A DNA stretch of 64,000 bases from Styela clava (GCF_964204865.1 NC_135259.1:7192001-7256000), one strand, 5' to 3'. Positions 1 to 64,000 are shown, counted from the stretch's first letter. Numbers and translations: made by a program. The notes: a model not told the origin generated them from the letters alone.

Positions 1-114
1 AAGGCTTTGCATTCTTTTTCGTGGTCTCTGTTTGTATTGCCTTGTATTGGATTTGCTCTTAGTTCGATTTTAGCTGGGTTGGTATACTTTATAAAAAGCG
101 ACAAAAGTTCGTGA
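1..114 (+). CDS. 3' end of an SLC18B1-like MFS transporter paralog (partial, runs in from the left edge)
   Basis: Frame 1 reads KALHSFSWSLFVLPCIGFALSSILAGLVYFIKSDKSS*, which aligns to the C-terminus of 8951..10348 (KVLHSFSWALFVSSCIGFAITLILAGLVYFIKRVKSS). Downstream non-coding sequence 230..450 also matches 10458..10665. Confidence 0.85.
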   Translation, partial: KALHSFSWSLFVLPCIGFALSSILAGLVYFIKSDKSS

Positions 115-924
115 AATTGTCACATTTCAAAATGTCAAATAAGAGACCACGAAATAAATTTGCTCAAAAACTAAAAAAACAAACTCTGCCAGTCAATAAA
201 ACCCTTTATCAAATCAAGACAAAAATGCAACTACGAAGATAGTTTTTATAGCTTACTTGTCCTAATATAGATACTAGTACGCAAACTATGGTAGCAAAAA
301 TTTATTCAGCAAATGTAATGTCGCTCCAAACTTTTTATTTTTAAATTATATGACTTGCAATTGTGACGTTATGGATTATATTCGCTAGTTATTAAGCTAG
401 TAAATGTGCTTCTTCACGTGACTAATATTTTGGTCTATATCATAAGCAGATAGGCCAGGGGTCGGCAACCTACGGCCCGCGGAGCAATATAATCCGGCCC
501 GAGACGCTTCACTGAATATACCTTATTCATTAAAAACCCATCCTACGCGCAAAAAATAAAAGTGATGTAAAAAGATTTTTTTAACATTAGCTCTTATGGG
601 AAAAGTGATCACCAGAGCAGAAATTTGCATTTTTCGTAATTTTCTAGATATCTTTCATTGTATACGTGAGCAGTTTTGAGGATAGATAATTTATTTACAC
701 CTTTTTTGATAATTTTTATCATGATAAACATGGTCAAGATTTTTGATAATCGTTCATTAAAATTTTAATAAGCGCGGTGTTTCCGATGACGTCATTCTCA
801 CTAGACCATGAGATTCTGCCAACGCGCCGTGCTCTGTGGGATATGCGCTGCAAATGCGGCGCTAATGTCGCTTTGGGTCCGTGTCCGTCAGGTACTGGAA
901 GCGTTTAACATTGACAATCTAGGC

Positions 925-2395
925 CAGGGGTTCTCAAACTTTTGGTGTTGCGGAGCCCCTGAAAAGGTTGACTATTATTCGCGGAGCCCCGAAAGCAATG
1001 TTAAAATTGTAGCTTTCCGATAAATATTCCTGAGTAAGTTAAATGTACTTAACTTAATTTAAATGCTAAACCTTTTTTTAATGGGGTTAATGCAAGTCGT
1101 AAATAAATCAAAATTTCAAAGATAAATTATATATACTCTTACTAAAGCTGTAAATTTGACACTTGACAAACATATTAATAAACTAGGGGTCGAATCTTTT
1201 CCTATTTGACATTTTCGGAAGACTTAAAAGGCTGCTAATAACGAGCGCGATTGCATTTTGTTACAATCACCGATAGTTTTCGTCAGCATGGCATGTTTTT
1301 AAACATCTTTACGCCGGTGTTTATTCTCCCTAAATCAAAAATTTTCTTCGGCATATACATGTATTGTTCCACAATGACGACGATAAATGCTTTTTTGTTC
1401 TCGTGGGGAATTATGAGTTCAATGTGAAAAACATGTTCCATATAGTCATCCGCGACGAAATGCTAAAAATAATAATTAATAATAAAGAGGTTAATCCGCA
1501 ACTCAAATTTCTTGATTGAAAAACGGCATTCTAAAATATTAAAACTTAAAATAAAAGATCACACTATAAGTTTGGTTTTAGCAGACTCACGTCAGATTAA
1601 AAACGCTTTTATAGGCATTGTAAATCACAAAATTTGGTGTAATGTTAGGTTTTCTTTGGTTATTCATCATATAGTAACTGCGAAATCGAAACACAGTCAA
1701 TTGGGTGCGCGCTTTACCTTTTTTTTTATTCTGAAACTACCGACGAAGCCGCATGCATTGAAATAAATTTCAATTGTATTTTGCCCAGATCTTGTGATTT
1801 TTTAAACGGCGATATCTTGCTTAATAATAATCTCGAGTGCAAAAGAACAAATCAAGTTTGACAAATTCCAAGATCGCAAAAATATGACTCCAATTTATTT
1901 ATATTTGGCAGTATATCACGTATTTTATGTTATTTTAGAATAGTATTCTTTCATTTTAGTAATCCTAATAGTAATCTCGAATGAAACTTGAGTAACTACA
2001 ATTACAATCGTAGTAGTTGTAGTACAATTGAATTATTACGACAAGACACTTTAAATGCTCGCATCGGCCATACATTGAATATTTTACGCAACAGAAATCT
2101 CGTTATCCGTTTTTTATAATCGCAAAGAATGTTGCTCGGAGATTTCCGTTTCAAATCCCCACCTCTTGAGTATCCAGGCTGCGCTCCAGCTTATAAATAA
2201 TGTCATTTTTCAATTCCGCCTTTTTGCCATATTTCGAAGCTATATTGTTGCCAAATTTTATCAAAGCTGTTGTTGTTTCTTTGAACAGCTACAAAACTAG
2301 TCATTATTTTGAAAAGTAATCGGATAGCTCGCGGAGCCCCTGGGTATCTCTCGCGGAGCCCTGGGGCTCCGTACGGAGCACTTTGAGAACCTATG
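925..2395 (+). mobile_element. Non-autonomous hAT element, copy 1 of a tandem dimer
   Basis: TIR CAGGGGTTCTCAAAC / CTTTGAGAACCTATG, subterminal CGCGGAGCCC repeats, perfect 8-bp TSD ATCTAGGC at 917..924 and 2396..2403. Confidence 0.9.
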
Positions 2396-2403
2396 ATCTA
2401 GGC

Positions 2404-3637
2404 CAGGGGTTCTCAAACTTTTGGCGTTGCGGAGCCCTTGGAAAGGTTGACTATTATTCACGGAGCCCCAAAATAAATGTTAAAATTGTTACTTTCCGAT
2501 TAATATTCCTGAGTAAGTTAAACGTACTTTACTCAATTTAAATACTAAACCCTTTTAATAGGGTTAATACAAGTCATAAATAAATCTAAATTTCAAAGAT
2601 AAATTGTATAATACTAAAGCTGTAAATTTGACACATGACAAACATATTAATAAATTAGGCGTTGAATCTTTTCCCCTCTTGACATTTTTGGAAGACTTAA
2701 AAGGTCGCTAATAACATGCGCGATTGCATTTTGTTACAATCGCCGATTGTTTTCGTCAGCATGGCGTGTTTTTGAACCTCAAACATCCTTACGCCGGTGT
2801 TTATTCTCACTAAATCGAAAATTTCCTTCGGCATATACATGTATTGTTCCACAATGACGACGATAATTGCTTTTTCGTTCTCGTGGGGAATTATAAGTTC
2901 AATGTGAAAAACATGTTACCATATTATAATCATCGGCGACGAAATGCTAAAAATAATAGTTAATAAAGAGGTAAATCCGCAATTCAAATTTCTTGATTAA
3001 AAAGCGGCATTCTAAAATATTAGAACTAAAACTTAAAATGGAAGATAACACTATACGTTTTGTTTCAGCAGACTCACGTCAGAATAAAATTTTTCCACTC
3101 TAAAACTACCAACTACAAATCAAGTTTAACAAATCCCAAGATCGCAAAATACGACTCCAGTTTATTTATAGTTGGCAGTTTATGTTATTTTAGAATAGTA
3201 TTCTTTCATTTTAGTAATCCTAATAGTAATCTGGAATAGAACGTGAGTAACGATGAGCACAATTAAATTATTACGACAAGACACGCTCACATCGGTCATG
3301 AATTGAATATTTTACGCAACAGAAATCTCGTTATCCGTTTTTTTTTGAATCGCCAAGAATGTTGCGCATAAATTTCCGATTCCAAATTTGAACCTCCTCC
3401 CTCTTAAGAATCCTGGCTGCGCTCCTGCTTATAAATAATGTCATTTTTTGAGGCCGCCACTTTGCCGTATTTCGAGGCTATATTGTTGTCAAATTTTATC
3501 AAAGCTGTTATTGCTTTTAGGAACAGTTTTAAATTAGCCAAGTCAGTATTTTGAAAAGTAATCGAATAGCTCGCGGAGCCCCTGGGTTTCTCTCGCGGAG
3601 CCCTGGGGCTCCGTACGGAGCACTTTGAGAACCTATG
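2404..3637 (+). mobile_element. Non-autonomous hAT element, copy 2 of a tandem dimer
   Basis: Same family as 925..2395 but diverged and shorter by an internal deletion. TSD ATCTAGGC at 2396..2403 and 3638..3645. Confidence 0.9.
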
Positions 3638-6371
3638 ATCTAGGCTATAACCCATACCATTTCTATCACGTTTGTTTACTGGTTTTACGCATTTATACCT
3701 GTACAGCTAGCAATCATTTACTGAAGGCATGCTGACGTGTTATTTAAACTACCGGTATCGTACCAAGGCTGCAAGAGGTGAAAACTAAATTATTTAGTAA
3801 ATACTGAAATAGGCCTACGAACAAAAATGTTGGCCATATAGCCAATAGGCAGGACAAGTTATACGGTACCGGTATACAAAAATGATGAATATCTCCAACC
3901 TATAATGGTACAATACCGGTCTCGTAACTAGGTTAAAAACATGACTGAATACGAGAGGGAGATTTATTTTGTCAACCAGAATACAAGCATTGAATCAATA
4001 AAAATCATATACAAAACAGTTATTCGGTATAGACTGGGGAGCGATACGACCATCACAGTCAGCTCCCCCCTGCCCCCCATGTTTGCTATCAAGATTAACA
4101 GTTAATTAAGATGTTTTAACAAAAACTCCTCGGAGGAAGGGTTGACTAAGTTAGGGAATATTTTTGGATTTGGTTAAAATTGTAGTTCATTATTAAACAC
4201 TGCTTTTTTTTGTAGATTTTCACTTAGTGGACACTTAGCAAGTACGACAGTTAATTTATAAAAAAAAATTGTAAATTAATAACAAATCAGTAGAAGTCAG
4301 CTCGGGTATTCAAACATGTGATGGTTGAAGTGAGAAAATATTTGAAGTCACGTTTAGGGTATTACATTAAACAACAATGGAAAAGGTACATTGGAATCAG
4401 TCAAGCTTCAAATGCTAATGGCATTAATAAAAAGAATATTCGAATTGAAGACTGAAGTTTCCATCTGAGACATTGGAAGACGCTAAAACCTTATAGACTT
4501 GATAGTGTGGAAAGCCTTCTCACAATGCAGTAATAATTGGACATATATTTATAATATCATTATACAGGCTTTAAGTTGAACTATATGTTTAATTAAAATA
4601 TCTATCTTTACTAATAAATGCTGAAAACCATTTGTTTCAATCTGCTGAGTGATTAGGGCCAGAAATTAGCTGTAGGGACCATCACCAGGGTTGGATTTAC
4701 CAATAGGCTAGGCAGGCTGAAACCTAGATCCTCGAAATTCGGTTTCAAAGTTTGTAATTCTTTTGAAAACCCTACAAAAAGTATATATATATATCAAGCT
4801 TTTCAGAGTAGAAAATTCTGTATACAACAAGTTTCAACCACATTGTAAACAGCCATTATTGCGTCGTTTGCATCATAATAAGGGAAATTATTATTATGCG
4901 CATTCTACTGGAAGTTTCTTTGTTAAAGTATGACTGTAGCGGTTGTTTGATCAAAGAAATTGTAAGCAAAACTGCCTCAAGTAAATTATCATTCTTTTAA
5001 TTAAAAATTCACACCCATGAATGGGGAGAATGAAAAGTTTAATGCTTTCATATTTTTACATTTTAAGCAATTAAATGTGGTGTTGTTTAGAGAGAAATTC
5101 TGAGCTCAAAAATATGGTCTCATGGTCTACATCCAGCCCTGAACATCACCAATTTTGGGATAGGTACAGTGCATGGTAGGTACCGTCAACATATGAACTG
5201 AGTTAGGCCATTGGATTTTGAAAGGTGTACCAGAAATGTACATGGAATTCATGAAATATATAACATCTAATTAAAACCAAAATAGGTCTTTCGTTGAACG
5301 CCAGTTGTGGTCCCGGTACCGGTATTCCAGTATTCTGTTATCACAAGCGGTCGGAGCACATATCCCACAGAGCACGGCGCGTTGGCAGAATCTCATGGTC
5401 TAGTGAGAATGACGTCATCGGAAACACCGCGCTCATTAAAATTTCAATGAACGATTATTAAAAATCTTGACCATGTTTATCACATTAAAATTATAAAAAA
5501 AGATGTAAAAAATATTCTATCCTCAAAACTGCTCACGTATACAATGAAAGATATCTAGAAAATTACATAAAATGCAAATTTCTGCTCTGGTGATCACATT
5601 CCCATAAGAGCTAATGTTAAAAAATATTTTTTTACATCACTTTTTTTTTGCGCGTAGGATGGGTTTTTAATAAATAAGGTCTATTATAGTAACAAATTAT
5701 AGCTGTTTTGTCGATTATATTTTTTACGCAAAAGAATTTACGAGTAGACTAAATTATATTATAGCGTAACAAGTATAAAATTCGCAATTACTCGTTCATT
5801 AAGCCTATAAGTTTAGATAAATTACAACAAAACGCAGGGAAGTTGATGCTAGGTGTAAATGGTTTAATGGCGCAAAAAATATTCAAATGTTCAGTCTTCG
5901 CGCGCTAAAAGTTAACTTCTGATCTGTGTTACAAAATGTGATTCATCGGTCATTCATTCGATTTTTAACTTTCTAAAAATATGTGCGGCCCACCAATGAT
6001 TTGCAACCGTTAATTTTGGCCCGCGAGCGACAAAAAATCGCCTACCCCTGATGAAGTCCTTTATATTTAAAATTTTGACAAATGTCAAAATATTAGACCA
6101 AGCATGACTTAGCTCGCTATACAAGGAAAAATTTTCATTATATTTGGTATAAAATGCTATAAAAGAATAAACAACATTGTCAAACCGGCAAAAAAAAGCT
6201 GCAAATGAACAAAGAAATGTGTCATTGAATCGGGTTCGTAATACTGGAGTTAACGGTTCTACACTATTTACTTGCAACTGCAAATATATACTATAAAATA
6301 ATATAAAAAAAAGGTACTACATTAAAAATAAAACAGTATAGAAAGATGCTAAAATTATGAAATTCTTTTTC

Positions 6372-6612
6372 TCAAGCTTCTATTGGGCCGGAAATAAGAT
6401 GTACAATAAGATAAATATGTTGTGCCGGTAATCGAAATTTAAATGCACTTTGCCGATATCTATCGAAATCTGCATTGTCATACCAAACACCCTGTCTCCT
6501 GTCCGGTGTAAGCCAATGGTACATATCTCTGCACCATAGCGTATTTTGATTGAAGTTGTTTGTAGTTATTAAATGAAAATACACACAATTATTTCACTTA
6601 CACAAGAACAAA
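6372..6612 (-). pseudogene. Truncated duplicate of the 3' exons of the FAM166-like gene
   Basis: QNTLWCRDMYHWLTPDRRQGVWYDNADFDRYRQSAFKFRLPAQHIY matches exon 3 of 10967..14828. It is then fused by deletion to the last codons (GPIEA* vs RPIGA*). The acceptor is mutated (ttttcat instead of ttttcag) and there are no upstream exons. Confidence 0.85.
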
Positions 6613-6980
6613 AACAGTATAATGTATAGAGTTGCCGTCTTTTCATTCGAGATGCCAATATGCTTGCAATCCATGTAAGTGTATTTTTATATCTTATCGT
6701 CATATACTTTTTTCATTTTTTAACGATTAGATCACAAACGGCTGTATGTAAAATAATAATCAAGTAACATCATATTAGTAACTTTACGTAAACGGTATAA
6801 ACCTTGCTCGCTCGGAGCTGATCAACAATGTAGTACGCTATTTTGAATCAAATTATTGTCTTGATCACAATTTTCAGAAAAGGTATCTTTCATTCGGAAA
6901 ACAAGTACTATGAATTAATTTTTAAACAGTAATATTGCTCTGTCGCATTTGATTCAATAACAACTGAAATACGTTAATAG

Positions 6981-7199
6981 GGTTTCATTACATTTGAACC
7001 CGTGTACATTAGAACCCACGTACATCTAAACCCACGGCAATTGCACCTGCATACTATTGCACCTATGGAAATTTTTTTTGTTTTACGGATATTTGAACCC
7101 GTACTAACCCTAACCCATGGGTTTTAGCACCCGCATATAGATTGAACCCGCGGATATATACATGGGTTCAAATGTACATGGTTCAAATGTACGGTCACC
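6981..7199 (+). mobile_element. MITE family A (ACATTTGAACCC internal repeats, CCCTAACCC core, 9-bp TSD)
   Basis: GG...CC termini; 9-bp TSD CGTTAATAG on both sides; other copies at 14340, 53497 and 62722. Confidence 0.85.
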
Positions 7200-8950
7200 C
7201 GTTAATAGAGTTATATATAACTCGACTGAGCACTCCACTTCTTATCACATGCCTCTTAGAAAATACCCATCGACTAAGCATACATTTTTCTTTTACGTAA
7301 AAGTTGCGGATTCATCATCTAGCTAAAGAATTCATCAGCTTTGTGGTATCCGATGCATACGACGCTAGCTTGAGATGAGTTGTGACAGCGATCGACGGGT
7401 TATCCAAAAATGACAAGAACAACTTGTCTATTATGATCGTCTTTATACTAGTATTACATTCAGAAAATTCAGTACAAATCCATGTATAATCGACATTATG
7501 ACGATCTCGGTCAAAGGAAAAATGTCGCTCATAATTTTTATATATACCTATAAAAAGCTGTGTTTTACTTTCATTTATAAATATACTTTTTACATTTATA
7601 ATGCATTATATATAAAGTTTTCTAAAGTAAACTAAGAATGAATGTAAATAGATTCTGTTTTTTATTCGCAGAAAAAAGTATTTTAACACGCGACAACCAA
7701 TATTATAGAACCTTGTTTCAGATGCTTTTCAATCTCCAGTGGATCTACATTCTACAGCAATGAAAAAGACTACTGAGAAAAGATACACAACAGTGGTAAA
7801 TGGTAGTAAGGATTTGTTCAGGAATATTTTCTCCAAATTAAGTATACAATCTTGCCAAGCTGCCCTTGTTCGAAACAACATGATTGGCAATGTAGTACCG
7901 AAATTGTTATTATGCAGCGAAATATCTGTTTCATGGAACCGTATGATCGCGAATATAGTACCTGAAAATATCGGACAGATATGTATATACCAGGAGGATA
8001 TTATTGATCTCTGGTTTGCCGGGCTCTTTGACTTTTATGGTAAATTTATATGTAAAAAAATTAAACAACGACCGACACGTTATACAGCACAGCCATAACG
8101 TAGTAACGATGAGTAAAAAGACCAGGATGGATTGACCGATCACAACAACGTCAGTTTAATTATGATAACCTATCGCGCCCATATATACACAAGGCAAGTC
8201 GTTATGAACAAAAATCGTTAATGGGCATGTGAAGTCTTTATATAAACTCGGTACACTTAGATTTTGTGAATCAGTTTCGTCGTGTTATTCAACATGATTT
8301 TAGATAGCTTTGAACCGGAAACGATTATATTACACATATGGCGGCCCATTTTGTGTGGTTTTAAAATGAATCACAAGCATCTAGTCATTCTAGTGCATAA
8401 AAAGGGCAGGCTGTAAACCTGAAATTAGGAATAGGAAATCCGTTGCCTCATGACTCGGTATATACACATAGTTCAATAGAAAAGACAGGCTGATGAGCAA
8501 TGCTGTAAAATGTTCATCTTTTATGGTATAGTCACTAGTGTAATATGTGATTTTAGCAGCAGGGCCAGACATGCATTTATGTATCAGAATATGAAATAGG
8601 CAAAAACGTTCATAAAATTTCCGATGTAAATGTCCTTCATGTAACTAAACGCTATTCAGACGAAGCCCAGTATGGATCGCAGATTATTTAGCGGTTGAGT
8701 CAACGCACGATTTGACGTACCCGCATTTGAAGAGGATTTTGTTGGTTTAATACGCCGAGTCTTGCTTGTTGAAAATTAGATCGTTGTCTATTGTATCATT
8801 TGCTTCTCCTGCATGATAACCTATGTTATCGAAACATTCTTGTCGAGCGTTTGTATTACAAACGCATAGAAGTCTTCACCGTGAGTCAATTTTTAAAACT
8901 ACTTAGTCTACCTTAACTAGAAACATTCGTGGATAGGGCAGACTGGAAGA

Positions 8951-10348
8951 ATGCCGGGTCGTGAGACAGAACCTCTTGTTACACTGCCATTGCAAGGCGA
9001 CTACAATGACGAATACAATGACGAATACACAACGCCCGTGTCAGAATCTGATATGGAAGCAACCACTCCATCAAAGTTAATTTCAAGAAAAGAACCTCAA
9101 AGCAACATATCACTATGGGATGACACTGACGTTAGACAAAAGCTGCTTCTTATGGATTTGATGCTAATGGATTTCCTAACGTTATTTTCAAGTAGCATAC
9201 CGAGTCCATTTTTTTCGCGGATAGTAATCAAAAGAGGGGGCTCGATATTGTATTCTGCTCTCATACTCCAAAGTTTGATGTTGTCCTTTTCAATTTGTTG
9301 TGTAATTTTCGGTAAATATCTCCCTTCTATGGGAATCAAGAAAATGTTTGTCGGCGGATTGGCAACATTTGGCTTGTGCCAAGTTATATTCGGATTATTG
9401 CATTTTGTTATGGATATCAAAGCATTTACAGGATTAGGAATATTGATACGTGTCTTCCAAGGAGCTGGAGAAGCTGCATTTGCAATATCTTCCATGAGTG
9501 TAATGTGTGAGGAATATCCAGCCCACATTACCAAAGTTTTTGGATTTACAGAAGCTATGGTTGGGGTAGGTTATCTTATGGGACCAATTTTTGGAGGTGG
9601 GATGTTTGACACTTTAGGCATGCTACTGCCTTTGGTACTTTCGGGAGGTATAGTCATATTAGCTATACCATGTCATTTCTTTTTGTTGCGGCCATACACA
9701 CACGAGGAAAATGCAGAAAGTGGGGAGTTCAATGTATTGGATTGGTTATCTAATCCTTACATAATTTCTGTTTTGTGTTCAGTGGCCACCGTGTTCGGAA
9801 CATTTGGATACATTGATGTTGCAATTACTACTTACTTAGAAAAACTTGGATTTACTGCCACAACTGTAGGATTGGTTTTGTTCACCGTCGGGCTAAGTTA
9901 TTGCATTGCAGCAGCTTTGATAGGATATATTGTTAGTTTCAAAGTATGGGTGAGAAAAGTATCTATGACTGTTGGATTCATCGGGTTTTCTTTAGTCCTG
10001 ATGGTGTATGTTCCAAAGCAATTGACGTCCTTAATTTATGTTGGATCGTCCGCACTGGGTATATTTGGCGCCCTAGGCACGGTACCTGCTTTTGAAGATT
10101 TGTTGCCAAGTGACCCTAGCTTAGAAATACATAGTGCAATTTCGGGTGCTTGGTATGGTTGCATCGGACTCGGCATGTTCGTTCTGCCACTAATAGGCTC
10201 TGCAATTCACAAAGTTTTGCATTCATTTTCGTGGGCTCTGTTTGTATCATCTTGTATAGGATTTGCAATTACTCTGATTTTAGCTGGATTGGTATACTTC
10301 ATAAAAAGAGTCAAAAGTTCGTCACATTTAAACGATCTGGTTGATTAA
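8951..10348 (+). CDS. MFS transporter, SLC18B1-like, intronless, 465 aa
   Basis: About 12 hydrophobic segments. Motifs resemble SLC18B1 (PFFSRIVIKRG, FGKYLPSMGIKKMFVGG, IRVFQGAGEAA, GFTEAMVGVGYLMGPIFGG). Acidic N-tail with a dileucine-like ETEPLV. Confidence 0.88.
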   Translation: MPGRETEPLVTLPLQGDYNDEYNDEYTTPVSESDMEATTPSKLISRKEPQSNISLWDDTDVRQKLLLMDLMLMDFLTLFSSSIPSPFFSRIVIKRGGSILYSALILQSLMLSFSICCVIFGKYLPSMGIKKMFVGGLATFGLCQVIFGLLHFVMDIKAFTGLGILIRVFQGAGEAAFAISSMSVMCEEYPAHITKVFGFTEAMVGVGYLMGPIFGGGMFDTLGMLLPLVLSGGIVILAIPCHFFLLRPYTHEENAESGEFNVLDWLSNPYIISVLCSVATVFGTFGYIDVAITTYLEKLGFTATTVGLVLFTVGLSYCIAAALIGYIVSFKVWVRKVSMTVGFIGFSLVLMVYVPKQLTSLIYVGSSALGIFGALGTVPAFEDLLPSDPSLEIHSAISGAWYGCIGLGMFVLPLIGSAIHKVLHSFSWALFVSSCIGFAITLILAGLVYFIKRVKSSSHLNDLVD

Positions 10349-10966
10349 AAGACAGCGAAATGAACTTGCTCAACAGCTATAATACGAACTCTGCCAATCC
10401 ACTGTCACTGCCAATCATCAGAGATCCGGTATCAATTCAACACAAAAAATTAACTCTGAAGACAGCTTTTAGAGCTTACTTGTCCTAATATAGATACTAG
10501 TGTGCAAACTATGGTAGCAAAAATATACTCAGCAAATGTAGTGTCGCTCCAAACTTTTTATTTTCAATTATTTGATTTATAATTGTGAAGTTATGAACTA
10601 TATTTGCTAGTTATTAAGTGCGTCAATGTGTTTCATCACGTGCCTAATATTTTGGTCTATACCAGGAGCATGCATGTATTTTAAAGTTTGACAAATGTCA
10701 AAATATTAGACCAAGCATGACTTAGTCCGCTATATCGGGGAAGCCTATCATTATATTTGGTATAAAATGCTACAAAAAATAAATCGCATTGTCAACCAGG
10801 CAAAAAATAGTTGCAAATGAATAAAGAAATGTGTTATTAAATCTGGTTCATAATACAGGAGTTCACGGATTTTACAGTATTCACTTGTAACTGCAAATAT
10901 ATACTATAAAATAAAAAACGTACTATATTAAATATAATACAGTATAGAGAGATGGAATTTTTATTG

Positions 10967-13900
10967 TCAAGCTCCTATAGGGCGATCCTGAAAATAAGAT
11001 GTCGATTCCCATTTTCTTGCAATTCCGATCATTCTGGCATTCGCCGTTTCTCTAGCCCACGTGCCTCCATATCTAAATGCCTGTCCTGAAAATGATTGTC
11101 AAGTTGGATTTTTTATAAGAATGAGCCCTCGCTCCGAAGTTGAATACACTTAAGCATCTCTCAACCAAATCGAATAGAAGTTTTTGCAAATTTTATTGGA
11201 CCGAATACCCGATTTGTTACTGATAGAATTTAATTAATAAGATGTTCACAATATAAACAAAACTTACCAGGAACATATCCCGAATAGTTTGGCATCAGAC
11301 CGGCTTTTGTGTGATAAATATGTTGTGCCGGTAATCGAAATTTGAATGCACTTTGCCGATATCTATCAAAATCTTCATTGTCATACCAAACACCCTGCGT
11401 CCTGTCCGGGGTAAACCAACGGCACATATCTCTGCACCATGGCGTATTTTGCTTGAAGTTTGTAGTTATTAACTGAAAATACACAGAATTATTTCACTTA
11501 CAGAACACCAAAAAGACTCATGTAAACATTCTAAATGTTCAGCGGAAGTAAAAAGCGAAAAATATCGACAAGACCAAGATGGATGAGCTCGTCTGGGGAG
11601 GGGTAGTAATTGTATCGAAAAAATACTGCATATGAAATATCTGCCTACTAGTTATAATTTTCCCAAATGATTTGGAACTTTTCAGTGGCCTGCGAGGCTT
11701 AATTGAGACAATTTGCAAATAGGATAAACGGTGAAAGCAAGGTTAATTTTTTTCAGCATAAAATCGAATTTTTCATTGCAAAGTAGGTTAAAGTTCACAT
11801 GCGGGAGACTCCGCGAAATATTGTTCTTTGTGTGGTTTTGATAGAAGCCCAGGTCCTTTGTCGTTACAACGACGATGACCACGTTAATGCCTTAATTAAC
11901 TGCACCTATCTCAGCCCCACAGCGTTCAAACCCAAAATAAAATCGACGGTTCATATAAATCAACAGAACGCAAATGTAATGGGACAATTTATATTGAAAC
12001 TGTCTAGTCATGATAATATGACATAAAGTCACCACACTTATCTAGACTAGATTTTGCGCAGTCACATTGTCACTCAGTGGGGTTACCATATTTTTGTGAC
12101 TTCAAATCGGGACGCCTCGGAAGACAACGACCCCTTAGCTGTGATTTTATAACTTCACATTTTCCGATTTTACTACATAGGCCTACATTTAAAGCTCGGC
12201 TGCCTTCATTGACCATATTGTTATCAAAATTTCATGCGCATATCCTCTGTCCAAATATCGGGTTCAGTTCGAAAAATAGGAAGGAATTGACGTTAACAAT
12301 ACCGGTACAAATAATTCTAATTCAGACTAATTAGTATTGGTTTTACATGCGATACGTCTGCCATCAATGGGAATCAGCGGGAAACGAACGCATTCACCTT
12401 CAGTAAGTAGGCTAGCGCTGCGCTACACAGAAACAACAGTAACGAAAACATGTTTGTGTATTATGCTGGAAAAGAGGGACCTTTGGCTGACTTATCGGGA
12501 CGGCGGGACAAAACGCTGAAAAGCGGGACTGTCCCGCCTAAAGCGGGACGTATGGTAAGCCTATCACTCAGAGATGCCAGAAAAGGGCCAAGTTTCAGTG
12601 GGATTATTGATAAAATGAACAATTTATCGATAGCTATTAGTAACAAAGTATGCATCTAATTCATGCATTGCTCTGATGTCTACGACACTGCCGGCACCTG
12701 TGAAACGCATGTGTTACTGCACGTTTGCATGTGTTCTGGGGGAAATTCTTTTGTTCACATGGTAAAGGTATAATACAATTATTTTTATTTCAAAGACAAA
12801 CTAACCCTGTGTTTGTGATCCACTCGTGGAGGATATTTGTACGTTGGTGGAGCAGTATGAGCACGTTGCTGTTGTTTCGATGATGTCACCAATCCGATGT
12901 CCGCTGCTGACTGGACACGTTGACTGATGTTAGGCAGTCTACGACTGAATGACTCTTGTGGCTTGAAATCATGATCGGAACTATGAAAAAGGAAAAGCAT
13001 TGTATTAAAAGAGTCAAGCCGCGCCTTTAAAGTATAAAAAGATAAGTACATTGACTAACCTATTCCATACGCAGAAATAATGTGTTATTAGACTGAAACC
13101 AAAATAATTTAAAAAACGAGCTTAGAGTCGACTTAAGTTACGGATTGCATTTTACTTGACTATAAATATTTCAGCTTGATTCTTTGAAATCTGTGTAGCC
13201 TACTCGGTTTAGACCTGACGGAATTTTATTTGGCGCGTCACAACCATGATTGAAGAAACACTCGATTTGAACTCAACGGTCGAGGTTTGGCCTCAAGCCA
13301 GGGCTTGCGGAGGGTCGAGTTACTGCACTGTGAAGTCACGAGTCAAGTTACTACACTGCTTTGAGTCACAAATCAACCAATTTCATAGGCAACTGTGAAG
13401 TTTATAAGTCGAATTTGCAATGGCTTGAATCGTTATTTTGATATTGAAAACCAGAATGAGATTCATACTTGTGTCAAAGCGAATCGTGTTAACGACGAAG
13501 AAATGTATCGAATGAAGGGGTTACAGTCCATAAAATTTTGCAACTGTAAATATATACTACAACCATTAAAATATCGAGAAACGCAAATACATGGTTACGA
13601 CAAACGTGAGAGCGATGCTCAAATATATGGGCGCGGTGGCCAAACGAAGTAGTACTGGTATGCAATCTGTCACGGTAGACTACCGATACCGTACCGCAGT
13701 CTTCACACTTCGCCTGGCCACCAGATCGCGAACGCTGATCCGCCACAAGGTGCACGATTTTTGACTTTGATGACGTCATCGCTCACTAAAACAACGTATC
13801 CATTAAAGCCCACAGAAAATTTTAAAATAAATAAGGTAATAGCCTTCTAGAGAGAAATACAATATTTGACCACTGAAAATCCCAGAGCAATTGACTCTGT

Positions 13901-14828
13901 AGTTTATGTGAAAAGCGATTTTTTGAACGTTATTACAATAAGAAAAATGTCACTGTCAACAGATTGCGTTGCTTTCCTAAAGTTGGAACAAAACATTGAT
14001 ATTTCAAACATGTTCACTTAGCTTATTGCCACACGACATCAGTTGTTTTAAACGAGGTTTGCAGCATTTGTCCATGTTGTTTCATGTTTAAGAGAAACAC
14101 GTATCTTGTACAATTCACATATCTATGTTTTTATGTCCTTCATATAACTCGACAAGCATTGTTGAACAACAATAGATGATTGGTTATTCGATATTCCATT
14201 GTTGGTTAATTGAACATATCAAAACATGTGGTAATAAACAATAGAAACGCGATATAACAGGCGTAACAATAACATAACGTAAATCTTTCGATTTTCTGGT
14301 AAATTTGAACGCTTCACACATAAACGGATGTAAACCTGAGGTGACCGTACATTTGAACCCACATACATTTGAACCCATACATTTGCACCAGTATATCCGC
14401 GGGTTCAATCTATATGAGGGTTCTAAAGTCCATGAGTTAGGGTTAGTACGGGTTCAAATATCCGTAAAAAAAATTGCATAGGTGCAATAGTATGCAGGTG
14501 CAATTGTCGTGGGTTCAAATTACGAATTCAAATGTAATGAAATCTAAATCTGAGCACGACAGATGAAAAGTATGGCATAAACGTCTGTTTGTCTTTATTG
14601 CGTACGTTGATGGAGCGCTGGTGGCAAATGGGCATAATACTACTTTTTATCAAGTATGACACTGCATAATAAATATATTTTTACACGCCACTAAAATTTT
14701 GAACAGTGTGTACATCCGCCTCGTTATATACATCAACTGTAAATTAGTCTAGATTAATTGAAAGTCCATGAAACCATTGTACCAACTCACCATGTTTGTC
14801 GAGGATTAACGTGAGAGGCTTCAAGCAT
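10967..14828 (-). CDS. FAM166/CIMIP2-like protein with PxYxGYVPG motif (putative ciliary microtubule inner protein), 178 aa, 4 coding exons
   Basis: complement(join(10967..11085,11268..11472,12806..12980,14791..14828)). All introns are GT-AG with compatible phases, and there is an in-frame TAA just before the ATG. The C-terminal GLMPNYSGYVPGQAFRYGGTWARET resembles the FAM166 repeat (recalled as GLMPGYQGHVPTVAFSFGAPYGTTT in FAM166C). Confidence 0.72.
12078..12563. mobile_element. hAT (Tip100-like) MITE in an intron of the FAM166-like gene
   Basis: TIR TGGGGTTACCATA / TATGGTAAGCCTA, CGGGAC subterminal repeats, perfect 8-bp TSD TCACTCAG. Confidence 0.85.
14340..14544 (-). mobile_element. MITE family A copy
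   Basis: Reverse complement of 6981..7199; TSD TAAACCTGA / TAAATCTGA (8 of 9 match). Confidence 0.82.
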
Positions 14829-17800
14829 TTAAAATTGCCTATCGAGTGTTCAGGAGTATTTACAGAACACAAGAACCGTTTAAATATCTAATTTAGTCAA
14901 AGTGTGCCTACGCTTTTCAGCAATGTTTATAGAAACATTAGACCATTTTGCGATACAATATATGCAATCGATCAAGTCTGGCACTGAAACGAATCGTATT
15001 TTATTTTAATATGGCGGGGCTATTGTGATGAAAACAGAATAATTACGAACGAACCGTTACACCCGGCTATACCACAGTATGACTAACTTTACGTACCTGT
15101 TTAAAATTATTAACTTATAGGATTCACTATGACGAAAAACAAAATATCACATTCAATTCCGACATATTTCGGAATTAACCATTTTTGTGGGGTGTTATCT
15201 ATCCAACCAATTCAACGGTATTCAACGAAATTTCATGAATCAACGTGGGCCAATCGAATTTGTTACATCATAGATGGGGCGGTAAGCAGAGAATAACTGA
15301 AGTAATCAACTGAAAACAAGGTCCATTTAACTATTTCTAGAATAGCCTTTTTAATTTACATGATAGAAACAGTTGTTACTTACTTTGAGCCCCTTTTTTT
15401 GTAAACAGGACTGACCGTTACGTAAATACTCTGAGACGAATATGGATGTCCGGGAGTAGCATAATTCGGCATGTCTTTATTTAATTAGTATGTAGATCAC
15501 CAAACAAATTTTATGCTACAATGCAAATGCAATGTTATGCTACAATGTCAAGTATACATAACACTATGATTATATGAATACTCTACTCTATGGAATACAC
15601 ATTTAATGAAAACAATTATCAGTTGACAGCAGAAGGATAACCGTAGATTTGCTCAGTTATTTTTGATAGAAACGAGTCGTTTATGAAACCATCAATTTTA
15701 TCTAAGAAGGGTCTCAATTCACTCAAAAATTTGAAAAATCCAAAAATAAACACTTTTTTGTGATATTTCATGAACTTTACCATATATCATGCGTTATTAA
15801 CCAATTTCAATTTTGTTATATTCGACGCTGCACCTGCCAGTCTTACGCTTAAATGCATCTTATCATACGAGAATGTATACGTTAAATCTCACGGACTTAG
15901 TTAAAAAACAGTTTATTTTACATACATATATAATGTGAAAATCTGGTATCCCATTCTAGCTAGCTATACATAAACTCGAAGTCTCGAAACAAACATTCTG
16001 GTTTGAATGAAACCTATAAACCGGTCCTCGACACCGACATTAATTGAAGTAAAAGCGGAGACAGATGTACCTAGGCTATCAATTTTCAAGGTGAGCCCTC
16101 TGATGAAAGTACGACAGAGCAAGTGAAATGAATACATTGTTATTACAAACAACGGCACACGATTGAAACAAGTGAATATCTATCGGTAATTTAAGCCATA
16201 GGACATGTGTAATGTATATGAAAACATCGAACATTTCATATACTCAAAACACACAGTTCGTATTTTAGGTTACCTGTGGGCGGAACTTCGAAAATAGTAG
16301 TAGGTGAAATTTCTGGCGTTTTAAAAGCCTCTGGGTAGACTTTCTATCTAAAGCCCGCGCATGGCCGGTATTAAATGATCGTTTCTCTTATAAATCATGT
16401 AGCTTTTCATTCAGGTTGAAAATCTAATAAGATCCGTTAGAAACATCTTCGTTATATTGCCCAGACACTATCGCAAATATGCTTAAACCAAATACTTGAA
16501 GATGTCGGCAAATTACAGAAAAATCATCTAACGCCTTATATATGAGTGATCTCTGTATTCAATGTGATATTTTGGACAGCAAACGTGATCCTGTCTTTGT
16601 TTTCAAAATTAACCTAATAATTAGATATAGTCTGTTTGTACTATTCTGACACAATAATGTTCTTTATTTATTTAGATTTTTCTTGTATTTAAAAAGGATG
16701 TCACATTTCCTCATATATATTACAATTGTGACCAACATTTGCTGCCACTTTTCCATTAAAATCTATTAGATGGCTATTTACCTACATTCGTGATATGTAT
16801 TTTCAAAATGATTGGAATACTTCAGCCCCATGCTTTACCTGAACGTCTTCGCTGCAATACGATAATATTGTAATGTCAAGTCAGGCCACAATGCTTTCAG
16901 CTGTTTAAAATATTCTCTGCTACAAGCTATCAACTCTCAAGCCAGACTTGTGTATTGTTAATCCCAGATTCGTCCGAATACCAGTCGACAATATTTCCGA
17001 GTGGAATAATTATGCTGAGGTGTTTTGAAATGGACGGTGATGATGTGTAGCCTTTGTTACCCGGTCTGATGACAAATTGGTGCTTCTTGTGTAGAACGAT
17101 GCTTTTGTTATTTCGGTGTTTTATATTTATATTGAATGACAATGGCTCGATCTCATTTATCATGCCAAGTTCGATTTGACCGCTAAAATAACGATATTCT
17201 TGTTCTTACAAGCATTCCCGTATTGCAAAGTGGCACCTTCCAAATTCTCTACAGTCTGTCTAATTGTCTATAATATTCACGTTTTACTTGCGTTCGTTAA
17301 ATTCAGATGTACCCAAGCTTTTCAGGCTGTACGAAATAAAAATGCCTTCAAAATTCCGCGCTCGTTACTTCATAGATGCTGGTTGAATTAGGCAAAGCTT
17401 TGTGGTTTCAAAAACATCACATATATGCACATTACATTAAGCTGCCCGACAGTGAGTATACAGCCATCCTATTAATTCCACAAACTCGCCTACTTTAACT
17501 CATTAACGAAAATCAGCATCAAGTGTAACATTCCATTATTACGACGTTTCGCGGTTTTCTGAATATTTCTTTGTCGTGTGGAAGGCGATTGCAGCAATTT
17601 TAGGATAAAGAGCTAGACTATTATAAATCAACCTGGTACAAAAGATCCCTAATAAAAACCATCAGGAAAAGACAACTACAATTTTTTGGGCACATAAACA
17701 GAGCAGATGGGATAGAAAAGAAAATATTGTGTGAAAAGATTTGCGGTACCAAAAGTAGAGGAAGACAACGCACAAAATACACCGACGGTCTGAATAATTA

Positions 17801-18319
17801 CGCAACGAAGAAAGAATCCTCCAAAATGGAAAGCCATGATCGCCGATGCCTATAACAGACCTGGTACATGAGGAAGAAGACGTAAACACTACTATTTATC
17901 TGCTCAGCCGAGTTCAGCGAACATGAGTGATTTTTTTAGTTTTTAAAGGAAAATCAGGCAGGGTTGGGGAAGGAGAGTTAACCTTTTGTTTTTATTTTTG
18001 GCATACATGTTAACGATCACAAAATTGAGTTTCAATTATAAAAGCAGCAATTTTTTTCGTGAACTTGCGCCGTGATTTTTTTCTGATAATTTTGGGGCTG
18101 CGCAAACAAAATTTTGATAACCGCTGATGTAATTGACGTACAAATATATTACTCTTACTTCATCCTAAACTAGCCTTCAGTGATCTTAACTAGTCATAAG
18201 ACAAGTATGAGACTCGGGATTATTCTGTAGTTGATAAATATATTGAAGATTTACATATGACGGCTAAACAAGAGAACATGGCAACGGTAACACCCTTAAT
18301 TCATAGTTATAATCGAGTC

Positions 18320-18646
18320 CGCACGTGCCAATTCCACAATGTATACATTACAAATAGGCATTTCATGCTGCTTTGATGCTTCTTTGGATCAGGATGCATT
18401 TTCAGATAATCCATGTCGTGAAACAATTGTATAATATAATAATTACTACGACATGGGATATCGAATTATCCGTTTTGTACACGTACAATTATTATAAATG
18501 TACTTGGCTAATCACTTATATCAGCATAACGTAATATCTTTATGATACGGAAGAAATTCCCCCCATGTTGGTATTTTTTTTTAAATGAACAATTGATTAC
18601 ATTCTAAATGATTTCATATTTGAATACAGTTTCAGTCTAAGTACAA
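18320..18646 (+). repeat. Segment X, direct repeat of 24250..24561 (left flank of the duplicated bHLH unit)
   Basis: Shared text such as tttcatgctgctttgat(g/a)cttctttggatcaggat ... ttcagtctaagtaca in the same orientation. Confidence 0.85.
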
Positions 18647-19248
18647 TTTGTCTATATATTTCTTTATTTATTACATTTCAAAAAATTCAAGAGCATATCT
18701 CCACACTGACACAAGTAATTTCATATCGTTTCCCTTGACTGAGCAAGTGTAATATATTTTAAAATTCTTTTCCAGCACACCCAATCTTACGCATGCACTT
18801 GATTGCTCACTTTAGATAAATTTCTACTTGAATTCTCCACCGATCAAAGTATTTAGGAGTGATTTCATCTCAATTGTTTCTGAATTGTCCCTCTATTTGT
18901 AAATACATGATGGATTACGATATTCACCATGCATTCTATACCCATTTTCACTTGGTTTTCAAACGAATCACCATAGCCCAAAATCTTCTATCCTGTAATG
19001 ACATGGAGTTAGGTCGACTTTTCTAATCACAAAACTGAAATTCACAATGTATAAATGTATTCAAGTAGAATAGGAAAAGCAGTTATGATAATACAAAAAT
19101 GGATAAAAACAAAATGCGAAGTAAAATAACAATTGTGACAGATTTTAATTAAGATTCGAGTTGTCAACATAAAAATAAATAAATCAGTTTGTTCAAAACA
19201 ATATGGAACTCCAAGAAAATAGCAAACAATCATATTCCAGATATTCAT

Positions 19249-21162
19249 TCATCTGACCCATTCAGTCCACATCAACCGTGTTGTTAAATCTGTAAAAATT
19301 GTTATACATTATTAAATAAAATTAAATTACCATTTTTTCAGACTAAATTTTTATTGGCATTTAAAAATAACACTAAGTTGAATCCTCGTAATTAATAATT
19401 TCACCAAGGTCATGATTGTACTTACCACTGATATTCCATTTTCTTGATTTATACTCTGCATTTCCGTTGATACATTCCTTCACAAACTGATTTGGATGTT
19501 TTTCTGATTCTAACATATCTCGTAGAAATGCTATGTATGCAATAGCAAGATGTAATGTGTCTATCTGAAAAGAAGTTTGATTATATTGAAAAACTTTTAA
19601 AAGATATTAGATAATTTGTAAAACATTACGACTGCACTTATTTTTTCAAATATTCTTTCTGAAAATAATTTTTTATAAACTTAGGAGGCTAAAAGGGAAA
19701 CCTTTTATGATGAGAGTAAAACATTCACTAAAATTTGTGATCATCTTGTCAACTTTTTCTGTGAACAAATGTATTCAGAAAGTAAAGTCTAGTAAGTTTG
19801 TTACACAAACTTTTTTCCTAATACTGTTATTTCAAACGTTTGTTAATAATATTGATTACCTTTGAAAGTCTTTTTTCATATGGGAATGTTGGAACACGAG
19901 ACCTCAATTCTTCAAATCCTTCGTTGATATTGAACATTCTTTTTCGTTCCCGATTGTTTGCCGATTTTCGTTCTCCATTTAAACTAAGCAATGTTAAATT
20001 TGATTAATTTTAAATGCTCACTTCTAACTAAATTTATCTATATGGTAAACTCCATAATATATTCTCTCGGAAACATTATGATCCAATTTATAAAGCATTT
20101 TTTAACCTCACACGACATTACTCGAAATATATAGTAATAATATTTATCGTGTTATATGAGGAAACCTTACGTCACGGGAGAAGTTCTCTTTTCCTTTCTT
20201 CGCATTTGTCTTGAACTAATCCTTTGTTCCTTAAGTTTGAAATTGTCAACTTGTTGTTCTTTTACGTGGTGTTGATGGAGTTGATTATTTTTAGTCATTT
20301 CAAAGGGAGTGGCAACGTATGGATATACAGGTAATACAGGAAAGGCTTGAATTCTTTCAGTTGTAACAGGAACAACATCGGCGTGGGAATAATACATCTG
20401 TCCGCACATTTCTCTAACTTGTTCATTTAATGTTTTATCAAGAGTTTGAAGATACGATTCATCTGATATTGATGACAAGAACTCTTCACCAAGTTGGCAA
20501 ATGATTTCCCCATTTGCATCTGCTTCTATAAATGTAAATTTTAATTTTAGACAATGAATATTTCGAAAAAATATGATAAAGAAACAACGAGTCCCAATTA
20601 TTTCATCCTGGAAACCTACCTTGAGAAGTTTCTATTATTTTGTCGTCTATCTTATCGTCAACTAAATAATTGCCATTTGTCGGCAACTCCAGCTGTAAAG
20701 AAATAACAGAAACATGTAGAAACAAGGTTTGTTTCTTGTTCTATTTTCTCATAAATTCAATCTAATTCTTTTTCAAAAAAATCTGTAAGTTAACAAGTTA
20801 CATGCCTGGAATAAATCAGTACTGCTACCGAGCAACTGTTCATTAAATGATTGCAGAACAGTGAATTGTGAAGACTGTGAATCTTGAATGTAATCATTCT
20901 CCACAAGTATTGCTTTTGGTCCACATCCATCGACAAAGACATCATCATTGTATATGAAAGATATTGCTTCAGATTCTTGCTCTTGAGTAACTGATATTAC
21001 TTCTGTGGAGTCAGATAAATATTCGGTTTTGTCATTCGATTGAGAAAGCAACACGGGAATCTGTTGATCATCTCCTTCAATGAAAATATTCTCAGGTGAA
21101 TGTGAAGTTTGCAAACATGCAAATTCAAGTATTTTTGAATCTGGAATATTTTCTGAATTCAT
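19249..21162 (-). CDS. Fer2/HLH-13-like (PTF1A family) bHLH transcription factor, copy A, 362 aa, 6 exons
   Basis: complement(join(19249..19289,19426..19564,19860..19983,20171..20525,20620..20692,20806..21162)). bHLH is [56 protein letters not shown], followed by the Fer2-type tail [15 protein letters not shown]. Intron 1 has a GC donor. Confidence 0.88.
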
Positions 21163-21189
21163 TATTAAATGTAATCCACAATCGAATGA

Positions 21190-21410
21190 ATAGATAACTG
21201 ATGTCTTATTTCCAGTACAACCCCCTTATATATTGCAAACACACGACAATCCCAGATGACATTAAATATCATCTGTTTCATGCATGTCGGGATAGTCGGG
21301 GAAATCTGTATTTGTTCCATGGATTAGTGTGTATCTGACAGTTTAGCACGTGTAATTGTTGTTGTGTAGTCAGTGTCCACGCGTAAGCACGGCGTGACAC
21401 CAAAATTGAT
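21190..21410 (-). promoter_or_regulatory. Proximal promoter of bHLH copy A (TATA, TAATCC, TGACAG, CACGTG)
   Basis: TATATAAG about 70 bp upstream of the ATG; GGATTA 21321..21326, TGACAG 21336..21341, CACGTG 21347..21352; nearly identical in copy B. Confidence 0.6.
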
Positions 21411-22424
21411 ACCTCGATTCATTTATAATACTATGCATACATTCGAATCATTATAAATGTTGAATATTATAATCTTGCATTAGTAAATTTTACAATCAGA
21501 TATATAATCTCAACAATGTACGCGACTACAATCTTCTTAGTAAAAAGGAGTTCCAAAACTTTCCATGTCTCAATGTAAAGATATGAATGGTATTAATCAT
21601 CACAATGTGAAGAAATTTTAGCGCTTCAATTAAAGTTAATTTTATTACTTAAAATTTGTTCCAGCACAAACATGGGTTAAATGACCCCGTAACGACATAT
21701 TTGATAAACAGAATTAAAATAAAAACATCCTGATTTAACAGAAAATAATACAAGTCAAAAACGACATTAATTTTGCCCACAGGTAAATATTCAGATCCGG
21801 AAAGGCAGATAGAATCGATTTTTAACAGGACAATATCTATATTTTGCGTATCATAATTTGTCCAGGTATAATTTGACACCAATACTTCTTTGTTTGATTT
21901 CCTGCTTTAAGTTGTTTGTTTGAAAATGTGATTTTTGTTATAATTGTTCATATTTTACATAAGAATTTGACAAATCATAACGTGGCATCATAAGAAAGGC
22001 ATGTAACAAAGCAGCGAAGTTATTGGCGTGGTATATTCGGTTTGCACTTATTTTATAATACTTATTTTTCTATACAGCAGCTGGCATAGTTCTACTCGGA
22101 ATAATGTTATTTATCCTAATCTTATTTTACATACTGGATATAAGAATATATATTAACAAGGAACACGATTGTTAGAAATATTTTTTTGCTTCAACTGAGT
22201 ATTTGTAAAGGTATTGCAAAAATATGAAGTGGATGAAAGGCCATTACTTTCTCACTATTTTTTCATCATCTTCAGGTTAACAAGATGTTTTTGTATAATG
22301 TTTGTTTCATGTAAAAAATGAAGAACAACGACAACTAAATAGGGAAACACAATAAGCAAATATTTATTTTACGTTCCCTGGAAGTCACAATAAATTAAGC
22401 ATCTCATTATAGGGGAACAAATAG

Positions 22425-22700
22425 AGCAGTTTTTGAATTTTGGAATAATATCTGAATCCAGGACTATACGTGGTCTACAATTAAATGTGAATGATTACAC
22501 CTATCCGTTGATATGCTACAAAACATACAGACGAAGATATCAAATATCATAAAATAAGATCCGTACCATGCATGCAGGGATAGTTGGGGAAATTTGTTCT
22601 GTGGATTAGTACATACATGACAGTTTAGCACGTGCGATGATGGTTGTGTCGGTAACATTGATAATCTGTACTCTAGCTGCATGACACCAGGATTGATAGT
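22425..22700 (-). pseudogene. Relic of an older promoter plus exon-1 start of the bHLH gene (distal module A)
   Basis: Aligns to 21128..21410. The coding start has decayed, but GGATTA 22603, TGACAG 22618 and CACGTG 22629 are retained. Confidence 0.7.
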
Positions 22701-23577
22701 TTTGATAGCTTCAATAATTTGTTATAATCATCTAATACTTAACTTTTGTTGGAATGATTTTTCAAATTAAATCATTGTTTGATGAAATATTCCAGAAACA
22801 AGTACCAAATATAAAACTAAGTAAGTTTCAATTTTTGCGTTTCAGGTAAAACTTCATTGGGTTTAGTGTATTTTTCCTCCTCAATATATTCGACAGACAA
22901 GGTGATAAGTTTTCACTTCAAAATTTACTTATAGTTGACTGTAACTCGTAACCCATTGTAGCTCTGTTTGTGCATTGCAGGAATTAACAGAACTGGAAAT
23001 AGTAACGGTTTAGTCATACTGACTATAAAAACATTTCTTTATTTATAAAAACGAAAATCAAATAAAGAAATATTGATGTTACGTTTCCTGACTTTTACAA
23101 CACATTATATTTGTTTACTTAGTACATATGTTTTATCGATTTTATTCTTCATTTCCGCATACTGTACTTTATTTAAATCAAATTTTGATTTTTTCGTTAT
23201 TTTTGCTTTAATATTCAAATTACGGTTATAACAACGATGTTATGGCTGATATATACCACATTTTGACATCTTAAAAGATAATGAGGTCAAAGGTGACCTA
23301 AAAACACTATACTCGTGTTATTCTTGAGAAAACATACCTTCTGTGCAAAGTGTCCCAGATTACTGAAACTTTTGGTTACAATCAATCATACGCAAACAAA
23401 AATTTGCGTCTAATGAAGTTTTTTTTTCATTTTTGTCAAAATATAAAAATATATGGGTTTTGTTTTTGGGAGATCAACCTGAAAAGGTATAACTTTATTG
23501 AATGAATTTTCTTTCGAGTACTGAAGCACTCTTACACAATCAATCGGTTCACAATGTGTCGTACTTTATTCACAATT

Positions 23578-23840
23578 TCTACCTGACATTGCTGGCCAAA
23601 TGCTTATTTGTAAATCTACAAATTACGCAGGGGATTTTAGATAGATATAGCAGCGGTTTAGCTTTCCATCGCCGGATTAAAGATATATATATATATTTGT
23701 TCACCACCCTTTTTGTCGCTGTTTAATCATAAAACACTAATTCGGGGTAAAGGATTTTGCACTTGCCATATTTTGATACCAGGCACTCACTCTATACCAC
23801 TTACACTCAAAGATCTCAAGCTAATTTGATTCATATTAAT
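23578..23840 (+). repeat. Segment Y, direct repeat of 28921..29219 (right flank of the duplicated bHLH unit)
   Basis: Shared aatctacaaattacgcag ... cgccggattaaa ... caagctaatttgattca in the same orientation. Confidence 0.85.
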
Positions 23841-24984
23841 TGTACTCAAGATAATACACGAGGTACTTATTATAATGTAACAAAGTGACTTTATATGTCC
23901 ACGATCTTTGGTGGCCTCCACGAATTTTCTTTGTCCCACGGAACACGATTGCAGCAATTTCGGGACAGAGAGCTAAACTATTAAATATACGATTGATGTT
24001 TTGTATCATATTTTGACTATTAATATGTCTAACTCCACAAAATGATTTACCAAGCGGAGCTGTTGAGGTCTTATTTGTCCAAAACATGCAAATTATTAGC
24101 AATACTAAACTAGACGCCAGGCATCTATGAGACGTGGGAGACGTGGGATTGTCCTGTGTTGGTGCATATATTGAAGATTTATATCCGATGGCCCAAATAA
24201 CAGAACAGTGCATCCTGTAATTCGGAATCGCAGTTGGAAAACACACCTTGTGCGTGCCGATTCCACAATAGATACATTCTGAATAGCGTTTCATGCTGCT
24301 TTGATACTTCTTTGGATCAGGATACTTTTTCAGCTAATCCATGTTGTGAACAGTTGCTTAATCTAACTACGGCATGGGATGTTTAATTATCCGTTTTGTA
24401 CACGTGCAATATAAATGTATAAGGCTAATCACTTATATCAGCATGATGTTATATCTTTATGATATGGAAAAATCTCCCCCCTTGTTGATATTTTTAAAAA
24501 GAAACAATTGATTACATTGATAATGATTCAATATCTCAATACATTTTCAGTCTAAGTACAAATATTAAATAAAAAATAACGAACAAAATCGAAACGAAAA
24601 AATTTCATTCAAATGAAATACTGTATGCGGAAATAAAGAATGAAATCGATTTTGACGAGATAAAACACAGAAATAATTTATTGTAAAATTCGTAACATCA
24701 ATATCTCTTTATTTGATTTCCGTCTTTATAAACAAAGAAATATTTATAGTAAGGGTGACTGAACCTTTACGATTTCCAGTTTTATTAATTCCTGCAATGC
24801 ACAAACAGAATTACATTGTTATGAGTTACAACCAACTTCATGTCAATCTTAAAGTGGAAAAGTATCCCCTTGTTTGTCGAATATATTGAGAAGAAAAATT
24901 CACTAAACCCAATATAGTTTTCCTGAAATTTAAAATTGTTTTAACAAAAGCTAAGTATTAGATAATTATAACAAATTATTGAAG

Positions 24985-25260
24985 GTATCAATCCTGGTGT
25001 CATGCAGCTAGAGCACAAGTGTGCAATGTTACCGACCCGACCATATTCACACGTGGTGAACTGTCTTATATACTAATCCATAGAACAAATACAGATTTCC
25101 CCAACTATCCCCGAATGCAAGGAACGAATAATACTTGTTACTCTATATTTCGTCTGTGTGTTTAATAATGTGAGTGCAATCATTCATTTAATTGTGGATC
25201 ACGTATAGTGATGGATTCGGATTTTATTCGAAATTCAAAAACTACTAGATTTGTTCCAAA
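24985..25260 (+). pseudogene. Relic promoter plus exon-1 start of the bHLH gene (distal module B)
   Basis: Aligns to 26255..26550. CACGTG 25050 and TAATCC 25074 are kept. atggattcggattttattcgaaattcaaaa (MDSDFIRNSK) echoes [10 protein letters not shown]. Confidence 0.7.
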
Positions 25261-26254
25261 GATGCTTTATATGTTGTGACTTTCAGTAATATCAATATTT
25301 GCATGTTATGTTTCATTATTTAGGCTTCGTTATTCTTCATATTTTACATAAAACAAACATTAAACAAAAATATCTTGTTGACCCAATGACGGTATTAAAA
25401 TAGTGAGGAATTAATGGCCTTTCATCCTCTTTACATTTTTTGCAATATCTGTACAAATTCTCATTTGGGGCAAAAAAACAACTATAACAATCATGTTTTC
25501 TTTGGATATACATACTTATATCAAGTAATATAAATAATAAGATTAAGGTAAATAATATTATTTCGAGCAGAACTACGCCAGCTGCTGTATAGACAAGTAT
25601 AGAAAAATTAGTATCAAATTACAAGTACCACGCCGATAACTTCGAAGCTTTTGTAAATGCCTTTCTTATGTTGCCATGTTATGAATTGTAAAATTCCTCT
25701 GTAAAATATGAACAATAATAACGAAAATCACATTTTTAAACATACAACCTAAAGCAGGAAATCAAACAAAGTAGTATTGATGTCAAATTATACTTGGACA
25801 AATTATGATTCGCAAAATATAGATTTTGTCGTTTTTAAAAATCGATTATATATATCTGTCTTTCCGGATTTAACTGTTTACCTGCGAGCAAGTGTTTTCG
25901 TCTTTGATTTGTATTATTTTAGTTAAATCAGAATATTTTTATTTCAATGCTGTTTATCAAATATGTCGTCACGTGGTCATTTGACTAATGTTTGTGCGGG
26001 AACAAATTGTAGGTATTGCTAAAATTCCTGCATATTTTTATGATGACTATCATTCATGTCTTTACATTAAGACATAGAAAGTTTAAAACTCCTTTTTTCT
26101 AAGAAGATTGTAGTCGCGTACATTGTGAAGATTATGTATGTATCTGATTGTAAAAATTACTAATGCAAGATTATGATTTTCAACGTTTTTTATGCCAACG
26201 AGTAATTATGGGTCTATAATGAATCAAATGTATGCATAGTATTATAAATGAATC

Positions 26255-26475
26255 GAGGTATCAATTTTGGTGTCACGCCGTGCGTACGCGTGGACACTGA
26301 CTACACAACAACAATTACACGTGCTAAACTGTCAGATACACACTAATCCATGGAACAAATACAGATTTCCCTGACTATCCCGACATGCATGAAACGGATG
26401 ATATTTAATGTCATCTGGGACTGTCGTGTGTTTGCAATATATAAAGGGGTTTACTGGAAATAAGACATCAGTTAC
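26255..26475 (+). promoter_or_regulatory. Proximal promoter of bHLH copy B
   Basis: CACGTG 26318..26323, CTGTCA 26329..26334, TAATCC 26344..26349, TATATAAA 26438..26445 and Inr-like TCAGTT 26468..26473 at canonical TATA spacing. Confidence 0.62.
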
Positions 26476-26506
26476 CTATTCATTCAATTACGGATTACAT
26501 TTAATA

Positions 26507-28460
26507 ATGAATTCTGAAAATATTCCAGATTCACAAATACTTGAATTTGCATGTTTGCAAACCTTACATTCACCTGAGAATATTTTCATTGGGGAAGATG
26601 ATCAACAGATTTCTGTGTTGCCAGAACATTTTTCTGACTACACAGAAGTAATATCAGTCACTCAAGAGCAAGAATCTGAGGCAATATCTTTCGTATACAA
26701 TGATGATGTCTTTGTCGATGGATGTGGACCAAAAGCAATACACGTGGAGAATGAATACATCAAAGATTCAGACTCTTCACAATTGACGGTTTTGCAATCA
26801 TTGAACAAACAGTTACTCTGTAGCAGTAATGAATCATTTCAGGTATGTTCTGATTTATGTTAAGTTACAGCTATTTTTGAAAAAAGATATTAGATTGAAT
26901 TTATTAGAAAATAGAACATTCTAATGATCTTGTTTATACATGTTCATGTTATTTCATTGCAGCTGGGGTTGCCTACAACTGAAGAGTATTTAGTTGATAA
27001 CAAGGAAGATGATGGGAGAATCGAAGCTTCTCGCGGTAGGCCTTCATAATGAATAACTGACAATCGTTGTTGTTTGGGTTTTAATCTTGTCCTGTAAAAA
27101 AATATGGTTATTGAAAATACTTCGTCCTTATCATTTTTCCTATATTTAAAAAAAATTTAACTAAATTTGAAATTTACTTTTCTAGAAGCAGATGCAAATG
27201 GGGAAATAATTTACCAACTTGGTGAGGAATTCTTGTCATCAATATCAGATGAATCGTATCTTCAAACACTTGATAAAACATTAAATGAACAAGTTAGAGA
27301 AATGTGCGGACAGATACATTATCCTCATACCGATCTTGTCCCTGTTACAACTGAAAGAATTCAACCTTTTCCTGTATTACCTGCATTTCCATACGTTGCT
27401 ACTCCCTTTCAAATGAGTAAGAATAGTCAACACTATCAACACCGCGTGAAAGAACATCATGTTGACAATTTTAAACCTAAGGAACGAAAGATTAATTCAA
27501 GACAAATGCGAAGAAAGGAAAAGAGAACTTCTCCCTTGACGTAAGATTTTCTTATAGACGATAAATATTTTTACTATATATTTCGAGTAATGTCATGTGA
27601 GGGTAAAAAACGCTTTATAAATAAGATTATGATGCTTACGATAGAATACATTATGGAGTTTACCATATAGATACCTCATGTTATAATAACGCAATTGAAA
27701 TTATTCAAATTGAACATTGCTTAGTTTAAATGGAGAAACACAAGAAAGAAAATCGGCAAACAATCGAGAACGAAAAAGAATGTTCAATATCAACGAAGGA
27801 TTTGATGAATTGAGGTCTCGTGTTCCAACATTCCCATACGAGAAAAGACTATCAAAGGTAACAATTAATATTAATAAATCATTTTAATAACATTAGTAAA
27901 CAAATTTTTCTTGTAACTGATTTACTAAATTTCATTTTCTGAATCATTCGTTCACAGAAACAAATTGCATTTTGCAAGTTTGCATATCTATCATTGCATG
28001 GATATTTAGTAAATATTACCTTTCATTCATAGAGCTTCTCTTTATACTCTCATAGCAATTTTCGCTGTTCTAAAATATTTCCAGAAAGGGTAGCAAAAAA
28101 AGGTCCGGTAGTAATATTATGAAAATGTAGTTTATGGAAATCTTTTTCCAGATTGACTCATTGCGTCTTGCTATTGCATACATTGCATTCCTAAGAGATA
28201 TGTTAGAATCAGAAAAACATCCAAATCAGTTTGTGAAGGAATGTATCAACGGAAATCCGGAATATAAATCAAGAAAATGGAACATCAGTGGTAAGTAGAA
28301 ACATAAAATAGTTGATAAAAAGAAATCGACTATGTTTTTTTTTTTCAACTACCAGAAAAATTGTGAGGCATTGTAATTATTTGATATTGTCGTGTAAAAA
28401 TTTATTATACTTTTCACAGATTTAACAACGCGATTAATGTGGACTGAATGGGTCAGATGA
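26507..28460 (+). CDS. Fer2/HLH-13-like (PTF1A family) bHLH transcription factor, copy B, 358 aa, 6 exons
   Basis: join(26507..26842,26963..27035,27186..27540,27725..27857,28152..28290,28420..28460), all GT-AG and in phase. bHLH is [56 protein letters not shown], tail [17 protein letters not shown]. Confidence 0.9.
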
Positions 28461-28785
28461 ATGAATAGCTGCAAGATGATTGCTTTCTATTTTCTCGAAG
28501 TTCCATATTGTGTTAAACAAGACTGTGCATTTTCATGTTTTCAGTGATAACTGGAAGCAAACCTGTATTGAAATATCACAATTTTACAATTTACTTTTTA
28601 TTTATTTTTGTCAAATTTTTTTTATCAGCATGACTTCTTTAACCCGTCTACTTCAATACATATAGTCATTATGAACAATATTTCAGTTTTGTGATTATAG
28701 AGAAGGCGACCTAACTCTATTTCATTGCAGGATAGACGATTTTTTATCATAGGTGATTCATTTGAAAATGGACTAATTAAAAATG

Positions 28786-28866
28786 GGTACATCCGTAGTG
28801 TGTGTACCAGGTTAGGGTTAGGCTGTAATTTTAATCCGATTTCCCTTATTTTAGTTGATAGAACTT
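28786..28866 (-). mobile_element. Truncated MITE family B end, at the right boundary of inverted arm 2
   Basis: ggtacatccgtagtgtgtgtaccaggttagggttagg...ttcccttattttagtt is the reverse complement of the 3' end of 47098..47305 and 54655..54885. Confidence 0.7.
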
Positions 28867-29432
28867 TATCCAATTCCGCTTGAATTCGAGTACTAATATA
28901 CGCGTACATCGGCAATCGGGTCTACCTGGGATTGTTGGCCGAATGCTTATCAGTTAATCTACAAATTACGCAGAGGTTTTGTGATGGATATAGCAGCGGA
29001 TTAGTTTTCCAGCGCCGGATTAAAACAATATATATATATTTCTCTTCACCACCCTCCTTGTCGCTGTCTAATCATAAAAACATATGCATATTTATGTGAA
29101 ATTAAATTATTAATTTAGGGTGAAGAATTGGGCGATTGCTATTATTTGATATATACAAACTGGCGCTCACCCTATATTCCGCTTACATACAAATATGGCA
29201 AGCTAATTTGATTCATTAACTCAACTTGCAACGTGTGATTTATTCCGTATTTTGCCTACGTAACTTCTGGTTGCAGTGCGAAATGAACAAACGTTATAAT
29301 TTATTTTAGTACCTCTTTAATTCACGTACAAACAAAAATACGTAATAAAAATACGTTTAACAACTACTACACAGTAAAAACCCAAATCCGTATAAACAAA
29401 TACAAATTTATTCCAACATTTTCTTCTTGAGA

Positions 29433-30611
29433 TTATGGTGGAGACAGCTTAGCAACGATCTCCAAGGTGTAAGTTTTTATATCTCTTTGTTTTGACAATC
29501 CACCAATCGAAGTCAGATACATAGGTGTGGAACGAAAAGCATTAGCAATTGCAATGTGGATGTAAGATTTTCTATCAACTTTGACCTGTAAAATTAAAAT
29601 GAATTTGAAAGTGTCATTGGAAATAACAAAATCTCATGGCAGTTTTGCCCTTTGTAGTGAATAACTAAAAATGTACATGCATATTTAAAAATAGGGGATT
29701 TAAAAGCATTATTTAAAAGTCTCGTCAGAGTTACATTGTACTATTGGGCAAAAACTATCCTCATCCATAGCCCATCTTGATCGAGGTTGAGAATCGTCTA
29801 CCACCAGGACAACATCTTCTTTCTTGAAATTTCTCTAACCATAAATTGAATAGATTTTACTGACGAGTATGTTTGCCTATTTTTGATTTAATTACCTTGG
29901 CTATAATAATATTTTCATCTTCCACCGATAGCCTGAACGATTTTGTAGAAAATATCGAAAACGTTTCGTTCAATTCCACTTGCGATTCAGAAAGAAACTG
30001 TAATGAATAACAAGCAACAAAGAATTACTTTAAATTTAAAATTAAATAAAGATCATTTTATGAACGACGAATTGGGCTAGAAACCGGGTGTTTTGTTTAC
30101 TCAATATGAAATAAATTTACTTTCAGCAGTCTATTAACAAAATTAACCATTCTGTCCCACAGTATAAGAAAGAATAGATCGAAACAGGTTTTCCTTTGTT
30201 AAGGTCAGGATAACAATTGAGAAAGGATCTTGCTTGTGTGTATAAAGTCCAAGGTTTCCATTTCCTAAGCCCCATCAACATCTATTAGCCCCAGCTATGT
30301 ACTTCATTTTCTTATCAATAATCACCCACTCCCGTAAATCAAAACGATTGTTTTTATTTCAATTCCGATTATATAATTACTTTCTTTAACCGTTAAAAGA
30401 AAATTTCAAGTGCGGTTAACACTTTTTTTTTATATTTAGGATATGAATTTTATACTATTACACTCACCTTAGATACAATATCGTTCACTACTGATCCATT
30501 TCTGTTAACTATCGGTGAGATGGTATATCGAGCTGCAGAACTGATTGAAATCGTATGTAATAAAACGATTCCTACTAGAACAACGCACCCGAGGTATTTA
30601 GAGCAAAACAT
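29433..30611 (-). CDS. Secreted stefin/cystatin-like protein 1 (132 aa, 3 exons, no QxVxG)
   Basis: complement(join(29433..29585,29896..29997,30468..30611)): MFCSKYLGCVVLVGIVLLHTISISSAARYTISPIVNRNGSVVNDIVSK|FLSESQVELNETFSIFSTKSFRLSVEDENIIIAK|VKVDRKSYIHIAIANAFRSTPMYLTSIGGLSKQRDIKTYTLEIVAKLSPP*. Phase-0 introns, 102-nt middle exon, AATAAA just downstream. Confidence 0.8.
29750..29836 (-). mobile_element. Short BEL/Pao LTR-retrotransposon pol fragment (DUF5641-like) in an intron
   Basis: Translates RNFKKEDVVLVVDDSQPRSRWAM, matching the Pao post-integrase pattern RNLxxGDxVLxxDxxxPRxxWxLG. Confidence 0.6.
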
Positions 30612-31801
30612 CGCTACTTTTGTTCGTTCCACGTCCTGGCTGGTATGTGGTCAAGGTCACGGAGAGCTAGAATTTATTTTCATATACTTTGATAAAATTA
30701 TTTAAAGTTCACTAAGATTCCAGTGTAAATAATGCTAATTGATCGTATCTAAATAAACATTCCGAACTCTAATTCCTTCTTATCACTGAAATTCATTCAT
30801 GCGCTACCTTCTTAGACTTCGTCTTGTGGAGTCATGAGGAGGCAAATAGTTACATTTACTAGGTAATTCAAGTTAAACTACTTCTACTGTCAGTTATTCT
30901 TTCATTTCACCAATTGTCCATCTAAATAGCTCATGCCAAATTGTAAGGGTACGTGTAATAGGATTAATGGAACTCCGAAAATGTCATTGCCAAATTATAA
31001 ACATTAGAGGTTCACCTCATACATCTTCTCATGCAGCTTAACGGATCGTTCAACGTCACGAGCTATTGTTACGGCGGCTATTTGTAAGATAGTCTTGGCG
31101 TGAGTAATAATAGTATGTTGATGTGAAGAAATTGCAATGTGCAGATATAGTATGAGATAATCGCATGATAAACTTGGCTCGATGAAATCTAGGTACAAGT
31201 TTTACGTTTCAATTTAGTTATAATTCCAGGCATAAATGAATAACAGTATTAATCTTCAAGTGTTTTTAATCAAAAAAATTCACGATTTGTCTTCAGGCTT
31301 TCAGAAAATGTTTTCAAGAGCATGTACATAAGGATTGTTTTGGTATTATGTTGTTGGCATAAGTTTTTTATTGTCAGATTTAAAGTCTATTTTTCAAACT
31401 TTTAAACTATTATAGCTGCCTTAATTTTCAGCAATGTTAGCGGCCTAATAAAGTTTAGGTGATGTTTTGGAAAACGGAAATATCGTTCTATCCATTGTCG
31501 CATTCCAAACTCGTCAATACTGTATCCTATACTCAACGCTGTATATAACTCGCTATAACTTTCTCACACCACCATAATTCATAAGTATCAGAAAAATATT
31601 AATAATACTCCACTAATTACCAATACAAAAGAAAATATTTATTTTTCCATTTAATACACAAACCAACTACAACAAAAACACACTAATGTAAAAAGTACAT
31701 AATTATGAGGTTGTGAAGAAAAATGTTGTAAAGATACCGAAAAATATACAGGTTTATATTAAACCAAATATGATCTTTTGCAAAAATGACAATTGTTTTA
31801 A

Positions 31802-32913
31802 TTATTCCCGAGGTCGAAGAGTCGCAGTAACTTCTAGGATGAAATCTTTTGAACCAATATATTTGATGGAAGTAAGATAAGTAGGAGAATCGAAAGTTTC
31901 TCTGATTGCCATATTGATGTATCGTCGCCTACCAACTTGGATCTGAAAATAAAACGAGAAAATATAACGCCTTAAAGTAAACTGTATGGACTTTTGTCAA
32001 CTCAGATGAAATGGTATCACATACTAACCTACGAGTAAGTCCTAGGTATTCAGGCTTAGTTTCGGGACAATTAGAATAATATGATTGTCGAAGCGTTGTG
32101 CATATAAATATTTCAAATAATCTTAAGCTCACGACGGCTCACGACTCAAGGTTTAGTGGAACGTTCTTTCTTGCTAAATTCATTAATGATGAAGGAAATG
32201 ACATACGTATATATGAGAATAATTTTACCAATTATGATTCTAACGTTACTATTTTTTTGTATAAAATGATTCGTCAAAGTAGAAGAAATCACCTTGACTA
32301 AGATAATGTCGTAATCTTCAATTGCTCTTTGATAAGATTTAGCAACAAACATTGTCGAAAAATTGTCATTGAGGTCATCTTGCGCTTCTTTGATGAACTG
32401 AAAATAAATAAAACCAAGTCATGTTCGGTGAATATTAAAATAAAATGAATGCTTTTGGCGCCTTCATAGTATGTGCACCAAGATGGCGGACACCGGAGGT
32501 TAGAGTTAGTGCATAATTTTATTCTAATTTCCCTTATTTTAGTTATATTACAAGTTCGGGAACTAGCCAAGTGACTCCCGTAGTGTTTGTACCTGAAATT
32601 ATGGCCTAACTCTAACCTGTTGGTACACATACTGCGCTATCTTGGTGCACATACTACATGAGTACCATGCTTTTTGTTAGTCATTACCCACAGAGAACAG
32701 ATGGCATTACTGTAATAAGAACCTAATTCACGAAAGACTGGGCCTAAAATCCCAATTAAATCGAATAGTTTGCTAAAACTAGCTTACTTTTTGAACGGTC
32801 TTCTGATATCGAGCTCCATTGGTGTCTCTGAATCCAGAAATTGTGTAGGTTGTGGCAAATACTGAAGAGACAGAAAGTCCAATCACCACCAGAAGGAATG
32901 CAAAGTAGTTCAT
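31802..32913 (-). CDS. Secreted stefin/cystatin-like protein 2 (123 aa, 3 exons, no QxVxG); not in the ORF track as a whole
   Basis: complement(join(31802..31942,32293..32397,32788..32913)): MNYFAFLLVVIGLSVSSVFATTYTISGFRDTNGARYQKTVQK|FIKEAQDDLNDNFSTMFVAKSYQRAIEDYDIILVK|IQVGRRRYINMAIRETFDSPTYLTSIKYIGSKDFILEVTATLRPRE*. Clear paralog of 29433..30611; TATATAAG at 33000..32993. Confidence 0.82.
32457..32666. mobile_element. MITE related to family B in intron 1 of stefin-like gene 2
   Basis: GG...CC termini, inverted tagtatgtgcaccaagat / atcttggtgcacatacta, perfect 8-bp TSD ATGCTTTT. Confidence 0.82.
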
Positions 32914-34190
32914 CTTGTTTCTTCGTTTTTGTTTGTACTCACGATTTTGCTTGACTGAAAACTTATATATGTAATCTTGCTTTGTCGCTTTGCTTATATA
33001 CTACGAAACCATTAAAAATGTTTAATTTTCTAACAATCAGATAAATATGGCCCATTGAAAATTTACACATGAAGACTGTCATTATTCATGGCTTATACTT
33101 GTCTAACTTAGAACTTGAGTTGATAGAAAAATAAAATTTTACCATACACGTGTTAATTTCAGCGACAACACTCTACGAGTAAGTATACTAGGATATATAT
33201 TCTGAATATATGTATTCATGTTCAGTTCATACATGAATGTAGCCTAAACTAGGCTTAAATTAAAAATAAGCTTAGTCGAATATGGTTATTAATTGTAATA
33301 CTTTGACCATAAGAAGGTTGGACTTACGCTAATATTGCGAAGAGTCAATGTATATGTGTTAATTGTCTTCTAATGCATATAAAACAAATAGTGAATATTC
33401 ACATCCAGTAAATAAATCATGTGTCCTCTCGCCGCGCGCGAACGTGATATAAATCTTAACATAAATCTTCTTGTCTAGCAGCGACTTCTTTGAATTTTTA
33501 ATGACACTTGGTCGTCTTTTGTTAAATGAGTCGAGTATACAACGAACCCATACAAAACACATAATATTAATGTGGAAACCTCTGTAGAACATAGTTCCAG
33601 TAAAATACCTCAGACTGTTTAGCATTGTCAAAATTTCGGGCCGTGACTCGTAACTGAGATGTACAAAGCCGAAGCAGTGTGTAAAGGTGTACAGCGGTTT
33701 CAATATTCGAAATAGTTTAACGTGTTTGCGTTTTCAAATTATTTTGCAAATCTGTGCAATTGTCACTATTTCTTTCATTCCGAATAGTAGAGTATTTTGT
33801 ATATTGGTAAATGACCCATGTTAGGTATATCTCATAAACTGCTTGAGTACCGACAACAGTACTTACTATACGCCACCCTTGTGACGCAATTTTAGAAGAC
33901 CCAAAATAGTTCAATAGTAATTATATATATTCATTGAGGTTTACAAGTTATCGCTAGAGTGCCTATTGGTGCCATTGATTTTGAAGCAAATCACAGCCCT
34001 TATGTTAAACTTTACCCTTACGTGAATTACGGGTTTCCAATTATACGATACAATTTGGCTACATTATGGAGAAGTAAAGAGTTATGGGCACCCTAACTTC
34101 AGCAAACGTTGACGATATGTTCATATCAATAAACATAATTTAGGTTATTATTTCTTCGTATCTTGACCCCTTACTTTCAATGACATATAT

Positions 34191-34949
34191 CAGGGTGGTC
34201 CAAGGTTGCTCGGTTGAAGGGCCGCAAAAACTTTTGAGAGGGTCTCGCGGGCCGCAGTCGGAGAAAAACCCATGAGTGATCAAAATATCGCGAGTTTACT
34301 TACTTTAAATATATTAAATTAAAAAAAGAGAGTTTAGCGTTCTAATCGGCCGATTGTTATGTTACATGGGTGTTTTTTATTATTTTAAGGAAGATATATA
34401 AAGCATATAGTCATTTTAAAATTGCTTCCCGAGTAGTACCGTGGCATTTTCCGTAGCTTTTCTCGCGTTTGGTTTGGTAATGTTGCTTTAAATTATATTG
34501 TTTCGTGACAGATATTATTTTAATTATAGCACACCGTTGCGGGCAAGGAAATACGTTTCCTCTCAGTTTTCCTCTGTCACTTGTCCTTCAAGACTCCTTT
34601 TATGATGAATTGTTTTATTTGACTAATTTTATAACTTGCAGGGGCCTAGTGCTATCGTCAAAGAACAACCAAGTCAGTCTAAGTTGGGATTTCGATGCCT
34701 AGCTAAAAAAAAATGGATTGCGCCGCGCTTAGTCAGCTATGCGTTCCGTCACTGCGGTCACATGGCCCACGCTTGAAAATAGAGGAATTCATTTTCCATA
34801 TATCGATCACAGAACCTCACTCCCGTATCGGCACCCTAGATACAACATTGAAATTGGATTAGTATACGCTAAAGGTAAAATTGTTCAGTCCGCCCGGAAT
34901 GTGTTCGCGAGTCGCATGCAGACCGCGTGCCAGGGTTTGGACCACCCTG
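34191..34949. mobile_element. Non-autonomous hAT element
   Basis: Perfect 13-bp TIR CAGGGTGGTCCAA / TTGGACCACCCTG with GGGCCGCA subterminal motifs; TSD not preserved. Confidence 0.75.
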
Positions 34950-35844
34950 AGTCTTATATATATATATACGTTAACTTTTAAACCAGACCATTATTCCAAT
35001 TTTTGTTTCATTATTTTACAACCATTTTGTTCGCGTTATGCTGATTATTTGAAATTGGATTTGTTGTTCATGGCTTTCATACGACCGTGTCCATGCATCT
35101 GATTTTATTTGAACTAAGCCTCTTATTTTCAGGATGAAATTCTGTCCTATAAATAGGTTTTATTTTATTTCAAAGTCAGGAAAGTTAGAGAATTTCAAAC
35201 CACTCGCTTCAGCATTGTCCTATCATTAATGTTTCCTCAGACATATAATTTATTGTTAATATATATTCAATATGTTAAACAAGAGAGAAATTGAAAACTT
35301 TACAAATACTCACTCACTACATCAGAAAACGCACATGTGCTTAGTAAATGCAGATACAACAAAGCGCATCTCATCGTTTTATATTGAAAAGCCTATCTAT
35401 ACTCGTGTTGTGATTTTATAAGGTACATTCAGTTCATGTTTACATTTTGGTTATTTTTTCCTTGTGAATTTTGATGCAATGAGGAGTTTGAAAATAGTGT
35501 GCGTTCTATTTTCTTGCCATTTGTAAGAATGTCGATGTTGAAAATGTAGTCGCATAAAAAACGATCCTCAGGATGTAAAAAAAATTAGATTGATTCTAGA
35601 TCCGAACACCGGAAAAATCAAATTATGGTAACACAAACTTTGGCGTGTGGCGAGCCCGCATTACCATCACTGGAAGTATATATCACTTCAGTGAATTAAA
35701 TTATAAATCCTGGCGGTTTGTAAATAAGACTTGCCAAAATCTGGTTCATTTACTACTTTGTAACGCAATGAAACGCGATTTATCCATTGAGTGGTATAAA
35801 CAATATTGGGATAATATGCTTAATATTTAGAATGGGAGAGAGAG

Positions 35845-35990
35845 AAGCTGGCCATATGGTGTACCACGGCCTTTCGTCCGATTACCTGCCTAGGTTGGGT
35901 ATGGGCTAGCTAGCCTGGTGTTGTTTATTTCAGGTACATACACTTAATGGTAGGGGATGCTGTAACCGATAGGCGACCGACCTTTATTAT
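35845..35990 (-). mobile_element. Decayed 3' fragment of a tRNA-derived SINE
   Basis: The reverse complement resembles 41755..41870 (gtaaccggac...gccgt.gtac.ccat). Confidence 0.55.
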
Positions 35991-36113
35991 AATTTACTCC
36001 TCCGAATAAACTTTGAAAAAATATTTTTGAATCTAGAATATATATTTTTTAAATCCGTCTATGGGCCGAAAGATAATCTAATAGGCTGTTGCACTCATAT
36101 CGAGGCCTCTAAG

Positions 36114-36945
36114 CAAGGCTGGATTAACCATTAAGCAGTATAAGCACGTGCTTAGGGAACCAAATCTTCAATGTTACCTCAGTGTTAGATGAGGTAATTC
36201 GCGTTGGTCAGGCAACACGGATTTCAATATTGAACCGGTTGAAATAAATCTGTGCATATTATTTTTCCACAAGTATCATCTGAAACCTTCTATAAATGTT
36301 TGTAGGCATGACAAATATTTAAAAAAAAAAAAAGGCAAATTAATCATAACTTGTCCCTCAGTTAGTAGCGAAAGAATGTTTCCTCGACCATTGCCCCCTA
36401 AAAAATTCTCCCCATACTTTACTACTGCAAAAAATTATGCTTATTTTGAGAGTGTTCTGGAGAGTGGGCACTTACAATTTGGTTAACATGTTCAAAAACA
36501 TAATTTTTCATTATTTACATCAACTATTTGATCACATCTTGGGCTAGTCTGTCGCAGCGTTTGCGGGACTGATGTTTGATTATTTCAACTAAACTAAAAG
36601 CTTTTAGGAAAATGACTAATGACTATCATGTTATTTGATTTAGAACTTGTTTTTGAAAACACAATTGAAACTGACAAATAAAGTACAAAACAACGAAAAC
36701 AAACCGACGCTTACAACGGTGGTTATCAGACTGAGCGGTTGGACAAATTGGAATTGTTTCGTCATTGCTGATTGGTAATTGTTACGGAAATAAACAAAGA
36801 AATCGATTCTCGTGGAAACATTCACACTGACACTTACTTATTCAATTTCAGATAACATGGAACGTTTTTATAAATATTACTTTCCATATATATGGCACCA
36901 AAGTCGTAAGTACTTAGGTCCCATGAAAGGCACAATCCGACCCTC
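36114..36945. mobile_element. Decayed hAT-type MITE
   Basis: Termini CAAGGCTGGATT / AATCCGACCCTC with CTTAGG subterminal motifs; flanks partly match (cctctaag / gttctaat). Confidence 0.55.
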
Positions 36946-39049
36946 GTTCTAATCACTCAATGTATAAAACACTGTCGAATGATGCCTGGTGGAGCATGTC
37001 CCATTAAACCCCGGGCAATTGTTCTTCAAAGCATCGAAGATTTTTAGACTGCTCCGTGTCAAGAATACACTTGCCAACGTTATGAATATTTTACACTGGA
37101 CTAAGGGCAAAGGGTAATATGCCAGGCAGTAGTTTGTCCTGTTGTAAAGTATATATTCAAAAAAAGAAAAAAGAATATGGCAAAATGTTAGTTTCAACCG
37201 TTCAAAACCAATTCAATCTAATCTCATAGCTTGCATTGCTCTGCGATGTCAAATACCGAAACTCATTACTGATTCCGGATAAAGTATGAGTGTGAGTATT
37301 GATTTTCCATTGTGCCTCATGTCCCCATATACTTAACATGAGGACCAGCACTGTTATTTCAGTTTTCTTCTTTAGACGCAAAACTGATTTTTTAAGATTC
37401 CTTGTATCAATTGCCAGGGATGTAGCCTAGTATTTATAGAAAGTGGATTTCTTTAGTATGTTTTTGCTTACTCAGCATCACCTGGAGTTGTTTTTCTGAG
37501 TTGTTTGGTCAGCACGTAAGGTTAAGAGCAACCCTACCACGCATTAGGCTGATGCTGCTCAAAGCGTATGTTGGAAAGAAGTGGCATCAAATGCACGGGA
37601 GAAAACTGTCAGTTCTTGGATTGTATAATGCTTGTTGAGAATTGCTCTGATCATGAAGAAAGTGTGAGTTAGACAACAACTAGTATCATCCCTTGTGTGA
37701 CTATGATGACAAAAAAAATCTCCATGTTGTCCGAGCACAAATTCTATGTCATTGGCTACTTAGCTGATTTTGTTGCTAGGTTACGAAACAAAGAGGACTT
37801 GTCACCAGGAGTAGGAGTCCAATTTCTCTCAACTCGGATTCGATTGTAAACTTTCCTCGACTCGACAAGCCTAGTTGAAAATAATTGCCATTCTTATGCA
37901 TCGTAAACTTATCAATATTTGGAAAAAAATTATTTTTGTGATTACCGGTATATATTTTTCGTTTCTAACAATGCATATGTTTTGATTATAAAATTTGAAA
38001 TGCAACAGTTTACAGTTATTCTTTATAACATTTGAACTTTGAACTCTCCTGTTCGATTAAAATTATTGAATTCATATTGAAGGGACTCATTATGAATATA
38101 AATTAAGTTGAATAAAATCATCCATAGAAAGTAATAATCATCTCTGTTTGTCATATGAATCTCATTATTAAACCGCATTAAGTAGGTCGTAAAATAAATT
38201 ATGGACAGTTTAGTTTTGGAATGAGAAACCAATTCAACTTTATACAAATGCACGAAAAAAATATATAGTTTATTTATATTATAATAAGACGCTTAAAGTC
38301 ATCGATATATTTTTAACAATTTTTGATCCGCGAATTTTAGAATTGTAATAATAAAAAAAAACGAATGAAAGAGAAGATTTTATATTACTATTTTTGATAC
38401 CCTCAAAATTGCCTCGAACCAGTTGTGTGTTTTACAACAGGAAAAATACAGTATTTTGCATGCGCAAAATACAATATAGACACACAGTATTTGAGTCTGG
38501 GCAAGCCCGATAAGCATTATTATTACGTAACAAATGCAAGTTTTTCCGCTGCCGGGGTTTAAAAATGAAGTGCCAAAAATCGCGTGTCCAAATCCAGACT
38601 GACAAATGATCCTACAATAACTTCCGCAGTATGCATTAGTTATTGTCTCACTCCAAAAGTAGTGTGATAAATTTTATTCGCAATGGTAGCAGTAGCATCA
38701 AAATGCCCGATTTGTTCTAATTCTAAGCAAGCGAAGAATCGCGTTTGGAGGAAATTGTAAATTAGATACTGAAGTTGAGCAGTCATGTAACATTCATGGT
38801 TTGAGAATATTTATTTTTTGCTCATGGGGTGACACATGAATACTTAACACTTACGACTAAAAATTAGGCACGCCCTTTTTCCGAATTGTATTATTTAAAT
38901 AAATCTTAAATAAATGATGAAACATTTACTCCGGGTACAATTAAATATTCAAATCAACAACTTAAATGGAACATAAGAAATACAAGTTGTGTATGTGCAT
39001 GTGCAGTTATCTGCACATTTAGTGTCCATTCGTTTTTGTGTAGGACCTT

Positions 39050-39124
39050 ATTACCGATCAGTCGATCGCGATCTATGTTGAAGATTTTAGTCGATCGCGA
39101 TCGGAAGCAGGTTGGCCACCCCTG
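39050..39124. mobile_element. Solo hAT terminus
   Basis: GTCGATCGCGATC repeats followed by GGTTGGCCACCCCTG and a hAT-like target (atatagac). Confidence 0.5.
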
Positions 39125-39731
39125 ATATAGACCAAACGACAATTGCATTATTGCGGACTTGGCGAGCTCTCTAATCAATCGCAAATATATTATAATTTAT
39201 CCACGAGTAATAAAATGTTGTTATTTTGAATGTGATTGTGCTGAATATTCCAGAAAATATCGTTGTTTTCACACCGAGATCTTAAATTACTTCCTCTTCC
39301 ACTATTTCCATCTATTGATGGGCATCAACTAAAAGCCCTCGAGGCAGTTCAGCTGCATTCAAAGCATTTATTTAATTGCCCGTATTGAAGATAATTAACC
39401 AACCGTGCGACGATCATTTCGAATATGAAGGTGTACAACTTTTTTAGAAGTTAAATAAAGTTCATCATAAATAATAAATCATTATTTCTCCTGTTTGAAA
39501 CTCGATCAAGCTCTTTTGTGAGAGGGTCCATGCTTACATTATGGATATACACATAAAAGGCATTCAACGGTGAAAATCATTCCTCTCTTTGAAGGATTTT
39601 ATTGTATAACACCATGGATATATTGCTGCTAATTTTAATTTTGTAGCACGTAATTTACTACGTGCCAAACTATAAACAAGATATTTCTAATTTTTTTTAT
39701 TTGTGCCATAAACGTGTCTTAGATGTGCGAA

Positions 39732-39738
39732 TATAAAA
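39732..39738 (+). promoter_or_regulatory. TATA box of stefin-like gene 3
   Basis: TATAAAA 95 bp upstream of the ATG at 39827. Confidence 0.5.
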
Positions 39739-39826
39739 GCCCAATGACTTATGTTCATGCACACTTTTGATCTGAGACTCGATTTGGAAGTTATTGGCCG
39801 CTGTTAAAATAAAAAAAAACTCAAAA

Positions 39827-40602
39827 ATGCAGTCGTCCTTGGTAGTTTTGTTGTGCCTGGTAGCTTGCATTTCACTGACGAACGCTTTTACAATTTATAC
39901 TTTTGGCGATAGGGTTCAAATTCAAAAGAAAGATACGGTGGATACCATTGCTGATTCCGTAAGTACATCTCATAATGTATTCAATCCAATTTAAAATACG
40001 GAAAATTTTTAAGAGTAGTTACAATACTCAATCCAATTGTTTTTAGTTGAAACAAGAACTTCAAATAATGAATGGTGAGAAATACGGAAAGAAAAAATGG
40101 GACCCCAGAATTTACAGAACATCACGCCAAAATACCAACGTAATTTGGATGAAGGTTAGTAAATTTTCACCTTTATGGTAACATTCCTTATTAGGTATTG
40201 AACAAACCAGATTGTTACTAGGATTTTAATGAATTCACAAATGCATAACACTTATTGAGGTTAGTAACGCTGTGCTTAGGTGATCTGTCAAAAAATTCTG
40301 ATCACTTTGAGTAAGTACATTACAATTCACAAGGTGATGCGTGTATTTCACCGACGTTTGCAGTTGGATTTTAAATATAGATCCGATGTATTAGTTATTA
40401 AACGTAATGCAACACAACTTCAATATTTCGTTCTGAGGTTGAATGATGAAATATTATTTTCCCTTTACAGATCAAAGTTGATCACAAGAAATTTCTTGGA
40501 GTTGTCATCGAAGACGCTTACTCTGGTTCACCTAATATTATTGAATGTGAAGTCGGATACGACAGAAATATGGGAATGAAAACAGGAGCTTTAATTCTCT
40601 AA
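39827..40602 (+). CDS. Secreted stefin/cystatin-like protein 3 (123 aa, 3 exons, no QxVxG)
   Basis: join(39827..39958,40047..40154,40471..40602): MQSSLVVLLCLVACISLTNAFTIYTFGDRVQIQKKDTVDTIADS|LKQELQIMNGEKYGKKKWDPRIYRTSRQNTNVIWMK|IKVDHKKFLGVVIEDAYSGSPNIIECEVGYDRNMGMKTGALIL*. IADS|LKQEL parallels stefin B IADQ|VRSQL. Confidence 0.8.
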
Positions 40603-41609
40603 CTTTTTTATTTCTATCTTCTTTCATTATTTGTACAAAACAAATCATATGTGAGTATATATTGAAATGGAAAACAAAGTCAGTATTTAAATTATGAAGT
40701 GTGATTTTATACCTTATACTGTACTTTTTGATTATCGATACAATGACTTTTTTCCTTTAAGTTGACTAATTTAAACGTGAGACGTCTCCGTCATCGTTAG
40801 TAATATGGAACGTTTTTTTATTATTAAGCATTGTCGAATCGCATGTCGTCAATTCACAATAAATTGATCTAGTTTATATGGCGTAGTATTTTATCAACAA
40901 TAAGTCAAAAGCTTCTATCGGATTCTTTTCAGAATTTTTGTCTAGATCGAATCGAGTGTTAAACTGGAGTTGACTTGATTCATTGAATGTGTTTTAAGAA
41001 TTTTTTGACTCAACTTTGTGTATTATATTTATTTTAAATATCGTTTCTTATCTTTGATGAATTTATTTTATTTTATTCAATAAACATTAAAAAATTTATT
41101 TGCTGTGCGTATAAAATAAGCAATATTGTAAGCCTACGTCTATTCTAAATGCTAGGAACAGGGATGACACTGGAGCGTTATCTTCCTTCATAATGATATG
41201 CAGATTGAAAAGCAAGGTTCGTTATATTCCTGAAACAAAGAGAAAATATAGGAGAACTTGGATTCTAAACTTGCTTATAGCAAACGGAAGTGTGTTAATT
41301 AACGCTACCGTCATAAACGTTCGCATATAGTGAAATCGTTGAAAGTTTAGTTATTCAGATAAAATCAAATATTACAAATCTCTTATATTGGTTAGATGTC
41401 TTTTTCCACCAATATGAATAGAAGACGAACGACTGCAAATAAAAAATAAATTTATAAATAACCGTCTCCTGATTCGGTAACTCTTCCCTCATATCTCAAA
41501 GAAAATACGTGGAAATGTAATTAATTACTGATTTAAACATCAATTTAATTCCATGTCCAAAATTTTTGAACGATTTTTCGATGAAAAATCGCAAGAGTGA
41601 ATTAGTCGA

Positions 41610-41895
41610 TTTATGAGCTGAGCGTTAGACATACGCTAGCCATCGCACTTCTAATTACCATGCGTGAGTTCGAATCCCGTGAGAGATAATTGTGTGCCAA
41701 AGAGATTGCTGGACTCCTCATCATCTTAGAGTGAGTGGTTCATGCAAGCGCTAATCGGTTCCTTCACCATTAGGTCATACATTTAAACCAAATAATTGAC
41801 TAACTAATCCTATATCCGACATAGACAGGTAACCGGACAAGATGCCGTAGTACGCCATTTGATCAAGCCGTCCTATTGCCCCGGGATAAAAATGA
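41610..41895 (+). mobile_element. tRNA-derived SINE
   Basis: B-box GAGTTCGAATCCC near 41666 followed by a non-tRNA body. Related decayed copies lie at 35845 and 62690..63050. Does not form a full cloverleaf. Confidence 0.65.
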
Positions 41896-42189
41896 TATTG
41901 TATTCTTAATATATAACTCAAGTCCATGTATATAATTGAAAATAAAATAAAAAACAAACGAGGGGTGAACTGGTATGAGGATGCCCGCCCTATATAGGTT
42001 GTATTACTTACTCATTTTAGTCCATACCGGAGAAAGATGTTCTTGTTGATCAATTGGAGCAAAAGTGTTGTTACTATTGTTCTGGCGGTTGTTACTGTTT
42101 GAAAAAAAATTACCTTTTTCCGCTACGACTACGAAAAAGACATTTGACTTCAGAATTTAATTACTTGGAGGCGTTTGAAGCCGCTAGAC

Positions 42190-43350
42190 CACCGATTCTC
42201 TCAGTGGGCCATGGCCCACATGAACATTTTCAGGTGGGCCAGAAACCAATTTAAAAAAATGCTGGAGTTAAAATTAGTATAATTTGATTGGAGTAGCAAT
42301 TAATGATAATGCTATTTTGGGGAATTGAGTGGTAAAATTTTCATTAAAAAAATTCAATTGTCTATTTTTGGCGAAAAGGATTTTTTGATTCTCTTGTATA
42401 GTTTCACTTTCATGAGAATGTGGACGGGCCACAAAAAACATAGCACGTGTAGTAATCGAATATAAATGAAACTGAAGTGTGAGTCTACAGAATCATTGCC
42501 AGTGTCTGCAGTGGTCATTGATTAAAAAGTCAAGGAACGTTAAATTTAGCAAAATGGATGAATTTTTAAAAAGAACATCCGAAACATCTAATACTGAGCA
42601 ACATATTGTACCTAGCACAAGCAACGTTGAAAAGAAAAAAAAACTTATCAAATAGGAATACAGGGAAGATTACATTAAATATGGATTTTTTTGTTGTGGT
42701 AACGAAGATGCTACAAATTCAGTCTGCGTTATTTGTGGGGAGTAACTTTCAAATAAAGCAATGGGTAAACTTATGCGCCACTTAAATCCGAAATACGGTT
42801 TCGTGTCAAATTTGACGAAAAAGCACTTAACTCTAATACAGCAAAGATAAGTACTGGTACTTTTTCGCAAATAACAATGAACGATACGACTGGATCCGAA
42901 ATCCTTTCTCAACTAGTGCTGAACTGTCAACGAAAGAAATACCCCTGCGTATTAGAGAAAATTTCTTCGAAGTATAAAAATGACAGAACGCTAAGACTCA
43001 AATTCGGTGAAATTCCACTTGATGTGTTTTGGATTTCAATAAAAGAAGAATATAAGCGCACATTTCCAATGCAGCTATTGAAATATTGCACCAGTTTTGC
43101 ACAACTTATGTGTGCAAACAAAGCTTTTCCTATTTAATACTGATCAAAAACAATAAACGATCCTGCATAAAAGATGTTGACGGCGACCTTCGAGTTGCTC
43201 TTCCACGTATTGATCCTAATATAAAGCGATTGTACTCATTAAAACAACCACAAATCTCTCAGTGAAATATATATGAACTTAAAACAAAGTTACACTTCGT
43301 TTTTCTCGTTTATGAGTGTGCCGTAAGTTAAAAAAGATTGCGGAGCACTG
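42190..43350 (+). mobile_element. Internally deleted hAT (Buster/Charlie-type) element with transposase pseudogene
   Basis: BED finger relic YREDYIKYGF...VCVICGE*LSNKAMGKLMRHL is joined to a C-terminal dimerization-domain relic (FWISIKEEY ... FCTTYVCKQSFSYL ... DLRVAL ... PNIKRL). Stops and frameshifts are present and the DDE core is missing. Ends GATTGCGGAGCACTG. Confidence 0.85.
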
Positions 43351-43358
43351 CTCTAGAA

Positions 43359-44431
43359 CAGTGTTTCCCAACTCGAGTCCGTCAACTTTCTTGAAATTTG
43401 GAAGAAATATACTATAACTTTTGATAAAATAACAATAATGAGCCGAAAGAATTAAGAAAGTTACTAGAAAAACACACTGCATGGATGTATCAACTACCAA
43501 ATATATTACGGCTGAGATTTACTTTTTGTTACATAAAAGTAAACTCAGTTACATATTTACTTACATACAATTATGTTTGCAAATAATACCGGGTGTATAG
43601 CGATTGTTTGTTCTAAACTCGAACTTCAAAATTTATCCAAATGATAAACGCTAGTTAGTAACGTATGCGCCATGATTGTAAAAGAAGCAATGATAACGAG
43701 GGAAGCATCGCAGACATGTTTTCAATAAGGGATAAAGCAATGATGTATGTAGATAATTTGAAGAAACGTTTCAAATATTTGTGAAACTTTGTAACATTTT
43801 GAGTAGTCGATTAAAATTGAGCGAAAGCTGCTACCAATATGAAATATAACGATTCTGGAGTGTCACGGCTGGCTTTGGAATGCTGTAGGCCTACACGTAG
43901 GGATAATAAACGCTTTTGGTCGATATAAAGGCGACGCCGCTGTGTCGTGCAATAATTTTTTATTTAAATAGAATCAAGCCCCTTTTTGTTAAATTGCTTC
44001 GAGTCGATATTGATTCGAATCGCTTCGAAATTCTAAAACTTACATCCTTATTCAGGATATATGTAATAAAAAAAAAGTTTATTCTGTAACATTTTTGTGA
44101 ATTTTAGGTCTATATATATATATTAAGTCATGCTTAGTATATGTATTAACTTCGTTCAAAAATGTTTTGAATAGTTGTGCATACAAATTTATGATTTTTT
44201 GTAATAAATACAGTTAATTGCAAGAATAGTGAAATGCAAAAATTAATATGTAAATGGCATTTGAGATTTGAGTAAATAACAAAACTTTATTCCGCTGTTT
44301 AATTGCGTCACAAACTACACCTATCTAGAAGATCTAATTCAAGCATACATTATCAAAAACTGTTTGCGGCCCTTTGCCCAGTTCCCAAAATGCAATGCGG
44401 CCCTCGAAAACCCACGAGTTTGACACCCCTG
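43359..44431. mobile_element. Non-autonomous hAT element adjacent to the transposase relic
   Basis: Imperfect termini CAGTGTTTCCCAAC / GTTTGACACCCCTG, TGCGGCCC subterminal motifs, flanks CTCTAGAA / CTCTAGAC. Confidence 0.7.
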
Positions 44432-46005
44432 CTCTAGACTGCCCCGTCGTCACATTCCCTTCAAAACTTTTCAACTGAATTCGTTTACGCCTTTGCACAT
44501 ACTTCTAACGCTAACCGAATTGTATTATATAAACTAATGCGTATGCGCTTTTCCATTACATAATAATCACATTTGTTTTGTGTATGTTGTGTTAGTGAAG
44601 TTCACTTCAGCTTTTTACGGGTGGTTAAAAATATAGGCAAAGACTTGGGAATAAAAGTTGGTATTAGAAATATGGGAAGAAATTATATGTGGTCTCATGA
44701 TCCATCTTTTACAAAATGTGACGCCTGAGTAATGACCGCCTTCAATGCTTATTTGTTTAGGTTTGTGACTTTTTTTTTTCGGTGAATGAACGCATTGAAT
44801 ACGTTTTAAACTCATTTATAGGTTTTGTTCACTCCCCAGATTCTTCGCTGTAATCTTTTGTGTATGTATATTTTGTTTTTGAAAATGAATCGGAGTAAAA
44901 TCTATTTATCTACCTATGTTTATAATAACTCTTATTCATTAAGTAAACTTTGTCGGTTAGGATTTCACATACAGTATATTCACCCAGTTTACTTACAATG
45001 TAGGATTTGTAAACAAATGGACACGATAACGGCCTTGCATACTGTCACAGATAGGTTTTTATCCTGTGTATTGAAAGAATCAGAAGACTCAGATTCCGGA
45101 TTTGTGGTTTATTATGCGGCAGCCTCACACTTAACCTAAAATCAGCATAGAACAGAGAACACAGGGAAAATACGTTCGACAGCCAACCCAGCCGAGCGAA
45201 GAAGAGAATGAAGCTCTTTTTTTCACACGACTCGATGGTGGTCGGAGTCTCACAATAACCGGATCCGGATGAAGTATATCCAAATTGAAGATCCTCGAAA
45301 AGAATATAGGCAAATATGAAAAGACAAACTAAACCAAAACACACGGATAATAAAATTTGTGACAATACCCACATACGGAACTGACCTACACAAATCAATG
45401 TTTAAATTGGAAACTTTATTGCAATCAATCTTTCACATTTGTTTTATATATTTTGTGGTAAAATTGTTCGTCGGAATGAAATCTCTCCCAGCAATCATCC
45501 CTTTAGAGCTGCAGTTGTGTGAATCAACGGAGTTCACGCTGATTCAGCTCAAATAATTAAACTACGGTAAGTAATACTAATACTGTACAGACAGGCGCAA
45601 TGGTATTGGCCGAATACACGTATTCTTGTTTTTTACCCAAACTTCACATAAAGAGTTTTCACTATTGTTTGCTACAATATTATTAAACGGTTGTCATAAG
45701 TTTTACATGATTAAAATTAGATGATCACTGGAAAAACATGAAAAAAAAACTACGGTAATGAGAAAAGTTGGAATACCTCTCGCTAACCAGCTGGAAGTGT
45801 CGCTCGCTCCATGTACCGAGTATTTCACAAGTGAGTGGCGTAACCGTATTACAGTATTACCGGTACTGGATGTAGGGTAGAATCTTGTTCCGGTTTTTCT
45901 TACAAGTTCTTTTTATACAAGAGTGGTCATTTTTATTTACCTCAATATTTTGTTCGTGTTTAGTATAGGACTTTGTTTTGGTTGCTGGAATAGCATTAAC
46001 GGGAT

Positions 46006-49000
46006 ATGCAAATGGAAAATAGCCAGCGTCGGGAGAATGCAGTGCCACAGAGAACATTGGAATTTAGGTAGGTTTGTCGATCTGGACTACATTATATATA
46101 TTACCCTATGATATCCTGGCTGGAAACTAATTGGGGCCACTCTTCGCTTTTCTTTACCCGAGATAAGTATAAAACTCCTATAATCCTATTGCTACAATTA
46201 TAAACGACTTATCACATCTTTTTCAGGCAAGCCATGAAAGATTTTCGGACAATGTTTCCTACTCTGGATTCTGGTCTTATAGAATGTGTATTGAGAAGTA
46301 ATGCAGGACATGTTGACTCAACCATTGATCAATTATTACAATTATCTCAAGACCCAAATGCAAAAACTAGAAAGTAAGTATTGTAATATACACAAACAGA
46401 CTAAATAAGACTTTGAAATAAGAAAATTTGAATTGTTCCTTTCTCAAATCCTAACTTTTAACCATTGTTTGATCCTAATGGTATGGCGGGAATTCATCAC
46501 AATTGGAAAACAGCTTTTTGAGTATCAAATATATTTTTTTGACTGTTAACATTTTTTTGAAGTTTTTTTGAACTTTTTCAGTGATCATTGATACTTCTTG
46601 TAAACGCGTTAAATCTTAGCCATGTGATCAACAGACCAACAAACTCTTTAATTGGTGTTTTTATGGTGAATTTCTCCCTTTGACATGCCTGTTATTTACT
46701 CTAATTCCTATATTACCCTGTTTTTGTCATTGGATAAAGTTTATAAATAATATAAATAATGTTCTTGCACTCACAGTATATACTAGATTTGTATGTCGTG
46801 TTTGTTTGATGATATATATATATATATGGGTGAATCATTTGTCATATTTTTAAAATGATTCTAAATTAAAATACTTTTTCTTCTATTCCAAGTGATTCCA
46901 AGAGCCTTGATGAACACTAAAACAAGTATATTTCTATAGCATTTTTAACCAAGGTCTAACTTAGACTGTTTCCTGTAAGCATATTTCAACTAACATAATT
47001 AGTAGTATGATAGTTTCTGACATTATGTAGGCGAAACGTACCAGTAGCATTTGTGTTAGTGTCCAACAATACTCTTGAATCAATTAGAATAACAATCGGC
47101 GCTTCAGAAGTGTATGTGCCAATATGGAGGTAACTAATTTTTTTCGCCTACTTTACATCAATTTGTGTAAAGGAACTTAAATCTTTGGGCAGGGGGTATA
47201 TTCACTTGGCTAACACTGACAGTCCCCGAACTTTTGATAGAACTAAAATAAGGAAAATAAAATTGTGGCTCAACCTTAACCCGGTACACATACTACGGCA
47301 GTACCCAATCCTTTTTATTCTTGATACACTATCCTTGTATTATACGGGCACATACTTAACAGCTCAAATCCACAGGGGAGGATAGGTAGTTAGGTAATTT
47401 TATGTATAGTTTCATTCTTTTATTGTGCAATGTTTTTACTTTACAGTAGAGGAGGATGGAATGCAAATGAGGACAGTACAGACACTGATGATTCCATTCC
47501 TTCAGAGGTTAGCATCATCATTTATCTGTGGGAAATTTTTTCCATGAAATTGTTTTAACAATTTATGAATATTACTTCACTAAATTTTAGAGAATTTTAG
47601 TTTGGGTAAAATTGGAAATACCGACATAATATTTAAATAATGGAATAGATGTACAATAGCCTATGTACATATCGACGCATGAAATCCAAATTGGGCTAAG
47701 TCCATTTTTCTAGTTTTGAGAAAAACGCAAAAAACGTTTTTTTTTTGTTTCTTTTTTTTTATTTCTCTAATACCTTACATCGAGGATGTCTAGTTTTTAT
47801 GGTCCACCAAAGTTACAATGAAGGCCATATTTAGATGGTATAAAAAAATTTGTGCTCCGCCCCAATTTTTTTGGAGGGAGGTTTTTTTGGACTTAACCCT
47901 TTTTGGCTCTCAATTTTCTGGACCTGAAACAATTTTATTGGACTTAGGGCCCTTTTATTATGTTTTTATAGAGGCTGGTATGGACTTAGCGCTTTGTATT
48001 ATATTTTTTGAGAGGAGCTATGTCCAAAAAACCGGACTTAGCCCCAACTTACAATGCAGTTATCCAGAGCTAAGTCCACTATAGTAGACACAGCTCTGTT
48101 TAGTTCTCAAATGCCCTAAAAAAAGCAGGGTTATGTCCATATCTGTCTTGAGATCTAGAGCACCTATAGATAAGGCAAATAGACCAAAATGTAGAGCTAA
48201 GTCCAGGAAAATCAGCAATTGAAAAATGTCATTTTTTGGAAAAGTGGACTTAGCACTGTTTGGTTTTGAGGTGTCGATATAGAATTTGATTTGATATTCA
48301 AAACTTTTGCTTGCTTTTTGTTTAACTCAAATTTCAAACAATCTATCTAACTGATATATTTTAGAATGTGATATGAGGTGTTCATAAAAGCCCTCTAGCC
48401 TATTATATCAGGTAAATGAATTTTGATGTGTTCCTTGCAATTAATGGGGGGGGGGGGGCACTAATTAAATAAACCAACCTAGTTAAAATATATAGTGAGG
48501 ACCAACTTCACAATGGAATTTTAGTGGCAATGGACCCCATAAACACCTGTATTTAACTTTTTAAAATAAATCCAGATTATAGTGCAAAAATTGACAAATT
48601 CTGGTCGAAAAGAAATACTATACCTATTACTATTATCATAACAGCTATTTCAAATTTTTTTCAGACATAATTTTTTAGACATCTCTAAGTATCATTTATG
48701 TTATTTTCAGTTGCTTGATCCGCCCACTTCTAGTGATGATGATATACCAGTGAGAGATCCACCACCAATGTACACTCCAAGGGTTGGTGACCCGCCTCCA
48801 AATTTTTTTGGTCCAAATCAGCCTGTCGAGGTTCCAGTTAGTGAGAAAAAAAGAGGATCTCACAAGCATTCTAAATCTAATGGATATCATACAAAGACGT
48901 CTAAAAAGTGTTATAGGTGAAGTGACTCTATTTAATTATTAACAAATCATAGCCAGATAAAATTGGTGAAATTGAGTACCAGTGGTTTGTCTAGATTGGT

Positions 49001-52000
49001 ACAATATTGTGTAGTGTATGGTTATGGTTACATAGGACTCAACAATGACGAAGTAAAGATCTGAAGTTCAATTCCCATCACCTGATATTTATAATGTAAT
49101 AATACATTGGGTAGACAATTTGGAATCATGAAGAGTCAGATTCAAAAATAGTTGCTTGTTATGTAAAATTGGCTGCTTGTCCGGAGCCTAGTTCAGGTTG
49201 CAAATAAGAAACAGCATATACAAAATGCAATAAATGAAAAATGTAGGTAGGATATAACAATTTTTTCTTTTGCAGTCCTTCTTGTTTCATTATTTTGTTA
49301 TAATTACCGTATATTGGATTATACGGTATATTAATTCAAGTGATGAAATTCAATTTTTTATCAAAAATATTTGCTTTTTGATTGGTTGAATTATGACTAA
49401 TGAACTTCATTTTCACTGACAAGATTGCCGATCTTCTTTTTGCAAAGTATCACTTTTACAGAGCCTGGAACCCACCTATGCTTGGTGCTCTACCTGATGA
49501 CTTTCTCAGAATATTACCGCAGCAATTCTTGGATCCCTCATCGTCAAGAGAAAAATCTAAAGTAAGTTCAGTTTCATATCACAGATTGTACGTAAGTCGT
49601 ATAACGTTCTTGAAATTCCAATGGATTCTCCAATTCTTGATCCAAATTCCAAAATTCATATTCTGGGGCTGGGTTACTTGGAAACCTAAATAAAAACTAG
49701 CAAAAAAAGGTCAAAACTACAAAAACAAGTCAATATTCACAATTATAGTTGAAAATTTGCCTTCGTGAAAAGATGTCCAGAAGGCTGCTTAAACTTCAAT
49801 TGTTACATCACTGCTGACTACTTTATTAGGCATTGTAACAGAAATAAACTAAGAAGTAAATTTAGAGAAATATCAATATGAATCATTCTTGCAAAAAAAT
49901 GAAGATGAATCGAATACAGTGATCTATATCGGAAAACTATTTGCATTTTGTTTCAGAAAATTTCCTCTGGATCAAAGAAACGTACTCCACCAGCAGGTAG
50001 TACTTCAGGACATAGAAGTGTAGATCCAGTATTCTCTCATCGATCAACTCATTCTGGAGATCGAGAACTTACTACTCGTCATGAGAAATATACTCCACCC
50101 ATACTCAATAACCCAGCATCGACTACTCCATTGAGCCATCATTCTCCAAGTGTTAATAACGAGTCTACTGATGAAGACCTAACCCCGCCTCCTCGCCCTC
50201 CAAGGACTATCCAACCTAGAAGGTTGCCTCAATATAATGAACGAGACCGGAATTTACCTCTTCATTCTGATTCGATTGTACCAGGGAACTTATCGATACG
50301 TCTTGCTTCTGAAAGTCGAGGTTTCCATCATCAGTCTATGGATCCTACTCTATCTAATGGACAAAGACAAAGGCATCATCATAGGAGTTCAAGGTAGGAA
50401 GACTTTTTATGTTTTATTGGTTATATATATTTATTTAAAACATAATTGCTAATAAATATTCAATTAATGAAAATCTCATTTTACACATAGTCAAAAGATA
50501 TCGTTTTTAAAATATTAATATGATATAAAAAGAAACTGCCTTTTTAAACAGTGCAGGCAATTGTGAATTGTTATTTCTTTTGATACTTGCCTACATATTT
50601 TATTCATATGAGTTTTTTTTGCTATTGTATAGAAAATGAAAATTTGATGTTGTATGCTATTGTAACTCCGATGTTGAAATGTCAATTCCTTCTTTTTTGT
50701 AATAATTTTATTGGACGTTATTCTAAAATTAGGGTATTGAAATGCCATTGCATTCATACTGAATTCTTCATACTAACCTTTATTACAATAATATTAGAGG
50801 AGAAAGGATAAAATAAATAAAATTAAGGCTTTTGAATGACATTGTTCCTGACTTTTTTATCCTCTTTTTTTATTGATAGTTTATAATAATCTATTTTATT
50901 TATAAATCATGCTTCTTATAGTTTGATTTTGATTCAATAAAATATTTTCAAACTCAAACGCATAATTGAATAATATAAATTATGTGCATTTCAAAGTAAT
51001 TCATCTCGAATCAGGAAGTTTTGTAATTACCAGCTATAATTCACTTGATTCTTACATGATCATTCATTTTCAGATCAAACCATAGCAGATCACATAATAA
51101 TTTGCCTCTACAACAAAATTTACCAAGTTATAATCAAACTACAAATTTGAATGGAAGCAATCATATAACGAGAAGAAGCAGTGATTTCACTTCTCGGAGG
51201 TGATTTTTTTGTTTTATTTTGATTTTTATTATTTTTTCACCTGTATTGATCTCATGTTAATTTCTTTATAGGTTTTAGGGTAATTTTATAATTGGACATT
51301 TTCGAAAAAATCATTGTTATTTGTTTGAGAATTTGCTCACAGTAAGGTGATTTACACTCACTCAAATCGATGCTATTTGCTTAAGAATTTGCCCACAGCT
51401 AAGTCGTACGCACTCACTCAGAAGTAATAAAAATTCATTTTTAAATCACTGAAGTTACAAAGATATCGAAGCTATATAGATTTAGGGTTAGGCATTTTGT
51501 GCCAGTGAATTCCATTTTATGCGAAATTTGATACAGTTTACTTCAATACAATCAGTAAATCCACTACGAGGTTGGGAGTTCAAATTCTATATTTCAGTGG
51601 CTTTTCAAACTTTGTTTACCATTGATGGGCTTAAAAAATAGACTATGCTTTCATAGTAGATGTGATAAACCGGATAAAAATTTTTGTCTGTAATTGTATA
51701 AAACTGTTTTATAGTTATGAAGTGTCCAGGATATTAGCAATAGTGAGTGAAATCATAGAATACATAAGGAAAAATATCATAAAAGACATCAGGCATAGTT
51801 TTGGTTGCCAGTATACCAGTATGTTGTGCAATTTTTATGATCTAAAATATTAATTCATAATTTTTAGGATTTTATAGATATTTCAATCTGATTTGCCAAT
51901 GTGTCATTTATATCTGGTATTTTGATTTTATTTTGCATGGGCCACCTATAATAATTTGAGGTTAAGTTTAGCCTGAACTCAAATTAAAAGGTTGATTTTG

Positions 52001-55000
52001 TTTAAATTTGTTCTCTATTGGAATAATTAACGGTTAACATAAACTCTAGCCACATAACTAACGACTCTGTTTCTTGGAAAATACTCTTTTAACACCATTG
52101 TGTAATTAAAATTTTGATCAAAACAAGATCAAAAACTCAATTGAAGTTATATTTATCATTGTTTTTGTATTACTCTACTATCAGCAGCACTCTGAAACGG
52201 TAATGTTTGCGTAATAATAATAAGCATGATATATTGTTTCCAGGTGACCAAGCTTATTTTATAGGCTTATTTGATTATTTTCAATTTAATATCCTGCGCA
52301 CAAAAGCACACATACACATTTATATGTGAAAATAAATTTCAGCTTTACACATACACATACATTAGATAAGTATTTCACAATAAAAACAAGTTTGAGTCCG
52401 TCGTACTCATCAGGAGAAGTGCAGTTCAATAATGCAATAAAATTATAATTTTAGACCATCTTAGTCAAGTAGCTTGCATAATTATAGTTTTATATCATGC
52501 AAGGAAGTGGGACCTAATATTTCCTCAACTAATAAATTATATTCATATCAAGCACATTAAGCTTAAGTAGTATTTATGTAACAGAGATCTCCATAATAAA
52601 TAGATTCAAAATTGCTTACGGTATATACGATAGTAAATTCCTCTAGGATTTATTTAGAATTTTGTCTAAAATTTTTCATTTTCATAAGCATTTGATATGT
52701 GATGATCAGACTAAAGATGATCGACTGACCCTGTAGAGTGTAGGCTATAAAATAAATAAAAGGAAAAATGCAATCTCCAGCACAACTATTGTATTTATGT
52801 ATGGTAATTAAACATGAAAGCAGAGACAGGTGTATATCCTGGCATCCTGCATTACCGGTACTAAATTCAACTTACCCGAAATTACAATGATTTTTGCCAT
52901 TTCTCCGTTCAACATAAACCGATGTAAAATATGTCAAAAATTTCCAACTTGTTTTTATTTCGGAGACTATTCTTTATAGACTTATAGTAATGTATTCGTT
53001 TTTGGTTATCATTGATATGTCTACACCCCTGCTCTATTTTATACACATGTTCAAAAACTTTCAATTTTTTAATGGCCAAGAGAATTCATTAATACCATAT
53101 ATAGTCTGTCGGACTCTACAGCTGTACTAAATGAAGTAAAAAAACTTTAATAAACACTAATTTGGTACATTAAAAATGATTAATAATATTGAGAAGTGAA
53201 TTCATAACAAAATTGAAAATCACGATGGTACTTTACGAACACCTTGTGTAGCGAGTTTGCATTTATAAGTAATAATTATGTCTCTATTAATTAACTATAT
53301 AGGCCTATAACTTTAAGCATATTGACTATATATGACGTTTTACAATTTTTTGTTTTGTTTCCGCAGTAATTACTGGATCACATTTAAAATTGAAGGTAAT
53401 ATTATGATGTTCTTCAGCAGTCAGCATATCAGCGCAATAGTATCCAATTAGCAAATGCCACATTTCAAAGTAATATTGAGAAAATACCATTTTTGTGGTG
53501 ACCGTACATTTGAACCCACGTACATTTGAACCCATGCGTATATCCGCGGGTTCAATCTATATGCGGTTGCTAAAACCCATGGGTTAGGGTGAGTATGGGT
53601 TCCAATATCCGTAAAACAAAAAAATTTCCATATGTGCAATAGTATGCAGGTGCAATTGTCATGGGTTCAAATGTTCAAGGGTTCAAATGTAATGGAACCC
53701 ATTTTTGTAATTGTTTGATTTTAACATCACATAACATAAACATAAGAACATAAATTAATTAAAACAAGTGTTTGATAAGCTTCGAAGCTCAGACCGTAAG
53801 ATGGTCCATGGTTCATAATGATGGAACATCAGAAAAATCCATTTAGAAAAAATGTGACATAATAAGTTACTGTTTTTTTTTGTGGGGACATGAATAAATT
53901 TCTCAAAACTATTTAAAATTGTTGGCAAGATCACTTAACAATCATAATATTTCATTTCAAATAATGCTAATTACTTTGTGATCGGTCAAGTATGAGTCAT
54001 TGATGTTGTAACTCACCAATGTGTGGCTCATCATTACATCATGCTTGAGAAGAAATATCTAATATTATTTGTTTAAGAAGCCTCCTAATATTGACAATTG
54101 TGTAACTCTGACTTCACTTCCTGATTTATATACATACTTGGATTAGTCATTCACATTCGTAGCTATTTTGTATACCCTTGATCTTTTCTGAGTACATACT
54201 AATGCTTTGTTTGCCTTTTTTGTGTTTGATCATATTATATTTGCTGGTTTCCATCATTGAATTGTCATTAAATTCACACATTCCTAAGATTTTTAAATTT
54301 AGTAGTTTCCTCCTGGGTTAAGTTATCTTAAATTTTTTTTTTTATAAAATGATTGCTTAATAACATGATGGTCTGATTTAATACACGAGAGAAAAATAAA
54401 ATTACAAACAGAACTTATATTTCTATCTTCATCTAATTTCATGCTGAAACTGTCTTGCTAGGATTTGAAACATGTTCAATCCAATTATTAAATTATAGGT
54501 TAGCCTTATGTTTATTTCTATCTTAATATAAATTCATAGTCACTGTCATAATTTATGTAACATTAAGTGTGATATCGTTACTAATAACTAGAATTTTGTG
54601 TTGGTCAGTGAATTCACAAATATATCCCGATATGCGTCTGCAGCCTGTAAAATGGGCGCTCCAGAAGTGTATGTACCAATATAATGGAGGTGACTAATTT
54701 TGTTCGCCTACATTACGTCAAGTTGTATAAAGGGACTGAAACCTATGGACAGGGCAAATATTCACTTGGCTAACACGGACAGTCCCCGAACTCGTAATAG
54801 AACTAAAATATGGAAAATCGGAATAAAATTATGGCCTAACCCTAACCTGGTACAGTGGTACATATACTACGGGACTGAGAGTACCGTAAAATGAATGCAA
54901 TACCGTAAAGTCATTATTGTTTATTTTGTAAAGCTGTGGGTATGTCACTGTGTGTTTAAGCTTTGCAATATTTTCAAGTTATGTTTTATGCTGCTACACA

Positions 55001-58000
55001 AACATAGCTATGAGAATTACTATCAAAAAATCAATATATGCCAGACATATAGACTATTCCTCCCCACAAACTCTTTTCTAGTTCAATAAATGAACAGAAA
55101 AAGAAGAAAATTGTTGAACTGTTTTCTCACAAGCCTAAGAATCGATTGAGTAATTCAGGCAATTACAGGAATCAATAATCCAGCTTATCACTTCACTTCT
55201 TAGGCAACGTTTAGGCCATAAAAATTGTATTCAAAGTCAGAAAGGTCAAAGAACCATTACTTTTGCCTAATCCAATAAAATTTGTTTCATTATTAACAAT
55301 GGGTCGTGCATTCCAAATAAGTTTTTGATAAATTGAACTCTGATTTTTTTATTTAAGATTAAATTTCCTTTCCGACATTTGCAATATTTCCAGTTAAAAA
55401 GCGATTTCAAAAAATCAGTTTTGGTAAAAAATTAAATTTTTTTTTCGGTAATCATCTTTATGCAATAATATTTTAAATTAATAATATTTAGTGATTCAGA
55501 CAAAACTCTACCCATAGATTTATTTTGTTTTATTATACTCCACTCCTAAAGAAGTTAGCCTAAAATAGCTTTTTGTACTAGGCATAATCGTTGCGAAATC
55601 ATTATTTGTGATGAATTTTACAGAATATTATAATATGATTCTACATACAAGCAAGCTGTAATTCCTGATATCGTTCTCGAGTTGATTCTCGTTCAGAATT
55701 CTAGACTTATCTAGTGGATTTTCTTGGTACATTTAGTCATTACTGCGCCCTAAATTTGTATGGGACCTCATCAACCCTTTTACTAGAGCGTATTAAATTG
55801 CCCATTGGGCATTGAAGCATGATGTATCTCTATTCAGAGCAAATGGATGGAGTGATCAAAATTATAGTATCGTATAAAAATCAGAACACAAAGAATATGA
55901 TTCTGATCTCACTGACTAGAAATAGCATTATTTCATGAGAAATTTAAAAAAAAATGTAATTTGTGTAACCTATTTGACTGAAATAAGTGGAGTTAAATAG
56001 GGCTGAAAGAAATTTATATATTGCCTGTGACAAAAGCACCCATTTTTTTAATTCGATGAACCATTTTTTCACCAGACTGCATCCATTTCATTTTTATCAG
56101 TTATTTCCTAGACCCATGAAATACAATGTCGTTCATCAAGAACTTGTATATCGTTAATAACATTTCAAATTTAATAGTTTACGAAAGCCGCTATATTATG
56201 GTGTTGAACAGTGAATACTATTTATCAAAGACAATCATTATACATGGTACTGTTGGAGTCATTGCTTTTAAGTATTACCACACATTTCATGTCCACAGAT
56301 TGCCATGGTATTTTAGAGTAGTAATGCCTTTTGGTTTTTCATAGGTCGATGCAACCATGAGTTACGTTGAACAGAATTAAATTAATACGACAGGGCATTT
56401 TAAATGCTCATATCGGTCATGGATTTGAAGATTTTGCGTAACAGAAAATCATCCTAGTAAAAAGTTTTTCTGATAAATCTACTATTTTTTTCTGACTCGC
56501 AACAATTCATTTGGTATCAAAGCAATAACGGCTTTACTTTTACATCATTTTCATTTTTCCGACATAATGAAAATGAATGCGTAAATTAGAAGCCTGCACG
56601 GGAATGGCGGTAATGCTCACCACGCAACTGTGCAAAGGTGTCGCAACAATATGCGCCGCACGTTAGTACGGAAAATAACAAACAATGCCGGTTCTATTTC
56701 ATCGTCAATACAATATGTGACAAAGCTCAGAAAACTGTTTGAACATTGTCCTCGATGATGGCAAAAAGTGGCTCGGAATTATTCTAAAATTAGAAGAAAA
56801 GTATTCGAATACTTCGATATTCGTTTCGGACAACCCTGATAACTATTACAAAAGAATATGAAGTTTAAGAACCAGGAATATCCAAAGCCAGTTGAATGAT
56901 TGGATCGATTTTATTTAAAATTTTTGATTTTAAGAATAATTTAGAATAGTTTCTTTTGATATATTACCATTTCGAACAATTGAAAGTTTCACAGTTCAAC
57001 CAATCAAAATCAATCAAATCATTGTTCATCTTAAATTCCCTGCATTTCCAAAGTCCAACTGATTGAATATACATTGCCTTATATGAGTTCTTTGTTGCAC
57101 ACGATACAATCTTGAATATATAACAAATTTGAAAATATTATTCTAGAATGTATTTGAAGTAGTAGATTATATGAACATCAGAGATAAGAATCTTTCGCTG
57201 TGTTTTACTTGTAGAATATACGACTACCAGTAAATCATTTTTATTCCTTGTAATTTTTTACCTGTATTATGATTACATAATGTTTTGTTGCATGTTGCAA
57301 ATCTGGTATAAAAGCATAAATTGTGATCTAGACCAATCAAATTGTTTGAAATGAAAAAAAAAACTAGCCAGTTATAAACTGACCCATTTATAATACAACT
57401 TGGGATATTAATTTGATTTTCTTATAGCCTAGCCTACCATATGTGAGTGTATGTGTCTGTAATCTTGAACTTTGGAAGGTGGTGTGTACTTGTTGGAGTT
57501 GGTAGACTAATCTCAGATAAGAATCTTAGTATAGCTTATACTAAATAATTTATGAAATGTTAATATGCCAGACAGGATGTTATAATGTACTTATGAGTGA
57601 TTAAAATGAGATACCATTGTGTGGTATTTTATTGGATTTAGAAAATATTTCTTTTCAAATACTTTAGTAGAAGATGATCCTAGGTTTTTAAAATTTATGG
57701 AAATTTTATTGGAAATTATTTAATGAGGCGATTCCCTAAATACGTCCTTAAAACGGTGAATTTATAAAAATTCGCATAATGTCACTTCGTTTCAGTGTGA
57801 TTAAGAGTTATGCGCGTATAAGCCGACCTCTTAGTTTGGCAACTTTTTTTTGTGTTTTGAATTCATTGCCATCATAGATTAAAATTCTGGTTTAATAAGT
57901 ATGGTTTGAAAACAACTGCCAAGTCAATGTAAATTTGGCTGTATAGAATTAGATTGTGTTGAGCAAAGTAACTTCATACATAGGCCTACTACTTGGCTGA

Positions 58001-61000
58001 AGCTTTATTCAGAGCTACTTTATAAAATATAAAGTAAATTGAATGTGATTCAGTTTCGGAATTTTGTGTTGATTTTTTTATATGATTGTGACGCTAGTTT
58101 TGGAAGAACTCATATATCTGCGGTTGATACGCCCTAGGTGAGGTGGTCGGCATCAGAAAATACATTTTGTGGTGTACTCGTGAGCATTCGCATCGCCAAT
58201 TCACATTATAAAGTGCACTTTCCATGTAAAGATGAAAACAACCTGCCCATAACTAGTCAAATATAGAATTCACCAACATGCCACAAACTGCCATTTTCTG
58301 CTTTTATCTGACAAGCATAGAAAATTATAGCATGTTTGCACCAAATATATGTATAATGCTGATTAATTATTCATATAAACATGAAATATCATACAAGGAA
58401 ATTTTTTGCAACATGCTTTGGTCTTCGATATTTGTCTTGTGCTACTATTTTTGTTAGCCCTATTACATTTCTGGTTCAAGGAAATATTATGACAAAATAT
58501 GTTGAAAATTTTTTTAGTGATCATTGAACAACAGTGCCAAATTCAATTTAAACTTTGAAAATTTGGATGCAAATCATTTCCAAAGTTATTTAAACAGGCA
58601 TTTTTTTATGTAAGAAGCTACTTTTCTTAAATGACCTAAATTTTTCAGTTTGGCAATATTGCCTACCCAATTTATTTATTACCTTGGGCACTGTGCCCAC
58701 TTGCTTTCATTCTGTTTCTTTGCTATTTGAAAGTTTGAGCTAGTTCATACCATTAGTATTATACGAAACTGAAATTATTACCGCACCTTCGTGGATACTC
58801 GACCAAAACTTAGATATGATTGTAGATATCAAACATCTTATAGCATTGGCGCATCATGCTAAGCGTTAGAAACATGCTCATCAGCTCACATTTAATTACC
58901 CTCCGCGTTTCAAATTCCATGGGAGATAAATATGTGCAATATGGGTGGTTGTTCACATAACCGCTACATCTAAAACGATTGAATAGTTTATTATTTTTAT
59001 ACCTAACTTGAAACATTGGTAATTACTCGAACGGTAAGGCCATGGTTTGTTATACGATTATTAAGCCATTTATGGGTTTTTCCCTCCTTTGCATTAAGAA
59101 CAAAATCCTATTCTAATAAGATGCTTACTTTTATAATTCTTGTGATTTATTAAATGAGTCTCATCAGTACTATTATTAATTAATATTGTCATGCAGTACA
59201 ATCATGATTCGATCATGCTGTATAGTAAAATATTCAAGATAAATAAATTATATTAAATGAAACAAATTTGGAAATTGCTCCATATTGAGATGCATCCATG
59301 CGTTTTTAATTATACTATTATTATCGTTCTTTCGATTGGTCAAGTTTGAGTCATTGATAGATCATACCACTGAAGCATAGACCATCTATGATACTTCATA
59401 TAAAAAAATTGACTTGATTTTAATTAATTTTATTCAGAATGGTAATGGTGTCACGAACTTCCGAGCCTGCGATATCGGTATCACATAATAACGGCAATCA
59501 CAATGGTTTCCAATCTCCAATTAATAACGATAGACCTTCATCACATCGATCTTATCATAGATCATCATCAAATTCATTTTCAAGTAATCATCATCATCAC
59601 CAAACATCATCTGGACATCATAGTCCAGTGTTTCAAAGGTAATTCTTCTTGATTGACTATGAAATTATAGTGATTTTTCATGATTTTATGCAATATGATT
59701 GTTGCCAGTTATTAATCTGCTTCAAATCAAACATGAGTGATTGTATATTGTGATGCCCGATGCCAATTGTTTATTCATTCATACTTGATTGTATTATCTC
59801 AATTTGATGGATTTTGTTGTTGCATCATTATTTATTATGCATCTCATGTTATTTAGTAAAGAATTACGGCCACTCAGCGTGTTTCCGAGACTTTTATTCA
59901 CAATTCTACTCAACCAAATGCGGGGTGAAATTACATGTGATTGTTAATTTGTTCAATTATTCTTTATGAAATTTTAAAAACTTGATGTGGCAATGTCACC
60001 CTGCATAAGAGTCATGAAGCAGGGTTTCCCAAACTGGCGTCTGCTGACCCCTGAGGGTCCGTGATGGCTGAAAAGAGTCTGATCGATCTCCAATGATCGT
60101 TTTCAATCAAAAAGCCTATGCAAGCCTATCCATCGCTGTCATTAATAGACCCCCCTCGTTGGTTAGACATAGGAATTTATACGGAATAGATTGGGGGGGT
60201 CCACCGAAACTAAGATTCACTAATAGGGGTCGCGACCCCAAAAGTGTGGAAATAGGCATAGAGAATATTTTGTTATTTGACGGTTTGTTCAAACGGCTTT
60301 CTCTGAGCGAAGATATGTACATTATTTTCATTACTAGAAATGAATATGGTCTGTGCTTCAGCCGTGTCATTCCTTATATTTTTCTATTTAATAACATGAT
60401 TGTTTTTGTATGCATATGAAGAGGTGGAAGTCCAGCTTTTATATCTTCTCAATCTCGTTCTGGAAGACCATCAAGTGCATCAAGGTTAGTTTACTTTTGT
60501 CTTTATTTCTGTAAAATGTTCCTATAGAACTGTCAATTGGGGTGATATGTTAGACTAACTCTTCATCCATCTTCCTCTGTTAGTTTGCGTTAATGGATGC
60601 ATTATAATGCAAGGATGCTGGTGCTGGAACAAGAATAAATATGCCTATACCGTGTAATTCAAGAGTCTTGCTGCACACTTACCGACTACCGTATATCTTT
60701 GCATATGATTTGAAGCCGGTGCTTCAAATCATAACACGTCATACGCACCTATTACAGCAAATGGTTGCAGAAGAGAATCAATGAAAATGATAACCAATAT
60801 TATTATGTTTTACTTTTATTAGAGTGTCTCAAAATCCTTTAAATTCATCCTCACTGTCGCTGTTGGAATTATTTAACATAACGTAATTTCGTTTCAGTGT
60901 GATCAGAGTTATGCGCATATAAGCAGACCTATTGGTTTGGCAACTTTTTTTCAGTTTTAAACTCAGTTTTATGCGAGGATATCATATGGTATCCAAATGT

Positions 61001-64000
61001 ATTTCTGTAACGTTTCATCTGACCAAAGTCAGACTTTTTAGGATGACTAGATTATTGTAAACAAAGAAATATATTTGTGTTAGTGTCCGCTGTCAAGCAC
61101 GATTCTTGAATTATATAGTTTTGATTGAAAATGTTTTTCAAGGCCATTCATTGGTGTTGTTTTACACAGCAGACATGGTAATAATAGTAATTTTTAATGA
61201 AAGGTCTTTTTGCTTGACATTTTTAACCTATTCAATTTCAATTGTAATTTATGCAATAAGTGTATTTCTTTTGACTGTGCTCTCAAATTTTATTAGTTAA
61301 AGCAAGCCTTTAATTAATACCCCAACTTGCCTTTGTATTATTGGTGTGTATTTTGTTGGAAGTGGAATAAATGCTCGAGAGTTTATCCAAATTCAAGATA
61401 GGATCCAGTTTCACAAAACTCAAAAGTAAATTTGATACAGTGATACCTCGGTAGTCGAACGACTTGATACTCGAACAATTCGGTAGTCGACCAAAAAATT
61501 ATAGTCAAAAATGGTGCGGTACATAAACAGAAATTCTTGTGCTTGAACACCCAAGCGTGCCGTCGAGTGCGAGGATTTATATTATTGAAAGCCCTGTTTC
61601 ATCCTTCCCAATATTTTCAAAGTTCTAGATCGAGACCTCGAACTGCTCATGAACAAGAACAATATGTTGAAGATCAAAAACTCGCTATTTTGTTGCAAAA
61701 CGAAGAATTTATACGGGAATTGAAACGTAACGATGAATTTTTAAAAGCTTTGGAGAAAGGTAAATAAACTATTTAGGAAAATTTTTAGGCTATTTTAAAG
61801 AGAGACTGACTTTTCTAAACTCCATATTCAGTTTTGAGTAGACAATTTTGACAAAAAAATTTCGTTATTTAGTATGGAAATCATCTCTGGAAAAAATTTC
61901 AAATTAGAATATCATTTATTGTGAATTTTTGAAAAGATGTCGCTTTTTAGCTATGCTCAATTTATGACTTTTCTTGTTACCTGATGGTTGAATTGAAATA
62001 AACCATTTCAGGATTCATGTTAAAAATTTTGAATCTGGATAATTATCGCCAGTTTCTAAATTTGTAATCTTATAACAATACAGATATAACAATATAGAAA
62101 CAATATAGATTGTATAAAATTATGATTTGTTGATATTTCTCAGATCGACCTAATAATATATCATCGATACCTACAACTCCAATCGCGGAAATAGCAGACA
62201 GGGTCAGTATATTAAATACTTTTTTCAGAAAGTTTCTGATAGGACAATATGTAGTTCGGAATAGGATTTTTTTATGTTTATCTTGCAATTGCAGTGGATG
62301 ATAGGATTGGCTTGATCATCTGACGAACCATGGATTCAGATTCTGGGGTAGTCCCGAGAGCCATCTAGTCTTCAGTCCATCTATGAGCACTTATGTTAGC
62401 GTTTATATGGTGCTAAGATTTAATCCTTTCTTTGACCTTATGATAAATGTATATCTGCCTTCACGGCCGAGCACTGCCCTCGAAATACACTGAAATTACC
62501 ACTTCGTAGCGAATTTTTTTTTTGTGATTTGAATGTTTATGTCGGAGCAGCTAGATGCCATATTTCCAGACGTGTGAACGAACAGCTTTCCAACGAGGTA
62601 CGCTCATAAGCAATATGCTCCCGCTGTATACCAGCTTAGATAAATTTTGTCCATGCAGTATTTCCCCAATTTTTCCTTTTTTCAATATTAACGTCCCTGT
62701 TCTGGCATTAATCAATCTATCGGTTCCATTACATTTGAACCCACGACAATTGCACCTGCATACTATTTATTGCACCTCTTGAAATTTTTTTTGAACTGAT
62801 ATTTGAACAAATACTAACCCTAACCCATGGGTTTTAGCACCCGCATATAGATTGAACCCGTGGATATACGCATGGGTTCAAATGTTGGGTCACTCAATCT
62901 ATCACTTCAGATGTATGAATTCTTGTACTGGAGGAATCCGTGAAAAACCCTGCACCAGCAATCCATTCTTACATAATCAACCTGTGGCACAGAATTTGAA
63001 TCTATGAATCACATTGGTCGTGTAATCAATGGTGCGATGTCATGCCTAATATACATCTTAGCATATATCTCTTGTTATTTACACATCTAAAAAATACTTG
63101 GTATTTATCAGAATAAATTTTCCATTTCTAGGATATTGTACCATTACCAGATCCTGATGCGAAATATACGCACGGATCACAAAATCCTTCTGTTCTAAAA
63201 AGAGTGGGAATGGATGATCCAGGTCAGTGTCCTTGTGTTTTTCTATTTATTCTTTTGAACAAGGTTTCTTTAAATGAACCTTTAAACTCTTTCTTAGTTA
63301 AATGGAAATCAAATTTTTCAATTCTGGACCCTCTATTTGGCATTGAACAATACTTTTTTTTCTATGTTTTTCTGTGGTGAACTTCAAGTAGAAAACTTGA
63401 TTTTTTTCTGTGTCTGTATTCCTCATACATGTCTCATATGTCCCAGTTTATGATTTTATCATTCTATTTTACACAGAAAAAGAAGATGAAAAAATGTTCA
63501 AAGAAAACCTTAAACATATGGGAAAATGTAAGTATTTTTTATATACTGTACGTAGAAGTTGTCTTTTTTAATTTTTATTTGTAGAGTCACACTTTATTGG
63601 TAAGGTGTGTCACAATGTTCTGGTTTCCTGAAGTACGCGCCCTCAATTACTTCTAGTGGGTGTAGCATAACGATTTTTGCATATAATATTCCTAACTCCC
63701 ACCTGAGTACGTCACCCAAAAATTACAATCGCATCATAGAGCTTGCTAAAGTATAGCTACGATCGTCCGAAATGGCATCTGTGCAGACTCTAATGAACTC
63801 ACTAACACCAGCGATCTCTATCTTATCGGTATCGCTACGATGAGGAAACAAGTGGAATAGATTGCTCGATTCCGGATAATTGTCTGCGCTTTTAGACGAC
63901 CATTTGACCTTTTAGACGGAATGACATATTTCATATTTTGTTATATATGCTTTTCAGCTGCCAGAAAAAAATTCAATGAAATTGCAAAGAAATTTTCAGT
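46006..64000 (+). CDS. CUEDC1: CUE domain-containing protein 1 (3' partial, at least 14 coding exons)
   Basis: join(46006..46067,46227..46373,47447..47507,48711..48916,49462..49561,49957..50393,51074..51199,59438..59638,60422..60484,61629..61759,62144..62202,63132..63222,63477..63527,63958..>64000), all phase-compatible. Conserved blocks: LEFRQAMKDFRTMFPTLDSGLIECVLRSNAGHVDSTIDQLLQL (CUE), WNPPMLGALPDDFLRILPQ, EDQKLAILLQNEEFIREL, FKENLKHMGKSARKKF. Confidence 0.92.
47098..47305 (+). mobile_element. MITE family B copy
   Basis: ggcgcttcagaagtgtatgt...ttcacttggctaacac...catactacggcagtacc; homologous to 54655..54885; flanked by CAATC. Confidence 0.78.
47673..48276. mobile_element. TIR MITE with ATAT flanks (possibly Sola-like)
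   Basis: atat|cgacgcatgaaatccaaattgggctaagtcca ... tggacttagcactgtttggttttgaggtgtcg|atat, with many internal GGACTTAG / CTAAGTCC motifs. Confidence 0.72.
53497..53699 (-). mobile_element. MITE family A copy
   Basis: Reverse complement of 6981..7199; perfect 9-bp TSD CATTTTTGT. Confidence 0.87.
54655..54885 (+). mobile_element. MITE family B copy
   Basis: GGCGC...GTACC termini, CCTAACCCTAACC core, perfect 8-bp TSD GTAAAATG. Confidence 0.85.
57777..57860 (+). repeat. Short dispersed repeat, second copy at 60878..60960
   Basis: ttcgtttcagtgtgat(ta/c)agagttatgcgc.tataagc.gacct.tt.gtttggcaacttttttt is present twice in CUEDC1 introns. Confidence 0.7.
60020..60260. mobile_element. Decayed hAT MITE
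   Basis: CAGGGTTTCCCAAAC left end and GGGGTCCAC / GGGGTCGCGACCCC subterminal motifs; right end eroded. Confidence 0.6.
62722..62894 (+). mobile_element. MITE family A copy, next to or within a decayed reverse SINE (to about 63050)
   Basis: 9-bp TSD CAATCTATC. The downstream flank (ccagcaatcc...cataat...atttgaatc...atggtgcgatg) is the reverse complement of the SINE at 41610. Confidence 0.82.

What the first reader, a model, noticed from the sequence alone, without database searches (positions are those of the whole stretch)
29433..40602. Cluster of three secreted, stefin-derived proteins that lost the protease-inhibitory loop
Seen: three 3-exon genes (29433..30611 -, 31802..32913 -, 39827..40602 +), invisible as whole ORFs. 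Each encodes 123-132 aa with an N-terminal signal peptide, a shared YT(I/F) just after it, two phase-0 introns, a 102-108 nt middle exon ending in K, and a last exon starting (V/I)(K/Q)V(D/G). Known: type-1 cystatins (stefins A/B) are cytosolic, lack signal peptides, have phase-0 introns at IADQ|V and YFIK|V around a 102-nt exon, and inhibit papain-family cathepsins through QVVAG. The alignment holds: VNDIVSK|FLSESQVELNETFSIFSTKSFRLSVEDENIIIAK|VKVDRKSYIHIAI vs stefin A [54 protein letters not shown]. QVVAG is replaced by SVEDE, AIEDY and SRQNT. Inference: a lineage-specific family that reuses the stefin fold as a secreted scaffold with a new function (immune, antimicrobial, tunic/matrix or non-papain enzyme binding).
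Basis: partly seen in the sequence, partly recalled or inferred. Interest (0 to 1): 0.85.

Follow-up and report, generated by a model that had tools for sequence, protein, structure and literature searches.

The report
Secreted stefin-derived proteins lacking inhibitory loop
Three neighbouring genes of the sea squirt Styela clava encode small secreted proteins that descend from the cell-internal protease inhibitor stefin but have lost its protease-binding motif, so an old inhibitor fold seems to have been reused outside the cell for an unknown job.

Summary
All three 3-exon genes exist at the stated coordinates, with GT..AG introns in phase 0. They match the Styela clava RefSeq models LOC120337348, LOC120337351 and LOC120337352, all named "uncharacterized protein". 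Contigs from runs the tool guesses to be RNA show all four splice junctions of genes A and B at the predicted bases.

The stefin origin is also supported. A profile of the three proteins has only stefin A/B as its seven best hits in the Protein Data Bank (E from 1.1e-3). It aligns to a true S. clava stefin, P0010, with hhalign probability 95% (P 3e-8). Intron positions and the 102-nt middle exon match S. clava's own stefin genes. The AlphaFold model of gene C matches stefin structures best (Z 10.7). Pfam itself finds nothing.

QxVxG is replaced by SVEDE, AIEDY and SRQNT, and the N-terminal Gly-Gly is gone.

One thing is new. S. clava also has a secreted stefin with an intact reactive centre (P0010), and the trio scores closer to it than to the cytosolic stefin. 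This suggests the order: signal peptide first, loop loss later.

Function, secretion and loss of inhibition are inferred, not shown. No relatives were found outside S. clava, but that search was weak. The scan had no earlier cystatin note in this genome.

The parts
30468..30611 (-). Gene A (LOC120337348) exon 1: start codon, signal peptide, YTIS motif, start of the helix (48 aa)
   Evidence: translation, GT donor. RNA-type contig joint 29997/30468. Identical to P0007.
29896..29997 (-). Gene A exon 2, 102 nt (34 aa): helix end, strand beta2 and the L1 hairpin, where SVEDE stands in place of QxVxG
   Evidence: Joints on both sides. hhalign register against P0010's QVVSG. Same length and phase as exon 2 of the S. 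clava stefin genes.
29433..29585 (-). Gene A exon 3 (50 aa plus stop): VKVD..., strands beta3 to beta5, retained L2 proline, C-terminal extension
32788..32913 (-). Gene B (LOC120337351) exon 1 (42 aa): signal peptide and YTIS motif
   Evidence: Joint 32397/32788. Identical to P0002.
32293..32397 (-). Gene B exon 2, 105 nt (35 aa): AIEDY in place of QxVxG
31802..31942 (-). Gene B exon 3 (46 aa plus stop): IQVG..., PTYLTSI block
39827..39958 (+). Gene C (LOC120337352) exon 1 (44 aa): signal peptide and FTIYT
   Evidence: Identical to P0009. No read evidence was laid here.
40047..40154 (+). Gene C exon 2, 108 nt (36 aa): SRQNT in place of QxVxG. In the AlphaFold model the hairpin loop is residues 71-75, between strands 63-70 and 76-82
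40471..40602 (+). Gene C exon 3 (43 aa plus stop): IKVD...

Best explanation
The three genes are a Styela clava paralogue cluster of type-1 cystatin (stefin) descent, and at least A and B are transcribed and spliced.

Each encodes a precursor of about 125 aa. A cleavable N-terminal signal peptide would leave a basic mature domain of about 12 kDa, free of disulfides, with the cystatin fold: one helix packed on a curved antiparallel sheet.

The likely history has three steps. First, a stefin gained a signal peptide by extension of exon 1; S. clava still carries such a gene with an intact reactive centre, 'cystatin-A-like' P0010 on another chromosome-scale contig. Second, a copy of that secreted type moved to this locus. 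Third, it duplicated into A, B and C, while the protease-binding edge was rewritten. The N-terminal Gly-Gly became YTIS/FTIY. The L1 motif QxVxG became SVEDE, AIEDY or SRQNT. Only the proline of L2 remains.

With two of the three contact segments changed, they are most likely no longer tight inhibitors of papain-family cathepsins. They probably act outside the cell as small binding proteins whose rewritten edge recognises another, still unknown, partner.

Shown here: gene structure, splicing of A and B, homology to stefins, and replacement of the motifs. Predicted: the fold. Inferred: secretion, the order of events, loss of inhibition, and a new binding function.
For: Gene models and RefSeq identity. 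Splice joints in RNA-type contigs, some at k-mer depths in the thousands.

Homology to stefins:
- The profile of the three proteins against PDB sequences gives stefin A/B as all of the top 7 hits, E 1.1e-3 to 0.08, profile positions 37-94 against stefin 15-71.
- hhalign against P0010: probability 95.1%, P 3.1e-8, 60 columns.
- The mature-region HMM scores mature P0010 at 31.2 bits; the best of 10,000 shuffles is 10.1. It scores the cytosolic S. clava stefin at 10.6 bits, reached by 2 of 10,000 shuffles.
- BLASTP: C against P0010 E 3e-7; A against P0010 E 6e-5.
- P0010 is itself a true stefin: PF00031 at 27.3 bits and stefin A at E 6e-12.

Gene structure: both introns fall in the same alignment columns and the same phase as in P0010 and the cytosolic stefin. 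Exon 2 is 102 nt in both stefins and in gene A.

Fold:
- The ESM Atlas model of C has pTM 0.71, and its nearest structure cluster is cystatin-B-like (TM 0.61 by query, 0.77 by target). Features of A and C are nearest to the cystatin-A clusters.
- The AlphaFold model of C has pLDDT 71.7. Foldseek's top hits are stefin B, stefin A and the stefin scaffold SQT-1C, each with probability 1.0.
- VIA-align gives SQT-1C Z 10.7 (rmsd 2.3 over 88 residues) and CsStefin-1 Z 9.2. Seven of the eight best rows are named cystatins.

Signal peptide: 10-residue hydrophobic cores with Kyte-Doolittle means of 3.1-3.5, followed by small-residue cleavage motifs. The mature parts have 0-1 Cys and pI 9.2-9.5.
Against: - Pfam's cystatin model does not match any of the three, whole or by exon.
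- All Foldseek E-values are above 0.01.
- The AlphaFold model of A is poor (pLDDT 52.7). It gave only generic alpha+beta-roll matches, mixed with NTF2-like folds.
- The alignment used for the model of C contained the stefin P0010, which may bias it. The alignment-free ESM model agrees, however.
- Secretion rests on a heuristic. No signal-peptide predictor and no protein data were available.
- Loss of inhibition is inferred from motifs only. Atypical loops can still inhibit some proteases.
- Synonymous sites between the paralogues are saturated (pS about 0.7), so selection is barely measurable.
- No tissue or stage information could be obtained, because the run identities are coded.
Confidence: 0.72

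Rival explanations
1. They are still protease inhibitors with a changed specificity. One option is the 'back-side' asparagine loop between the helix and strand beta2, used against legumain, as in cystatins C, E/M and F and in the fluke stefin EnStef. Another is a particular endogenous or microbial cysteine protease that accepts the new L1 loop.
For: - The fold and the L2 proline are kept.
- A and B share an Asn (LNE / LND) 14 residues before the former QxVxG position, and C has one a residue earlier.
- A stefin with a working legumain site (S31-N-S33, 15 residues before Q47) is documented in PMC5727476.
- A and B conserve the pattern hydrophobic-E-D in L1, which suggests constraint rather than decay.
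Against: - The Asn context is not the S/T-N-D/S consensus quoted in PMC5727476.
- In A this Asn lies in an N-glycosylation sequon (NET), which would block binding if it is used.
- The same N-E-T occurs in human stefin A in the aligned hit, so it may simply be inherited.
- Acidic or polar L1 loops are unlike any reactive centre described in the papers read.
Confidence: 0.17
2. They are decaying duplicates of a secreted stefin gene with no function of their own, kept only by chance and transcribed as noise.
For: - The reactive-centre motifs are lost.
- Nothing was found outside this species.
- Gene A differs at 6 of 132 residues between two RefSeq versions.
Against: - All three reading frames and all six splice sites are intact, although synonymous sites are saturated (pS about 0.7). 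The duplications are therefore old.
- pN (0.41-0.55) is below pS.
- The core fold residues and blocks such as P-x-YLTSI are conserved between A and B.
- Spliced transcripts of A and B appear in several runs, at k-mer depths in the thousands for B.
Confidence: 0.05
3. The likeness to stefins is convergent or due to chance. The proteins would then be an unrelated lineage-specific family with a similar alpha+beta roll, NTF2-like or other.
For: No Pfam match. The poor model of A matched NTF2-like and VirB8-like chains as well as it matched cystatins.
Against: - Sequence-level significance against a true stefin.
- Only stefins at the top of the PDB sequence search.
- Identical intron positions and phases, and the same 102-nt exon.
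- The better model (C) matches stefins clearly above other folds.
Confidence: 0.03

Closest known systems
Classical stefins (type-1 cystatins, MEROPS I25A: stefin A/B; the S. clava cytosolic stefin on contig C3)
   Same: Single domain of about 100 aa with no disulfides. Same predicted fold. Same three-exon gene plan, with phase-0 introns around a 102-nt exon. They are the best sequence and structure matches.
   Different: Stefins have no signal peptide. They carry the N-terminal Gly(-Gly), QxVxG in L1, Leu-Pro in L2 and a C-terminal D/E-x-L-x-Y/H-F motif. The trio has a signal peptide and lacks the first two motifs. It keeps only the proline of L2 and a weak remnant of the C-terminal motif.
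S. clava 'cystatin-A-like' P0010, and the cystatin-like stefins (CyL-stefins, e.g. FhCyLS-2; PMC9986714)
   Same: Stefin architecture plus a signal peptide encoded in an extended exon 1. P0010 scores far higher against the trio's profile than the cytosolic stefin does.
   Different: P0010 and FhCyLS-2 keep Gly-Gly and QxVxG. FhCyLS-2 is a proven broad cathepsin inhibitor and has two disulfides. The trio has neither the motifs nor disulfides.
CRES-type cystatins (cystatin-related epididymal spermatogenic; PDB 6uio)
   Same: Secreted cystatin-fold proteins that lack the consensus sites for cysteine-protease inhibition (from general knowledge of the family). CRES is among the structural matches (Z 7.2; Foldseek rank 9).
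   Different: CRES proteins derive from type-2 cystatins and have their disulfides and central insert. The trio derives from type 1.
Monellin, SQAPI and ranaspumin-2 (cystatin fold reused for another function)
   Same: All are examples of the fold losing its ancestral role. Kordis and Turk 2009 (PMC2784779) cite monellin and SQAPI as such. SQAPI and ranaspumin-2 appear among the weaker structural matches.
   Different: They come from plants or a frog and arose independently, from phytocystatins or of unclear descent. No sequence relation to the trio was seen.
Engineered stefin-A scaffolds (SQT-1C, PDB 6qb2)
   Same: A stefin fold in which the protease-binding segments were replaced to bind other targets. 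It is the best structural match of the model of gene C (Z 10.7).
   Different: It is man-made. The likeness is an analogy for how the trio might work, not evidence that it does.

Membership tests
Cystatin superfamily (MEROPS I25; cystatin fold) | One alpha-helix packed across a curved, five-stranded antiparallel beta-sheet | tested here: met
   Prediction only. The AlphaFold model of C has a helix at 35-53 and strands at 63-70, 76-82, 88-94 and 102-109. Best matches are SQT-1C Z 10.7, CsStefin-1 Z 9.2 and multicystatin Z 8.5. Foldseek's top hits are stefin B and A, probability 1.0, TM by target 0.62-0.70. The ESM Atlas models of A and C are nearest to cystatin clusters. The model of A itself was too poor to decide.
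Cystatin superfamily (MEROPS I25; cystatin fold) | Significant sequence similarity to accepted members | tested here: met
   hhalign to P0010: probability 95.1%, P 3.1e-8. HMM score 31.2 bits against a maximum of 10.1 in 10,000 shuffles. BLASTP E 3e-7 and 6e-5. The PDB profile search has stefins only in its top 7.
Cystatin superfamily (MEROPS I25; cystatin fold) | Match to Pfam PF00031 above the gathering score | tested here: not met
   No PF00031 hit at E up to 10 for the whole proteins or the single exons. The genome-wide PF00031 scan found three other loci but not these.
Stefins (type 1, I25A) | Single domain of about 100 aa without disulfide bridges | tested here: met
   The mature parts are 103-105 aa, with 0 (A, B) or 1 (C) cysteine.
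Stefins (type 1, I25A) | No signal peptide; intracellular | tested here: not met
   N-terminal hydrophobic cores (Kyte-Doolittle 3.1-3.5 over 10 residues) are followed by the cleavage-type motifs SAA|R, VFA|T and TNA|F. This is a heuristic; no SignalP was available.
Stefins (type 1, I25A) | Conserved N-terminal Gly or Gly-Gly of the binding trunk | tested here: not met
   In the alignment with P0010 (PVPGGLS) and the cytosolic stefin (EVGGLS), the trio has TISPIV, TISGFR and TIYTFG. Only B keeps one Gly in that column.
Stefins (type 1, I25A) | Gln-x-Val-x-Gly in the first hairpin loop | tested here: not met
   SVEDE (A), AIEDY (B) and SRQNT (C) align with QVVSG / QVVAG. In the model of C the loop lies at the hairpin, residues 71-75.
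Stefins (type 1, I25A) | Leu-Pro in the second hairpin loop | tested here: inconclusive
   A proline is invariant in the trio at the L2 region (STP, SP, GSP). The leucine is absent, and the alignment with the true stefins is uncertain here.
Stefins (type 1, I25A) | C-terminal D/E-x-L-x-Y/H-F motif (as given in PMC9986714) | tested here: not met
   The S. clava stefins end in PIEYF and PIESF. The trio has TLEI, ILEV and ALIL in those columns, and A and B run on for 6-7 more residues.
Stefins (type 1, I25A) | Three exons, two phase-0 introns, 102-nt middle exon (as in S. clava's own stefin genes) | tested here: met
   The cytosolic stefin gene (L015) and the P0010 gene (L017) both have a 102-nt exon 2 and phase-0 GT..AG introns. 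A has 102 nt, B 105 and C 108, with introns in the same alignment columns.
Stefins (type 1, I25A) | Tight, reversible inhibition of papain-family (C1) proteases | not testable with these tools
   This needs recombinant protein and enzyme kinetics.
Cystatin-like stefins (CyL-stefins, PMC9986714) | Stefin architecture plus a secretion signal peptide | tested here: met
   The definition was read.
Cystatin-like stefins (CyL-stefins, PMC9986714) | Disulfide bridges and a competent reactive centre (Gly-Gly, QxVxG) | tested here: not met
   0-1 cysteine in the mature parts, and the motifs are replaced.
CRES-type non-inhibitory type-2 cystatins | Type-2 architecture with two disulfides and the central insert | tested here: not met
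   There are no cysteine pairs. The best sequence matches are stefins, not type-2 cystatins.

The most novel reading that the evidence does not exclude
S. clava shows a stepwise natural re-engineering of the stefin fold: cytosolic inhibitor, then secreted inhibitor (P0010), then a tandem trio whose three protease-contact segments were rewritten differently in each copy. The trio would then be natural counterparts of engineered stefin scaffolds, binding non-protease targets in immunity, tunic or matrix, or reproduction. That would be the first non-inhibitory secreted family of type-1 descent in a chordate.
Probability: 0.35. Interest if true: 0.62.

Novelty: new variant of a known kind. Interest (0 to 1): 0.5.

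Why it matters
Kordis and Turk 2009 (PMC2784779) describe stefins as the conservative arm of the cystatin superfamily: one or a few intracellular genes per genome. All the diversification into secreted and non-inhibitory proteins is credited to the type-2 arm.

Stefins with a signal peptide have so far been reported from parasitic flukes and myxozoans (PMC9986714) and from some protists (PMC2784779). Those that were tested still inhibit.

Here a free-living chordate holds three forms side by side: a classical stefin, a secreted stefin with an intact reactive centre, and a secreted trio without it. That gives a small, testable series for two questions. How does an inhibitor fold get exported? 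How is it then freed from its old function?

It also gives names and a testable hypothesis to three 'uncharacterized' RefSeq genes, at least one of which seems abundantly transcribed.

It does not open a new class of system. Cystatin-fold proteins that lost inhibition are known (monellin, SQAPI, CRES).

Tried and rejected
- **Pfam.** Scans of single exons and of the full proteins found nothing relevant. The weak hits to LYR and Schlafen are noise.
- **Word-index protein searches.** With A, with the exon-1 frame of the P0010 gene, and with P0010 itself, each returned only the query's own cluster. All three searches are spent, and no wider stefin set could be fetched as ids.
- **Exon-3 profile against 1.84 billion representatives.** It returned only the three proteins plus three long repetitive proteins (P0004-P0006), which I took as false positives without reading them. 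A 50-column profile is weak at that database size, so 'absent elsewhere' is not shown.
- **AlphaFold of A with three sequences.** The model was too poor. Foldseek found nothing, and VIA-align gave only generic alpha+beta rolls. I rejected this model as evidence either way.
- **dN/dS between paralogues.** Synonymous sites are saturated, so the result is barely informative.
I redid it from locus coordinates.
- **Spliced models.** I never typed a joined model into a search tool. Searches went exon by exon by reference, then used public protein ids identical to the models (P0007, P0002, P0009) or their allelic twins (P0001, P0003). Exons were joined only inside local scripts that read the window file.
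- **Complex prediction** was not used, because no specific partner is claimed.
- **A five-sequence tree** was considered and dropped. Without outgroup ids it cannot place P0010 relative to the trio.
- **Paper searches** for the locus and protein accessions and for Styela clava with cystatin found nothing on these genes.


Full report
**1. The observation**

I read the region on both strands and rebuilt the three models from the window file.

| Gene | Strand | Exon 1 | Exon 2 | Exon 3 | Protein |
|---|---|---|---|---|---|
| A | - | 30468-30611 | 29896-29997 (102 nt) | 29433-29585 | 132 aa |
| B | - | 32788-32913 | 32293-32397 (105 nt) | 31802-31942 | 123 aa |
| C | + | 39827-39958 | 40047-40154 (108 nt) | 40471-40602 | 123 aa |

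All six introns are GT..AG and lie between codons (phase 0).

A local tblastn shows that A and B are clear paralogues (E about 1e-5 per exon). C is a more distant one, and there is no fourth copy in the window. Whole-genome searches with exon 3 of A and with a profile of the three proteins found only these nine exons. The window is G000:C13:7192001-7256000 of a 377-Mb assembly.

**2. The genes are real and already annotated**

A profile of the three last exons (alignment A1) was run against 1.84 billion protein representatives. It returned three proteins of 132, 123 and 123 aa.

These are the Styela clava RefSeq proteins XP_039261051 (LOC120337348), XP_039261055 (LOC120337351) and XP_039261056 (LOC120337352). 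All are named 'uncharacterized protein'. One RefSeq version of each is identical to my model: P0007 = A, P0002 = B, P0009 = C. The other version differs at 6, 1 and 1 residues respectively.

From this point I used those public ids.

I laid contigs of four public runs on window 29300-33000. The tool only guesses that these runs are RNA. They show joints exactly at 29585/29896, 29997/30468, 31942/32293 and 32397/32788. One contig carries all three exons of A, and another all three of B. Some contigs of gene B have k-mer depths of several thousand in one run. That suggests abundant mRNA, although the tool warns that depth is a poor measure.

Gene C's junctions rest on the RefSeq model only.

No paper in the library mentions these loci, and none links Styela clava with a cystatin of this kind.

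**3. Are they stefin-derived?**

Pfam says nothing, whether for exons or for whole proteins. A six-frame scan of the genome with PF00031 hits three other loci but not these. Those three loci turned out to be the key comparison.

- **A classical stefin gene on contig C3.** Exon 1 has 25 aa, no signal peptide and a Gly-Gly. Exon 2 has exactly 34 aa and ends in QVVAGMNYFVK. Exon 3 starts VQVG. All introns are phase 0.
- **A stefin gene on C16 whose exon 1 starts with a signal peptide.** After the signal peptide it continues PVPGGLS. Its product is P0010, 'cystatin-A-like [Styela clava]', 125 aa. It passes Pfam's cystatin threshold (27.3 bits) and matches human stefin A at E 6e-12. It has QVVSG, no disulfide pair, a 102-nt exon 2 and phase-0 introns.
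- **A third locus (L004)** carries a QVVAG-bearing exon. I did not follow it further.

Tested against these and against solved structures, the trio shows the following.

- **Search of PDB sequences with the trio's profile (alignment A2).** The seven best hits are all stefin A or stefin B (E 1.1e-3 to 0.08).
- **Comparison with P0010 and the cytosolic stefin.**
  - hhalign of A2 against P0010 gives probability 95.1% and P 3.1e-8 over 60 columns. It puts SVEDE on QVVSG.
  - An HMM of the mature parts only scores mature P0010 at 31.2 bits. The best of 10,000 shuffles reaches 10.1 bits.
  - The same HMM scores the cytosolic stefin at 10.6 bits, reached by 2 of 10,000 shuffles.
  - Pairwise BLASTP gives C against P0010 E 3e-7, A against P0010 E 6e-5, and A against C E 3e-9.
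- **Gene structure.** In a joint alignment, both introns of all five genes fall in the same columns.
- **ESM Atlas.** It places A and C next to 'cystatin-A-like' and 'Cystatin A' clusters by features (0.88 and 0.85, leads only). Its own alignment-free model of C (pTM 0.71) is nearest to a cystatin-B-like cluster, with TM 0.61 by query and 0.77 by target over 90 residues.
- **AlphaFold model of C** (alignment A4; pLDDT 71.7, core 78-88). It has one long helix and four strands in cystatin order.
  - Foldseek's best hits are stefin B, stefin A, the stefin scaffold SQT-1C, the stefin B-papain complex and Dictyostelium cystatin A2. Probability is 1.0 and TM by target 0.61-0.70, though E is only about 0.02.
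  - The search independent of Foldseek gives SQT-1C Z 10.7 (rmsd 2.3 over 88 residues), CsStefin-1 Z 9.2 and multicystatin Z 8.5.
  - Further rows are tarocystatin, the secreted type-1 cystatin of Fasciola, CRES and sialostatin. Unrelated folds start at Z about 6.5.

There are caveats. The A4 alignment contained P0010, which may pull the model toward a stefin. The model of A (pLDDT 52.7) was useless and matched NTF2-like folds as well as cystatins.

Taken together, I consider homology to stefins established and the fold well supported.

**4. What changed**

*Signal peptide.* All three start with a hydrophobic core of 10-13 residues, too short for a membrane anchor. It is followed by small-residue cleavage motifs. 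The mature parts have 103-105 aa, pI 9.2-9.5 and 0-1 cysteine. A has two N-glycosylation sequons, B has one and C has none. This is a heuristic, not a predictor.

*Reactive centre.* The papers read here (PMC9986714, PMC5727476) define three contact segments.

| Segment | True stefins | A | B | C |
|---|---|---|---|---|
| N-terminal trunk | Gly-Gly | TISPIV | TISGFR | TIYTFG |
| L1 | QxVxG | SVEDE | AIEDY | SRQNT |
| L2 | Leu-Pro | STP (Pro kept) | SP (Pro kept) | GSP (Pro kept) |

In the model of C, the L1 stretch is still the tip of the first hairpin, residues 71-75 between strands 63-70 and 76-82.

The stefin C-terminal motif is reduced to L-E-hydrophobic, and A and B carry short extensions.

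A and B share a new conserved block, P-x-YLTSI, after L2, and the pattern hydrophobic-E-D in L1. This looks like a new constraint rather than decay, but identity is spread along the whole chain. I do not read a new site from it.

**5. History**

The trio's profile scores the secreted stefin P0010 far higher than the cytosolic one (31.2 against 10.6 bits). All four secreted genes carry the signal peptide inside a lengthened exon 1 (42-49 aa, against 25 aa in the cytosolic gene).

The simplest reading has four steps: one gain of the signal peptide, a copy moving from C16 to C13, tandem and inverted duplication, and loss of the motifs. This order is an inference. I could not fetch outgroup stefins to test it with a tree.

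Synonymous sites between the paralogues are saturated (pS about 0.7), so the duplications are old. pN is lower, at 0.41-0.55.

**6. Mechanism**

With two of three contact segments rewritten, two of the loops now acidic and one polar, tight binding in the active-site cleft of papain-family enzymes is unlikely. This is inference from the known binding mode of stefins.

I commit to small secreted binding proteins that use the rewritten edge of the fold for another partner. The engineered stefin scaffold SQT-1C is the best structural match, and it shows that the fold tolerates exactly this kind of replacement.

The rivals, in order of weight:
1. A retargeted inhibitor, for example of legumain through the conserved Asn behind the helix. 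A stefin with such a site exists (PMC5727476), but the sequence context differs, and in A the Asn lies in a glycosylation sequon.
2. Decaying duplicates.
3. Chance resemblance.

**7. Comparison with the known, and novelty**

Three things are already known:
- secreted stefins that still inhibit: CyL-stefins of flukes and myxozoans (PMC9986714) and some protist stefins (PMC2784779);
- cystatin-fold proteins that lost inhibition: monellin and SQAPI (PMC2784779) and CRES (PDB 6uio);
- stefins with an extra legumain site (PMC5727476).

The combination seen here was not found in the library: type-1 descent, a signal peptide, no disulfides and no reactive-centre motifs, as a tandem family in a free-living chordate. 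Kordis and Turk state that urochordates have only stefins and cystatins, and that stefins stay at one or a few copies.

I class it as a new variant of a known kind, of moderate interest.

Distribution outside S. clava is untested in practice.

The two notes near this place concern other genes.

Noticed in passing
L017:6594-7431 (-), = G000:C16 about 8,890,594-8,891,431; protein P0010: S. clava has a stefin with a signal peptide, an intact Gly-Gly and QVVSG, Q-P-W in the second loop, and no disulfide pair. It scores PF00031 at 27.3 bits and stefin A at E 6e-12. PMC9986714 reports signal-peptide stefins only from parasitic flukes and myxozoans, so a free-living chordate example is notable in itself.
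   Followed up: partly
window 32440-32660 (intron 1 of gene B): A dispersed repeat of about 190 bp with inverted ends of about 30 bp (MITE-like). The first look found 3,143 candidates in the genome, and the scored copies are 76-90% identical. It is extremely deep in the RNA-type contigs, with many loose ends and odd joints.
   Followed up: partly
window 8951-10348 (+): An uninterrupted ORF of 465 aa matches the Major Facilitator Superfamily (PF07690, E 2.7e-29). It appears to be an intronless transporter gene.
   Followed up: partly
window 29433-30611 (gene A): The two RefSeq versions of protein A differ at 6 of 132 residues (S4T, H19Y, R28Q, D44N, G110D, E124D). B and C differ at one residue each, inside the signal peptide. 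Gene A may be unusually polymorphic.
   Followed up: no
It holds a fully spliced gene B transcript that is almost identical to the window: 4 differences in 274 bases of exon 3 plus 3' UTR, and none in exons 1-2. Runs X6 and X7 of the same study hold similar small shares of the stretch's words. This is either a labelling matter or a very close relative that carries the gene.
   Followed up: no
L004 / L016, G000:C16 about 558,786-558,878 (-): A third PF00031-matching exon of the genome, with [12 protein letters not shown] (21.9 bits). Its other exons and its type (1 or 2) were not worked out.
   Followed up: no
window 42479-43137 (+): Two adjacent ORFs of 58 and 86 aa reminded me of transposase-derived (hAT-type) C-terminal regions. 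Pfam gives no match, so this stays a guess.
   Followed up: partly
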